Origin: Candidatus Multivorans sp.
GTDB lineage: Bacteria > Acidobacteriota > Thermoanaerobaculia > Multivoradales > Multivoraceae
Reading direction: 5' to 3'
Length of the DNA stretch: 64,000 nucleotides
Assembly: GCA_965224025.1 (NCBI GenBank)
Contig: OZ245033.1
Span: forward strand, 1,760,001-1,824,000
Shown: positions 1 through 64,000 of the stretch, piece by piece
How the letters are laid out: the number at the start of each line of letters is the position of its first letter
Position numbering within the stretch: the stretch's first letter is position 1
Translations under genes and position numbers: made by a program
Notes under the pieces: generated by a model
The model's input: the letters and a program-made list of their open reading frames with translations, nothing else
Databases searched by the model: none
What the model was told of the DNA's origin: nothing

Positions 1-371
1 GTCAGGCTCATGGCGTACGTCCCTCGCACGAATGCCAGGTCGCCGCTGTACTCGCTCTCGTCGACGTGGAGTTGCATGTCCCAGTTGGTGTCCGCATAGT
101 CGGAGGCGGCGAAAAGACGAATCGCGTCGCGGCCGACCTTCGGCGTACTGTTCGACTGCATGCGGATGGCGTCTTCGGTGTACAGCACAGCCAAGCCGTC
201 CGCATCGCCCCGGTTCACCGCCTGCAGGTACTTGGCGGCGAGCTCGTTCAGGGCCGCTTCATTCTCGGCCACCGGATCCACTTCCGGGACGGGCGCCTCT
301 TCTTCCGGCGGCGCCGCACAGCCCGCGGCAAGGATCAGGACCGAGCAAATCACGATGGTGGCAGGGTTCAT
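1..371 (-). CDS. NTF2-like/DUF4440 (YybH/SnoaL-like) lipoprotein, partial (runs off the window edge)
   Basis: Manual translation from ATG at 371: MNPATIVICSVLILAAGC (lipobox) ... YLQAVNRGDADGLAVLYTEDAIRM ... GRDAIR ... SGDLAFVRGTY, a typical NTF2-like pattern. Confidence 0.75.
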   Translation of the reverse strand, partial: MNPATIVICSVLILAAGCAAPPEEEAPVPEVDPVAENEAALNELAAKYLQAVNRGDADGLAVLYTEDAIRMQSNSTPKVGRDAIRLFAASDYADTNWDMQLHVDESEYSGDLAFVRGTYAMSL

Positions 372-550
372 CCGGAGGATTTCTCGACAACCCATTCCGG
401 ACCTCCTTTCCGCGGCAAGCCGCAAAGTGTTGCTCGTTGTCAGTCACCCCTAAGGGTAGCACCCGGACTCCGCGGAGAACGCCATCCGGCTGCCCGGCTT
501 CGACGATTGATCGTAGGGTTGCAGCCGCGGCGCATAGTCTCCCCGCTGTC

Positions 551-2626
551 ATGACGCGCCCGCGTTTATCCTTGTCGGCCGCCACCGCGGCCTCAGCCGC
601 AGGTCTGGCCGCTGTCGCGCTGGGATCGGCGCCCTGGATCGCCGGGACGATCGTGGTCGTCGAGCCGGACATGGCCCGGCTCGCTCTCGCCGCCGCCGCG
701 CTGGGCGGCATCGCCTCGATCGGAGTGGCCGCCCTTGCCCGTCGGACCCATCCGGCGCTTCGAGTCACGGTCCTGACTCTCGGCCTGCTGGCCGCGGCAT
801 CGAGTCCGGCCTTCGTGGCGCTACTGGCTTACCAACAGCCGGCGGAACCTCGGCCGGCCGGCGCACCGGCAAGCGCCGAATCGACGACCTCAACAGACCG
901 GCTCCGCCTACTGCAACTGAACGCCTACCACGGCTATCCGGCCGGTGGCGGGCGCCTCCTGCAACCCGCTTCCGCATCCGACCGGCGAGAGCGCGCGGAC
1001 CGGCTGGCGGCCGCGATCGCTCGCCTGCGACCGGACATCGTCGTCCTCCAGGAAGCCTGGTGCACGGTCGCCGAAGGCTGCCTCACAGACCGGCTTGCAG
1101 GCGATCTCGATCTGCACGCGGTCTACGCCCGCGCCAACGGCTCGCTGCGCTGGCTCGGCTTTGAAGAGGGAGCGGCAATCCTCAGCCGCTTTCCCATCGC
1201 CGTCGCGGCGACCTGGCGCCTGCCACCCGACCGCGACCGCTTCGAGCGGCGCATCGCCCTGACGGCACGGATTGACCATCCCGCTCTGCCCTTCGAGGTG
1301 GTGGGCGTCCACGCCGCCAACAGCGACTCCGAGCTCGCCGCCGCCCAAACGGAGCATCTGCTCGAGCGATTGCTCGCGCACCCCGACCGGCCGGCGCTGG
1401 TCGCAGGCGACTTCAACCTCGACAGCAGCCACCCCGCGCTCGGCCGGTTCGGCGAAGCCGGGTACCGCGACCTTCATCCCGGCGGCATCGATCATGTGCT
1501 GCTCGACGCCAGGGCGTCAGGGTGGCGGCCGCTGTGGACCGAGTGGTCCCCGCAGCCGAGCGACGCCCCCGCGATCTCCGATCATCCCGGCGTCCTGGTC
1601 GAGTTCCAGTTGCCGGTCCCTCCTCCCGACCATGACTGGTCCGGCGACTGGGCGCCTGTCCCTGCCGACCAGGTCGGGCTCGACCCGGACCGGCTGAAGC
1701 AGGCGGTCGACGACATCGGCGGGCTCCAAGGCGTCCAGGGCGTCCTGATCGCGCGTCACGGACGCCTGGTTGCCGAGCGCTACTTCCGCCGCGCCGCCGG
1801 CCAGCGTGCACACAACATGAAGTCGGCCTCGAAGAGTGTCCTCTCGGCACTGGCGGGCCTGGCGGTCAAAGAGGGCGTCCTCGATCTCGATCAGCCGATT
1901 GCCGACGTTCTGCCAGAGGCCGCCGATCTCGACGACCCGCGCAAGCAGGCGATCACCGTACGCCACCTGCTGACGATGACGTCGGGCCTCGCATCGACCA
2001 GCTTCGGCAACTACGGCTCGTGGGTGGCGTCCCGGAACTGGGTCCGGGCGGCGCTGGCGCGGCCGCTCGAAGCCGAGCCGGGAACCCGCTTCTCGTACAG
2101 CACCGGCAACACTCACCTGCTCTCGGCCACGCTGGCCAGAGCAGCCGGCAAGAGCACGCACGACTTCGCCCGCGAGCACCTGTTCGCCCCACTCGGAATC
2201 CGCCGTTCGGCCTGGGCCCGCGACCGGCAGGGCATCCACGTCGGCGGCAACAACCTCTCGCTGCTGCCGCGCGACATGCTGAAGTTCGGCCAGCTCTACC
2301 TGAACCGCGGCCGCTGGGGCGAACGCCAACTCCTGCCCTGGCAGTGGGTCGACGAGTCCACCCGGCCCGGCCTCGCCGGCCCTCGCGGCCGCGGCCGGAT
2401 CTACGGCGGCTACGGCTACCTGTGGTGGCTCAGAGGGCCACGGGAACGGGGCGCCTACATCGCCAGCGGCTACGGAGGCCAGTACATCTACGTCTCCCCG
2501 GCCGAGGATCTGGTTCTGGTCGTCATCTCGACGGAGATCTCGAAGGGGCGGGGATGGCGCGGCGAATTGTTCGGCATCGTCCGCAAAGGCATCGCGGGCA
2601 GCGTGATCGACCCGTACGAACGCTAG
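551..2626 (+). CDS. Membrane-anchored endonuclease/exonuclease/phosphatase (EEP) domain fused to a beta-lactamase-family serine hydrolase
   Basis: N-terminal TM helices. EEP motifs LQLN, PDIVVLQE, AGDFN, IDHV, SDH. C-terminal SxxK (SASK), LLTMTSG, FSYSTGN, ASGYGGQ. ATG at 551 is preferred over the ORF-track start. Confidence 0.8.
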   Translation: MTRPRLSLSAATAASAAGLAAVALGSAPWIAGTIVVVEPDMARLALAAAALGGIASIGVAALARRTHPALRVTVLTLGLLAAASSPAFVALLAYQQPAEPRPAGAPASAESTTSTDRLRLLQLNAYHGYPAGGGRLLQPASASDRRERADRLAAAIARLRPDIVVLQEAWCTVAEGCLTDRLAGDLDLHAVYARANGSLRWLGFEEGAAILSRFPIAVAATWRLPPDRDRFERRIALTARIDHPALPFEVVGVHAANSDSELAAAQTEHLLERLLAHPDRPALVAGDFNLDSSHPALGRFGEAGYRDLHPGGIDHVLLDARASGWRPLWTEWSPQPSDAPAISDHPGVLVEFQLPVPPPDHDWSGDWAPVPADQVGLDPDRLKQAVDDIGGLQGVQGVLIARHGRLVAERYFRRAAGQRAHNMKSASKSVLSALAGLAVKEGVLDLDQPIADVLPEAADLDDPRKQAITVRHLLTMTSGLASTSFGNYGSWVASRNWVRAALARPLEAEPGTRFSYSTGNTHLLSATLARAAGKSTHDFAREHLFAPLGIRRSAWARDRQGIHVGGNNLSLLPRDMLKFGQLYLNRGRWGERQLLPWQWVDESTRPGLAGPRGRGRIYGGYGYLWWLRGPRERGAYIASGYGGQYIYVSPAEDLVLVVISTEISKGRGWRGELFGIVRKGIAGSVIDPYER

Positions 2627-2695
2627 CGGCCGGACATCTCCCGCCGGATGCGGGCAGGATGCCGACGCCGCCGTTGTAGACTGACCGACACTCCA

Positions 2696-5600
2696 ATGGA
2701 CCGGAATTCGAGGACTTCGCTACGTCCTGGCGCTGTGATCTTGGCGGCGGCATTGCTCGGTGGCGGGCCCGCGGCCGGGGCGGAGTTTGCGCCCGAAGAC
2801 CTTGAGTTCTTCGAGCAGAAGATCCGCCCCGTTCTGGTCGAGCACTGCTACACCTGCCACAACAGCACCGAGATCGCGGAGAGCGGGCTGCGCCTCGACT
2901 ATCGGAATGGTGTGCTCGAAGGCGGCATGCGGGGTCCGGCGATCGAGCCCGGCAAGCCGCGCTCCAGTCTGCTTCTGCGGGCGATGCGCCACCCCAGCCT
3001 CGATTTCCGCATGCCGCTTGGCGGCGCCAAGCTGCCGGACCACATCATCGCCGACTTCGAGCGCTGGATCGAGATCGGCGCGCCCGATCCACGCGACGAA
3101 CCGCCGTCAGCCACCGCGCTCAAGGAGGCGACGTCCTGGCAGACGACCCTCGAACAGCGCAAGCAGTGGTGGAGCCTGCAGCCGATCGCCGCCCCAGAAC
3201 CTCCCGAAGTCGCCGATGGGCTTTGGTCGAAGAACGCGATCGACCGTTTCCTGGCCGCTGGACTCGCCGGGGCCGATCTCGAACCCGCGCCGCTCGCCGA
3301 ACCGCGGACCATCATGCGCCGGCTCTCCTACGTGCTGACCGGACTGCCGCCGACGCCAGCTCAGGTCAACGACTTCGAGCGCCGCGCCTCAATCGACCGG
3401 AACGCCGCCGTCGCGGAGGAGGTCGATCGGCTGCTGGCCGATCCGGCCTTCGGCGAACGCTGGGCGCGGCACTGGATGGACTGGATCCGCTACGCCGAGT
3501 CGCACGGCAGCGAAGGCGACCCGCCGGTCCCCTACGCCTGGCGCTACCGCGACTACCTGATCCGGGCGCTCAACGCGGACGTTCCCATCGATCAACTGAT
3601 CCGGGAACACCTGGCCGGCGACCTGCTCGACGAGCCCCGGATGAACCCCGAACTCGGGATCAACGAGTCGGCGATCGGCATCGCCCAGTACCGCTTCGTG
3701 CTGCACGGCTTCGGCCCCACCGACGCCCTGGACGAGCAGGTGCGTTTCACCGAGAACCAGATCGACGTCGTCTCCAAGGCCTTCCTGGGGATGACCGTCG
3801 CCTGCGCCCGTTGCCACGACCACAAGTTCGACGCGATCAGCCAGACCGACTTCTACGCTTTCTACGGCACGATGGTGAACGGCCGCCCGGGGGTTCAGAC
3901 GGTCGACGACGAGGCCCGCCGAAACGCCCACCGGCACGAGTTGACCCAGCTCAAGAGCGAGTTGCGGCAGGTATTGGCCGAGGCCTGGATCGAAGCCGCC
4001 GCCGGCGTGCCGGCCAGGTTGCAGCAACCGGAAGGCCCATGGGCCGCGGCACTCACGGGAGGCCAGTCGCCCTACGACCCGCTCTACCCTTACGTCCGAA
4101 CCCGCGCGATCCGGGGCCGCCGGGCCTTCGCGAAGCAGTGGAACGGACTGGCTGCCGCGTACGAACAGAGCAGGCAGAAGCTCGAGACCCGGCGGCAGGC
4201 GCCAGCCCTCCAGCGCTGGGATCTGACCCGGACCGAGCACGTAGAGGAGTGGTATCGCCACGGCAACGGCCTGCCGGAAGCAAGGCCGCAGGGCGCCGGA
4301 AGCTACGAGGTCGTTCAGGCCGGGGAGACGATCGTCGCCGACATCCTGCCCGCCGGCGTCTACACGCATTCGCTCACCAGCCGTCACAACGGCACCTTCT
4401 CGTCGCCGCGCTTCTTCATCGAGGCCAAACAGAAGCTGGCGGTGCGTGTCGCCGGAGCCGGAGGCGCCATCGCGCGCTACGTGGTCCAGAACTATCCCCA
4501 ACGCGGCGAGGTCTATCCGATCGAGACCCTCTCTGACGGAAATTGGCGCTGGCAGGACTGGGACCTCGACTACTGGGACGGCGACCACGCCTACATCGAG
4601 CTGGTGACGGCCGCCGATCACCCGATGACCGGCGAAAGCTCCAGTTTGCGGTCGAACCGCTCCTGGTTCGGGATCACCGAAGCGGTCGTAACAGACGAAG
4701 ACGGCGAACTCCCCCGCGACGAGCCGGCCGAGTTCACGGCGCCCCTGTTCGAACTGGAGGGTGCGCCCAAAGGCCGCAGCGAGCTGGCGGCGCGCTACGG
4801 CGAAGCGGTTCGCGACACCGTCGAGGCCTGGCTCGACGGTTCGATGACCGATACCCAGGCCCGCTTCCTCGCGAGCTTCGTTCGCCGCGGCTTGCTTCCA
4901 AACGACATGGACGAGGTGCCGGAAGCGCGTCCGATCGTTGACTCGATCCGGCAGCTCGAGGAGGCGATCCCTGTGCCGACCCGCTCCCCGGCAGTGCTCG
5001 CCGGCCCGCGCTTCGATCAACCGCTGATGGAGCGGGGCAATCACCGGCAGCTCGGCGAAGCGGTACCCCAGAGGTTCCTCGAGGCGATCGATTCCGAGCC
5101 CTACCCCGACTCGGTTCACCCTCGAACGGCCCTGGCGGAGAGCATTCTCGATTCCGGCAACCCGCTAACCGCCCGCGTGATCGCGAACCGTCTCTGGGCG
5201 CATACCTTCGGCCGCGGCATCGTCGCCACGCCGGACAACTTCGGGCAGATGGGCGAACTCCCGTCGAACGCCGCCCTGCTCGATCACCTGGCGACGACAC
5301 TTCCCAAGGACGGCTGGTCTCTGAAGACGTTCGTGCGGCGTCTGGCCTCCACCCGGGCCTTCCAACTCGAGTCGAGGCCGTCGCCGACCGCCCGTGAACG
5401 GGATCCGCAGAACAACCTTCTCTCCCATGCCCATCTGCGGCGCCTGGAGGCCGAAGCGGTGCGCGACTCCATGCTGTTTGCCGCCGGCGAACTCGAACCG
5501 GTGACCGCCAGCGAGACAGTCCCGGCACCCGGCTGGTCGAACCGGCGGAGCGTCTACGTTCAGGTGATCCGGAATCAGCCGGATCCCGTGCTCCACACAC

Positions 5601-6618
5601 TTGACCTGCCCACACCCGTCACCACCAAGGGCCAGCGCGACCAGACGAACGTGCCCGCGCAGTCGCTACTGATGATGAACGACGTCCAGGTCATGCATCT
5701 CGCCGCCCGCTTCGGCGACCGGGTCGCCCAGGACCCCGACCTGGACACTGACAGCGATCGCATCATCGCGATGTTCCGCCTCGCCCTTGGGCGGCCACCG
5801 ACCGAAGGAGAGCTCGATGCGGCCGAGCGGTTCCTCCAGCAGGCCCGCGACCGCGAGCCCGTGCCGGAGGACGTGGACGCCTGGAGCACGGCGGCCACTG
5901 AGCGCCGCGAGGAGAGCGCCGAGCTCCGCGACATCACCGAGGAAAAGACTCGCGGTGTGCTGCGCTTCTACTACCGGGCATCGGCGCCCAAGGCGATCGC
6001 GGCGTGGGAATTCGACGACGAACCACCCAAGGACGGCGGCGCCAGCGACGCCAGCGGCGGTCTCGAACTCAATCTCGGTCGCCATGTCCGCGTGAACGAC
6101 GGCGCACTGCGGCTCCGAGCGTCAGACGTCGTCACCACGAAACCGATCCGGCGGACGCTCGACGAATACACGCTCGAGGCCTGGGCCGCCCAGCTCCCGA
6201 GCGAGGCGGACACCCACGAGCCGCCGGTCCACCTGGTCCTGGCACAGAGCCTTGAGGGCGCCCGGACCGCCTACCGGAACGGCGTCGCGGCTGACCCGGA
6301 GAGCGTCCGGCACGAACTTCCCATGAGCCTCGCGAAGGGCCGGGTCCGGTTCGCCGCCAACGGAGACACACCCCTGCGGATCCTCCAGGCCCGCCTCTAC
6401 GACCGCGCATTGCACTCCGACGATGTCGCGGCCTCCGCGCTCGGCAACATCGAAGCGCCGCCGGAAGAGGAGCAGGCACGGATCTACCGCGGCACCTGGT
6501 ACCGAATCGCGCGGCTCGAGGCGGAAGCGGACCGGCTCGACCAGAGCGCCGCAGGCGGCGACGCCTGGCGCCAGTTGGCGCACTCCATGTTCAACCTGAA
6601 GGAGTTCATGTACCTCCG

Positions 6619-6622
<4 letters not shown>
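2696..6622 (+). CDS. PSD1/planctomycete cytochrome c domain protein (PSCyt1 + DUF1549 + DUF1553, C-terminal LamG-like remnant)
   Basis: Signal peptide; [18 protein letters not shown] (CxxCH); [10 protein letters not shown]; WRYRDY; [10 protein letters not shown]; [13 protein letters not shown]; [10 protein letters not shown]; QSLLMMN. Confidence 0.9.
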
Positions 6623-8037
<1,415 letters not shown>

Positions 8038-8210
8038 GGCGGCGGCGGACACCCGCCTGAGTCGGGACACCGTCCTGTGGCGGAGGCTCACTCGGCTGGC
8101 AGCCGTGACTTCGGTTCGCTTCCTGGTATTCCCGGAAGTGCCGGTGGGCGACTGGGACTCTCCACCCTTTAGCAAGTGTGTTTTGGGGAGGCTGCTGCGG
8201 GTCAGGGAGG

Positions 8211-9464
8211 TCATGCGACCTGGGCATGGCATCGCTTGTTGGGGTCGAAGAGAGTTCGGTCTCGGAGCATGGCGCAGGCGACGCCGAGGAGTCGGTCGAC
8301 GAGTTGTCTGATGGCGCGTCCGTGCGTCTTTCCCTGGGCTTTCATGGCGTCGTACTTGGCGCGGCTGATCGGGTCATGCTCGATGGCGACTCGTCCCCAG
8401 TGATAGACGGCGTCGCTGAGGTGTTCGTTGGCGGCGAGTCGTCGCATGACGATGAGCTTCTTGCCGGACTTGACGGTCACCGGCGCCACTCCGCAGAGGC
8501 AACGCAGTGCCTCGTGGTCTCTGCGGCCCAGGCTTTGATCGGCCTCGGAGAGCAGGGTGGCGAGGCCGACCTTGCCGAGTCCGGGCAGCGACCTGAGGAT
8601 GGCGGCGTCGCTCGGCTTAGGGGAGTCGTCGTCGTTTTCCCGTTGGGCCGGGGCCTCGAGTGCGCGGGTCATCCGCTCCAGCCGCTTGTCGGCGTCGGCG
8701 AGTTGGCGGCAGACGGTGTCGAGCACCGGCCGGAGGAGTCCTATGTGTTCGACGGCGGCCTTAACGGTGTCCGGGGAAACGGCGATCGGCTCGGCCCGCA
8801 GTTGATCGCGCAGTTGGGCGGAGGTCAGGCGCCGGATGCGGTGTTCCTTGAGCAGTTTGGCGAGCGTGGCTTCGCGCAGCCGTCGAGCCTTGCCGGGGGT
8901 CGGCGCCAGTCGCCACAAGGCCAGCGCGAAGGGCGCCGACACCTCGTTCTTGACCACGGCGAGAAACTGCGGGTAGTAGCGCCAGAGCTGGTCGCGGACC
9001 TGGTTCTCCAGGCGGTTCTTCTGGTTGACCAACTGCTTGCGGGCGCGGGACACCTCGCGCAGCATGACGATGGCGGCATCGGATGGTTGCACGCGGTTCA
9101 GGCACTCGGGGTCGGTGCGAAGCGCGGCGGCGAGCACCCGTGCATCGCGGCGGTCATCCTTGGCGCCGGCGACGGAGAAGCGGTCCCTGAAGCGGTCGAG
9201 CTGCTTGGGGTTGATCGAATGGACGGCGAAACCCCGCTCCAGGAGAGTCTCGACCACCGGTCCGTGCGGCACCTCGATGGCGACGCCGATCTCGTCCGGA
9301 GACGTCGGTCGGGTATGTCCAAGGAGCCAGTCGGCCATGGCGGCAAGTCCCTTGCCGCTGTGGTCGAACGCCCGCTCCCCCCTCACCTTGCCGTCCCGAT
9401 CCAGCACACACACGTGGTGGGTCTCGGACCCCCAGTCCACGCCGACGAACCACGTCCTGGTCAT
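8211..9464 (-). CDS. IS110-family DEDD recombinase/transposase
   Basis: MTRTWFVGVDWGSETH (D), AIE (E), AKDDRRDA (DD), LRSLPGLG, GVAPVTVKSGK (catalytic Ser motif); GGAG RBS upstream. Confidence 0.95.
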   Translation of the reverse strand: MTRTWFVGVDWGSETHHVCVLDRDGKVRGERAFDHSGKGLAAMADWLLGHTRPTSPDEIGVAIEVPHGPVVETLLERGFAVHSINPKQLDRFRDRFSVAGAKDDRRDARVLAAALRTDPECLNRVQPSDAAIVMLREVSRARKQLVNQKNRLENQVRDQLWRYYPQFLAVVKNEVSAPFALALWRLAPTPGKARRLREATLAKLLKEHRIRRLTSAQLRDQLRAEPIAVSPDTVKAAVEHIGLLRPVLDTVCRQLADADKRLERMTRALEAPAQRENDDDSPKPSDAAILRSLPGLGKVGLATLLSEADQSLGRRDHEALRCLCGVAPVTVKSGKKLIVMRRLAANEHLSDAVYHWGRVAIEHDPISRAKYDAMKAQGKTHGRAIRQLVDRLLGVACAMLRDRTLFDPNKRCHAQVA

Positions 9465-9499
9465 CTCGTCCTCCTTCTCCCTTGCGGTAGTGTTGCCTG

Positions 9500-9660
9500 G
9501 TCGGCATGCCGCGTTGCCTGCCCGTACCTGTACTGGTGCTCTAAGGCACTGACTCTCCACTGGGCGTCCAACGCGGCGAAGCAGCCAGGGCACGGGTCCC
9601 AGCCAGGTGCTCGAAGCACAGTGCGCCGGTGGTCGCTCCTGGCTGCTTGCCGACCTTCCT
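9500..9660 (-). ncRNA. IS110 bridge RNA (target-binding and donor-binding loops)
   Basis: Two stem-closed internal loops carry segments matching the target (GTGCGCCGG 9621-9629, CCCAG 9598-9602) and the element ends (GACTCTCCAC 9551-9560, CCTGTAC 9527-9533). RNA boundaries are approximate. Confidence 0.8.
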
Positions 9661-9864
9661 TCAGTGACTCCGGCAGGCCGGAAACGAAACCGACCGGCGG
9701 TCCCGGCTGCGGAAGCTGCCGGTCCCGCGGAAAACGGCAGACCGTTTCCCGCCGGACCTTGGAAAACCGGCAAGCCGGTTTCCCACAGCTACCGCAGCCG
9801 CGACGGCTACTGGTCGATTCCACCTCTCTCAACGACCCACCAGAATCCACCCGAGAAAGGTACA

Positions 9865-9935
9865 GGTGCGCCGGCGTCCCCGCCGGCATCCGCCCCTGGG
9901 AACGCGGGCATCCTGCCCGCATCCGCCGAAGGCGG
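9865..9935 (+). repeat. REP-like palindromic repeat doublet
   Basis: GGTGCGCCGGCGTCCCCGCCGGCATCC followed by CTGGGAACGCGGGCATCCTGCCCGCATCC; relatives at ~2641, ~13882, ~13972, ~22190, ~23388 and ~42553. Confidence 0.8.
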
Positions 9936-9951
9936 AATCCGGAGCCCTGCC

Positions 9952-11405
9952 GTGGCAGTCGTGGCCGCGCTCTGTGCGACGGTCGGCGCAACCCCCATCG
10001 CAGCGCAGACGGACGACGAAACCCCCAGCTACTACGGGATGTCTGGCCGGTGATTCAGCAGCGGTGCCAGGGCTGCCACCAGCCGGCGCAGTTGGGTGGT
10101 GAGCTGAACCTGACGAGCTTCGACGGGCTGGCCGCGGGTGGGATGGGCGGGCCGGCGTTCGTCGCCGGGAAGCCGGACGAAAGCCGGATGCTGAAGATGC
10201 TCCGAGGCGAGATCGAACCGGCGATGCCCATGCGGGCCAAGCCCCTGGCGGAGGCGGAGGTTGCCGCGATCAGCGACTGGATAGCGGCCGGGGCCGCCGA
10301 CGACACGCCGGGGGAGATGCGCCTCGGCGCGCCGGCCGGGCCGATCGTCTACCACCAGCCGCCGGTGATCACGGCGGTCGCCTACTCGGCTGACGGCGAG
10401 TGGCTGGCGGTGTCGGGGAATCGAGAGGTCCTGCTTCACCGGCGCTCGGAGGTCGGAAACGGTGACAGCCTGGAGGCCCGGTTCAGCAGCGTTTCCGAGC
10501 GCATCCAGGGGCTCGCGTTCCTGCGCAACGGACGGCTGATCGCGACCGGCGGCACACCCGCGCGCTTCGGCGAGATCCAGATCTGGGACGTCGACGACCG
10601 GAAGCTCCGTGTCTCGACCACGGTTTGCTACGACACCCTGTTCGGCCTCGCCATCTCGCCCGACGAGCGCCGGCTCGCGGTCGGCTGCGCGGACAACACG
10701 GTGCGCATCCACCAAGCGACCAGCGGCCGCGAATTGCTGCGGATGAACCACCACGAGAACTGGGTGCTCGGGGTCGTCTTCGGCGGCGACGGCAGGCGCA
10801 TCGTCTCCGTCGGCCGCGACCGCGCCGCCAAGCTGATCGACGCGAACAGCGGCGCCTTCGTCGAGAACATCAACCTGCTGCGCGGCGAACTCGCCGCGAT
10901 CGTCCGCAACCCCAGGATCGAAGCCGTCGTCATCGGCGGCGAAGACCGCGTGCCCTACTACTACAGGATGGACCGCGCCCGGAAGATGCTGATCGTCGAC
11001 GACTCGACCCTGGTGCGGGAGTTCGAGCGCCAGGACGGCGAGATCTTCGCGCTCGCCGTCGACCCGCGCGGCGACCGTCTCGCGGTCGGCGGCGCCGCCA
11101 AGGCGGTGCCGATCTACGACCTCGAAACCGGCGAGCGGACCGCGACCGCGTCCGGCCACAGCGCCGGCATCTACACCTTGGCCTTCGACCCCACCGGCGC
11201 CGAACTCGCTACCGCCGGGTTCGACGGCTCGCTTCGGCTCTACCGCGCCGCCGACGGCGAACTGCTGCACGAGTTCGTGCCGGTACCGCTCGAAGGCGGT
11301 CTCGAGGGAGAGACCCGAGTGGCGCGGTCTCGCGCCACTCGCGAACCGGTCCGAGCGCCCCTCACCGGGCGCTCGGATGGCACGACCGCCGGAGGAGCAC
11401 CGTGA
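9952..11405 (+). CDS. Planctomycete-type cytochrome c domain + WD40 repeat protein, with a frameshift near 10035
   Basis: The signal peptide VAVVAALCATVGATPIAAQTDDETPSYY is in one frame and RDVWPVIQQRCQGCH (CxxCH) plus WD40 repeats in another; one missing base separates them. Start is uncertain. Confidence 0.78.
11313..11400 (+). repeat. Palindromic ~85-bp repeat read in frame as the C-terminus of the WD40 gene
   Basis: CCCGAGTGGCGCGGTCTCGCGCCACTCGCGAACCGGTCCGAGCGCCCCTCACCGGGCGCTCGGATGGCACGA; a similar copy is intergenic at 32765-32848. Confidence 0.75.
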
Positions 11406-13873
11406 ACGGCCAGAGGCTGCCAGGGAGTGCATCCCAGGCGCTCGCCGGCATCGCGATCGCCGCAGTCGCCGCTGCCGCAGGGCCGCCGCCGAATCTGGTG
11501 GACATGCACCCCCACGGCGGCCAGCAGGGGCGGGCCCTACGTCTGGTGATCGAGGGCTACGGCCAGCCGGGCGAAATGGAGATCGAAAGCACGCTGCCAG
11601 GTTCATTCGCCCGCCTCGGCGAGGCCGCCGACGAAGACCGGCTGCGGAAACAGCGGCGGCCGAACGACCGCAACCTCCAGGCCGCCGTCTTTCTGGTGGA
11701 GATCGACGCCGGCGCCGCGCCGGGGCTCTACCCGCTGCGCGCTGTCAGCGAGGACGGTCTGTCGAACTCCCTGCTGTTCCGGGTGGACACCGTGTCCGAA
11801 GTCTCCGAGCGGACTCTGGGCGACGGTGGCCTCACCGAAGTGCCGAGAATCGATGCCCTGCCGGTCGTCGTCAATGGGACGCTCGACGGAGCGGAGCGGG
11901 ACCGTTATCGATTCCAGGCAGCCCCGGGAGAACGGATTGTCCTCGAGGTCGAAGCGCGCCGCGTCGGCTCGGCGATCGACCCGGTGCTCCGGTTACTCGA
12001 CAGCGACGGCCGGGAGATCGCCTTCAACCAGGAGGGACCCGGCATCGACGTCGACGCCCGCCTCGACTGGCAGGCGCCCGAGGGCGGCGGCGAGTTCGTC
12101 GTCGAAGTCCACGACGCCCGGTTCAGCGACCAGCGACGGAACTTCTATCGCCTGAAACTGATCGCCGCCGCGGACTACGAGTACGCCGGAGCGATCTTCC
12201 CGCTGGGCGCCCGGCGCGGCGAGAAGACCCGCTTCGAACTGTCCGGCGGCTCGGTTGCGGCCGCCCGCGAGACGACCTACAACGCCGACACCGCGGGCGA
12301 CTTCGACGTGGTCGGGCCGGTTCCCGGCGCCAAAGCAATGAGTTCCGCCCTCCCGTTCCCCGTCGTCGTGGGCAGCCACCCGGAGGTCCGTGAGGGCGCA
12401 ACCGGAGCAGCCGGGCCCCTGTCCCCGCCCGTGGTCGTCAACGGACGGATCGAAGAGGTCGGCGAAGTAGACGAGTACCGGATCGCCGCCGAGCCGGGAA
12501 AGAAGCTGCTGATCGAGGTTCAGGGAGGCGTGCTGCGCTCCTCCGATCTGTTCGGCGTGCTGACCGTCACGACGCCGGATGGCGAGTACCTGGCATCGTC
12601 CGGGGACGACATCCCCGACCCGGACACTTTCCGGCTGCTCTCGCCGACCGCCACGTCCTTCGAGCCGTGGGTGGTGGTCGAAGCGCTGGACGGCGTGGAC
12701 ACCCTGCACATCACCGTCGAAGACCTGGTGGGCCGCGGCGGCCCCCGCTTCGGCTACCGGCTGGCCGTGACCGAGGACGGCCCGGATTTCGAACTGCAAC
12801 TCAGCACCGCGCAGATGTCGCTCCACGCCGGCGCCTCAAAGCCGATTCAGGTCGGCGCCGTTCGCCGCGGCTTCCTGGGCCCGATCCGTCTTTACGTCGC
12901 GGACCCGCCGGCGGGCATCGAGGCGCGGGACGGGTGGATCTCGGAAGAGGTTCGGGACCTCGATCGCCGCTCTCTTTCGCGCGCGGGCCGGATCATGGTC
13001 ACGGCCGACCTCGACGCGCCGCGCCAGCGCTTCGACCTGGAAGTATGGGGCGAAGGCGTCCTCGCCGACGGCGCCGTGATCCGCCGCCGGGCGAGCGTGC
13101 CCGGCAGCGTGACCGCGGTGCGGGCCGGCGATGGCCGCAGCTACACGACGGAGGCAGAGCGCTCGTTCACCGCCCCCTGGCTCGAGAGCCGGCTGCCGGT
13201 CCTGCTGACCGGCCGGCCGGGACCGCGGCTGATCGGAACGCCGCCCAAGACCGTGAGGCTGGTCAAGGGCATGCCCTTCGACTTCGGTTGGAAGTACGAA
13301 GCGCCGCCGGGCGAAGACGGCGCGATCAAACCGCCGATGGTCGTCAACGCCGTGATCGCCGGCGGCGAGTTCCGCGTCGAGACGACGGAGAAGACCGACT
13401 ACGACAGGCCCGAGGGCAGCAAGCTGATCCGCAGCAGCGACGGCACCCGGCACGACCGCTACAGCGTGACGCTGACCGGGGAAGTCACCGTGGGCGGCCG
13501 GCCCGAGCGGCTGTACACGCCCGGCGTGACGCTGGAGGTCGTGCCCGGCTACCGGATCGAGGTCGACAGGGCGAGCGTCAAGTCCGGCAAGAAAGGCGTC
13601 GTCGAGGGAACCCTGCACCGCGAAGAGAGTTTCCAGCAGCCGGTCGAGTTGCGCGCCGACACCCTGCCCACCGGCGTCGTCTGCGACAGCGTGGAGATCA
13701 AGCCCGAGGACGACGGGAGATTCCGGCTTTCCTGTGAAGCCACGGACGCGGTCAAAGCGGGGAACTACGATTTCCTGATCACATCGTCGTCGTGGCTGGC
13801 CGGCGAAAGAGAAGGCCGCGCGGCGTACACGACAACGCCGGTCGAGGCACGCATGGAGGTGAAAGCCAGATGA
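11402..13873 (+). CDS. PPC (pre-peptidase C-terminal) domain-containing secreted protein
   Basis: GTG start overlaps the upstream stop; PHGGQQG; PVVVNGTLD...DRYRF...LEVEARRVGSAIDPVLRL; IFPLGARRG; second VVNGRIE..DEY repeat. Confidence 0.8.
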   Translation: MNGQRLPGSASQALAGIAIAAVAAAAGPPPNLVDMHPHGGQQGRALRLVIEGYGQPGEMEIESTLPGSFARLGEAADEDRLRKQRRPNDRNLQAAVFLVEIDAGAAPGLYPLRAVSEDGLSNSLLFRVDTVSEVSERTLGDGGLTEVPRIDALPVVVNGTLDGAERDRYRFQAAPGERIVLEVEARRVGSAIDPVLRLLDSDGREIAFNQEGPGIDVDARLDWQAPEGGGEFVVEVHDARFSDQRRNFYRLKLIAAADYEYAGAIFPLGARRGEKTRFELSGGSVAAARETTYNADTAGDFDVVGPVPGAKAMSSALPFPVVVGSHPEVREGATGAAGPLSPPVVVNGRIEEVGEVDEYRIAAEPGKKLLIEVQGGVLRSSDLFGVLTVTTPDGEYLASSGDDIPDPDTFRLLSPTATSFEPWVVVEALDGVDTLHITVEDLVGRGGPRFGYRLAVTEDGPDFELQLSTAQMSLHAGASKPIQVGAVRRGFLGPIRLYVADPPAGIEARDGWISEEVRDLDRRSLSRAGRIMVTADLDAPRQRFDLEVWGEGVLADGAVIRRRASVPGSVTAVRAGDGRSYTTEAERSFTAPWLESRLPVLLTGRPGPRLIGTPPKTVRLVKGMPFDFGWKYEAPPGEDGAIKPPMVVNAVIAGGEFRVETTEKTDYDRPEGSKLIRSSDGTRHDRYSVTLTGEVTVGGRPERLYTPGVTLEVVPGYRIEVDRASVKSGKKGVVEGTLHREESFQQPVELRADTLPTGVVCDSVEIKPEDDGRFRLSCEATDAVKAGNYDFLITSSSWLAGEREGRAAYTTTPVEARMEVKAR

Positions 13874-15069
13874 CACGTTTCCCTGGGTGCACGACCCTTG
13901 CAGCCCGCATCCGGTCGAAGAGCAGCCTCGACGATTGCAGTAGAGAAGTCCACCATCTGCAACGCCGTATCTCTGAGTGCGCGGGTCTTCCGACCCGCAT
14001 CAAGCGCGATGCCGCGAAGCGGCGAGCCCGTACCGCCCTCCTGCTGCTCGCCCTGGCCGCCACCGCACTATCGGCCGAAACCACCCCAACCACCCCCATC
14101 GGCCTCACCATCCAACCCCCCGAACTCACCTTCGGCAACACCCGCGACGGCCGCAAGCTCCTCGTCACCGCCGTCCTGGAAACCGGCCAACGCGTCGACC
14201 TGACCGCCGACGCCGAGTTCAACACCAACACCGCTCCGGTCGAACGCGGCGACGACGGCTTCCTCACCCCCACCGGCCCGGGCAGCGGTTCGGTCACCGT
14301 CCGAGCCGCCGGCCTCACCGCCACCATCCCGGTCACCGTCCACTTCCCAGGCAGCACCGAACCGGCCGAACCCGTCACCTTCGTCCGCGACGTCCTGCCA
14401 GCGATGAACAAGGTCGGCTGCTCCCAGGGCACCTGCCACGGCGCCGCCAAGGGCAAGAACGGCTTCAAGCTCTCGCTCCGCGGTTACGACCCCGAGTTCG
14501 ACTACCAGTCCCTGCTCTACGACATGTCGGGGCGGCGCTTCAACCGCGCCGACCCCGCGCGCTCGCTGATGCTCGCCAAGCCGACGATGCAGGTCGCGCA
14601 CGAGGGCGGCCTGCAGATCGAGCATGGATCGCGCTACTACAACCTGCTGCTCGACTGGATCTCCACCGGCGTTCCCTACGGCGACTCCGGCCTGGACCGG
14701 GTCGAGAGGCTCGAGATCCACCCGGGCGAGGTCTTCATGTACCGGCCCGAGATGCGACAGCAGCCGATCGTGATCGCCCACTACGGCGACGGCAGGACCC
14801 GCGATGTGACCCGCGAGGCGCACGTCACGAGCAGCAACACGGAGACGATAGCGATCTCCACTCTCTCGAACGACGCCTTCCCGACCCGCGATGTGACCCG
14901 CGAGGCGCATGTAACCAGCAGCAACACGGAGACGATGGCGATCTCCACTCTCTCGAACGACGCCTTCCCGACCCGCGAAGCATGGTCGGCAGCTCCGGCG
15001 TCGCGGGAACGCCGGCGGAAGGGGCCGAAACGGAGCGGGAACGGCGGGCACGCTTGCTCCATGAAGTGA
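13870..15069 (+). pseudogene. Truncated Ig-like + DUF1549/DUF1553 protein (N-terminal part only)
   Basis: FVRDVLPAMNKVGCSQGTCHGAAKGKNGFKLSLRGYDP; SLMLAKPT...HEGG; the reading breaks after an 87-bp tandem duplication and the DUF1549/1553 body is absent. Confidence 0.75.
14796..14977 (+). repeat. 87-bp tandem duplication (two copies plus a partial third)
   Basis: TRDVTREAHVTSSNTET(I/M)AISTLSNDAFP occurs twice; units start at 14797, 14884 and 14971. Confidence 0.9.
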
Positions 15070-15221
15070 TCGAGGACATCCGCAGATCGCGGCCGGGCTT
15101 CAGCGCCGCCGAAAATCTCCCGCGGGAAGCCCTCTACGACCGTGACCGGGCCCGGGCCGAAGACAGGGCGGCCGCCGAGAAGGAAGGCAGGTCGCCTGCC
15201 GAGTCTTCGGGCGAAGTGTGA
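14982..15221 (+). CDS. Small protein or fragment with an antitoxin-like C-terminus
   Basis: ERERRARLLHEVIEDIRRSRPGFSAAENLPREALYDR resembles type II antitoxin tails (LxREExYDR); stop overlaps the hsdR start. Confidence 0.4.
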   Translation: MVGSSGVAGTPAEGAETERERRARLLHEVIEDIRRSRPGFSAAENLPREALYDRDRARAEDRAAAEKEGRSPAESSGEV

Positions 15222-18200
15222 CGACCGACACCTCCGAACGCGGCCTTGAGCGCCTCATCTGCACCGCCCTCACCGGCCACCCCTGCGACCCGCCCAAGCC
15301 TGGCGAACTCCCCCAGCCGACTGAGCCGAGCGCCGCCGCCGGCACTCCCGCCGCCACCACCGCCGGCTGGACCGGTGGAAACCCCCGCGACTACGACCGG
15401 AACTACTGCGTCGATCTCAACCAGCTCTCCGCCTTCCTCCACGCCACCCAGCCCGACGCCTCCGCAAGCCTGGCCCTGGACGAAGACGGGCCGGCGCGGC
15501 GCAAGTTCCTCGCCCGGCTGCAGGGCGAGATCACAAGGCGCGGCACCATCGACGTGCTGCGGAACGGCATCAAGCACGGCGCTCACGACCTGGAGCTGTT
15601 GTACGGCACGCCCTCAGAAGGAAACGAACTCGCGCAGCAGCGCTTCGATCTGAACCGCTTCACCGTCACGCGGCAGCTCCGCTACAGCCGGGACGAGACG
15701 CAACTGGCGCTCGACCTGGCGCTATTCGTCAACGGCCTGCCGGTTGTCACGTTCGAACTGAAGAACAGCCTGACCAAGCAGACGGTCGCCGACGCCGTCG
15801 AGCAGTACCGGAAGGACCGCAGTCCGCGGGAGAAGCTGTTCGAGTTCGGGCGCTGCATCGTCCACTTCGCGGCGGACGAGCGGGAAGTGCGGTTCTGCAC
15901 CCACCTGCGCGGCAAGGCGTCGTGGTTTCTGCCGTTCAACCGAGGCTGGAAGGACGGCGCCGGCAACCCTCCGAATCCGAACGGACTGGCTGCCGACTAC
16001 CTGTGGCGCGACGTGCTGACCCGCGAGAGCCTCACGGAGATCATCGAAAACTACGCCCAGATCGTCGAATCGAAGGACGAGAAGACGGGGCGCAAGAAGA
16101 AGACCCAGATCTGGCCTCGCTACCACCAGCTCGATGTGGGCCGCCGCCTGCTCGCCGACGTGGCCGAGCACGGCGCCGGCAAGCGCTACCTGATCCAGCA
16201 CTCCGCGGGCAGCGGCAAGAGCTACTCCATCGCCTGGCTGGCCCATCAACTCATCGGGCTGGAGGAGCGGGCAGGATTTCCGCGCTCCCAGGCGGAAGAG
16301 GACGCAGGCCCGGTCTTCGACTCCATCGTCGTCGTCACCGACCGGGTCATCCTAGACCGCCAGATCCACGACACGATCAGGCAGTACGCCCAGGTCGGGG
16401 CAACCGTCGGGCACGCGGACCGTTCGGGGGATCTCCGCCAGCTCCTCGAAGGCGGCAAGAAGATCGTCATCACGACGATCCAGAAGTTCCCCCACGTCCT
16501 GGACGCCATCGGCAACGAGCAGCGCGGACGACGGTTCGCGATCATCATCGACGAGGCCCACTCCAGCCAGGGCGGGCGGACGAGCGCGGCGGTGTCGGGC
16601 GCCCTCTCGGAGGCCGGCGCCCGCAGCGAAGACGAGACGTACGAGGACCAGATCAACCGCCTGATGGAGTCCCGCAAGCTGCTCCCGAACGCCAGCTACT
16701 TCGCCTTCACCGCCACCCCCAAGAACAAGACCCTGGAACTCTTCGGCGTTCCCGAACCGCAGGCCGACGGCTCGGTCAGGCGCCGCGCCTTCCACACCTA
16801 CTCGATGAAGCAGGCAATCGAGGAGGGCTTCATTCTCGACGTGCTGAAGCACTACACGCCGGTCAAGAGCTACTACCGGCTCGCGAAGAGCGTCGAGGAT
16901 GACCCGGAGTTCGACGTCAAGAAGGCGCAGCGGAAGTTGCGGCGCTTTGTCGAGGGGCACGACCACGCGATCCGCCTGAAGGCCGAGATCATGGCGGACC
17001 ACTTCCACGACCGGATCGCCGCGCCGCGGAAGATCGGCGGCGAGGCGCGGGCCATGGTGGTCACGAACGGCGTCCAGCGCGCGATCCAGTACTTCCACGC
17101 CATCCGCGACTGCCTGGAGGCGAGGAAGAGCCCGTACCGGGCGATCGTCGCCTTCTCGGGCGAGCACGAGTACGGCGGAGCGAAGGTCACGGAAGCCTCG
17201 CTCAACGGCTTCCCGTCAAGGCGGATCGCGGAGAAGTTCCAGGAACATCCCTACCGGTTCCTGGTCTGCGCGGACAAGTTCCAGACCGGCTACGACGAAC
17301 CGCTGCTGCACACGATGTACGTCGACAAGACGCTGTCGGGGATCAAGGCCGTGCAGACCCTGTCGCGGCTCAACCGGGCGCACCCGAGGAAGCACGACGT
17401 CTTCGTGCTCGACTTCCTGAACGATTCCGAGATCATCCGCGACTCGTTCGCGAACTACTACCGCGGAACGATCCTGGCCGACGAGACGGACCCGGACCGG
17501 CTGCACGACCTGCAGGCCGACCTCGATGCAGCGCAGGTTTACTCGGCGGAGCAGATCGACCGCTTCGTCGAGCGCTATCTGGGCGGAGCGGAGCGCGACC
17601 GGCTCGATCCGATTCTCGACGACTGCGTAGCCGTCTACCTCAGCGATCTCGACGAGGACGGTCAGGTCGACTTCAAGGGCAAGGCGAAGGGCTTCCTGCG
17701 CGCCTACGGCTTCCTCTCGTCCATCCTCCCGTTCTCGAACGCCGGCTGGGAGAAGCGGTCGATCTTCCTGAACTTCCTGATCTCGAAGCTGCCGGCGCCG
17801 CGGGAGGAGGACCTGACGCGGGGCATCCTCGAAGCAATCGACATGGACAGCTATCGGGCCGAGAAGCAGGCGATGCGGAAGATCCCGCTGCCCGACGAGG
17901 ACGCCGAAGTCGATCCGACGCCGGCCGCCGGTGCCGGCCACCGACCGGAACCGGAGATGGAACACCTCTCCAACATCATCAAGGCGTTCAACGACCACTT
18001 CGGCGGCATCGAGTGGGACGACGCAGACCGCGTGCAACGAATGATTGCGTTCGACATCCCCGCCAGGGTTGCCGCGGATACTGCCTTCCGCAACGCGCGG
18101 CAGAACTCGGACCGGGAGAACACCCGCATAGAGCACGACAGAGCGCTTGTCCGCGTGATGCAGAACCTGATGAAGGACGACACCGAGCTGTTCAAGCAGT

Positions 18201-18280
18201 TCATGGACAACGAGAGCTTCAAGCAGTGGATGTCCGAGACGGTCTTCAGGCGCGCGTACGACCAGGCTGGGACGCCGTGA
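15218..18280 (+). CDS. hsdR: Type I restriction endonuclease R subunit
   Basis: DLALFVNGLPVVTFELK nuclease motif; PRYHQ; HSAGSGKS Walker A; VVTDR; DEAH; FTATP; KFQTGYDEP; QTLSRLNR. Confidence 0.95.
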   Translation: MTTDTSERGLERLICTALTGHPCDPPKPGELPQPTEPSAAAGTPAATTAGWTGGNPRDYDRNYCVDLNQLSAFLHATQPDASASLALDEDGPARRKFLARLQGEITRRGTIDVLRNGIKHGAHDLELLYGTPSEGNELAQQRFDLNRFTVTRQLRYSRDETQLALDLALFVNGLPVVTFELKNSLTKQTVADAVEQYRKDRSPREKLFEFGRCIVHFAADEREVRFCTHLRGKASWFLPFNRGWKDGAGNPPNPNGLAADYLWRDVLTRESLTEIIENYAQIVESKDEKTGRKKKTQIWPRYHQLDVGRRLLADVAEHGAGKRYLIQHSAGSGKSYSIAWLAHQLIGLEERAGFPRSQAEEDAGPVFDSIVVVTDRVILDRQIHDTIRQYAQVGATVGHADRSGDLRQLLEGGKKIVITTIQKFPHVLDAIGNEQRGRRFAIIIDEAHSSQGGRTSAAVSGALSEAGARSEDETYEDQINRLMESRKLLPNASYFAFTATPKNKTLELFGVPEPQADGSVRRRAFHTYSMKQAIEEGFILDVLKHYTPVKSYYRLAKSVEDDPEFDVKKAQRKLRRFVEGHDHAIRLKAEIMADHFHDRIAAPRKIGGEARAMVVTNGVQRAIQYFHAIRDCLEARKSPYRAIVAFSGEHEYGGAKVTEASLNGFPSRRIAEKFQEHPYRFLVCADKFQTGYDEPLLHTMYVDKTLSGIKAVQTLSRLNRAHPRKHDVFVLDFLNDSEIIRDSFANYYRGTILADETDPDRLHDLQADLDAAQVYSAEQIDRFVERYLGGAERDRLDPILDDCVAVYLSDLDEDGQVDFKGKAKGFLRAYGFLSSILPFSNAGWEKRSIFLNFLISKLPAPREEDLTRGILEAIDMDSYRAEKQAMRKIPLPDEDAEVDPTPAAGAGHRPEPEMEHLSNIIKAFNDHFGGIEWDDADRVQRMIAFDIPARVAADTAFRNARQNSDRENTRIEHDRALVRVMQNLMKDDTELFKQFMDNESFKQWMSETVFRRAYDQAGTP

Positions 18281-18284
18281 GAGC

Positions 18285-19120
18285 GTGAACACGCGCGCCA
18301 TTCTCATCGGGCTGGCGCTCGGACTGGCGCTCGGGATCGCCGCGTCCGCGACGGGTTCGCCCGCGTTGCTGCGGGCCGCCGAGGCTGTCGAGCCGCTCGG
18401 CCAGATCTTTCTGCGTGCGATCCAGATGGTCGTCATCCCGTTGGTGGCGGCGGTCGTCTTCGTCGGCGTGGGGCGGATCGGTGATCGCGAAGACGGGAGC
18501 GGCGATGCTGCAGAACCTCGCAGTCTTCATCGTCGCCGTGGTGGTGGGCCTCTTCATCCTGAAGGGCCTCGTTCTGCTGCCCCTGGTCTGGATCCTGGGC
18601 GGCGTGCCGCCCGGGCGCTTCATCCGGGCGACCGTGGGCACGTACACCGTGGGCTTCACCACGACGACCTCCGTGGGAACCCTGCCGATGATGCTGCAGG
18701 AGGCGAAGGCACTCGGCCTGTCCGAGCGCAAGTACACGCTGATCCTGCCGCTGGCGGCGTCGATCAACCGTCCGGGCAGCGCGCTGTTTCGGAGCGCGTC
18801 GCTCGTCTTCCTGGCCGCCATGTACGGCCGTGCCGCTCGACGCGGGGCTGATCGCCGCGGCGGCGCTGGCGATCTTCCTCGCCGCGATGACGGTCGCTTC
18901 GGTGCCCAGCGCCAGCATCGTGTCCCTGGCGCAGGCCCTGGACGTGGCGGGCGTGCCCCTGGCGGGACTCGGCATCCTGCTGGGGATCGACCGCGTGCCC
19001 GACGTCTTCCGCTCCGCGGCCAACGTGATCGGCCACATGTCCGCCGCCACCACGGTCGACGCGATGACCCGTGGCGACGGCAAGGAGCCAGCCGGCACCG
19101 CGCATCCCTTCTTGGGATAA
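18285..19120 (+). pseudogene. Dicarboxylate/amino acid:cation symporter (DAACS) remnant
   Basis: FLRAIQMVVIPLV; FTTTTSVGTLP; LPLAASIN; GIDRVPDVFRSAANVIG. These are spread over three frames, with an internal deletion near 18485 and a frameshift near 18828. Confidence 0.85.
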
Positions 19121-19185
19121 TCGGGTTCGTGAGGTTCGTCGGAACGCACCGGGAGTACGATCGGGTCGACGCGGCGACTGTCTAG
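19110..19185 (+). pseudogene. higB: C-terminal remnant of a HigB toxin
   Basis: GIIGFVRFVGTHREYDRVDAATV* matches the HigB C-terminal FxGTHxEYD motif and lies directly upstream of higA; the N-terminus is missing. Confidence 0.75.
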
Positions 19186-19194
19186 GAGGTTCAT

Positions 19195-19569
19195 ATGAGA
19201 ATCAAGCCGATCAGGAACGAAGCCGACTACGACGCAGCGTTGGCGGCCATCGACAGGCTGATGGGCGTTCCGGCGGACACCCCGGAGGGAGACGCGCTCG
19301 ACGTCCTCGTCACGCTTGTCGAAGCCTACGAAGCCAAGCGCTGGCCCGTCGAGGCGCCGGATCCGATCTCGATGATCGAGCATGTAATGGAAGCCCGCGG
19401 TTTCCGGCAGAGTGAGTTGGCGGCACTGATCGGCTCGCAACCCCGCGCCTCGGAGATCCTCAACCGCCGCCGTCCGCTGACACTGCGGATGATCCGCGCC
19501 CTATCCCGCGAATGGCAGCTACCGGCCGACGCGCTCGTCCGGGAGTATGAACTCGTAAGCACGGCATAA
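19195..19569 (+). CDS. higA: HigA-type HTH antitoxin
   Basis: MRIKPIRNEADYDAALAAIDRL...LVTLVEAYE...PDPI...SEILNRRRPLTLRMIRAL; AGGAGG RBS. Confidence 0.9.
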   Translation: MRIKPIRNEADYDAALAAIDRLMGVPADTPEGDALDVLVTLVEAYEAKRWPVEAPDPISMIEHVMEARGFRQSELAALIGSQPRASEILNRRRPLTLRMIRALSREWQLPADALVREYELVSTA

Positions 19570-19570
19570 C

Positions 19571-22183
19571 ATGGCCAACCGTTCCCGGACCGCAACCCGC
19601 TTCGCCCACCTCCTTCCGCTGATCCTGACCTTCGTCGCCTATGGCTGCGCCATCAGCGACTCAGGCGACTACCTGAGCGCGGACCTGCGCCAACGCGTCG
19701 AAGCGCTCAAACTGGAGGCGCCCGAAAGCACCGACGACGTCGCCGTCCTGAGCGACCGCCTCGAAACCCTCTGGCAGTGGGCGAACGCTTACTCGCTCAC
19801 CGGGGGCCCGATTCCGGACGCTTTTCCACAACTCGTCGCCAACGTGAATCGCACGCTGCGGGGGATCGGGGGCGGTGCCGTGGTCCCGGCTGACTTCATC
19901 CCCGATTTCATTCGGCTCTACACCCGCGAGTTCCAGATCAAGGACGAGCACCCCGGCGCGTTGGGCTCGCTACGTTTCGACCCGCCCGGGCCCTTCCACG
20001 CGGGCGACCAGGTCGAGATCCGGCAGATCTACACCGTCGGCACACTGGGCATGGCGAAGGGCGGCGGCATCCTGGTCCGGGCCGCCCGGACCGGCATTCA
20101 GGCCGAAGATCGGGTCGGCCGGAACTACGTCACCGTCGGAAGCTCGAATCCCGACGCGACGCTGACCGCCAGCGAGCCCTGGGGCAACTGGCAGGGGATG
20201 CACTTTCGCCCCCGGTCCGGCCCGGTGCGCCCAGGCGTACCGCGCACCCTGATTCCGTTCCGTCTGAGCGGAGCGGCTCTAGAAGAAGGCGACACGATCA
20301 CCATCACCTACGGCGACACGTCCGGCGGTGGACCCGGCTTCCGGCTCCAGGAGTCGTCGAGCGACCAGGTGATCCTCCATATCTACGCCGACATCGAGGG
20401 CAACGGCGACCTGTTCCGCCCCGCCTGGCCGTCGTTCGAGGTGCTGGGCCGTGAGGAGGTCCGCTACGTCAACGCAGTGGCACCTTCCATCGTGGCGCCG
20501 AACGAGCCCTTCACACTGGCAGTGCGCGCCGAGGACCGGATGAAGAACCCGTCTTCGGCCCTGATGCCCGCCCTTGCGGTGTACCTCAACGGCGAACCGT
20601 TCCGAACCATCGCGCACGGCAGTCCGGCGATCTCGCTGCTCGAGGACGTCGCCCTCGCCGAGCCCGGCGTCTACCGCTTCGCCGTACAGAACGAGGACGG
20701 ATCGATCCGGGCAACGAGCAATCCCGTCCGCGTCGAGCAAGACCCGGCAAACCGCGTCTACTGGGGCGAGACCCACGGCCACACCGCCTTCGCCGAGGGC
20801 CAGGGGTCGCCGGACGGGTACTACCGGTTCGGTCGCGACGTGGCCCGGCTCGACTTCCTGAGCCTCTCCGAGCACGACATCTGGATGGACGACAGCGAGT
20901 GGCGGAAGCTGCAGAACCTGGTCGAGGAGTACCGGATCGAAGGTGAGTTCACGACCATCCTCGGCTTCGAGTGGACCTCGCGGTCGCCGCTCGGCGGGCA
21001 CCACAACGTCTTCTTCCGGGATACGCCCGGCCGCAGCCGGGTCCAGAATCAGAAGGCGCCCCTGCTCGACGAGCTGTACGCCGGACTCCGCAGCGAGAAC
21101 AGCACCGACGACGTGCTCGTCATCCCGCACGCGCACCAACCCGGCGACTGGACGAACAGCGATCCGGAGATGGAACGCCTGGTCGAGATCCAGTCCGGCC
21201 ACGGCACCTTCGACTGGTTCGGCAACAAGTACCTGCAGAACGGGTTCGAGGTCGGCTTCATCGGCGCGTCCGACAATCACAACGGACACCCGGGCTACTC
21301 AGGGATCGGCAACCGGCAGTTGGGCGGCCTGGCTGCCGTCATCGCGCCGGAGAACAACGCGGACGCGATCTTCAGCGCCCTGCGCGATCGCGCCGCCTAC
21401 GCCACGACCGGCGAACGAATCCTCCTCGAAGCGACGCTGAACGGCGCCCGAATGGGAACGCGCCAGGACGACGCCGAGGCGCGCCGGATCGACTGCCGGG
21501 TGAACGGCACGGCGCCCATCGACGCGATCGACGTGATCAAGAACGGCAACGTCGTCTACACCAGGAGGTACCTCGAGAGCGAACTGTCCGAAGAGGCTCG
21601 GGTGCAGATCACTTTCGAGTCGTCGACCGAGATCCACGGCGAACGCACGCCGCCCCGCGGCGGCCGGCCGTGGAAGGGGTCCATCAGCGTCACTGGAGCG
21701 ACGCTGGTCGGGTACGACCACCCCTGGTTCACTCAGCCCGCGACCTATCGCGCCGCGCGCCCAACGGATGATCGCAACCGGATCGACTTCGACTTCCCCA
21801 CTCGCGGGCGCCCGAAGTCCCTGGTCCTTGAGTTGCGCGGCGCCAACCCGGACACCGTGGTCACTGTCGACATGGAGACGACGACCGAGAGCCGCGGTTC
21901 GGGCGGCTACCTTCGCGTGCCCCAGGAGCTGCCGGCGAACACGGTCCGCTTCCGCCTGGGCGATCTCTTGGGTCAGGTCGACCGCCGCGAGTACCAGGTG
22001 CTCGGGCACACCGACGCCCTCTCCGCGCAGGTCGTGACCGAAGGCAGGGCCCTGGACCAGGAGTTCACCTTCACCGACCAGGGTGAGGCCCGACCGGGCG
22101 ACTACTACTACCTGCGGGTCCGCCAGATCGACGGCAGCATGGCCTGGTCGAGTCCGTTCTGGGTGGGCGGCAACTCGGGATAG
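19571..22183 (+). CDS. DUF3604/PHP-like metallohydrolase lipoprotein
   Basis: Lipobox AYGC; YWGETHGHT; LDFLSLSEHD; GFEWT..GGHHNV; GFIGASDNH; YATTGERI; YYYLRVRQ...AWSSP. Confidence 0.8.
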   Translation: MANRSRTATRFAHLLPLILTFVAYGCAISDSGDYLSADLRQRVEALKLEAPESTDDVAVLSDRLETLWQWANAYSLTGGPIPDAFPQLVANVNRTLRGIGGGAVVPADFIPDFIRLYTREFQIKDEHPGALGSLRFDPPGPFHAGDQVEIRQIYTVGTLGMAKGGGILVRAARTGIQAEDRVGRNYVTVGSSNPDATLTASEPWGNWQGMHFRPRSGPVRPGVPRTLIPFRLSGAALEEGDTITITYGDTSGGGPGFRLQESSSDQVILHIYADIEGNGDLFRPAWPSFEVLGREEVRYVNAVAPSIVAPNEPFTLAVRAEDRMKNPSSALMPALAVYLNGEPFRTIAHGSPAISLLEDVALAEPGVYRFAVQNEDGSIRATSNPVRVEQDPANRVYWGETHGHTAFAEGQGSPDGYYRFGRDVARLDFLSLSEHDIWMDDSEWRKLQNLVEEYRIEGEFTTILGFEWTSRSPLGGHHNVFFRDTPGRSRVQNQKAPLLDELYAGLRSENSTDDVLVIPHAHQPGDWTNSDPEMERLVEIQSGHGTFDWFGNKYLQNGFEVGFIGASDNHNGHPGYSGIGNRQLGGLAAVIAPENNADAIFSALRDRAAYATTGERILLEATLNGARMGTRQDDAEARRIDCRVNGTAPIDAIDVIKNGNVVYTRRYLESELSEEARVQITFESSTEIHGERTPPRGGRPWKGSISVTGATLVGYDHPWFTQPATYRAARPTDDRNRIDFDFPTRGRPKSLVLELRGANPDTVVTVDMETTTESRGSGGYLRVPQELPANTVRFRLGDLLGQVDRREYQVLGHTDALSAQVVTEGRALDQEFTFTDQGEARPGDYYYLRVRQIDGSMAWSSPFWVGGNSG

Positions 22184-22189
22184 CGCCGG

Positions 22190-22242
22190 CAGAGACCGGC
22201 GCTTCGCGCCGGATGCGGGCGAGACGCCCGCGTTCCCTGAGG
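22190..22242 (-). repeat. REP-like repeat
   Basis: Reverse complement GGGAACGCGGGCGTCTCGCCCGCATCCGGCGCGAAGCGCCGGTCTCTG shares about 30 identical nt with 42553-42603. Confidence 0.75.
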
Positions 22243-22300
22243 GCGGAGCGACGTATCGGCGGTAGGATCCCAGGACAACCGTAGAACAAGGAGATCCGAG

Positions 22301-23374
22301 ATGCGGAAGACCCTCGCGCTGTTGTCCATGCTGATCGTGTCGGGCGCCGGCGCGGTCGCAGCCGCGGCCGCCGACGACATCCCCCGAACCGCCAACGGCA
22401 AACCGGACTTCACCGGCCGCTACGACATCCGCTCGTTGACGCCCTTCGAGCGCCTACCCGAGCGCGGCGAGAAACTCGTACTCAGTCCAGAGGAGGCGGC
22501 CGAGGTCGAGGCCGCCCAGGCTCAGCGGGTGCTGGCCGGCGACGCGGCCAGTGCGCCGGATCGCCCGCCGCCGGAGAAGGGTGCCTTCATCGACCGGCAA
22601 AGCTACAACTACGCCTGGTTCGATCCGGGCCACACGATGTTCAGGATCGACGGCAAGTACCGTACGTCCATCCTGACGAACCCCCCGAACGGACGGATGC
22701 CGCCGCTGACGGAAGAAGCCCAGAAGAATCGTGGGGCCCTGCCCAGGTTCATCTGGATGAACGATGACGGTACGGCCTGGTGGCTGGAGTCGGGCGACAC
22801 CCCCTTTGACAGCCCGGAGACAATGGTCCTCGGCGTGCGCTGCATCTACCAGCCAGGCGCTTCGATCCCGATCCGCACGATCTCCTACAACAACCTGAAG
22901 ACCCTGGTGCAGACGGACGACTATCTGATGATCCACATCGAGTGGATGCACTGGACGCGGGTCGTACGGATTGACGCGGGGCACTCGTCAACGCCGTACC
23001 GTTCCTACTCCGGCGACTCGATCGGCTGGTGGGAGGGCGACACCCTGGTCGTCGAGACGACGAACTTCCGTCGTGAAGCAGCGCCCCAGATGTTGCACGG
23101 TCGAAAGTCGGCGGGCGTGCCGCGTGGAGCGATGAAGGTCACCGAACGCTTCAGCCCGATCGACGGCCAGTCTCTGCTCTACCAGTTCGAAGTCGAGGAC
23201 GAGGAGTACACGGCGCCCTACGGCGGCGAGATGCCGTGGCCAATGACGGACCAGTACAACTACGAGTACGCCTGCCACGAGGGCAACTACTCGATGCTGG
23301 GGCAACTCAAGGGGGCGCGGCAGCTCGAGAAGGAGTGGATCGCGGCCGGCAAGCCGGTGAAGGACGGGGAGTAA
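22301..23374 (+). CDS. Secreted hypothetical protein (PRTxxGKPD...EYACHEGN family)
   Basis: Signal peptide; IPRTANGKPDFTG; GDSIGWWEGDTLVVETTNF; YEYACHEGNY; paralogues at 50799 and 51894. Confidence 0.8.
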   Translation: MRKTLALLSMLIVSGAGAVAAAAADDIPRTANGKPDFTGRYDIRSLTPFERLPERGEKLVLSPEEAAEVEAAQAQRVLAGDAASAPDRPPPEKGAFIDRQSYNYAWFDPGHTMFRIDGKYRTSILTNPPNGRMPPLTEEAQKNRGALPRFIWMNDDGTAWWLESGDTPFDSPETMVLGVRCIYQPGASIPIRTISYNNLKTLVQTDDYLMIHIEWMHWTRVVRIDAGHSSTPYRSYSGDSIGWWEGDTLVVETTNFRREAAPQMLHGRKSAGVPRGAMKVTERFSPIDGQSLLYQFEVEDEEYTAPYGGEMPWPMTDQYNYEYACHEGNYSMLGQLKGARQLEKEWIAAGKPVKDGE

Positions 23375-23387
23375 CCCGGCGTTCAGA

Positions 23388-23432
23388 GGCCGCCTGCGGC
23401 GGATGCGGGCAGGGATGCCCGCGTTCCCAGGC
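23388..23432 (-). repeat. REP-like repeat between convergent genes
   Basis: Reverse complement CCTGGGAACGCGGGCATCCCTGCCCGCATCCGCCGCAGGCGG is near-identical to 9895-9935. Confidence 0.8.
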
Positions 23433-23450
23433 TGGCTGCCGGCAGTCCAG

Positions 23451-24305
23451 TCAGATCATGCTGTAGCCGGAGCCCTGCCGCTCCGTGCCGAGCCCGCGCG
23501 CTTTCTCGATCCAGCCGAACTCCTCCAGGATCGCCTGGCTGTAGGTCACCAGGCCGGTGACCCGGTCGAGCGGTTCGGTGGCGAGCAGGAGCGCGGCCTG
23601 GGCCATGATCTCGACGGTCTCGGCTTCGTTCGGGTCGCGGCCTTCCATCAGCCGGTGGTGGATGACGCCGGGAGTCGGCACGATCTGGGACGGGCTGTAG
23701 CAGGTCACCGAGACCCCGTGTTCGTAGACCTCGGAGGCGAGGCCCTGGGTGAAGCGCTCCAGGGCCGCCTTCTCGGCGCCGTACAGCGAGCCGCCCGCGA
23801 ACTGCGGACCCTTGTAGGGACCGCGGCCGGGGCCGATCGCGGCGCCCGAAGAGACGTTGACGATGCTGCCGGAACCGCGTTCGATCATCTCGGGCAGCAC
23901 GAGCTTGGAGAGGTAGAACGGCGCGTGGAAGTTGACCGCGGTCGAGCGGTGCCACTTGTTGATCGGAAAGTCGACCACGGGGATGAAGTAGGTCAGGGCA
24001 GCGTTGTTGATCAGCACGTCGACCGGCCCGAGCGTGTCGCGCACCTCGTTCACCAGCCGCTCGCAGTTGTCGTACTCGGAGACGTCGCAGGCGAAAGCGG
24101 TCGCGTTCCCGCCGGCGGCCCGGATTTCCTCGATCGTCTCCTCGAGCGAGCCGCCAAGATAGTGGCCGCCTTCGGACAGCGTGCGTGCCGTGCAGGCAAC
24201 CCGCGCGCCGTGTTCCGCGAACAGTTCGGCGATCGCCTTGCCGATGCCGCGGCTCGCTCCGGTCACCAGCGCGACCTTGCCTTCGAGCTTCTCTGCTTGT
24301 GTCAA
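23451..24305 (-). CDS. SDR family oxidoreductase
   Basis: VALVTGASRGIG; LINNA; VNVSS; YGAEK (YxxxK); TTG start with GGAGG RBS. Confidence 0.9.
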   Translation of the reverse strand: MTQAEKLEGKVALVTGASRGIGKAIAELFAEHGARVACTARTLSEGGHYLGGSLEETIEEIRAAGGNATAFACDVSEYDNCERLVNEVRDTLGPVDVLINNAALTYFIPVVDFPINKWHRSTAVNFHAPFYLSKLVLPEMIERGSGSIVNVSSGAAIGPGRGPYKGPQFAGGSLYGAEKAALERFTQGLASEVYEHGVSVTCYSPSQIVPTPGVIHHRLMEGRDPNEAETVEIMAQAALLLATEPLDRVTGLVTYSQAILEEFGWIEKARGLGTERQGSGYSMI

Positions 24306-24318
24306 TGGCCTTCCTCCT

Positions 24319-25791
24319 TCATCCAACGTAGGCGTTTCGATATCGGTCCCGCAGCACGTTCTTCTGTACCTTTCCCATCGCGTTGCGCGGCAGTTCGTCG
24401 ACCCAGTAGAAGCGTCGCGGGTGCTTGAATCGGGCCAGATCCGCATCGAGCGCGGAGCGGAGCGTATCGTCGCCGACCGGCGTATCCTCGGCCACCAGCA
24501 CGGCCACGACGCCCTCGCCCAGGTCGGCGTGCGGCGCGCCGACGACCGCTGACTCCTGAACACCCGCCACCTCGTCCAGGCGATCCTCGACTTCCTTCGA
24601 GTACACGTTCAATCCGCCGGCGATGATCAGGTCCTTGCCGCGGCCAACCAGGGTCAGCCGACCCTCGTCGTCGACGCTGGCGAGGTCGCCGGTGATGAAG
24701 AATCCGTCGCCACGCATCTCTTCGGCCGTTTTGTCCGGCAGCCCCCAGTAGCCCGGGAACAGGTTCGGGCCTCGGATCTCCAGCATGCCGACTTCGTTCG
24801 CGGACCGTTCGGCGCCGCTTTCCGCCACCACCCGCACCTCGACATCCGGCAGAGGAAAGCCCACCGTGCCCGCCACGCGTTCCCCGCGCAGCGGGTTCGA
24901 CGTGATCATCCCCGCCTCGGTCATGCCGTAGCGCTCCAGGATCCGGTGCCCGGTCCGGGCCTCGAAGTCGCCGAAGGTCGCCTCGGTCAGCGGCGCCGAG
25001 CCGGAAACGAACAACCGAATGCCCTCGCAGTCCGCGCTGCCGAAGCCCGGCGCCGCCAGCAGCCGCGAGTAGAACGTCGGCACGCCCATCAGGACCGTCG
25101 CCTCGGGCAGCAGACGGCGCACCGCCACGACGTCGAACGCGGGCAGGAAGAGGATCTTCGAAGCGTTCAGGAACGCCGTGTGCAAAGCCACGAACAACCC
25201 GTGGACGTGAAAGATCGGTAGCGCGTGGAGCAACACGTCGCCCGATTCGAAGCCCCAGATCTCGTGCAGAGCGAGCGCGTTCGAGGTCAGATTCCCGTGC
25301 GTGATCATCGCGCCCTTGGACCGACCTGTGGTGCCCGACGTGTAGCAGATCGCGGCCAGGTCGTCGTCCGCCCGGGGTTGGATTGCCGGGTCCGGCGCGA
25401 GCGTCTGCGCCTCACGCCAGAGCGCGTCGATATCGACGGCGTCCGGCCCGGCCCCCGCGCCCCACACGACGACCCGAGGCGACGCATCGTTGACGAAGAA
25501 GTCCACTTCCCGCTCGGTGTAGGCCGCATTCAAGGGCACGTACACGCCGCCGCAGCGCAACACGCCCAAGTAGAGGGCCACCGCCTCCATCGATTTCGGC
25601 ACCTGCACCAGCACCCGGTCGCCCGGCTCAACGCCCCGTTTGCGCAGCGCGGCTGCGAACCGGGCCGACGCGTGGTCCAGATCGCCGTACGTCCATTCCG
25701 TGTTCGCGCCGTCGCCGCCCCGCAGCACGAGGCTCGGGCGATCCAGCGAGGGTTCGAAGCGTTCGCGGAGGAGGCCGAAGAGGTTCGTCAT
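24319..25791 (-). CDS. matB: Malonyl-CoA synthetase-like acyl-CoA ligase
   Basis: YTSGTTGRSKG; HALPIFHVHGLFVA; MGVPTFYSRL; ILERYGMTE; LPRNAMGKVQKN. Confidence 0.85.
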   Translation of the reverse strand: MTNLFGLLRERFEPSLDRPSLVLRGGDGANTEWTYGDLDHASARFAAALRKRGVEPGDRVLVQVPKSMEAVALYLGVLRCGGVYVPLNAAYTEREVDFFVNDASPRVVVWGAGAGPDAVDIDALWREAQTLAPDPAIQPRADDDLAAICYTSGTTGRSKGAMITHGNLTSNALALHEIWGFESGDVLLHALPIFHVHGLFVALHTAFLNASKILFLPAFDVVAVRRLLPEATVLMGVPTFYSRLLAAPGFGSADCEGIRLFVSGSAPLTEATFGDFEARTGHRILERYGMTEAGMITSNPLRGERVAGTVGFPLPDVEVRVVAESGAERSANEVGMLEIRGPNLFPGYWGLPDKTAEEMRGDGFFITGDLASVDDEGRLTLVGRGKDLIIAGGLNVYSKEVEDRLDEVAGVQESAVVGAPHADLGEGVVAVLVAEDTPVGDDTLRSALDADLARFKHPRRFYWVDELPRNAMGKVQKNVLRDRYRNAYVG

Positions 25792-25848
25792 GAGAAACTG
25801 GTCTCGGTCGGAAGATCGACGATCCTACGCGTGTTGCAGACTTGGTCC

Positions 25849-27216
25849 ATGCCCCCGATCCGTGCGCCCCTCTGTTCCCGGCGTCCCAGAGCGCTGCCCC
25901 TGCTCGCCGCCTTCCTGGTGGCGGTTCTCACCGCCTGCACGGACGATCCGGTCTCCGAGACCGTGACGCTCGAGTTCTTCCCGGAGTCGGCGGACGCACC
26001 GAACGCTGCCGGAGACGATGCCGGCGCCGCGGCGCCGGACACCGCCGGCTACGTGCGAGTCGAGGCTCAGGTCGATATCCGCCGCCACATGATTCCGAAG
26101 GACAACTCCCTCAGTGCGCGCCGCATCAACGACCGCACCGAAGCGCTGATGAACGAGCTCGACCCGTGGCACATCCGGTTCGACCGCCTCTTCGAGCCGA
26201 TCGCCGACGGCGCCGAGTGGCGGCGGGCCGGAAGAGAACTCACCAGCTACCGTCGCTGGGCGCTGGCGGCCGACCCGAACACCGCGCTCCAGGACTTCTT
26301 CGTCGACACCCCGATGCGCCCCGTCTTCGAGGTCTGGGACAGAGAACGCCGGTTGCCCGATCAGAGCCGGCCGCCGCCCCAGACCGTCACCCTGGCGTTC
26401 GTGTTTGCGGGCGGTACCCGGGCGACGGCGGGCGAGTCGACCGCCACCTACCGCGGCTTTCGCACCTTCGCAGCCGATGCCGCGCGCTACCAGCGTCGCG
26501 TCTCGACCCTGTGGAAGTACATGGACGAGAATCCGGGCCGCCGCTTCGAGACTCTGCGCGGACTGTTCGCCGCCGCAGACGGCGATGAACTGCCGGAGTC
26601 GCAGTTGATAGCAAGACCGCGGGAACTGGCGCCGCGGGCGGCGCCGCCGCCGGTCCGCCGTGGTTCCGAGAATCTCCCGCGGCTCCGCGACCTCGAGATC
26701 GAGTTGATCGAGAGAGTCGTCACCGCCGGCGAACCACTGGTCCAGATCTTCGAAGTGCCCAAGGACGACTCTTTCACCCTGCAGGAGCTGTCGCGCCGCG
26801 TGTTCGACCCCTTCCCGGGCGTCGTCACCGCCAAGCCTGACGGCGCCGTCGTGGAAGCGATCGGATTCGTCGAGAGCGGCGGCGGCTACCGCATCCCCTC
26901 ACTTGACCTCTGGAGCGCCTACCGGGCCCTGGATGGCCTGTTCGTGTCGCCCGATCCGCTCGTCTTTCTGCTCGAGACCCAGCAGGACGACTTCGGTTGC
27001 GACAAGGACGACGACGCCTGCAGGAACAGCGCGCGGGTCGCCGCCTTCCTCCAGAGCGGCGCCCTCAGGGCCAGCCCCGGCTCCTCGACCCGGATCCAGC
27101 AGGCACTGGAGGCCGAACTGCGTCCCCTCGACGAGTACCGCCTGGTCTGGATCCGCGGCGGCGCCGACGAGAACACGGGGGAAGCCGCCGAGACAGTCGT
27201 CGAGACTGGCGAGTAG
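25849..27216 (+). CDS. Hypothetical lipoprotein
   Basis: LLAAFLVAVLTAC lipobox; long ORF with coding-like composition. Confidence 0.65.
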   Translation: MPPIRAPLCSRRPRALPLLAAFLVAVLTACTDDPVSETVTLEFFPESADAPNAAGDDAGAAAPDTAGYVRVEAQVDIRRHMIPKDNSLSARRINDRTEALMNELDPWHIRFDRLFEPIADGAEWRRAGRELTSYRRWALAADPNTALQDFFVDTPMRPVFEVWDRERRLPDQSRPPPQTVTLAFVFAGGTRATAGESTATYRGFRTFAADAARYQRRVSTLWKYMDENPGRRFETLRGLFAAADGDELPESQLIARPRELAPRAAPPPVRRGSENLPRLRDLEIELIERVVTAGEPLVQIFEVPKDDSFTLQELSRRVFDPFPGVVTAKPDGAVVEAIGFVESGGGYRIPSLDLWSAYRALDGLFVSPDPLVFLLETQQDDFGCDKDDDACRNSARVAAFLQSGALRASPGSSTRIQQALEAELRPLDEYRLVWIRGGADENTGEAAETVVETGE

Positions 27217-27402
27217 GAGCTTGCGCCGCAGAACAGGGCGGAGTGCGTTCGAAGGCTCAAGGTCCTAGTGCGGTACGGGTCTGGCGGCGAACCCAGCCGG
27301 GGCCGGTACAATCCGGCGCTGAGTTACTGAGCGCGAAGCGGTGGAGCCACGGTCTGCTGAATCGGGAACCGCCGCGCAAGACTTGATCTTCACGAGGTGC
27401 CG

Positions 27403-28536
27403 ATGACCCGTTCGACCTTCATCCGACCCAAACTGTGTCCGTGCCGCGCCGCGGCGCTTCCCATTGCCGTCCTCCTGCTCCTGGCGGCCGCCGGTTCGGC
27501 CACCGCGCAGCGGCCCTACCCGCCCGACATGGAGGGAACGACCGCGGAGGTCTACCGCACCGTCGGCGATGTCGAACTGAACATCTACCTGTGCAACCCC
27601 GAGGGCCACTCGGCCGAGGACGAGAGACCCGCGATCGTCTTCTTCTTCGGCGGCGGCTGGCGTTCCGGTTCCCCGCAGCAGTTCCTGCCCCACTGCCGCT
27701 ACCTCGCCGACCGCGGGATGGTCGCCGCCGTCGCCGACTACCGGGTCGCCAGCCGCCACGGAGTAACGGCGAACGAATGCGTCGCAGACGCCAAAAGCGC
27801 GGTTCGCTGGCTGCGGGCGAACGCGGACCGGCTGGGCATCGATCCCGACCGGATCGCCGCGGGCGGCGGATCGGCGGGCGGCCATCTGGCCGCGGCCACG
27901 GCCACTCTGCCGGGGCACGATCCCGATCCCGACGGCCCGAGCCCGGCCCCCAACGCTCTGGTCCTGTTCAATCCCGCGACCGTTCTGGCGCCGGCCGAAG
28001 GAGATCCACCGCCAACCGACGAGACGCGCGAGCGGCTCGGAGCGCTCACCGAGCGCCTCGGCGCGCCGGCGGAGTCGATGTCCCCGTATCACCATCTGCG
28101 GCCGGGACTGCCTCCGACCATCATCTTCCATGGCACCGCCGACCAGACCGTCGCCCACAGCACCGCCGAGCGGTTCTGCAACGGCCTGAGAAAAGTCGGC
28201 GCCCGTTGCGATCTCGTGAGCTACGGCGGCGAAGGGCACGGCTTCTTCAACTACGACGGCGAGGGGGAGAGCAAGAACAAGAACTACGACAACACCGTCT
28301 ACCGAATGGACGGTTTCCTGTACACCCTGGAATGGCTTGACCCCAGGCCGAACCCGGACGGCACGCCCCGGAAACGACCGACCTGGCTGGACTCCTTCGG
28401 CGCAGCTCTGGAGAACGCGCCCGGCACGTTCCAGGACCCGACGCCGCAATCCGACGGCGAAGCGAAGGCCGAAGCCGGAGAGGGCGGCGAGAAGACCGAG
28501 GCGAGTTCCGAAGGCGATCCTCCGGACGGCCCATGA
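27403..28536 (+). CDS. Secreted alpha/beta hydrolase (esterase, BD-FAE-like)
   Basis: FFFGGGW oxyanion loop; GGSAGG nucleophile; HGTAD; GEGHGFFN. Confidence 0.88.
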   Translation: MTRSTFIRPKLCPCRAAALPIAVLLLLAAAGSATAQRPYPPDMEGTTAEVYRTVGDVELNIYLCNPEGHSAEDERPAIVFFFGGGWRSGSPQQFLPHCRYLADRGMVAAVADYRVASRHGVTANECVADAKSAVRWLRANADRLGIDPDRIAAGGGSAGGHLAAATATLPGHDPDPDGPSPAPNALVLFNPATVLAPAEGDPPPTDETRERLGALTERLGAPAESMSPYHHLRPGLPPTIIFHGTADQTVAHSTAERFCNGLRKVGARCDLVSYGGEGHGFFNYDGEGESKNKNYDNTVYRMDGFLYTLEWLDPRPNPDGTPRKRPTWLDSFGAALENAPGTFQDPTPQSDGEAKAEAGEGGEKTEASSEGDPPDGP

Positions 28537-29729
28537 GGACAGCGAGCCTCCACGCGAATGACCTGGATGAGCCGCGACCAGGAACTCGGCATGTCTACGC
28601 CGCCACCAGCACCCCGAGCAACGACTGGTACGGGGGCCACCGCCCGGGCAATGGCCTGTTCGCCGAGTCGATCCTGGCCCTCGACGCCGGGAGCGGCGAG
28701 CGGCAGTGGCACTTCCAGGCCGTCCAGCATGGCCTCTGGGACTTCGACTTCCCGGCCGCGCCCGTGCTCGCCGATATCGTCGTCGACGGCAAGGCAATCC
28801 GCGCCTTGGCGCAGCCTTCCAAGCAGGCGTTCCTCTACGTCTTCGACCGGGAGACCGGCGAGCCGGTCTGGCCGATCGTCGACCTGCCCGCGCCGCCGTC
28901 CGAAGTCCCCGGCGAGCAGGCCTGGCCGCCCCAGCCGCATCCGACCTGGCCCCTGCCCTACGACCTCCAGGGACTCGCCATCTCCGACCTGATCGACTTC
29001 ACGCCCGAGTTGCGGGCGATGGCTCTCGAGTACGTCTCCCAGTACCGCATCGGCCCGATCTTCCAGCCACCGACGCTGATCGAGGGGCCGGACGCCAAAG
29101 CCACGATCCAGGTACCCGGGGCTGTCGGCGGCACCAACTGAAACGGCGCCGCCCTCGATCCGGAGACGAAAGTGCTCTACCTGCCGTCCGTCACCGTGCC
29201 GGCGATCCTGGGCCCGTGCCCGCCGCCCGACCCCGCGCGTTCCAACCTGCGCTACCGGGTCGACCTGAGCGAGGCCGACGGCTACGAGTGGGCCACCCTG
29301 CCGATCACGAAACCGCCCTACGGACGCCTCACCGCGATCGACCTCGACACCGGCGAGCACCCGTGGATGGTGCCGAACGGCGACGGACCGCGCGATCACC
29401 CCGCACTCGCCCACTTCGACCTGCCGCCGCTCGGCCAGCAGGGCCGCGTGTCCGCCCTGGTCACGAAGACCCTGGTCTTCCTCGCCGACGGCTCGAACTC
29501 GATGGTGGTCCAACCCGTGGGCGCCGGCAGCAGGAAGTTCCGGGCCTGCGACAAGACGAACGGCGAAGTCGTCTGGGAGATGGAGCTGCCGGCCGGCGTC
29601 AGCGGCGCGCCGATGACCTACCTCCACGAAGGCCGCCAGTACATCGTGATGGCGATCAGCGGGACCGGCTTCGAGGGTGAGTTGCTGGCCCTGGCGCTGC
29701 CCGAAGCACCGGCTGGCGCGGCCCCCTAG
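28533..29729 (+). pseudogene. PQQ-dependent (glucose/quinate-type) dehydrogenase, C-terminal remnant
   Basis: WHFQAVQHGLWDFD; SKQAFLYVFDRETGEP; GGTN followed by TGA at 29139-29141 where W is expected; PPYGRLTAIDL; GAPMTYLHEGRQYIV; the N-terminal half is absent. Confidence 0.85.
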
Positions 29730-29743
29730 GCCCACAGCGTCGA

Positions 29744-31186
29744 ATGAACCTGCGCGCCGTTTCCGGTCTGGTCGGGCGGCTGCTGTTGCTGCTCGCCGGC
29801 GCGCAGTTGATCCCCTTCTCGTTCGCGCTCTGGCACGGCGAGGAGCGGACCGCGGCGGCGCTCGGCGGCTCGCTGCTTGTCTGCGCCGCGGCCGGAGTGG
29901 CGGCTCACTGGTGGGGCAAACCGCACGAAAAGATCTACCGGCGCGAGGCGATCCTGGTCGTGGTCGGCGCCTACGTCCTGGCCTCCTTCTTCGGCGCGCT
30001 TCCCTACGTCCTGAGCGGCGAGATCACGGACCCGATCGCGGCGCTGTTCGAATCCGCTTCGGGGTTCACGACCACGGGCGCCTCCATCCTGACCGACATC
30101 GAGCAACTGAGCGCCAGCATCCTGCTCTGGCGGAGCCTGACCCAGTGGCTCGGCGGCATGGGGATTCTGCTCCTGTTCGTCGCCCTGTTCCCGAGCCTGG
30201 GACCCGGCGCCCGTCTGCTCTACCGACTGGAGGTGCCGGGGCCCACCCAGGACATCATGCAGCCCCAGGTGCAGAAGACGGCGACCGTGCTCTGGCAGAT
30301 CTACGTCGGCCTGACCATCGCGCTCATTCTGCTGCTGCTGGCGGGCGGCGCCGGCCAGTACGAGGCCTTCTGCTACGCGCTGACGACCGTGTCCATCGGC
30401 GGTTTCGCGCCCCTGAACGCGAGTGTCGCCGCGTTCGACTCCGCCTTCATCGAATGGACGGTCATCGCCTTCATGCTGATCGCCGGCATCAACTTCTCGC
30501 TGATCTTCGCGGTCCGTTCACGGCCCGGCCAGCTCTACCGGGACACCGAGTTCCGGGCCTATGCGTCTATCGCCGCGGTGTTGGTGGCTCTGGTCACCGT
30601 GGATCGCTGGCGCAGCACCGATCTGCCGTTCCTGGAGGCGCTCCGCGAGGCCGCCTTCAACTCGGTGTCGCTGATGACGACGACCGGATACACGACCCGG
30701 GACTACGACTCCTGGAGCGACACCTCGCGCACCCTGCTGCTGCTCGCCATGTTCGTGGGCGGCTGCGCGGGCTCGACCGCTGGCGGCGTCAAGGTCGGTC
30801 GCCTGGTGATGACGCTCAAGATGGCGCTGCGGGAGGTGCAGCTCATGTTCAACCCGCGCCGCGTGCTGGCGCTGCGGGTCGGCAACCGGACGATCAGCGA
30901 TCAGGCGGCGCGCAGCCTGGGCGGCTTCATGACCCTGTTCGCCTTCCTGTGGCTGGGCGTCGCCGCCACCCTCGCCCTCGCCGGCAACGACATGGTCACC
31001 TCGCTGTCGTCGTCGCTGGCCTGCCTGTCGAATGTCGGCCCAGCGATGGGAGCGGCGGGGCCGAGTCTGGACTACAGCTTCTTCGCCGGTTGGGAGAAGC
31101 TGCTGCTGATCTTCCTGATGTGGCTGGGCCGGCTCGAGATCTTGGCCGTGGCGGCGATCTTCCTGCCCGTGTTCTGGCGCCGCTGA
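29744..31186 (+). CDS. trkH: TrkH-family potassium uptake membrane protein
   Basis: FESASGFTTTG; LLWRSLTQWLGGMG; MTTTG; GGCAGSTAGGVK; LSNVGP; LMWLGRLE. Confidence 0.93.
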   Translation: MNLRAVSGLVGRLLLLLAGAQLIPFSFALWHGEERTAAALGGSLLVCAAAGVAAHWWGKPHEKIYRREAILVVVGAYVLASFFGALPYVLSGEITDPIAALFESASGFTTTGASILTDIEQLSASILLWRSLTQWLGGMGILLLFVALFPSLGPGARLLYRLEVPGPTQDIMQPQVQKTATVLWQIYVGLTIALILLLLAGGAGQYEAFCYALTTVSIGGFAPLNASVAAFDSAFIEWTVIAFMLIAGINFSLIFAVRSRPGQLYRDTEFRAYASIAAVLVALVTVDRWRSTDLPFLEALREAAFNSVSLMTTTGYTTRDYDSWSDTSRTLLLLAMFVGGCAGSTAGGVKVGRLVMTLKMALREVQLMFNPRRVLALRVGNRTISDQAARSLGGFMTLFAFLWLGVAATLALAGNDMVTSLSSSLACLSNVGPAMGAAGPSLDYSFFAGWEKLLLIFLMWLGRLEILAVAAIFLPVFWRR

Positions 31187-31190
31187 GCCT

Positions 31191-31781
31191 CTACTCGACG
31201 CGGCAGACTTCGGCGAACTCCGGCCGCGGCAGACGGGGGAAGTGGCCCTCGGGATCGCCGTAGCCGATCGAACACAGGAAGTTGGAGCGCACCGAAGTGC
31301 CGGCGAAGAACATCTCGTCGCACTTCGCATTGTCGAACCCCGACATCGGGCCACAGTCGAGGCCCAGCGAGCGTGCCGCGAGCATGAAGTAGGCCCCCTG
31401 GAGAGTGGCGTTCCGGAACGCGGTGACCTCGGCCAGTGCGGAGTCGCCCCGAAACATCTCGGCCATGCCCGGGTTGTGCGCGAACAGAACGTCCATCTTC
31501 TCGAAGAAGGCGAGGTCGTAGCCGAGAATGGCCGTCGCGGGCGCCTGCCGGATCTTGTCCTGGTTGCCCGGCATGGCGATTGAAGCCAGCCTTTCCTTCG
31601 CTTCATCGCTCACTGTGAAGACGACCCGCTGCGGCCAGCAGTTCGCGCTGGTCGGGCCCCACTTCATCAGGTCGTGGAGTTCGCGCAGGGCCTCTTCGGG
31701 TACCTCCCGTGGCAACCACCGGTTCTGGCTGCGAGCGTCGCGGAAGAGGACATCCATGGCGTCGTCGTGGATCTTCGGCAT
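31191..31781 (-). CDS. RutE-like nitroreductase (malonic semialdehyde reductase family)
   Basis: LFRDARSQNRW; GPTSANC; RNATLQGAYFMLAARSLGLDCGPMSGFD; LPRPEF. Confidence 0.88.
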   Translation of the reverse strand: MPKIHDDAMDVLFRDARSQNRWLPREVPEEALRELHDLMKWGPTSANCWPQRVVFTVSDEAKERLASIAMPGNQDKIRQAPATAILGYDLAFFEKMDVLFAHNPGMAEMFRGDSALAEVTAFRNATLQGAYFMLAARSLGLDCGPMSGFDNAKCDEMFFAGTSVRSNFLCSIGYGDPEGHFPRLPRPEFAEVCRVE

Positions 31782-31810
31782 CGCGCTTCCCCCGGCGGAT
31801 GATACGTCGC

Positions 31811-32730
31811 TCAGTCCGTCGCGGCGGCGCGCCGAAACAGCGATGCGACGTGCCCCTCGGGCAAGGGCTTGGTCGCCAGCGACACCGCCGCGGTGCATCC
31901 GATCGCGAACAGCCCCGCCAGCGCCGCGCAGGAGGTCGGGTTCGGAGACTCACCGTGGAGCCACGAGAACACCGGATGCAGAAAACTGCCCTCGAACCAT
32001 GCCGGATCGATGACGCCGGTATGCAGGATCAGGAAGGAACTCAAACCGACGATCAGACCGGTGTAGGCGCCCGACCGGGTGACGCCGCCCCACAGCGCGC
32101 CGAGCACGAGCGGGCCCGCGAACGCCGCCATCATGCCGCCGTTTCCCGTCCAGACCAGAATGGCGATGTTCATGTCCATCAGCATCCAGGCCATCGCGAC
32201 GCAGACGACCATCACGCCCACGGTCGCCCAGCGGCTGATGACCAGCACCCGGCGGTCGAGCTGCTCCTCGCTGAGGTGCGAATGGAAGCGAGGCGCGATC
32301 GTCCGCCGGTAGAGGTCGTTCGCGACGATCTGGGACGACGACACGACGAGCCCGTCCGCCGTCGACATGACCGCCGACAGGATGCCGACGCCGATCAGCG
32401 CCGCCAGCCAGGCCGGGAACAGCTCGATGAACAGCGCCGGCAGCGCCTCGTTCGGCGTCGACCCCTCCTCGTACAGGCGGCCGCCGAGCACCGCCCGGGC
32501 GAGCGCGCCGCCGTGCCGTGCTCGTAGGCGATACCCGGGAAACCGAGGAATGTCGCTCCGCTCGCGGTCGTTGCCGCGAAGGCGAGGGCCAGGAAGAAGG
32601 GGCCGTACGCAGCCCGCGCGGTCGCGAAGTCGTCGGCGCCCTGAACCCGGTTCCGTCCGATCAGCCCGAACGCCAGCATGCCGCCCATGTAGACGGCCAG
32701 GAACAGCCAGGACCAGACGATCAAGCTCAT
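31811..32730 (-). pseudogene. Sodium:solute symporter remnant with an internal deletion
   Basis: The N-terminus (AATTASGATFLGFPGIAY) is joined out of frame near 32510 to the C-terminus (GILSAVMSTADGL...). Confidence 0.85.
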
Positions 32731-32764
32731 AGCGGAACGGCTCACCGTATCACCTGCACCGCGA

Positions 32765-32848
32765 CCCGGGTGGCGCGAATTCGCGCCACCCGTGAACCAG
32801 TCCGTGCGCCCGTCAGCGGGCGCGCGGATGGCACGAAACCGGGAGGCG
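32765..32848 (+). repeat. Intergenic copy of the palindromic ~85-bp repeat
   Basis: CCCGGGTGGCGCGAATTCGCGCCACCCGTGAACCAGTCCGTGCGCCCGTCAGCGGGCGCGCGGATGGCACGA; stems covary with 11313-11400. Confidence 0.75.
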
Positions 32849-32897
32849 CCGCGCGCCGTACTGCTATTACGAAGTCCACAACCCAGAGGCCATATCC

Positions 32898-33731
32898 ATG
32901 CGTCACGCCACCACCATCCGGGCCGCCGTCGTCGCCCTGCTGTTCCTCACCCTGCCGACCGCAGGAATGGCCGAAACGGTCCGCATCCCGGCGGGCACGA
33001 CCGTCTACTGCGTCCTCGACGAGAGCCTCTCCACGAAGAAAAAGTCGAGCCACTACGTCCAGCAGGGAGACCGCGTCCGTGCCAAGGTCGCCGAGGACGT
33101 CCTTGTCGACGGCCACGTCGTCATCGAGGCCGGGACGGTCGTCTGGTCGGAGGCCCGCCGGGCCAGGCGCGCCAAGGTAGCCGGTATCCGGGGTCGGCTC
33201 GAGGTCGAGGCCAACACGGTCTCCACGGTGGACGACCAGTCGATCCGGCTCCTCGGAGGTTACGACCGTTCCGGCAAGGGCCGCTTCGTGCTCACCGCCA
33301 CGCTCACCGCGGCCGTCGCATGGCCGTTCATCTTCATCAAGGGCAAGCACGCGCGCCTCGAGCGCGGCGTCATCTTCGATGCCCAGACCGCGGCGCCCGT
33401 GGATGTCGAAGTCGGAGCGCGCCCGGAGCTTCCGGTTCTCCGCGCCGACATCCCCGGCTTCGAGGTCAGCATCCCCTACGACAAGATCGATCCCGACGTC
33501 CGGCTCGCGAACCTGCCTCTCTACTTCGACGGCCTGGCGGCGGACACCACAGAAGCCCACATCGCCGCGGTCAACGGCCAGGAGATCCCACGGCTCAAGA
33601 TCTCCATCGTAGACGGCACGGGCGAAGTCGACTTCCAGGAACTGGCCGAGCACTTCCGCCACGGCATGAACCGGTTCACCGTCGCGGCGGACGGTCAGAC
33701 CGTGGACGTGCTGCTGGAGTTCGAGTTCTAG
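32898..33731 (+). CDS. Secreted/membrane hypothetical protein
   Basis: Signal peptide; RIPAGTTV...LSTKK...GDRV...EDVLVDGHVVIEAGT beta-rich domain; internal hydrophobic stretch. Confidence 0.7.
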   Translation: MRHATTIRAAVVALLFLTLPTAGMAETVRIPAGTTVYCVLDESLSTKKKSSHYVQQGDRVRAKVAEDVLVDGHVVIEAGTVVWSEARRARRAKVAGIRGRLEVEANTVSTVDDQSIRLLGGYDRSGKGRFVLTATLTAAVAWPFIFIKGKHARLERGVIFDAQTAAPVDVEVGARPELPVLRADIPGFEVSIPYDKIDPDVRLANLPLYFDGLAADTTEAHIAAVNGQEIPRLKISIVDGTGEVDFQELAEHFRHGMNRFTVAADGQTVDVLLEFEF

Positions 33732-33842
33732 TCGAGACCCTGGCGCGCCTTGAGGTCGATATCGCCCCTGGAGTCCTGCGCCGCCGGTCTCACTTCGCAC
33801 CAGAAGCGAAGGAACCACCGCCAAAATCCGTCTTGGTCTGCT

Positions 33843-34460
33843 ATGGAGACAGTAGGCTTACAGTACGGGCAGCGAGAAGCACGGATCATCCTTGAGGAGG
33901 CAGGTTTCGATGCCGACCAAGCGAGGGCATTGGTCGACGTGATCGGCGAACGCGAGGAGCAACTCGCCACCAAGGACGACACTGCCGACCTCAAGGGTGA
34001 TGTCGCCGTCCTCAAGACTGACGTCGCCGGATTGAAGGACGACGTCGTCGGATTGAAGGACGACGTTGTCGGATTGAAGGACGACGTTGTCGGATTGAAG
34101 GACGACGTCGCCGGATTGAAGGACGACGTCGCCGGATTGAAGGACGACGTCGCCGGATTGAAGGACGACGTCGCCGGATTGAAGATTGACATGGCGGCCG
34201 TCAACGGTCGCCTCGACGGCTTGGTGATCGCACTAGAGGGGCTTCGCCACGAGGTCCGGGATCGGATCGAGAGCCTGCGGCATGAACTCTTCGGCCGCAT
34301 CGACGCGCTCGAGGGTCGCTTCGACGGACGTGTAGACGGTCTGGCAGGCAAGATGGACGGCATGAGCGGCCAGTTGGCGCTGATCAAGTGGTTCCTCGGC
34401 CTCATCCTGGCCGCGACGATTCCGATCATGGTCGCGCTCTTCCGTATCGCTTTCGCCTAG
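33843..34460 (+). CDS. DUF1640/CCDC90-like coiled-coil protein with C-terminal membrane anchor
   Basis: LEEAGFDADQARAL...LATKDD head; heptad stalk; LIKWFLGLILAA TM anchor. Confidence 0.8.
   Translation: METVGLQYGQREARIILEEAGFDADQARALVDVIGEREEQLATKDDTADLKGDVAVLKTDVAGLKDDVVGLKDDVVGLKDDVVGLKDDVAGLKDDVAGLKDDVAGLKDDVAGLKIDMAAVNGRLDGLVIALEGLRHEVRDRIESLRHELFGRIDALEGRFDGRVDGLAGKMDGMSGQLALIKWFLGLILAATIPIMVALFRIAFA
34020..34184 (+). repeat. 21-bp coding tandem repeat, about 8 units (DVAGLKD heptads)
   Basis: GACGTCGCCGGATTGAAGGAC units abut with no spacers. Confidence 0.95.
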
Positions 34461-34594
34461 AGAGTGCTCCGGTCACGCCAGGCGAACCAACAGAAACAGG
34501 CTCCGGGTGAACAGTATGAGTCGCTCTCTGGCCCCTCTCCGACCCGCAGGAAACCGTCGCGCCTGCAAACCAGTCCTCCGCTACTGTTCCCCTC

Positions 34595-36838
34595 ATGCGA
34601 ACGATTCTCGTCCAAATACGCTTGCCTGGTCTTCTTGGTGTCCTCGCCGCCGCGCTCACCCTCGCACCGGCGACTGCGCAGAAGGAGCCCCTCGAACTCC
34701 GCCACATCTACGGGCCGGACGCGCACGACTTCTCGCCTGACCTGCCCCGGATCCGCTGGTTGCCGGGGGGCCGCGACTACTTGCAGGCCGAAGACGACAC
34801 GGACGGCGCCGGCGTGTCCTGGACGTTCGTCGACGCGGCAACCGGAGACGCGGAGCCCTTCTACGATCCGAGGCCTCTGGCTGAGGCGCTCGAAAGCCAA
34901 CTCCGGCTGGAAGCCGAGGACGCAGCCTCCCGAGCGCGGCCCGGGTCGCTGCGCCTGTCGCCGTCGACCGACCGGCTACTCCTCCACCTCGCCTCGGACC
35001 TGTTCGTCTGGGACTTCGATTCCGAGACTCTCACCCGCCTCACGCACGGTCCCGAGGACGAGGAACTGGCCCGTTTCTCGCCCGACGGCCGGAGCCTCGC
35101 CTTCGTACGCGACGCGGACCTCTACGTCGTCGACCTCGAAGGCGACGAAGTCCGGCTGACCACTGACAGCGGCGAGAACACGCTGAACGGCAAGTTGGAC
35201 TGGGTCTACCAGGAGGAGATCTACGGCCGCGGCAACTACCAGGCCCACTGGTGGAGCCCGGACAGCCGCCGCATCGCGTTCCTGCAGACCGACGAGCGGG
35301 ACGTGCACCGGTTCACTGTCGTCGACCATGTGCCCTACCGGCCACCTCTCGAGGTCTACCCGTACCCGAAGGCCGGCGACGCGAACCCCCGCGTCCGGCT
35401 CGGCGTGGCGTCGGCCGCGGGCGGCGACATCACCTGGATCGATCCGGGGATCTACGGGCACACCGAGATCCTGTTCGTGAACGTTGCGTTCTCCCCTGGC
35501 GGCGACGTCTGGTACCAGGTCCAGGACCGCCGCCAGACCTTCCTCGACCTGCACCGGGCCGACCCGGCCAGCGGCCAGTCACACCGCGTGCTGCGCGAGG
35601 AGTCCCATGCATGGGTCAACGTGCTCGGTCCGCCGCGCTTTCTGGAACGGAACGGCCAGGAAGACGGCAGTTTCCTCTGGTTCAGCGAGCGGACCGGCTT
35701 CCAGCACGTCTACTGCTACGACGAGGACGGCAACCTGGTCCGACCCCTGACCGAGGGGCGCTGGGAGGCCCGCTCGCTCCACGCCGTCGACGAGGAGGCG
35801 GGCGTAATCTACGTGTCGGGCACGTATCGCACGGCACTCGGCGCCGACGTGCTGCGGGTGGCTCTCGACGGCGCCGGCGCGACTCTGTTGACCGACACGC
35901 CCGGCAGTCACCGCGGGAGCTTCCCGGAGGACGGCCCTATCGAGCACTGGATCGCCACGTCGAGCGATCTCCACACACCGACGAGGATGACTCTTCGCCG
36001 CGCCGAGGACGGCGAGACCGTTCGCGAACTCGGCGGGGGCGACGTGCCGGACATCGAACGGTTCGAGATCTCGGCGCCGGAACTGCTGACCATCACCACA
36101 AGCGACGGCGTCGACCTGGAAGCGATGCTGATCCGGCCGCACGGCTTCGATCCCGATCGCGTCTACCCCGCCTGGATCCACGTCTACGGCGGTCCACACG
36201 CCCAGCAGGTCCGAGACGCCTGGCCCGGGGCCCGCGGCATGTGGTTCCAGTACCTTGGCCAGCAGGGACTCGTCGTGCTCGTGGTCGACAACCGCATCGC
36301 TTCCGGCAAGGGAGTCGAGTCGACCTGGCCGGTGTACAAGAACTTCGGCGAGCAGGAACTCGTCGACCTAGTGGAAGCGGTCGATTGGCTGGGTGCCAAG
36401 CCCTGGGTCGATGCGGAGCGGATCGGCCTCGACGGCTGGAGCTTCGGCGGCTACATGACCCTCTACGCGCTGACCCGCTCCGACCGCTTCCGCGCCGGCA
36501 TCGCCGGCGGCAGCGTCGTCGACTGGCGCGCCTACGACTCGATCTACACCGAGCGCTACATGTCGACGCCGGACGACAACCCGGACGGCTACAAGGCCGC
36601 GTCCGTCCGCGAGCGAGCGGCTGACCTCCACGGCGACCTGCTGCTCATTCACGGCACGATGGACGACAACGTCCACATGCAGAACACGCTCCAGATCGCC
36701 TGGGACCTGCAGAAGGCCGGCAAGCCGTTCGAGATGATGCTCTACCCGAAGTCGCGCCACGGCGTGGGCGATCCGGACCTCTCGCTCCACCTGCGCGAGA
36801 CGATGGCGCGCTTCATCCTGAAGACGATCGAGCCCTGA
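34595..36838 (+). CDS. S9B dipeptidyl peptidase IV
   Basis: DWVYQEEI; YPKAG; VYGGP; GWSFGG; YDSIYTERYM; HGTMDDNVH; YPKSRHG. Confidence 0.93.
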   Translation: MRTILVQIRLPGLLGVLAAALTLAPATAQKEPLELRHIYGPDAHDFSPDLPRIRWLPGGRDYLQAEDDTDGAGVSWTFVDAATGDAEPFYDPRPLAEALESQLRLEAEDAASRARPGSLRLSPSTDRLLLHLASDLFVWDFDSETLTRLTHGPEDEELARFSPDGRSLAFVRDADLYVVDLEGDEVRLTTDSGENTLNGKLDWVYQEEIYGRGNYQAHWWSPDSRRIAFLQTDERDVHRFTVVDHVPYRPPLEVYPYPKAGDANPRVRLGVASAAGGDITWIDPGIYGHTEILFVNVAFSPGGDVWYQVQDRRQTFLDLHRADPASGQSHRVLREESHAWVNVLGPPRFLERNGQEDGSFLWFSERTGFQHVYCYDEDGNLVRPLTEGRWEARSLHAVDEEAGVIYVSGTYRTALGADVLRVALDGAGATLLTDTPGSHRGSFPEDGPIEHWIATSSDLHTPTRMTLRRAEDGETVRELGGGDVPDIERFEISAPELLTITTSDGVDLEAMLIRPHGFDPDRVYPAWIHVYGGPHAQQVRDAWPGARGMWFQYLGQQGLVVLVVDNRIASGKGVESTWPVYKNFGEQELVDLVEAVDWLGAKPWVDAERIGLDGWSFGGYMTLYALTRSDRFRAGIAGGSVVDWRAYDSIYTERYMSTPDDNPDGYKAASVRERAADLHGDLLLIHGTMDDNVHMQNTLQIAWDLQKAGKPFEMMLYPKSRHGVGDPDLSLHLRETMARFILKTIEP

Positions 36839-36990
36839 GGAACCCGTGCCGGGACCCAAGTCGACCGCCGCGGGACTCCTTCTCGCCGTCTTTCTTCATC
36901 CAGCGGGCGGTCGCTCGACGGTCCGGGCCGATCAGTTCCGCCAGGCCCGGAGGCCAAAGGCCAGCGTCGCGATGGAGTCCTGGCGGCCGA

Positions 36991-37470
36991 TCAGCTTCGC
37001 CATGCCCGCACACTCAAGGCCAGCGTCGCGATAGTGCCCCAACTGAGCCCCACGACCACGCCGGCGTCGAGAATCCCTCGCCACGGCTGGTCCAGCCGGT
37101 GGACGAGGACGATCAAAACCAGGATGCCGAGGGTTCCGAAGTAGACGCCGAGCCGCTCCCGCCGGTCGCCGCCGAAGTAGCCGGCCGCGAACAGGGGCGC
37201 GAGAGCAACGCGAGCCAGCGTCGGGTTCGCGCGGATCGAGACCGACCGCTCCGCCACCCGCGGCGAGAAGCGCAACTGGAATCCGCGCACGCCCTCCGAC
37301 CACGCCATGACGGGAATGATCGTCAGGAGGGCCGCCCAGTGATACCAAGCGAACGGATCGTCGAAGGCGGCGATCGAGATCCTCCCGAGCCTGAAGATCG
37401 CCCATCCCAGCAGGCCGACGAGCCCAACCACGGCCCACACGCCGCCGGCCGTCCCGACGATCGGGCGCAT
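36991..37470 (-). CDS. Hypothetical membrane protein
   Basis: Four hydrophobic segments; MAWSEGVRGFQLRFSPRV; QPWRGILDAGVVVGL. Confidence 0.7.
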   Translation of the reverse strand: MRPIVGTAGGVWAVVGLVGLLGWAIFRLGRISIAAFDDPFAWYHWAALLTIIPVMAWSEGVRGFQLRFSPRVAERSVSIRANPTLARVALAPLFAAGYFGGDRRERLGVYFGTLGILVLIVLVHRLDQPWRGILDAGVVVGLSWGTIATLALSVRAWRS

Positions 37471-37525
37471 CGAGCCCGTGCCGGAACTCACGATCCGATC
37501 CGCCTGCGATTCGGCAAGCAGGCCT

Positions 37526-37904
37526 TCATTCGTCCGAGGCCAGATCCCGCCGGCCGCGGTCGCTGGCCAGGGCGGCGTGGTTCAGGATGTTCCTGGCCAT
37601 GGACGAAGGCTGGCTGTCCGCGTTCGCGCGGTAGATGGCGGCTCGCGCCTGATGGACCTCGGCGCTCTCGGGCGCCGCGTAGTGAGCCGCCTCGATCAGA
37701 TGGCATGCCACCGCATGGCGGCCGGCCGCCGCTGTCGATCACGTAGAAGCCGGCGATGCCCTTGAAGCCGAGAAGGTCCTCGGCGATGCGGCAGGAACCC
37801 GCATAGTAGCGGTGGACCGGATGGTGCTCGAACTGGAGGTCGAGTTCTCCGCGCCACGCCCGCTCGGCAAGCGCAAGCAGGTCCGGATACCCCTGGTCCG
37901 TCAT
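37526..37904 (-). pseudogene. Remnant of a probable metallo-beta-lactamase/alkyl-sulfatase-like gene (N- and C-termini only)
   Basis: The N-terminus ends at FYVIDSG; the C-terminus MACHLIEAAHYAAP...ARAAIY...SSMARNI follows in another frame near 37725. Confidence 0.55.
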
Positions 37905-38075
37905 CGCCGCGGACGCTACCGCAGAACAAACCGGCGCCGGTGCTCGGCTGCTGTCTCATTCCTGATGCCAACCTCCGCCCTCCCTTCCCGCCGAAGGATC
38001 CGGTGAAGCGCCACACCGGGATCCCAGCCGCTCAACACCCCCCAACGCCTTCCGTTCTCCGGAGCAAGCCCGTGC

Positions 38076-38643
38076 TGAGACGAACCACTGCGCCAATTGC
38101 AGGAGTGCTCGTCGCTCCGGCGACGCCGCCGATCGCGGGCTTGCAGGACACGGCGCCGGGCGACGAACGTCCGACCATGGCGGCAACCCGCGTCGAACAG
38201 GGGTCCACCATCGACGGAAATCTCAGCGACCGGGCATGGCGGCAGTCCGAGGTCGGCGGCAACTTCATCCAGCACGAGCCGGTCGACGGCGTACCGGCAA
38301 CCGAGCAGACCGAAGTGCGCGTAGCGTTCACGGACAGCACGATCTACTTCGGCATTGCCGCATTCGACGCGAACCCCGACGCGATCATCGCGAAGGAGAT
38401 GGAACGCGACAGCCGGATCTTTCAGGACGACTCGCTCCTGCTCCTGCTCGACACCTTCCACGACCGCCGCACAACGACGACTCCGAGGACCTGGGCCTCA
38501 ACGTCCGCCTGCACTGGATCTACAAGCCCGGCGCCGACCTGTTCGTCGTCCACAACGAGAACTGGATGGCCGAGGATCTTCGGCAGCGCTTCAGCACGCA
38601 CCGCCAGATCGCGGTCAAGTTCACCTACCTGATCCAGCCGTAG
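38076..38643 (+). pseudogene. CBM9-like/DUF5916 outer-membrane protein remnant with a large internal deletion
   Basis: IDGNLSDRAW...FIQHEP..G.PATEQTEV...DDSLLLLLDTFHDRR joins near 38472 to the terminal LNVRLHWIYKPGADLFVVHN...VKFTY. Confidence 0.8.
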
Positions 38644-38922
38644 CCGGCCCCAGCCAAGCGAACCGGGCTCAGCTCAGGTCTTGGCCGGGTTCAACGTGCT
38701 TGAAGAAAACACTTGGCCTATCTACGTTCTTGAGCTAGACTCGCTCAGTTTGCACGGCGCCGCGAGGCAGGTGACCGCCATCCCGGCTGTCGCCGCCACA
38801 CGCTGATAGCGGCCGCGACTCAGCTTCCCGAGACGTTCGTCACGTCGCACCGTCCTCCGGGGAGCAACAGAACTGCTAGCCGGCGGCGCCGGCGGATTCA
38901 ACGGGTCGAACACCCCACCGGA

Positions 38923-41900
38923 ATGCCAGAAGCGCAGAGCGAAAACCCTACCGGAACCTCACCCGCGACCAAGCCTTCGCGGCCGGCGCGCCGCAAGCGG
39001 CGCAGCCGCCCGCGCGGCAGGGCCCGCAGCGGACGTACCGTTGCGCTCCATCAACGCAGTGCGTCCCACTTTCGGCCGGAAGATCGGGAAGAAGGACAGA
39101 CCGTCTTCTCGAAGGGAGGCCTCAAGCTGGAGATCGAAGGCGCAAGCGCCCGGATTCTGATCGCGCCGCCGCCCGCCGGCGACAGCGCCGCCAATTCCGA
39201 GCTGAACCCGAATGGCGCCGCCAACGTCGAGCTCGACTGGTCCAGGGTTCCGGACGAACGCATCCTCCATGCCGTCTGCGGCTGCGAACAGTTCGCTGCC
39301 GGCGCCGCCTGCGGCCACATCTGGGCATCGCTGCTGCAACTCGCCGCGAACGAACCGAAGAGCCAGCCGTCAGGATCCGGCCGAGTCTCGCTACGCAAGA
39401 CGCGACCGCCCCAGGTGTCCATCCCGGGATCGGCCCTGAACGCGGTGCAGCCCGCGAGCGACGGCCCGGCAGAGGCTCCCCGTCCGGTCCGCCGCTCGCG
39501 TCGAAGTCGCAACCGGCGGCGGCGAACCTCCGCAACAACGAGCTGGCGTTCTGTTGTGGAGACCGTGCGCGAGGACATCGAACGGCAGGCTCAGCCGAAA
39601 AAGGCGGCGACTCCGAGGAACGCCCCGCCTCAGATCCAGCTCCTGCTCAACGCCGCCACCAGCCGCAACGCAGGCGGCCTGATGATCGACATCTTCGGAC
39701 GCAAGCAGAACCCGCAGGGCGAGTTCGGCAAGTTGAAGCGGCTGAGCATCGACCACGGAAAACTGGAAGATCTGTTCGGGCTGACAACGGACGGCACTGC
39801 TCATTCGGCGGGGAACGGAGTACCACCCGGCGCCGGGCCGGCCATGGTCACCGCGCTTCCGCCCGAAGTGCCGGTCCGCGCCAGCCGCAAGCGCAAGGGC
39901 GGCCGCGGCGCCCGCAACACCGGCCGTCCCCTCGTGCAACGGGTCTACGTGCCCATGAACTGGATCGGCCCCCTGCTGCCGCGGCTGAGCGCGGAGGGAC
40001 ACCTGTACTGGTGGGACGGCCGCTCACTCGGCGATCCGCGCGCGGTCACGATCGACGACGGCGAACCCTGGCGCCTTGCCCTGCAGTTGGAACTCGCGGC
40101 AGCCAGCCGGGTCCGGCTGCGCGGCATGCTCAAGCGCGGCGACGAAACCGTACCGCTGAGTCGTGCCGCACTGGTCCTGCCCTTCCCAAACGGCGACGGA
40201 GCGACCGCCGATGCCGGGTCGGACCGGCAGGGCAACATGCTGCTCCTGCTCGACGACGCCATCGGCCGGTTCCATCTCGATCCGCAGCGAGATCAGCCTT
40301 GGTACGCGCTGCTCGGCAACAGCGGCGATCTCGTGATCCCGGATGAAGACCTCGAGGCCGCGGTCACCAGCCTGCTGGAACTGCCTTCGTTGCCGCCACT
40401 CGAACTCCCGCAAGAGGTCTATCTGTCGGAGGAATCGCCCGTCCCTCAACCTCGTCTTGCGCTCGAACCAGAGGACACTCCGGAGTGGATGAACCCTCAG
40501 CTCGAGGCCCGACTCTCGTTCGGCTACGGCGGCCTGACCGTCGACGCGGGCGATCCGCGGTCCGCAGTCGTCGACTGGGAGGAGCACCGCTTCGTTCGCC
40601 GCAACCTCAAGACGGAGCAGGATGCGCTCGTCAGGCTGCTCGAACTTGGTCTGAAGCCGGTTGCCTCGAAGAGCGGGCACAGCCTGGAACTCGAACCGCG
40701 TGACCTGCCGGCGGTCGCGGAGCCTCTGCTCCTCGAGGGCTGGGAGGTTGAAGCCCACGGCGCCTCGATCCGATCGCCCAGTCCGCCGGCACTACGTATC
40801 GAGAGCGGTGTCGACTGGTTCGAGCTCAGCGGGCAGATCGACTTCGACGGCGACCGGATCGAGTTCTCGGAGATCCTCGCCGCAATCTCGGACGGTCGCC
40901 GGTCCGTCGAACTGGATGACGGCGCCAAGGGACTGCTCCCCGCCGCCTGGGTCGAGAACTACGGCTCTCTGAGTCAACTGGCACAGGACTCGAGCGAAGA
41001 TGGTCTGCGCTTCCTTCCCTCCCAGGCGCTACTTGTGGACGCGCTGCTGGCGGTAACGCCGCCGGTCAACGTGAGCAAGACCTTCGCCGAGCTGCGCGAG
41101 AAGCTGAGCACATTCTCTTCGATCAACCCCAGGAAGGAACCCCGCAGCTTCGTCGGCACGCTCCGTAACTACCAACGGCTCGGTCTGGGGTGGCTCTGCT
41201 TCCTGCGCGAATTCGGCCTCGGCGGCGTGCTCGCCGACGACATGGGGCTGGGCAAGACGATCCAGGCGCTGGCCCTGCTGCGCACGTACCGCACCGCGTC
41301 GAAGACGACGAAGTTGCCGTATCTGGTCGTCGCGCCGCGCAGCCTCGTCTACAACTGGATCGACGAGGCCGCCCGCTTCACGCCCGATCTGAAGGTCCTC
41401 GAGTACGCCGGACGCGACCGCGAGAACCTCCGTGACGAGTTCAAGACTGCCGACCTCGTGGTCACGACCTACGGCACCGTCCGCCGCGACATCGGGCACC
41501 TGGCCACGGTCGAGTTCGACACAGTGATCCTGGACGAGGCCCAGGCGATCAAGAACGCGGGTTCGCAGACCGCCAAGGCCTGCCGCCTGCTGGGCGGCCA
41601 GAACCGTCTCGCTCTCACAGGCACGCCGATCGAGAACCACCTCGGCGAGCTGGGTTCGATCTTCGAGTTCCTCAACCCGGGGCTGCTCGGTCGACTGCCG
41701 GCGCTCGACGTGCTGGCCGGCGGCCGGGCGCCGAGCCAGCGCGAACTGGCCCTGGTCGCCAAGGGTCTGCGGCCGTTCATCCTCCGCCGCAGCAAGGAGC
41801 AGGTGCTGCCCGACCTGCCCGAGAAGACCGAGCAGATCCTTCAGTGCACCCTGAACCCGAAGCAGCAGGACCTCTACGACCAGCTCCGCGCGAGCTATCG

Positions 41901-42540
41901 CGACAGCCTGTTGAAGCAGGTCGAGGACAAGGGAGTCGCCGGATCGACGATGCAGGTGCTCGAAGCGCTGCTGCGGCTCCGCCAGGTGGCCTGCCACCCG
42001 GGCCTGATCGACGAGGAGTGGGAGGACGCCGGGAGCGCCAAGCTCGAGTCCCTGTTCGAGCAGGTCTCCGAAGTCCTCGACGAGGGGCACAAGTGCCTCG
42101 TCTTCTCCCAGTTCACATCGCTCCTGGCCTACGTCCGCCGTCACCTCGAGGAGCAGGGCGTGCCCTACGCCTACCTCGACGGCCAGACTCAGAACCGGGG
42201 CGAAGTCGTCGAGCACTTCCAGACCGATCCGGACACCAACATCTTCCTGATCAGCCTGAAGGCCGGCGGCGTCGGCCTCAACCTGACCGCGGCCGGCTAT
42301 GTATTCCTGCTCGACCCGTGGTGGAACCCGGCCGTCGAGGCTCAGGCCATCGACCGCACCCACCGCATCGGCCAGACGCATCCCGTGTTCGCCTACCGAC
42401 TGATCGCGCGCGACACCGTCGAAGAGAAGATGCTCGACCTGCAGCGCTCGAAGCGGAAAATCGCCGACGCGATCCTCGAAGGCGGCGGATCGTCCCTGCG
42501 CGATCTGACCGCTGACGATCTGCGGCTGCTGCTGAGCTAG
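38923..42540 (+). CDS. SWIM zinc finger + SNF2/DEAH helicase
   Basis: CGC...CGH (SWIM); LADDMGLGKT; DEAQAIKN; LTGTPIEN; LRRSK; VFSQF; SLKAGGVGLNL; DPWWNPAVEAQAIDRTHRIGQ. Confidence 0.93.
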   Translation: MPEAQSENPTGTSPATKPSRPARRKRRSRPRGRARSGRTVALHQRSASHFRPEDREEGQTVFSKGGLKLEIEGASARILIAPPPAGDSAANSELNPNGAANVELDWSRVPDERILHAVCGCEQFAAGAACGHIWASLLQLAANEPKSQPSGSGRVSLRKTRPPQVSIPGSALNAVQPASDGPAEAPRPVRRSRRSRNRRRRTSATTSWRSVVETVREDIERQAQPKKAATPRNAPPQIQLLLNAATSRNAGGLMIDIFGRKQNPQGEFGKLKRLSIDHGKLEDLFGLTTDGTAHSAGNGVPPGAGPAMVTALPPEVPVRASRKRKGGRGARNTGRPLVQRVYVPMNWIGPLLPRLSAEGHLYWWDGRSLGDPRAVTIDDGEPWRLALQLELAAASRVRLRGMLKRGDETVPLSRAALVLPFPNGDGATADAGSDRQGNMLLLLDDAIGRFHLDPQRDQPWYALLGNSGDLVIPDEDLEAAVTSLLELPSLPPLELPQEVYLSEESPVPQPRLALEPEDTPEWMNPQLEARLSFGYGGLTVDAGDPRSAVVDWEEHRFVRRNLKTEQDALVRLLELGLKPVASKSGHSLELEPRDLPAVAEPLLLEGWEVEAHGASIRSPSPPALRIESGVDWFELSGQIDFDGDRIEFSEILAAISDGRRSVELDDGAKGLLPAAWVENYGSLSQLAQDSSEDGLRFLPSQALLVDALLAVTPPVNVSKTFAELREKLSTFSSINPRKEPRSFVGTLRNYQRLGLGWLCFLREFGLGGVLADDMGLGKTIQALALLRTYRTASKTTKLPYLVVAPRSLVYNWIDEAARFTPDLKVLEYAGRDRENLRDEFKTADLVVTTYGTVRRDIGHLATVEFDTVILDEAQAIKNAGSQTAKACRLLGGQNRLALTGTPIENHLGELGSIFEFLNPGLLGRLPALDVLAGGRAPSQRELALVAKGLRPFILRRSKEQVLPDLPEKTEQILQCTLNPKQQDLYDQLRASYRDSLLKQVEDKGVAGSTMQVLEALLRLRQVACHPGLIDEEWEDAGSAKLESLFEQVSEVLDEGHKCLVFSQFTSLLAYVRRHLEEQGVPYAYLDGQTQNRGEVVEHFQTDPDTNIFLISLKAGGVGLNLTAAGYVFLLDPWWNPAVEAQAIDRTHRIGQTHPVFAYRLIARDTVEEKMLDLQRSKRKIADAILEGGGSSLRDLTADDLRLLLS

Positions 42541-42552
42541 GCGCGGCAGAAA

Positions 42553-42603
42553 CTGGGTGCGCGGGCCTTCTGGCCCGCATCCGGCGCGAAGCGCCGGTCT
42601 CTG
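42553..42603 (+). repeat. REP-like repeat
   Basis: CTGGGTGCGCGGGCCTTCTGGCCCGCATCCGGCGCGAAGCGCCGGTCTCTG. Confidence 0.75.
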
Positions 42604-42645
42604 GGAGTTCTACCGCGCCGGGGCGCATCGGCTTCTCCTGAAGAG

Positions 42646-42684
42646 GGCCTTCGGAACCCGAATCCGGGTTCCGAAGGCCTTTTT
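42646..42684 (+). terminator. Rho-independent terminator after the SNF2 gene
   Basis: 15-bp stem GGCCTTCGGAACCCG-aatc-CGGGTTCCGAAGGCC followed by TTTTT. Confidence 0.8.
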
Positions 42685-43059
42685 GCGTCTTAGTCAATGA
42701 ACGCAGCCGCTGAACCCGCGGCGCACAACTTCGACGCACAGCTCGACCCACACGTCCACAGGCCAGCCGACGACCGGCCGGCGCCGTCCCGAGAGAACGA
42801 TGACGCCTCTGAACTCCCCTCACAGCCCCCGCACACCGCTCCCGGACTCCCTCCCAAGCGAGCCGGACGCCTACACCAGCAGCGTCTTGAAACTTCGACT
42901 CGCTGAGCCTCCCACCCGGACCCTTGAAGCGCGCCTCGGGCACGCGCTCCAGATGCTCGGCGCCAGTTCAGCGCCGGTCATCTCCATGCTGCGCTTCCAG
43001 GCCCGCCCTCGCCCCTCGGCCCAGCGGCAAGCGAACCGCGGTCACCAGGGGCGCCGGCC

Positions 43060-43566
43060 ATGAACCGCCGCCGGCTCGCCATCGCGATCGTCGGTTTCGC
43101 CGTCATCGGCCCTATCGGCGCTTTGTTCTGGTTCGAGTCCAGGCTCGAAGCGAGACTGTCTCAGCGACCCGAAGTCGGTATGGTGTTCCCCGCCCTGCCG
43201 GGCCTCGCCGACGGCGAGTCCCTGCCGGCCTCTCCGGGCCGGCTTCGGGTCGTTACTTTCGCCAAGGCCGGCTGCGGCAACTGCGACCGCACGATCGCCA
43301 CGTTCCGGCGACTCGCGGTTGACGGCGAGCTCGACTTCGACCTGATCGCGGTCATCGCGGGCGCTGAAACGACCGAGCTCGACGACACGGCCACCCTGCG
43401 CCCGATCGCCGACCCGACCACTTCGATATCCAAGCGCTTCGGCGTGGTCCACGTACCGCTCGTCTTTCTGGTCGACGAGCACTCCCGGATCCGGGCCGTC
43501 ACAACCGGCGAACAGCCCGAGGCCGCCTGGCGCTCCTTTCTGGGAATCGAAACCGATGCGCTCTGA
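43060..43566 (+). CDS. Membrane-anchored thioredoxin-fold (TlpA/ResA-like) CxxC protein
   Basis: N-terminal TM; VGMVFPAL; VVTFAKAGCGNC; FGVVHVPLVFLVDEHSRI (cis-Pro loop). Confidence 0.8.
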   Translation: MNRRRLAIAIVGFAVIGPIGALFWFESRLEARLSQRPEVGMVFPALPGLADGESLPASPGRLRVVTFAKAGCGNCDRTIATFRRLAVDGELDFDLIAVIAGAETTELDDTATLRPIADPTTSISKRFGVVHVPLVFLVDEHSRIRAVTTGEQPEAAWRSFLGIETDAL

Positions 43567-43574
43567 TCCGTCTG

Positions 43575-52715: not shown

Positions 52716-52931
52716 CAGACCCCCTCTCCCGTCGCCCCAGAATTCCTCGTACCTCGGTCTGCTGGCCCAGCCCATCCTCGCCGGGACGCCACGCCGAAGA
52801 ACTCGCTCCGCGTCATTCCGCACCGCCGCCTCCCGGCCCGGAACGGTGAGGATAGCAGCCGGCACCCTAGGCCGCCGGCGCTAACATGGTGTCTCTTGAC
52901 CGGTTCACGGGTTCTCTGCAAATCGCCGAGG

Positions 52932-54815
52932 TTGCTGATCGCAACGGTCGCAGCGATCATCGCCGCAACGCACTGGTACGGCCTACCCCGGGCCGCCGCG
53001 CAGGCTCGACCAGGCGACAACGCCGGCGAACGAACCGAGGGCGAGACGGGCCGCCCGATCCGCGAGGACATCGTCCTTCGCGAGTCGATCGACGTGCGGT
53101 TGATCAGCCTCGACGCCGTGGTCACCGACTCTTCCGACCGCCCGGTCACCGGCTTGACCAGGGACGACTTCGAGCTGAAGGTCGAGGGAAAACCGGTCGA
53201 AATCCTGAGCGTGTCGGCCGCCGAGGACCTCCGCGAAACGGTCAGCGGCCGCCTCACGATCCTCCTCTTCATCGATGAGCGGCACCTGCAGCGGAAGCAC
53301 CGCGACACGGCCCTGGCCGAGATCGCCGACGCTCTGGACGCGGAGATCGACGCCAACCCGACCTGGGTGGCGGCTGCCGCGTTCGGAGAGGGTCTCGAAG
53401 CACTGCTGGCGCCGACTCGTGACCGCGAGGCGGTGCGGACCGTAATCACCGCGGCCTCGGGCCGCGAGCCGCCCACGACGAGCCTCCGCAGCCAGCAGCG
53501 CACCGCTTCTCTGGCCGTGCGCGAGGCGTTGCGGCTGATGGCTGCCAAGGGCAGCCGCTACCGGCTGGGCGAAGCCTCTCTCGCCAGCGTCGAGGCGAAT
53601 CTCCGCAGCTACGGCGAAGCCCTGCGGCTCGACACCCTCCAGACCATCAACGCCGTGCGTTCCCTGGTCGAAGCTCTGGCCTTCGTGCCGGGGCGCAAGG
53701 CAGTCCTGTTCGTGAGCGACGGCCTCCCCCGCTATCCGCTCGACGGCGCCGCGAAGACGATGTACGACCGGCTCGCGGGTGACTCGCGGCAGTTGGATGG
53801 CGACGAGTTGATGCTCGATCCGGGCTCGCTCGATCTCCACGACCGGAATCACCGCCCCTTCGGCGTCGACCGCGCCGACCGCATGGGCCGGCCAACGGGC
53901 ATCGTGCAGGTCGACGACGGCGGCGCGATGTCTTTCCAGACCCTGGCCGCCGAGTTGAGCTGCGGGCACGCCTTCGATCAGCTCGCCGCGCTGGCAAACA
54001 CGCACCGGGTTACCTTCTATCCGCTCAAGCCGCCGGTCGTCGACCCGTCGATCAGCGGCCTGGGCGAAAGCGCCGCCGGCCGCGGTTCGATCGTCGAGCT
54101 GTCGGACGTGCGCTCCGGCCTGGAGAGCCTGGCCGGCCTGACCGGCGGCCTGTCCTTCACGGCGGAGACCGGCGTCGGCAAGTTCCTCCAGTTGACCCGG
54201 ACCGACATCTCGACCTACTACTCGCTTTCCTTCGCACCGCCGGACTCGATGGGCGATACCGGCATCCGCGAGGTCACCCTCCGGGTGCGGAAACGGTCCG
54301 CAACACGGCACGGCCGGGTGCGCTACCGCACCAGCTACGTGCCGGTGACGATCCAGCAGAACCTCGCCAGTCGCGCCTGGGGCACGCTGCTGTTCGGCTG
54401 GGAGAAGAACTCACACGGCATGGAGGTCGAGATCGGCCGGATCGCGCGCGCCGATACGGGCAGAGACGGTGGACGGACGCCGCTTGAGGTTGTCGCCAGC
54501 CTGCCGATCGGCGAACTGGAACTGGCGCCGACGCGAGCTGCCCGCAACCCCGTCGCCAGCGGCCACTACCGCGTCGTGCTCCAGGTTCAACGCGACGACG
54601 GAAGCCGGATGCCGCCCCAGCACTTCGACTTCGAACTCAACGTGCCCGTCGCCGAACTCGAGGCCGCGGCGGGCCAGTACATTGCCGTGCGCAGCGGCCT
54701 GCTCCTGGGGCCGGGAAGCTACCGTCTGGCGGTCGGCCTCTGGGAGGAGAACAGCGGACGCTCGTCCTTCGTGGTGCGGGAACTGTCGATCCAGCCGGAC
54801 CCGAGCGTCGCCTAG
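52932..54815 (+). CDS. VWFA-related (acidobacterial) domain protein
   Basis: VRLISLDAVVTD...PVTGLTRDDF; PGRKAVLFVSDG; LAGLTGG; YYSLSF; start is uncertain. Confidence 0.8.
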   Translation: MLIATVAAIIAATHWYGLPRAAAQARPGDNAGERTEGETGRPIREDIVLRESIDVRLISLDAVVTDSSDRPVTGLTRDDFELKVEGKPVEILSVSAAEDLRETVSGRLTILLFIDERHLQRKHRDTALAEIADALDAEIDANPTWVAAAAFGEGLEALLAPTRDREAVRTVITAASGREPPTTSLRSQQRTASLAVREALRLMAAKGSRYRLGEASLASVEANLRSYGEALRLDTLQTINAVRSLVEALAFVPGRKAVLFVSDGLPRYPLDGAAKTMYDRLAGDSRQLDGDELMLDPGSLDLHDRNHRPFGVDRADRMGRPTGIVQVDDGGAMSFQTLAAELSCGHAFDQLAALANTHRVTFYPLKPPVVDPSISGLGESAAGRGSIVELSDVRSGLESLAGLTGGLSFTAETGVGKFLQLTRTDISTYYSLSFAPPDSMGDTGIREVTLRVRKRSATRHGRVRYRTSYVPVTIQQNLASRAWGTLLFGWEKNSHGMEVEIGRIARADTGRDGGRTPLEVVASLPIGELELAPTRAARNPVASGHYRVVLQVQRDDGSRMPPQHFDFELNVPVAELEAAAGQYIAVRSGLLLGPGSYRLAVGLWEENSGRSSFVVRELSIQPDPSVA

Positions 54816-54841
54816 GGACGGACCACTGCACGCCACGGCGG

Positions 54842-57800
54842 TCAGCGGCGCCCGGCGACCTTGCGCGCCGGCCGCTTCTGGACCTCGTCCAGCAGCTTTT
54901 CGAGCCGGAGACGTTCACCCTCCCGGAGCCGCCTGTTCTGGCCCTCCGGCCGGCGATCCACGAGCTTCTTCAGGTCGAGAAGCCAGTCGAGATCGGCCTG
55001 CACGTCGCCTTCCGCCAACGGGGCGGCACGCTCCCACAGGCCGGCATTGCGCAGCACGCGCAGCTCGTCCCGAAGCGCGTTGGCCTGGCGATAGATCCCG
55101 GCGGCGTCGCCGGGCCGGCCCTGGGCCTCCCGCAATCGACCCAGCCGCCGCAGGTCGGTCGGCGTCGCCCCCAGAAGTAACTCGGCTGAGCCAAGACGCT
55201 TTCTTCGCTCCGCGGGCCTCTCGTCTCCGCCGCCCGCTCGGATCAGAGTGTCGAACGCCCTCTTGCGGATCGTGTGCGCCTTCGCCGCAGAGTCGCCCGC
55301 ATAGCCGGTCAGTTCAAACCATGCCTCCACATCGGCGCGAGCAAGGGCCCCACCGAGACCGGGATCGGAGGCCCCCTCTTCCACTGCTCGTCGAAGCGCC
55401 TGCGCTGCCCGCAGGAGCGCTCCCTGAAGCCAGGTCCCGCCGGCGGCGTCCGAACGGCCAGTCAGCTCACGCGCCGCCTCCAGCAGCAGGTAGGGCATCT
55501 CCGTCCTGTTTCTTGACCAGTACTCGAGCTCGTAGAACGCCGTCCGCTCGATCTGCCGCGAGTCGTCATCCGACTCGAAGACCTCCTCCGCCGGCGTCAG
55601 CAGATCCTCCCGGCTCATGCCGTCCGGCACGCCGTCCACCATCAGCCGGGCGGCGGTCGCCAGCAGGGCGGTGCGCGCGTCCTCACGGACCGCCGGATCG
55701 GACACGCCATTCGGAAGATCGGGATCGCCGAGCAATCGGATCGCCTGGCACGCACGCTGCCAGGCGCGCCGTGGCGCCGAGTCGATCAACGCCCGCGCGT
55801 CTTCCGTACGCACCTGCACCCGCTCCTCGGCCGACGCCTCCGAGCGGGCGAAGTGGTCCAGGAGATCCCCGGCGTCGTACGGCGCCGGGTCGCCGAGAAA
55901 CTCGCGGCTCAGGACGCCGGCGCCCCGGAACCCGATCTCCACCGGCTGGCCGGTCGCCGTGCTCATCAGGCGCATCGGGTTCTTCTTCGTCTCCGCGGTC
56001 TCCACGTCCACGAAGGCGAGCGTCTCCGTAGCCCGGCTCAAGGCAACCCGTAGGTGGTCGACGACCGTGCGATGCAGGTTCTGCTCCACCTCCGATCCGC
56101 TGCCGTAGTCCCCGGGTCCGGTGCGAAGGAACGCCAGGAGGCGCCCCGGATTCAGAACGCATACGGACTGGTACTCCAGCCCCTTTGCCTGAGCGGTCGT
56201 CAGCACGGAAGGCCGCAGACGCTCCGGCATCCATTCCGGCGGCGCGTCCCACGGCGACACGACGACCACGCCGTCCGCCTGTTCGAGCCCCTCCAGGAGG
56301 TCGACGGCTTCGGCCGGATCGCCGATCCGCACATGGAGAAGATGGGCGTCGACATGCTCGCCGGCATCCTGGCGCCTCTGTTTCGCCGGTCGACGGGTCT
56401 TGAGGATGTCGCGGTAACTCTCCGACGCCCGGTCGACGACTTCGGCGATCCGCCGAGGACAGCGAAGATGCTCCCCCAACTGGAACTTCTGCGGCCGGCC
56501 GACCCGGAGGGCGAGGAGGTCGTTCAGCCGCGCCCACTCGAAACCGGTGGGGCGGACGGTCTGGCCCTCGTCGCCGGCCATCAGGAGCCACGGACCGCGC
56601 CGGCGGGCGAGCCCGATCGCCCGGCAGAGTTCGACCACGACTGCCGTCTCGACGAGAGTGAGATCCTGCGCTTCGTCGACCACGACGCGGTCGAAGCTCT
56701 CGAACCCCTCTGGAACGCCGCCCTTCAGCCGCTCGATCGCTTCCACCGCCGCGACGAGCTCGGGAAAGACCGCCCGCACACCGTCGCCGGGGAAGAACCG
56801 GGCAACCTTGAGCAGCGCCTTCGCCGCCTTCTCGCCCACGCCGGCGTACCCGCCCCGAAGTTCGCGGTAGGCGCGGTCGCCCAAGCGGCACACTCCGCCT
56901 TTCGAGATGCATCCGTCCGCGCCCGGAATGGCCCGGCCGAAGAGAATGGCGCGCATCTCGGCGTGAAGCGCATCGCGTTGCCGCGCCCAGGGCCCGGCAA
57001 CGTCCATCCCCAGCCGCGCGAGGGTGTCCCTGAACCTGGCGCGGCTCGCGTCAAGCGTCAGCGTCGGCGTGTCGACGCCGCGAATCTCGCCCAGGAAGGT
57101 CGAAAAGTCGCGCGTCTCCACATGGACGTCGACCGGCGCGAAGGACGCGAAGCGCTCCCTGGCGACCCGCGCCAGATCGCTTGACCAGGTGAGATAGAGA
57201 ACGCGGTCGCCGTTCCGCGCTTCCACCGCCTTCCACAGCGCAGTCGTCTTCCCCGACCCGGGTCGACCGTGGAGAAGGCGGACCGGGCCGTCGTCCCGAA
57301 CGAACCGGTTCTGCTCATCGGTCCAGGCGGGATCGTCGGCGATGTCGTCGAGTTCCTCCGGTTTGGCGAGCCGCTGATACCCTCCGATCCCTCCGGCGGC
57401 AAGCGGTTCGTGATCGTCGTGATGCCGGACGGAGCGCACCAGAATGGCGCCTCCAGGAAGATCCAGTTCCTTCGCCGCCTGGCTGCCCTGGAGCGTCCAC
57501 CAAAGGTAGTAGTGCATGCCGTTGCTGCCGCCGAGAGGAGACCGGCGCCAACCCGGGTTGCCGCTTCCGCACCCCTTGACGATCGTCGTCCGTCCATGCG
57601 CCGCCAGGTGCTGGAGCACCAGCCCGAACCGCTTGCGAAGCTGCGGCCACTGATCGAGCCGGTCCCAGGCATCCCCGTGGAGCCAGATGTCATGGCGGAG
57701 TTCCGGGAACGTCAGTTCACCCGGCCGCGCCGGACGGTCAGGCCAGCTTCGCAGCAGGGACCGCTTGTCGGGATTCAACCCCGGCCGCGGCATGGACTCC

Positions 57801-57868
57801 GGTTCAAAGAGGAACCGCGCGCGCCCGGAATGGTCCCACTCGGCAGGCTTCCCGGACGGGTCGATCAC
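54842..57868 (-). CDS. SF1 (UvrD-like) helicase with an N-terminal RelE-like domain and a C-terminal helical/TPR-like region
   Basis: HGRPGSGKTT; VLYLTWS; VVVDEAQD; AGDEGQ; HLR; TTAQAKGLE; VALSRA; N-terminal WRRSPL...YYLWW...LVRSVRHHD. Confidence 0.75.
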   Translation of the reverse strand: MIDPSGKPAEWDHSGRARFLFEPESMPRPGLNPDKRSLLRSWPDRPARPGELTFPELRHDIWLHGDAWDRLDQWPQLRKRFGLVLQHLAAHGRTTIVKGCGSGNPGWRRSPLGGSNGMHYYLWWTLQGSQAAKELDLPGGAILVRSVRHHDDHEPLAAGGIGGYQRLAKPEELDDIADDPAWTDEQNRFVRDDGPVRLLHGRPGSGKTTALWKAVEARNGDRVLYLTWSSDLARVARERFASFAPVDVHVETRDFSTFLGEIRGVDTPTLTLDASRARFRDTLARLGMDVAGPWARQRDALHAEMRAILFGRAIPGADGCISKGGVCRLGDRAYRELRGGYAGVGEKAAKALLKVARFFPGDGVRAVFPELVAAVEAIERLKGGVPEGFESFDRVVVDEAQDLTLVETAVVVELCRAIGLARRRGPWLLMAGDEGQTVRPTGFEWARLNDLLALRVGRPQKFQLGEHLRCPRRIAEVVDRASESYRDILKTRRPAKQRRQDAGEHVDAHLLHVRIGDPAEAVDLLEGLEQADGVVVVSPWDAPPEWMPERLRPSVLTTAQAKGLEYQSVCVLNPGRLLAFLRTGPGDYGSGSEVEQNLHRTVVDHLRVALSRATETLAFVDVETAETKKNPMRLMSTATGQPVEIGFRGAGVLSREFLGDPAPYDAGDLLDHFARSEASAEERVQVRTEDARALIDSAPRRAWQRACQAIRLLGDPDLPNGVSDPAVREDARTALLATAARLMVDGVPDGMSREDLLTPAEEVFESDDDSRQIERTAFYELEYWSRNRTEMPYLLLEAARELTGRSDAAGGTWLQGALLRAAQALRRAVEEGASDPGLGGALARADVEAWFELTGYAGDSAAKAHTIRKRAFDTLIRAGGGDERPAERRKRLGSAELLLGATPTDLRRLGRLREAQGRPGDAAGIYRQANALRDELRVLRNAGLWERAAPLAEGDVQADLDWLLDLKKLVDRRPEGQNRRLREGERLRLEKLLDEVQKRPARKVAGRR

Positions 57869-57895
57869 GACGCCGATCCGCAGGCCGTCCGACGC

Positions 57896-59690
57896 TCACG
57901 TACGAGCAAAGAACCTGATCGGAGCATGGTCGGCATCGTGCTTGATCCGGGTCGGGAACAGACGCTCATCGTAGCAGCCGGCGCCGCGCCGGCGCGGACT
58001 CCGGCGGGCCAGGGGCAGGACCATTCCAAAGTCCGACGCTTCGCGTCGGATGCGGGCAGATGCCAGCGTTCCCAAGCTCGGAGAGCCGTGCCGGCACAGG
58101 TCCATCGATCCGGGAGTGATGCCCGCACCTCCGGCCGCGGAATGGCCGACTTTGGAAGCCTTGGGGCCAGGGAGCCGAAGGCGACGCGACAGCCTGAACG
58201 TCGCACTGTTCTGCGTCGTAAGCCAGTCGCCGTCGAAGAAACCACCCCGGAAGGTCAGGTTGTCGTACCAGAAAGCCCGCTTGCCGCTGGTCGAGAATCC
58301 ACCGGCGTAGCCCTGGTTCTCATACAGGCCCACCGGGACCACGATGTCGGAGGCGATCTCGAACGGCTCGAACAACTGCTCCTTGGTCCAGCGGGGGCCG
58401 AACCAGAGGAACTCGCCACTCTCCGTCGCGAAACCGAGCGGAGAAAGGGCTACGCTCTGACTCTCCAGACGGCCGTCGCTGCTCCGTTCGAAGCGTTGGA
58501 CACCGAAGTCGGACCACCAGCTCAGCAGCCCCCTCTTCTCGATCCGGGGACGCCATTCCAGGCGAGGGTAGAACATCCGGAAGTCGCGGCGCAGGAGGAA
58601 GCCGACGGTGGGATCGAAGTCTGGCTGCACCTCGACGTAGTCGGCCGAAGCGGTGAGTTCCGGCCCCTGGTACAGGAATCCCGCGCCCCGGGTCTCGTTG
58701 CCTTCCTCCTCTCCGACGCCGAGTCCCAGATCGCTCTCAGCCCAGAACCCGAGAACTCGATACGCTGCGTCGGCTTGAGGTCGAAGTCGAGACCGTAGAG
58801 CCGTTCACCGGCCAGCCCCTCCCGGTCCCGGTGCGTGAAGCTGCCGCCGATCGTCGACCGCTCGCCGATGTTCCTGGTCACCCGAGCCATGCCGTAGGTG
58901 GCGCCCGGTACGGCAGCCTCGCCGTTCTCCCTCTCCGGGAGACCGGCCGTGCCGATTCCGAGCATGCCGAGGTTCCAGCCCCCGGCTCGTCCGGTCAGGC
59001 GGACGCCGCAATCGATCGGCACCGTGCGGCCGCCTTCGAGCCCGATTCGGCGGGAGAAGAACGGCTTCATCAGCGGCTGCCCCCAGCCCACGCGCGGACG
59101 CGGCCCGAAGTCGAAAACGCCCGCGTTCTCGAGGAAGAAGTCCCGCTTCTCGGGAAAGAACAGGGAGAACCGGGTCAGATTCACCTGCTGGTCGTCGACT
59201 TCCACTTCGGCGAAGTCCGTGTTGTAGGTCAGATCCAGCACCAGGGAGCGGGTCAGCCCCCACTTCAGGTCGAGACCGCCGTCAAGGTCGTCGGCGCTGT
59301 CTCCTCGAACCCGATCGTCGTTACGACCGCCTACGGCGTATGGCTTCACGTCAAGTTGACGCGAGGGCCGCAGATCGCGCAGGCCCTTCAGTTCCCCTGC
59401 CAGAGAAACGCGGTAAACGGCATTCTGGCCGAACTGGGACAGATCGCTGTTGATGCTGGCCTCGAGCGGCAGCGGCACGCAGTGCGTCTCCTCGTTCCTG
59501 CGCCGGACCATCCGCTGCACGTTCAGACTCCACACGTCGCTCCGAGGGTCGAAACGCAGCGTCGAGACCGGTATCGCGATCTCCGCCACCCAGCCCTGCC
59601 CCGTCCGCCGCGCCGCGACATCCCACACTCCGTCCCAAGCCCAGTTCACATCTCTGCCCTCGTCGGTGAGCAGAGCGTCCCAACTCGCGT
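57896..59690 (-). pseudogene. DUF5916 outer-membrane protein remnant (several frameshifts/deletions)
   Basis: WDGVWDVAA...GWVAEIAIP; LDLTYNTDFAEVEVD...NLTRFSLFFPEKRDFFLEN; FFSRRIG; later FDPTVGFL in another frame. Confidence 0.8.
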
Positions 59691-60192
59691 TCAGGTCGTC
59701 GAGCTTGAGCAGGACGACGGCGACAAGACGCCCGAGGAGGATCACGCATGCGAGTGCCGCCGGCACGGCCACGGCAAAGCCCAGGACGCCGGCTGTGCGC
59801 GTCAAGAGAAGGTAGAGCAGCGATGGCCCGAACAAAGGGAGCCACAAGCCGGACAACCCGGCGCCGACCCGTAGCGCCTAAAGCGCCCGAAACTGCACCG
59901 GCAGCGGCAACAAGCGCCGAACGTCGAAAACCCGGGACATCTCGAAGCGCATCACGACCGCTGCAACGACCCAGAACAGCACCGCGATCGCGGCCAGCAG
60001 GTTCAGAGTGTTCCGCCGCAGCAGGTCGTCATCCAGTTCGAAGGTCGCTGCCGTGGCCCCGACCAGGAGCACGCCGAGAAGAAGAAGGGCGCCGCCCATG
60101 AGGAGCTTCCCAAAGCGCTCCTTTCTGCCCCGCCGCCAGTTGTCCCGCAGAATGGTCGGCATCAACGCCCGGCAATCGCTCAGCGTGCCCAT
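59691..60192 (-). pseudogene. N-terminal remnant of a third paralogue of the peptide-cluster permease
   Basis: LDDDLLRRNTLNL...FDVRRLLPLPVQFRAL* versus LESDALQRNLLNL...LDLDDLLRLPVGFRDLY in the 47449 gene; a premature TAG at 59878-59880 replaces the Tyr. Confidence 0.7.
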
Positions 60193-60376
60193 CAGGCGAT
60201 CCTAGCCGCGCCAAACGACGAACCGGCGACGCGTCCAGCCCCTTTGTCCAGGCGCCTTCGCCGCAAACCCGGGCTCTGACGATGCCTGGAGTCGCGATAG
60301 TCTGCGGCTTTCCGGCCGCTCACCAGGCCTCGCGAGGCGCGAACCCGCGTCGGAGCGGGGTCCCAGGAGACATACG

Positions 60377-61414
60377 ATGTCCACACGCATGCTGTTGATC
60401 GCTCTCGGCTGCGCCGGCGCCGCCGGATTCCTTGGCGCCGCAGGCCACGACAAGACCTCCGACACCATGGCCTCGGCCGCGAACAACCTGCTCGCGTCGC
60501 TCGACGCCGCCCAGCGCACAATTGTGATGCTCGGCATGGGCGACGCCGAGAGGGTCGACTGGCACTTCATCCCCAAGGCGCGCAAGGGCCTGTCGATGCT
60601 GGACATGAGCCCGGACCAGCACCATCTGCTCCACGCCCTGCTCAGCGCCTCGCTGAGCCGAACGGGATACGGCAAAACGACGACCGTGATGAGCCTGGAG
60701 GCGGTGCTGCGCAAGCTTGAGGAGGCTGCAGGCGGGAACCCCTTCACGTCAATGCGGGATCCCCTTCGCTACCACGTGACCTTCTTCGGCGCGCCCAGCG
60801 AGGACGGCGACTGGGGCTGGAGCTTCGAGGGACACCACGTGTCGCTCAACTTCACCGTCGTCGCCGGGGAGGCGACCGCCTCCACGCCCCTCTTCCTGGG
60901 CGCCAACCCGCACCGGGTGCCGAGCGGCCCGCGCGAGGGCCTGCGCGCCCTGGGACGCGAGGAGGACCTCGCCCGGACGCTGCTCGAATCCCTGGACGAG
61001 GAGCAGCGCAAGAAGGCCGTCATCGGCGACGAGGCGCCGCGCGACATCTTCAGTTCGAACCAGCCGCGGGTGGAACGCCAGGTGCCGAGAGGCGTACCGG
61101 CAAGCGCCCTCGATTCCGAGCAACGGGAACTCCTCGACGCGCTGATCGAGGAGTACGCCGGCAACGTGCCGCCGGACCTCGCCGCCAGGCGCCGGGCCCA
61201 GGTCGAGGCGGCCGGCAACGCGATCCACTTCGCCTGGATGGGACCGGTGGAGCTCGGAGCGCCCCACTACTACCGCATCCAGGCGCCGGACTTCGTCATC
61301 GAGTACGACAACGTTCAGAACGCCGCCAACCACAGCCACACCGTCTGGCGCGACTTCGACGGCGACTTCGGCCGCGACCTCCTGGCCGAGCACCACCGCG
61401 ACTACGAACACTGA
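60377..61414 (+). CDS. DUF3500 domain secreted protein
   Basis: WHFIP..RKGL; YHVTFFGAP; WGWSFEGHHVSLNF; HYYRIQ; IEYDN...NHSHTVWRD..GDFG. Confidence 0.88.
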   Translation: MSTRMLLIALGCAGAAGFLGAAGHDKTSDTMASAANNLLASLDAAQRTIVMLGMGDAERVDWHFIPKARKGLSMLDMSPDQHHLLHALLSASLSRTGYGKTTTVMSLEAVLRKLEEAAGGNPFTSMRDPLRYHVTFFGAPSEDGDWGWSFEGHHVSLNFTVVAGEATASTPLFLGANPHRVPSGPREGLRALGREEDLARTLLESLDEEQRKKAVIGDEAPRDIFSSNQPRVERQVPRGVPASALDSEQRELLDALIEEYAGNVPPDLAARRRAQVEAAGNAIHFAWMGPVELGAPHYYRIQAPDFVIEYDNVQNAANHSHTVWRDFDGDFGRDLLAEHHRDYEH

Positions 61415-61552
61415 GGTGGCCACAAACAAGATCCGCACAACTGACGCCCGCCTATCGAGTTTATGAGGATCTTGTTCTTCGGGATCTTCGGAAGAACAAG
61501 TTCCTCACAACTCGGCCCATAGGAAAGCTCCAGACTGCGCAAGAGACGCTCG

Positions 61553-62575
61553 ATGTCAGCACCCGCTCCCGGCACGCCCGAATGGCTGGCCCAGGTCCAG
61601 GAAGAAACCGTCGACCCGGCCCGGCGGATCGTCGATCCGCACCACCATCTCTGGCGGCGGCCGACCGGCGACTATCTGCTTGAGGATCTGTGGGGCGACA
61701 CGGAGGCGGTCGGAAGCGACGGCGAGAGCCACAACGTCGAAAAGACGGTGTTCGTGGAGTGCCGGGCCTGCTACCGCGAGGACGGCCCGGAGCACCTGCG
61801 CTGCATCGGCGAAACCGAGTTCGTGGCCGGAATCGCCGCCGCCTCCGCCGAGAGCGACGGTGCTGTGATCGCCGGCATCGTGAGCCACGCGAATCTCACC
61901 CTGGGCGAAGAGGTCGCGGAAGTCCTCGACGCGCACGAGGAAGCCGGCGCCGGGCTGTTCCGGGGCATCCGGCACAGCGGCGCCCGCGACCCGCACCCGG
62001 AGGCGCTGCGCATCGCCGGCCGGGCGCCCGAGGGTCTCTACGCGCGCGATGACTTCCGGCGCGGCTTGAGGGTGCTGGGCGAGCGCGGCCTGACCTTCGA
62101 CACCTGGCACTACCACCACCAGAACCGCGACTTCGCGGCACTGGCGCGCGCCGTGCCGGAGACGACGATGATCCTCGACCACTTCGGCACCCCCTTGGGG
62201 GTCGGCCCCTACGCCGACAAACGCGCCGAGATCTTTGAGGCCTGGAAGCGCGACCTCGCGGAGATCGCCGCGTGCCCCAACGTGGTCGCCAAGATCGGCG
62301 GTCTGGCGATGCCGGACAACGGCTTCGGCTGGAGCGAGCGCAGCCTGCCCGCCACGTCCGACGAACTCGTCGCCGCCCAGCGCCGGTACTACCTGCACAC
62401 GATCGAGTGCTTCGGCCCCCAGCGGTGCATGTTCGAGAGCAACTTCCCCGTCGACAAGCTCTCGATCCCGTACCACGTCCTCTACAACGCGCTCAAGAAG
62501 ATCGCGGCCGGGTTCTCCGACGACGAACAGGACGCGATGTTCTACGGCACCGCCGCTCGGGTCTACTCCTTGTGA
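61553..62575 (+). CDS. Amidohydrolase 2 family protein
   Basis: IVDPHHHLW; FRGIRH; ILDHFG; KIGG; FGPQRCMFESNFPVD. Confidence 0.9.
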   Translation: MSAPAPGTPEWLAQVQEETVDPARRIVDPHHHLWRRPTGDYLLEDLWGDTEAVGSDGESHNVEKTVFVECRACYREDGPEHLRCIGETEFVAGIAAASAESDGAVIAGIVSHANLTLGEEVAEVLDAHEEAGAGLFRGIRHSGARDPHPEALRIAGRAPEGLYARDDFRRGLRVLGERGLTFDTWHYHHQNRDFAALARAVPETTMILDHFGTPLGVGPYADKRAEIFEAWKRDLAEIAACPNVVAKIGGLAMPDNGFGWSERSLPATSDELVAAQRRYYLHTIECFGPQRCMFESNFPVDKLSIPYHVLYNALKKIAAGFSDDEQDAMFYGTAARVYSL

Positions 62576-63939
62576 GGTTGCGGCTTCAGGCTGCCGTCTG
62601 CGGCCTGCTGGCCGCGGCGTCCGCCTGGAGCCAGGTCCAGGAGCCGGCGTCCGGCCAACCGCCGGCTCGGCGCTGGACGACTCTCGAACGGCTCGCCCCC
62701 GACCGCCTCGCGGCCGCCCACGCCGAGGTCGAACGGCTGCGCGCCGCCGTCCAACCGCCGCCGCCCATCTTCGGCCTCAACGACTATCGCGGCGTGTTCC
62801 ACGCCCACGCCGGCGACTCGGATCACACCGGCGGCACACCGGAGGAGTTGCTCCGCGACGCGAAACGGATCGGCGTCGACGTGATCTTCCTCTCCGACCA
62901 CCACCGGCCGCCCCGCGACTTCATGGACAGTTGGCGCGGGATTCACGGCGGCGTCCTGTTCATCCCCGGTTCCGAGGCGCACGGCTTCCTGATCCACCCC
63001 GAGGCATCGGTCGCCGAGCACATGGGCAGGGACCCCGCGACCCTGCTCCGCCAGGTGAACCGCGGCGCCGGCATGGCCTTCCTCTCCCACGTCGAAGAGC
63101 GGGTCGAGCATCGGATGGAAGGCTTGACCGGCATGGAGATCTACAACCGCCACGCCGACGCCCTCGACGACGGCGACTCGATGCGTGCCCTGGTCGCCTG
63201 GACGATCGATCCCGGCCAGTCGCGCGTCCTGGCCCGGTCCGTCGAGCTCTATCCCGAAGCGGTGTTCGGCGCCCAGTTCGACTATCCCGCCCTCTACCTT
63301 GACAAGTGGGACCGCGAGACCGCCAACCGGCGGGTCGTCGGCGTCAACGCGAACGACTGCCACCACAACCAGGTCTTCCTCGTGATCAAGGTCGACGACG
63401 ACTCCGTCCGCGTCGGCACGATCGTCGACGACCCCGACGAGATGAGAGTCCTGACGACGGCTGACGCGCCCCGAATCCCCGAACTCGTGCGCGGCCACAA
63501 ACCCGGCGCCGTGGTTGGCCGCTACGACCTCGACCCCTACTGGGTCTCAATGCGCAACTCGACGACCCACATCCTCGCCCCGGAGCTCACCGAAGAGTCC
63601 ATCCGCACCGCCGTCGCCGCCGGCCACGTGTACGTCGCCCACGACTGGCTGGCCGACCCGACCGGCTTCTCCTTCTATATCGTTGAAGCCGGAGAGGCAG
63701 CCGCGATCATGGGCGACGAATGGACTCTGGAAGCCGACGCAACCACTGAACTCAAGGCCCACTTCCCCTTACCCGCAACCATCCGCCTCATCCGCAACGG
63801 CGAGGAGGTCGCCGTCACCGACGCCCGATCCTTCACCCACCGGCTCGACCAGCCCGGCGTCTACCGCATTGAAGGCTGGCTTGAAGTCGGCGGCGAAAGG
63901 CGGACGTGGATCTACTCGAATCCGGTGTATGTGAAGTAA
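62572..63939 (+). CDS. Secreted PHP-domain metallohydrolase
   Basis: GVFHAH; FLSDH; GSE; GMEIYN; ANDCH; C-terminal PGVYRIE...WIYSNPVYV; GTG start overlaps the upstream stop. Confidence 0.8.
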   Translation: MRLRLQAAVCGLLAAASAWSQVQEPASGQPPARRWTTLERLAPDRLAAAHAEVERLRAAVQPPPPIFGLNDYRGVFHAHAGDSDHTGGTPEELLRDAKRIGVDVIFLSDHHRPPRDFMDSWRGIHGGVLFIPGSEAHGFLIHPEASVAEHMGRDPATLLRQVNRGAGMAFLSHVEERVEHRMEGLTGMEIYNRHADALDDGDSMRALVAWTIDPGQSRVLARSVELYPEAVFGAQFDYPALYLDKWDRETANRRVVGVNANDCHHNQVFLVIKVDDDSVRVGTIVDDPDEMRVLTTADAPRIPELVRGHKPGAVVGRYDLDPYWVSMRNSTTHILAPELTEESIRTAVAAGHVYVAHDWLADPTGFSFYIVEAGEAAAIMGDEWTLEADATTELKAHFPLPATIRLIRNGEEVAVTDARSFTHRLDQPGVYRIEGWLEVGGERRTWIYSNPVYVK

Positions 63940-64000
63940 GGCGAGAGCCTCATCTGGACTGCCGCCCTCGGCGACCAAGCGCCCGGAACACCGCCGGCGG

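What the first reader, a model, noticed from the sequence alone, without database searches (positions are those of the whole stretch)
9500..9660. IS110 bridge RNA whose four guide segments can be read against the actual target and donor
Seen (RNA on the minus strand): the first loop is closed by AAGCAGCCAGG/CCTGGCTGCTT with inner hairpin GTGC-TCGAA-GCAC. It carries CCGGCGCAC (identical to the left target flank) and CTGGG (complementary to core + right target). The second loop is closed by CCGCGTTG/CAACGCGG with inner hairpin GTGC-TCTAAG-GCAC. It carries GTGGAGAGTC (identical to one element end) and GTACAGG (complementary to core + other end). Established: this is the target-loop-then-donor-loop layout of IS110 bridge RNAs. 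Here the core is CC/GG and the recombinase is long (417 aa), so it is a distinct candidate orthologue for programmable recombination.
Basis: partly seen in the sequence, partly recalled or inferred. Interest (0 to 1): 0.75.

Follow-up and report, generated by a model that had tools for sequence, protein, structure and literature searches.

The report
Bridge RNA of an acidobacterial IS110
This is a jumping gene of the IS110 family whose built-in guide RNA matches both its own ends and its insertion site, a very clean but ordinary new example of the bridge-RNA mechanism described in 2024.

Summary
Window 8155..9866 (minus strand) is a 1712-bp IS110-group insertion sequence. It encodes a 417-aa DEDD/Ser recombinase (8211..9464). 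About 35 nt upstream of the start codon lies a ~157-nt two-loop RNA (9499..9655).

- **Copies.** The genome holds 12 full copies, all with the same ends. All sit on the 3' flank of a REP-like hairpin.
- **Empty sites.** There are 40 exact unoccupied sites. Two same-genus genomes have the orthologous site empty.
- **Relatives.** Across 24 guide lineages from 77 parsed loci (mostly Acidobacteriota), both target guides track their own flanks (0 of 10,000 permutations each). The stems show compensatory changes, the donor guide tracks the element's right end, and handshake positions behave as in IS621.

Not shown: the RNA's expression and ends, a circular form, and any recombination activity.

About 417 aa is the normal length of a very large subfamily, and CC is the core throughout the clade. 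The protein is nevertheless only about 19% identical to IS621 and has an enlarged coiled-coil domain.

Verdict: a new member of a known kind, of modest interest.

The parts
8155..9866 (-). Whole IS110-group element, 1712 bp counted with a CC core at each junction
   Evidence: 12 full-length copies in the genome at 96.9-100% identity whose similarity stops at these bases. Orthologous empty sites in two same-genus genomes.
9867..9887 (-). Left target: REP-like hairpin GCCGGC-GGGGAC-GCCGGC (9887..9870) whose 3' arm runs into the left target CCGGCGCA (9874..9867)
   Evidence: The consensus of 57 unoccupied sites shows the same hairpin.
9865..9866 (-). Core CC at the left junction
   Evidence: The only bases shared by both junctions. 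The neighbouring bases differ: A/T before, T/C after.
8155..8156 (-). Core CC at the right junction
8151..8154 (-). Right target CAGT
   Evidence: Right flanks of the 12 copies: CAGT in 8, CAGC in 3, CGGT in 1.
9499..9655 (-). Bridge RNA, about 157 nt. The ends are inferred from the fold, not mapped.
   Evidence: Folds. Alignment of 28 distinct homologous RNAs with compensatory changes.
9579..9648 (-). Target-binding loop with its closing stem (9648..9638 pairs with 9589..9579) and inner hairpin (9619..9607)
   Evidence: Helices 1 and 2: 99.4% and 99.1% of cells paired. Seven of 12 pairs in helix 1 change on both sides.
9621..9629 (-). Left target guide CCGGCGCAC. The next base, U at 9620, lies opposite the second core position, where a G.U wobble is possible.
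   Evidence: Identical to 9874..9866. It co-varies with the left flanks across lineages.
9598..9606 (-). Right target guide. CTGGG (9602..9598) is complementary to CC+CAG. The four bases 5' of it (CTGG) can extend the pairing at some sites.
   Evidence: It co-varies with the right flanks across lineages.
9596..9597 (-). Handshake guide of the target loop, AC. It is complementary to the last two bases (GT) of the element's right end.
   Evidence: AC in 76 and AT in 4 of 81 loci. Definition from Hiraizumi 2024.
9509..9576 (-). Donor-binding loop with its closing stem (9576..9569 pairs with 9516..9509) and inner hairpin (9549..9536)
   Evidence: Helices 3-5: 97.8-100% of cells paired.
9551..9560 (-). 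Left donor guide GTGGAGAGTC
   Evidence: Identical to 8165..8156. Three alleles of this guide match three alleles of the right end in 64 of 64 loci.
9527..9533 (-). Right donor guide GTACAGG
   Evidence: Reverse complement of 9866..9860. Invariant in the 28 aligned RNAs.
9525..9526 (-). Handshake guide of the donor loop, UA. Its first base is complementary to the last base (A) of the left target.
   Evidence: The first base is Watson-Crick to the last left-target base in 76 of 77 loci, with three allele pairs.
8211..9464 (-). Recombinase gene, 417 aa
   Evidence: Pfam PF01548 (9.6e-35) and PF02371 (2.4e-12). IS621 8wt6 at E 7.6e-12. Model pLDDT 86.6 with IS621/ISCro4 as top folds.
8157..8165 (-). 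Left donor: the last 9 nt of the element, GTGGAGAGT
9860..9864 (-). Right donor: the first 5 nt of the element, TGTAC
   Evidence: Every relative with an intact left end starts with TGTAC.
8170..8175 (-). -35-like box TTGCTA in the right end. In a circular form it would lie 17 nt upstream of TACCTT (9862..9857).
   Evidence: TTG lies at the same distance from the end in all 25 distinct right-end/left-end combinations. The function is inferred.
9689..9812 (-). Extra ~125-nt module in the left end with two GGGAAAC..GTTTTCC hairpins. The Vicinamibacterales relatives lack it.
   Evidence: The role is unknown.

Best explanation
The region encodes the bridge RNA of an IS110-group insertion sequence.

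**Shown by sequence.**
- The element is 1712 bp and has no inverted terminal repeats.
- It sits precisely at a CC dinucleotide on the 3' flank of a REP-like hairpin.
- Its left end encodes an RNA with two internal loops.
- In the first loop, the 5' side equals the top strand of the left target and the 3' side is complementary to core plus right target.
- In the second loop, the same logic applies to the joined ends of the element.

**Inferred from IS621.**
- The element excises as a circle that joins the right end, CC and the left end.
- The recombinase tetramer holds the RNA.
- The left guides pair with the bottom strands and the right guides with the top strands of target and donor.
- The catalytic serine (S333) cuts next to the CC cores.
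- The two handshake bases after each right guide take up the exchanged top strands.
- The circle is thereby inserted without duplication beyond the core.

**Also inferred.** A promoter is assembled only across the circle junction (TTGCTA, 17 nt, TACCTT). It would drive the RNA and the recombinase gene.
For: **Boundaries and target.**
- All 12 of 12 full copies have the same ends, and their flanks read ..CCGGCG[C/T]A-CC / CC-C[A/G]G[T/C].
- The genome holds 40 exact empty sites against 1.8 expected from base composition.
- The orthologous locus is unoccupied in two same-genus genomes, and the flank continues in the same way.

**Guides of this copy.** Matches are 9, 5, 10 and 7 nt. All four together occurred in 0 of 200,000 simulated sequences.

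**Comparative test.** 81 loci were examined and 77 parsed, giving 24 guide lineages.
- The mean exact run shared by the 5' loop side and its own left flank is 8.42 nt, against 4.28 when flanks are permuted (0 of 10,000).
- The mean match of the 3' loop side to core plus right flank is 5.45 nt, against 2.92 (0 of 10,000).
- Per locus, 72 of 77 have a left run of at least 7 nt. Of 66 with a right end located, 60 have a right match of at least 5 nt.
- The donor guide allele equals the right-end allele in 64 of 64 loci, across three alleles.

**RNA structure.**
- There are 31 pairs, and 99.0% of cells are paired against 93.2% when shuffled (0 of 500).
- 11 pairs change on both sides (0 of 500).
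- Slid controls give 28-44% paired.

**Handshake positions.**
- The donor-loop position is complementary to the last left-target base in 76 of 77 loci.
- The target-loop dinucleotide is AC or AU in 80 of 81 loci.
- This matches the definition in Hiraizumi 2024.

**Protein.**
- Both Pfam domains are present.
- D10, E64, D104, D107 and S333 align to the IS621 catalytic residues.
- These five residues are invariant in 35 relatives.
- The top structural matches are IS621 and ISCro4, E about 1e-12.

**Recent activity.** Ten loci keep an uninterrupted 417-aa frame, four of them identical.
Against: **No direct evidence for the RNA or the reaction.**
- No RNA run was available, so the transcript's existence and ends are unknown.
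- No circle or tandem junction occurs in the assembly (0 hits).
- The consensus scan found no sigma-70-type promoter in 8050..9950.
- Rfam 15 has no matching family.

**Loci that do not fit.**
- Six of 66 loci have a right flank that does not match their right target guide: L031, L052, L076, L088, L104 (first hit) and L105.
- Five of 77 have a left run below 7 nt.
- One of the 12 genomic copies has guide C opposite target T.

**Limits of the statistics.**
- Related lineages are not independent, so the permutation figures overstate significance.
- In this copy the second core position is not Watson-Crick with either left guide (U in the target loop, A in the donor loop). This differs from what is described for IS621.
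Confidence: 0.93

Rival explanations
1. The conserved two-hairpin structure is only a 5' leader that controls translation or stability of the recombinase mRNA. Its resemblance to the element's ends would then reflect shared protein-binding sites, not guidance.
For: The structure ends about 35 nt before the start codon, on the same strand, with a GGAGG ribosome-binding site between them. No separate promoter or terminator for a small RNA was found.
Against: The first loop matches DNA outside the element. It changes with that DNA across lineages that use unrelated targets, for example GGGGTC-CC-TTTTC, GCGATC-CC-ATTTG and GTGGACG-CC-TCCCC. A leader has no reason to track flanking host sequence.
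Confidence: 0.03
2. The match between the first loop and the target arose because a piece of the REP repeat was captured in the left end. It would be a passive relic, not a guide.
For: The target word belongs to a repeat present at 57 or more places in the genome, so the 9-mer is common in this genome.
Against: Only the 9-10 nt next to the core are shared, not the REP hairpin. The 3' side of the loop matches the other strand of the other flank. Relatives with non-REP-like targets show the same two-sided match.
Confidence: 0.01
3. The RNA and recombinase are of the bridge type, but this family is now immobile, so the matches record past rather than present function.
For: No circle junction occurs in the assembly. 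Several copies are truncated or frameshifted.
Against: Two copies are 100% identical over 1712 bp, and four recombinase genes are identical. The window's site is empty in same-genus genomes. Many target sites remain unoccupied.
Confidence: 0.1

Closest known systems
IS621 of Escherichia coli and its bridge RNA (Durrant 2024, PMC11208160; Hiraizumi 2024, PMC11208158; PDB 8wt6)
   Same: - DEDD RuvC-like domain plus a Tnp domain with a catalytic serine.
- RNA encoded in the left end, target loop first and donor loop second.
- In each loop the 5' side reads the bottom strand (8-10 nt) and the 3' side the top strand (5-7 nt).
- Two handshake bases follow each right guide.
- The target is a REP-type repeat.
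- A -35 box lies in the right end.
   Different: - About 19% identity.
- 417 aa against 326 aa. The coiled-coil region spans about 130-270 against 123-188 in IS621, with five short helices at its tip.
- Core CC instead of CT.
- The left guides are Watson-Crick only to the first core base in this copy.
- The left end is 402 nt and carries an extra module.
- Both loops may be enclosed by a closing helix instead of following a 5' stem-loop (the register is uncertain).
IS622 / ISCro4 of Citrobacter rodentium (Perry 2025 preprint, 10.1101/2025.05.14.653916; PDB 9t56)
   Same: Same family and fold: phmmer E 4.3e-10, Foldseek E about 1e-11.
   Different: ISCro4 is a close relative of IS621 with a CT core. 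Whether any of the 72 orthologues screened there belongs to this clade could not be seen, because the supplements are closed.
ISPpu10 of Pseudomonas putida (preprint 10.64898/2026.03.19.712850, abstract only)
   Same: Insertions lie next to a GC-rich stem-loop 5' of the site. Here the left target overlaps the 3' arm of a GCCGGC hairpin.
   Different: Whether the hairpin itself contributes to recognition here is untested. A few occupied or empty sites lack a clear hairpin.
IS1111-group elements with the guide RNA in the right end (seekRNA / bridge RNA)
   Same: Same recombinase family and the same principle of RNA-guided target choice.
   Different: There the RNA lies downstream of the gene and subterminal inverted repeats are 7-17 bp (Durrant 2024). 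Here the RNA is upstream and the repeat is at most 5 bp (AAAGG/CCTTT).

Membership tests
IS110 family recombinase | [quoted passage not shown] | tested here: met
   E 9.6e-35 over residues 7-165, full model length.
IS110 family recombinase | C-terminal Tnp domain (PF02371) with a conserved serine | tested here: met
   E 2.4e-12 over residues 288-371. S333 aligns to the IS621 serine and is invariant in 35 relatives.
IS110 family recombinase | Catalytic D, E, D, D aligned with IS621 D11, E60, D102, D105 | tested here: met
   D10, E64, D104 and D107 in the phmmer alignment. The PDB chain numbering is offset by 2, which is my inference. All four are invariant.
IS110 family element | No terminal inverted repeats, site-specific insertion, no target duplication beyond a short shared core | tested here: met
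   Junctions of 12 copies. Empty orthologous sites carry a single CC.
IS110 family element | Excision as a double-stranded circle joining the right and left ends | not testable with these tools
   No junction in the assembly. Only contigs were available, no raw reads.
Bridge RNA, IS110-group type | Non-coding RNA encoded in the left end, upstream of the recombinase gene | tested here: inconclusive
   The position is met (9499..9655, gene starts at 9464). Transcription could not be tested, since no RNA holder was listed.
Bridge RNA, IS110-group type | Two internal loops, each closed by a stem and capped by a hairpin, conserved by co-variation | tested here: met
Bridge RNA, IS110-group type | [quoted passage not shown] | tested here: met
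   9 nt and 5 nt in this copy. The second core base on the 5' side is only a possible G.U wobble.
Bridge RNA, IS110-group type | The second loop reads the joined ends of the element in the same way | tested here: met
   10 nt and 7 nt. Allele agreement in 64 of 64 loci.
Bridge RNA, IS110-group type | Guides co-vary with targets across orthologues | tested here: met
   0 of 10,000 permutations reach the observed value for either side. Exceptions are listed.
Bridge RNA, IS110-group type | Handshake guides pair with the non-cognate DNA and not with the cognate one | tested here: met
   AC pairs with GT of the donor and not with CA of the target. U pairs with A of the target and not with T of the donor. 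The second donor-loop handshake base does not pair, as in wild-type IS621.
Bridge RNA, IS110-group type | The RNA binds the recombinase and is required for recombination | not testable with these tools
   Needs biochemistry or a recombination assay.
IS1111 group | Guide RNA in a long right end and subterminal inverted repeats of 7-17 bp | tested here: not met
   The right end is 55 nt and the RNA is in the left end. The repeat is at most 5 bp.
Any Rfam family | Match to a curated covariance model | tested here: not met
   No match at E <= 1 in 7500..10500.

The most novel reading that the evidence does not exclude
This acidobacterial clade may be a mechanistically distinct branch of bridge recombinases. 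Its coiled-coil (dimerisation) domain is about twice as long as in IS621, with a small helical bundle at its tip. A closing helix may tie the two loops of its RNA together. Its left guides need to read only the first base of the core: the second position is U, A, G or C in close relatives and U-U in the donor guide of the Vicinamibacterales branch. If so, core reading and complex assembly would differ from IS621, and the clade could offer different programming rules.
Probability: 0.25. Interest if true: 0.55.

Novelty: new member of a known kind. Interest (0 to 1): 0.33.

Why it matters
Bridge recombinases are being developed as programmable tools for inserting, inverting and excising DNA. Nearly all mechanistic work rests on IS621 and its close relative ISCro4.

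This element is a well-documented natural system from a distant branch, uncultured Acidobacteriota, at about 19% identity. Its donor, target, core, handshake bases, many occupied and empty sites, and natural guide alleles can all be read directly from genomes. That makes it a reasonable candidate for orthologue screening, and a natural data set on mismatch and wobble tolerance.

Biologically it adds nothing unexpected. IS110 elements are already known to target REP-like repeats through a bridge RNA.

Tried and rejected
- **Rfam 15.** Scanned 7500..10500 at E <= 1 and found no family.
- **Promoter scan.** The sigma-70/terminator consensus scan of 8050..9950 found 0 promoters. It found 3 terminator-like sites against 1.1 expected. 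One (9707..9693, minus strand) lies upstream of the RNA. This is not significant.
- **Sequencing runs.** No RNA holder was listed, and only Logan contigs were available.
- **Laying four runs.** This gave fragmented contigs. Some stop at 8151/8152 and 9867, as expected for a repeat. There was no circle joint and no information on expression.
- **Closing helix.** A helix joining the 5' and 3' ends of the RNA forms in the MFE of 28 of 28 homologues. Its register varies and the sequences are GC-rich, so I do not count it as established.
- **Subterminal inverted repeat.** It is clear in this copy (AAAGG/CCTTT) and in L073 (AACGG/CCGTT) but imperfect in others. I read this by eye and did not count it.
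- **Guide allele against target allele.** For the natural C/U allele of the left guide, the table is [[24,1],[4,4]] over 33 insertions, Fisher p = 0.0076. In the own genome alone it is [[7,1],[2,2]], p = 0.24. In one search I first used 25 in place of 24 and corrected it. The insertions are not independent of the REP subfamily, so this is only suggestive.
- **Literature.** 'bridge RNA' plus 'Acidobacteriota' returned 0 papers. 'Multivorans' plus 'Thermoanaerobaculia' returned 2 papers, neither about this (listing only).
- **Supplements.** Paper supplements are closed. The orthologue tables of Durrant 2024 and Perry 2025 may already list this clade.
- **Rows dropped from the guide-flank counts.** L054 and L055 have the same upstream RNA as L052 but a frame broken after 311 nt; they were not parsed and no right end was found. 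L077 and L106 have a disrupted left end.
- **Right ends.** For right ends I used the first hit. For L104 a second hit at +525 matches its guide but was not counted.

Full report
**What is in the sequence.**

- A stem AAGCAGCCAGG/CCTGGCTGCTT closes a large internal loop. The loop is capped by the hairpin GTGC-TTCGA-GCAC.
- After two bases, a stem CCGCGTTG/CAACGCGG closes a second loop. That loop is capped by GTGC-CTTAGA-GCAC.
Everything else is exact.
- The 156-nt piece folds to -80.3 kcal/mol with z = -3.47, and 1 of 200 shuffles folds as well.
- A wider 236-nt piece is less remarkable, with z = -1.61.
- The ORF 9464..8211 gives 417 aa. It carries the two Pfam domains of IS110 transposases, PF01548 at 9.6e-35 and PF02371 at 2.4e-12.

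**Where the element begins and ends.**

The window's genome is 5.14 Mb in 3 contigs with 67.6% G+C.
- It holds 12 full-length copies at 96.9-100% identity, plus truncated ones.
- In all 12 copies the similarity stops at the same bases. On the left it reads ..CCGGCG[C/T]A-CC|TGTACC... On the right it reads ...GTGGAGAGT|CC-C[A/G]G[T/C].
- Only CC is common to both junctions, so the core is CC. The element is 1712 bp (window 9866..8155) when counted with both cores.
- The left target overlaps the 3' arm of a GC-rich hairpin of a REP-like repeat (GCCGGC-6 nt-GCCGGC).
- The exact unoccupied word CCGGCGCACCCAG occurs 40 times, against 1.8 expected from base composition. A relaxed form occurs 57 times.
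- The window's copy lies between two convergent genes.
- In two same-genus genomes (loci L113, L117) the orthologous intergenic region carries the same hairpin followed by GCA-CC-CGGTCGCCCA.., the same right flank, and no element.
- This fixes the insertion point independently of the RNA.

**The four guides in this copy.**

- The 5' side of loop 1 holds CCGGCGCAC. This equals the left target (8 nt) plus the first core base.
- The next base is U. It could form a wobble with the bottom-strand G of the second core position.
- The 3' side of loop 1 holds CTGGG, the complement of CC+CAG.
- The 5' side of loop 2 holds GTGGAGAGTC, which equals the last 9 nt of the element plus the first core base.
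- The 3' side of loop 2 holds GTACAGG, the complement of CC+TGTAC.
- In 200,000 simulated sequences with the RNA's own dinucleotide content, the four words occurred in 1,038, 51,544, 39 and 3,453 cases. All four occurred together in none.
- The strand logic and lengths agree with IS621. There the 5' sides read the bottom strand over 8-9 nt and the 3' sides read the top strand over 4-7 nt (Durrant 2024, passages read).

**Comparative test.**

A scan of one genome per species returned 80 loci encoding relatives at 56-93% identity. They are mostly MAGs titled Candidatus Multivorans, Thermoanaerobaculia and Vicinamibacterales, plus one Azospirillum canadense contig and one 'Gammaproteobacteria' MAG.

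With the window's copy that makes 81 loci, of which 77 were parsed. L054 and L055 were not parsed. L077 and L106 have a disrupted left end.
- All parsed loci have core CC and a left end starting TGTAC.
- They fall into 24 lineages by the sequences of the two sides of loop 1. Their targets are unrelated, for example GGGGTC-CC-TTTTC, GCGATC-CC-ATTTG, GTGGACG-CC-TCCCC, TTCGTC-CC-CTCCC and GTGATAG-CC-TTGTC.
- The mean exact run shared by the 5' loop side and its own left flank is 8.42 nt, against 4.28 after permuting flanks among lineages (0 of 10,000).
- The mean match of the 3' side to core plus right flank is 5.45 nt, against 2.92 (0 of 10,000).
- Per locus, 72 of 77 have a left run of at least 7 nt. 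Of 66 loci with a right end located, 60 have a right match of at least 5 nt.
- The misses on the right are L031, L052, L076, L088, L104 (first hit only) and L105. The misses on the left are L031, L032, L070, L093 and L105.
- Lineages share ancestry, so these are not true probabilities. However, at least eight different right guides each match their own right flank.

**Donor side.**

- The right end has three alleles: GTGGAGAGT, GTGGGAAGT and GTGGGGAGT. I found them with a pattern that does not use the guide.
- The donor guide carries the same allele in 64 of 64 loci.
- GTACAGG and the TGTAC left end do not vary, so that pair says nothing either way.

**RNA structure.**

On an alignment of 28 distinct RNAs, RNAalifold predicts the two stems, their extensions and the two hairpins.
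- For the 31 pairs I kept, 99.0% of cells are standard pairs, against 93.2% in shuffles (0 of 500).
- 11 pairs change on both sides (0 of 500).
- Sliding the partner by 1-3 columns gives 28-44% paired.
- A helix joining the RNA's 5' and 3' ends forms in the MFE of all 28. Its register varies, so I leave it open.

**Handshake guides.**

Hiraizumi 2024 (passages read) defines these as the two bases 3' of each right guide. They pair with positions 6-7 of the other DNA after top-strand exchange, and they must not pair with their own DNA.
- Here the target loop has AC after CTGGG. AC is complementary to GT at the end of the element and not to CA of the target.
- It is AC in 76 and AU in 4 of 81 loci.
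- The donor loop has UA after GTACAGG. Its first base pairs with the last left-target base A and not with the donor's T.
- Across relatives this first base is U with A (31 of 31), C with G (4 of 4) and G with C (41 of 42; the exception is G opposite T).
- The second base does not pair in this copy, as in wild-type IS621.
It fits the model.

**Natural guide alleles.**

Four of the 12 copies carry U instead of C at position 7 of the left guide. Three of the 12 sites carry T instead of C there.
- I combined these with 21 insertions of the closest relatives.
- C-guide elements sit at C sites 24 times and at a T site once.
- U-guide elements sit at C and T sites 4 times each (Fisher p = 0.0076; own genome alone p = 0.24).
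- That is what a G.U-tolerant U and a strict C would give. But the T sites are also a REP subfamily (right flank CAGC), so this is only suggestive.

**The protein.**

- phmmer finds IS621 (8wt6, E 7.6e-12) and ISCro4 (9t56, E 4.3e-10) as the only solved relatives.
- D10, E64, D104, D107 and S333 align with the IS621 catalytic residues (residue names). They are invariant in 35 relatives.
- An AlphaFold2 model (pLDDT 86.6, pTM 0.79) matches IS621 and ISCro4 first (E about 1e-12, target-normalised TM about 0.6, 19% identity). TIGR-Tas and Nop5 proteins come next.
- The extra length lies in the coiled-coil region. Two long helices (130-163 and 231-270) carry five short helices (165-222) between them, followed by a low-confidence acidic linker. 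The IS621 coiled coil is residues 123-188.
- This length is not unusual. Of 8,000 candidates scored, 7,787 have E <= 1e-10. The best 120 are 409-530 aa, mostly 413-430.

**Expression (inferred).**

- The consensus scan finds no promoter in the integrated element.
- In all 25 distinct right-end/left-end combinations a TTG[A/C]NN box lies at a fixed distance from the right end. The sequence upstream of it is not conserved.
- Across a circle junction it would lie 17 nt from TAC[C/G/A][C/T/G]T of the left end. In this copy that reads TTGCTA-17-TACCTT.
- The -10-like bases overlap the right donor, so their conservation cannot be separated from recombination. The -35-like box could also be a protein contact.

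**Differences from IS621.**

- Core CC rather than CT.
- Left guides that are Watson-Crick only to the first core base in this copy. Across the donor-guide alleles, the first core position is C or U and the second is A, C, G or U.
- A 402-nt left end, with a ~125-nt module that the Vicinamibacterales relatives lack.
- The enlarged coiled-coil domain.
- Possibly a closing helix around both loops.

**Verdict.**

It is a bridge-RNA-guided IS110-group element and a new member of a known kind. It belongs to a large, uncharacterised, mainly acidobacterial clade. No paper in the searched library holds both 'bridge RNA' and 'Acidobacteriota'. Expression of the RNA, the circular form and recombination activity are not shown. 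I put the mechanism at 0.93 and the interest at about 0.33.

Noticed in passing
window 9689..9812 (minus strand); also G000 C1:3672584-3672706, 2474161-2474283, 4048787-4048909: A ~125-nt module of the left end, with two GGGAAAC(C)GG..CCGTTTTCC hairpins, recurs at about 87% identity at three or more other places in the genome. At one of them (L020) it lies next to IstB-like (IS21-type) coding sequence. It may be a leader or promoter module shared by different mobile elements.
   Followed up: partly
window 9693..9707 (minus strand): A terminator-like hairpin followed by a T-rich run lies between the extra left-end module and the bridge RNA. It is not above chance: 3 found against 1.1 expected in the region.
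   Followed up: no
G000 C1:4322367-4322573 (minus strand; locus L017): A solitary fragment covers only the bridge-RNA part of the element (element positions 160-360, 96% identity). It is cut inside the 3' stem of the donor loop, with the right donor guide changed at one base (GTGCAGG). It looks like a decayed relic.
   Followed up: partly
G000 C1:13083-13637 and C1:5044243-5045399: Two halves of one copy (element 1-553 and 556-1712) lie on the same strand near the two ends of contig C1. If the contig is circular, about 15 kb separates them. This suggests either an insertion into that copy or a rearrangement.
   Followed up: no
G000 C1:598821-600480 and C1:3853425-3855071: Two copies lack about 20-25 nt of the left end (about element 118-140). 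The bridge RNA and the gene are kept.
   Followed up: no
L063, L064, L066, L067, L069, L071, L081, L086, L087, L089, L109; L085: In several Vicinamibacterales relatives no right end was found within about 1.5 kb of the stop codon, and in L085 it lies 1037 nt away. Where found, right ends are 217-456 nt, longer than the 233-nt left end. These may be elements with cargo or long right ends.
   Followed up: no
L088 (right end +329) and L105 (right end +467): The right end is followed by CC and then TGTAC(C), which is the start of a left end, not by the sequence their right target guide predicts. This may be a tandem or donor-like junction, or a remnant of a second copy.
   Followed up: no
L077 and L106: The 5' half of the target loop (L077), or most of the bridge RNA (L106), is replaced by unrelated sequence while the recombinase gene is kept.
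   Followed up: no
G000 C1:298601-298645 (right flank of the copy at 296889-298600): An unoccupied copy of the target repeat lies directly beside an occupied one (..GGCCGGCGCACCCAGTGCC..). The repeats occur in tandem.
   Followed up: partly
window 8038..10031: The element and its REP-like target lie in the spacer between two convergent genes. The plus-strand ORF ends at 8037 and the minus-strand ORF ends at 10032.
   Followed up: no
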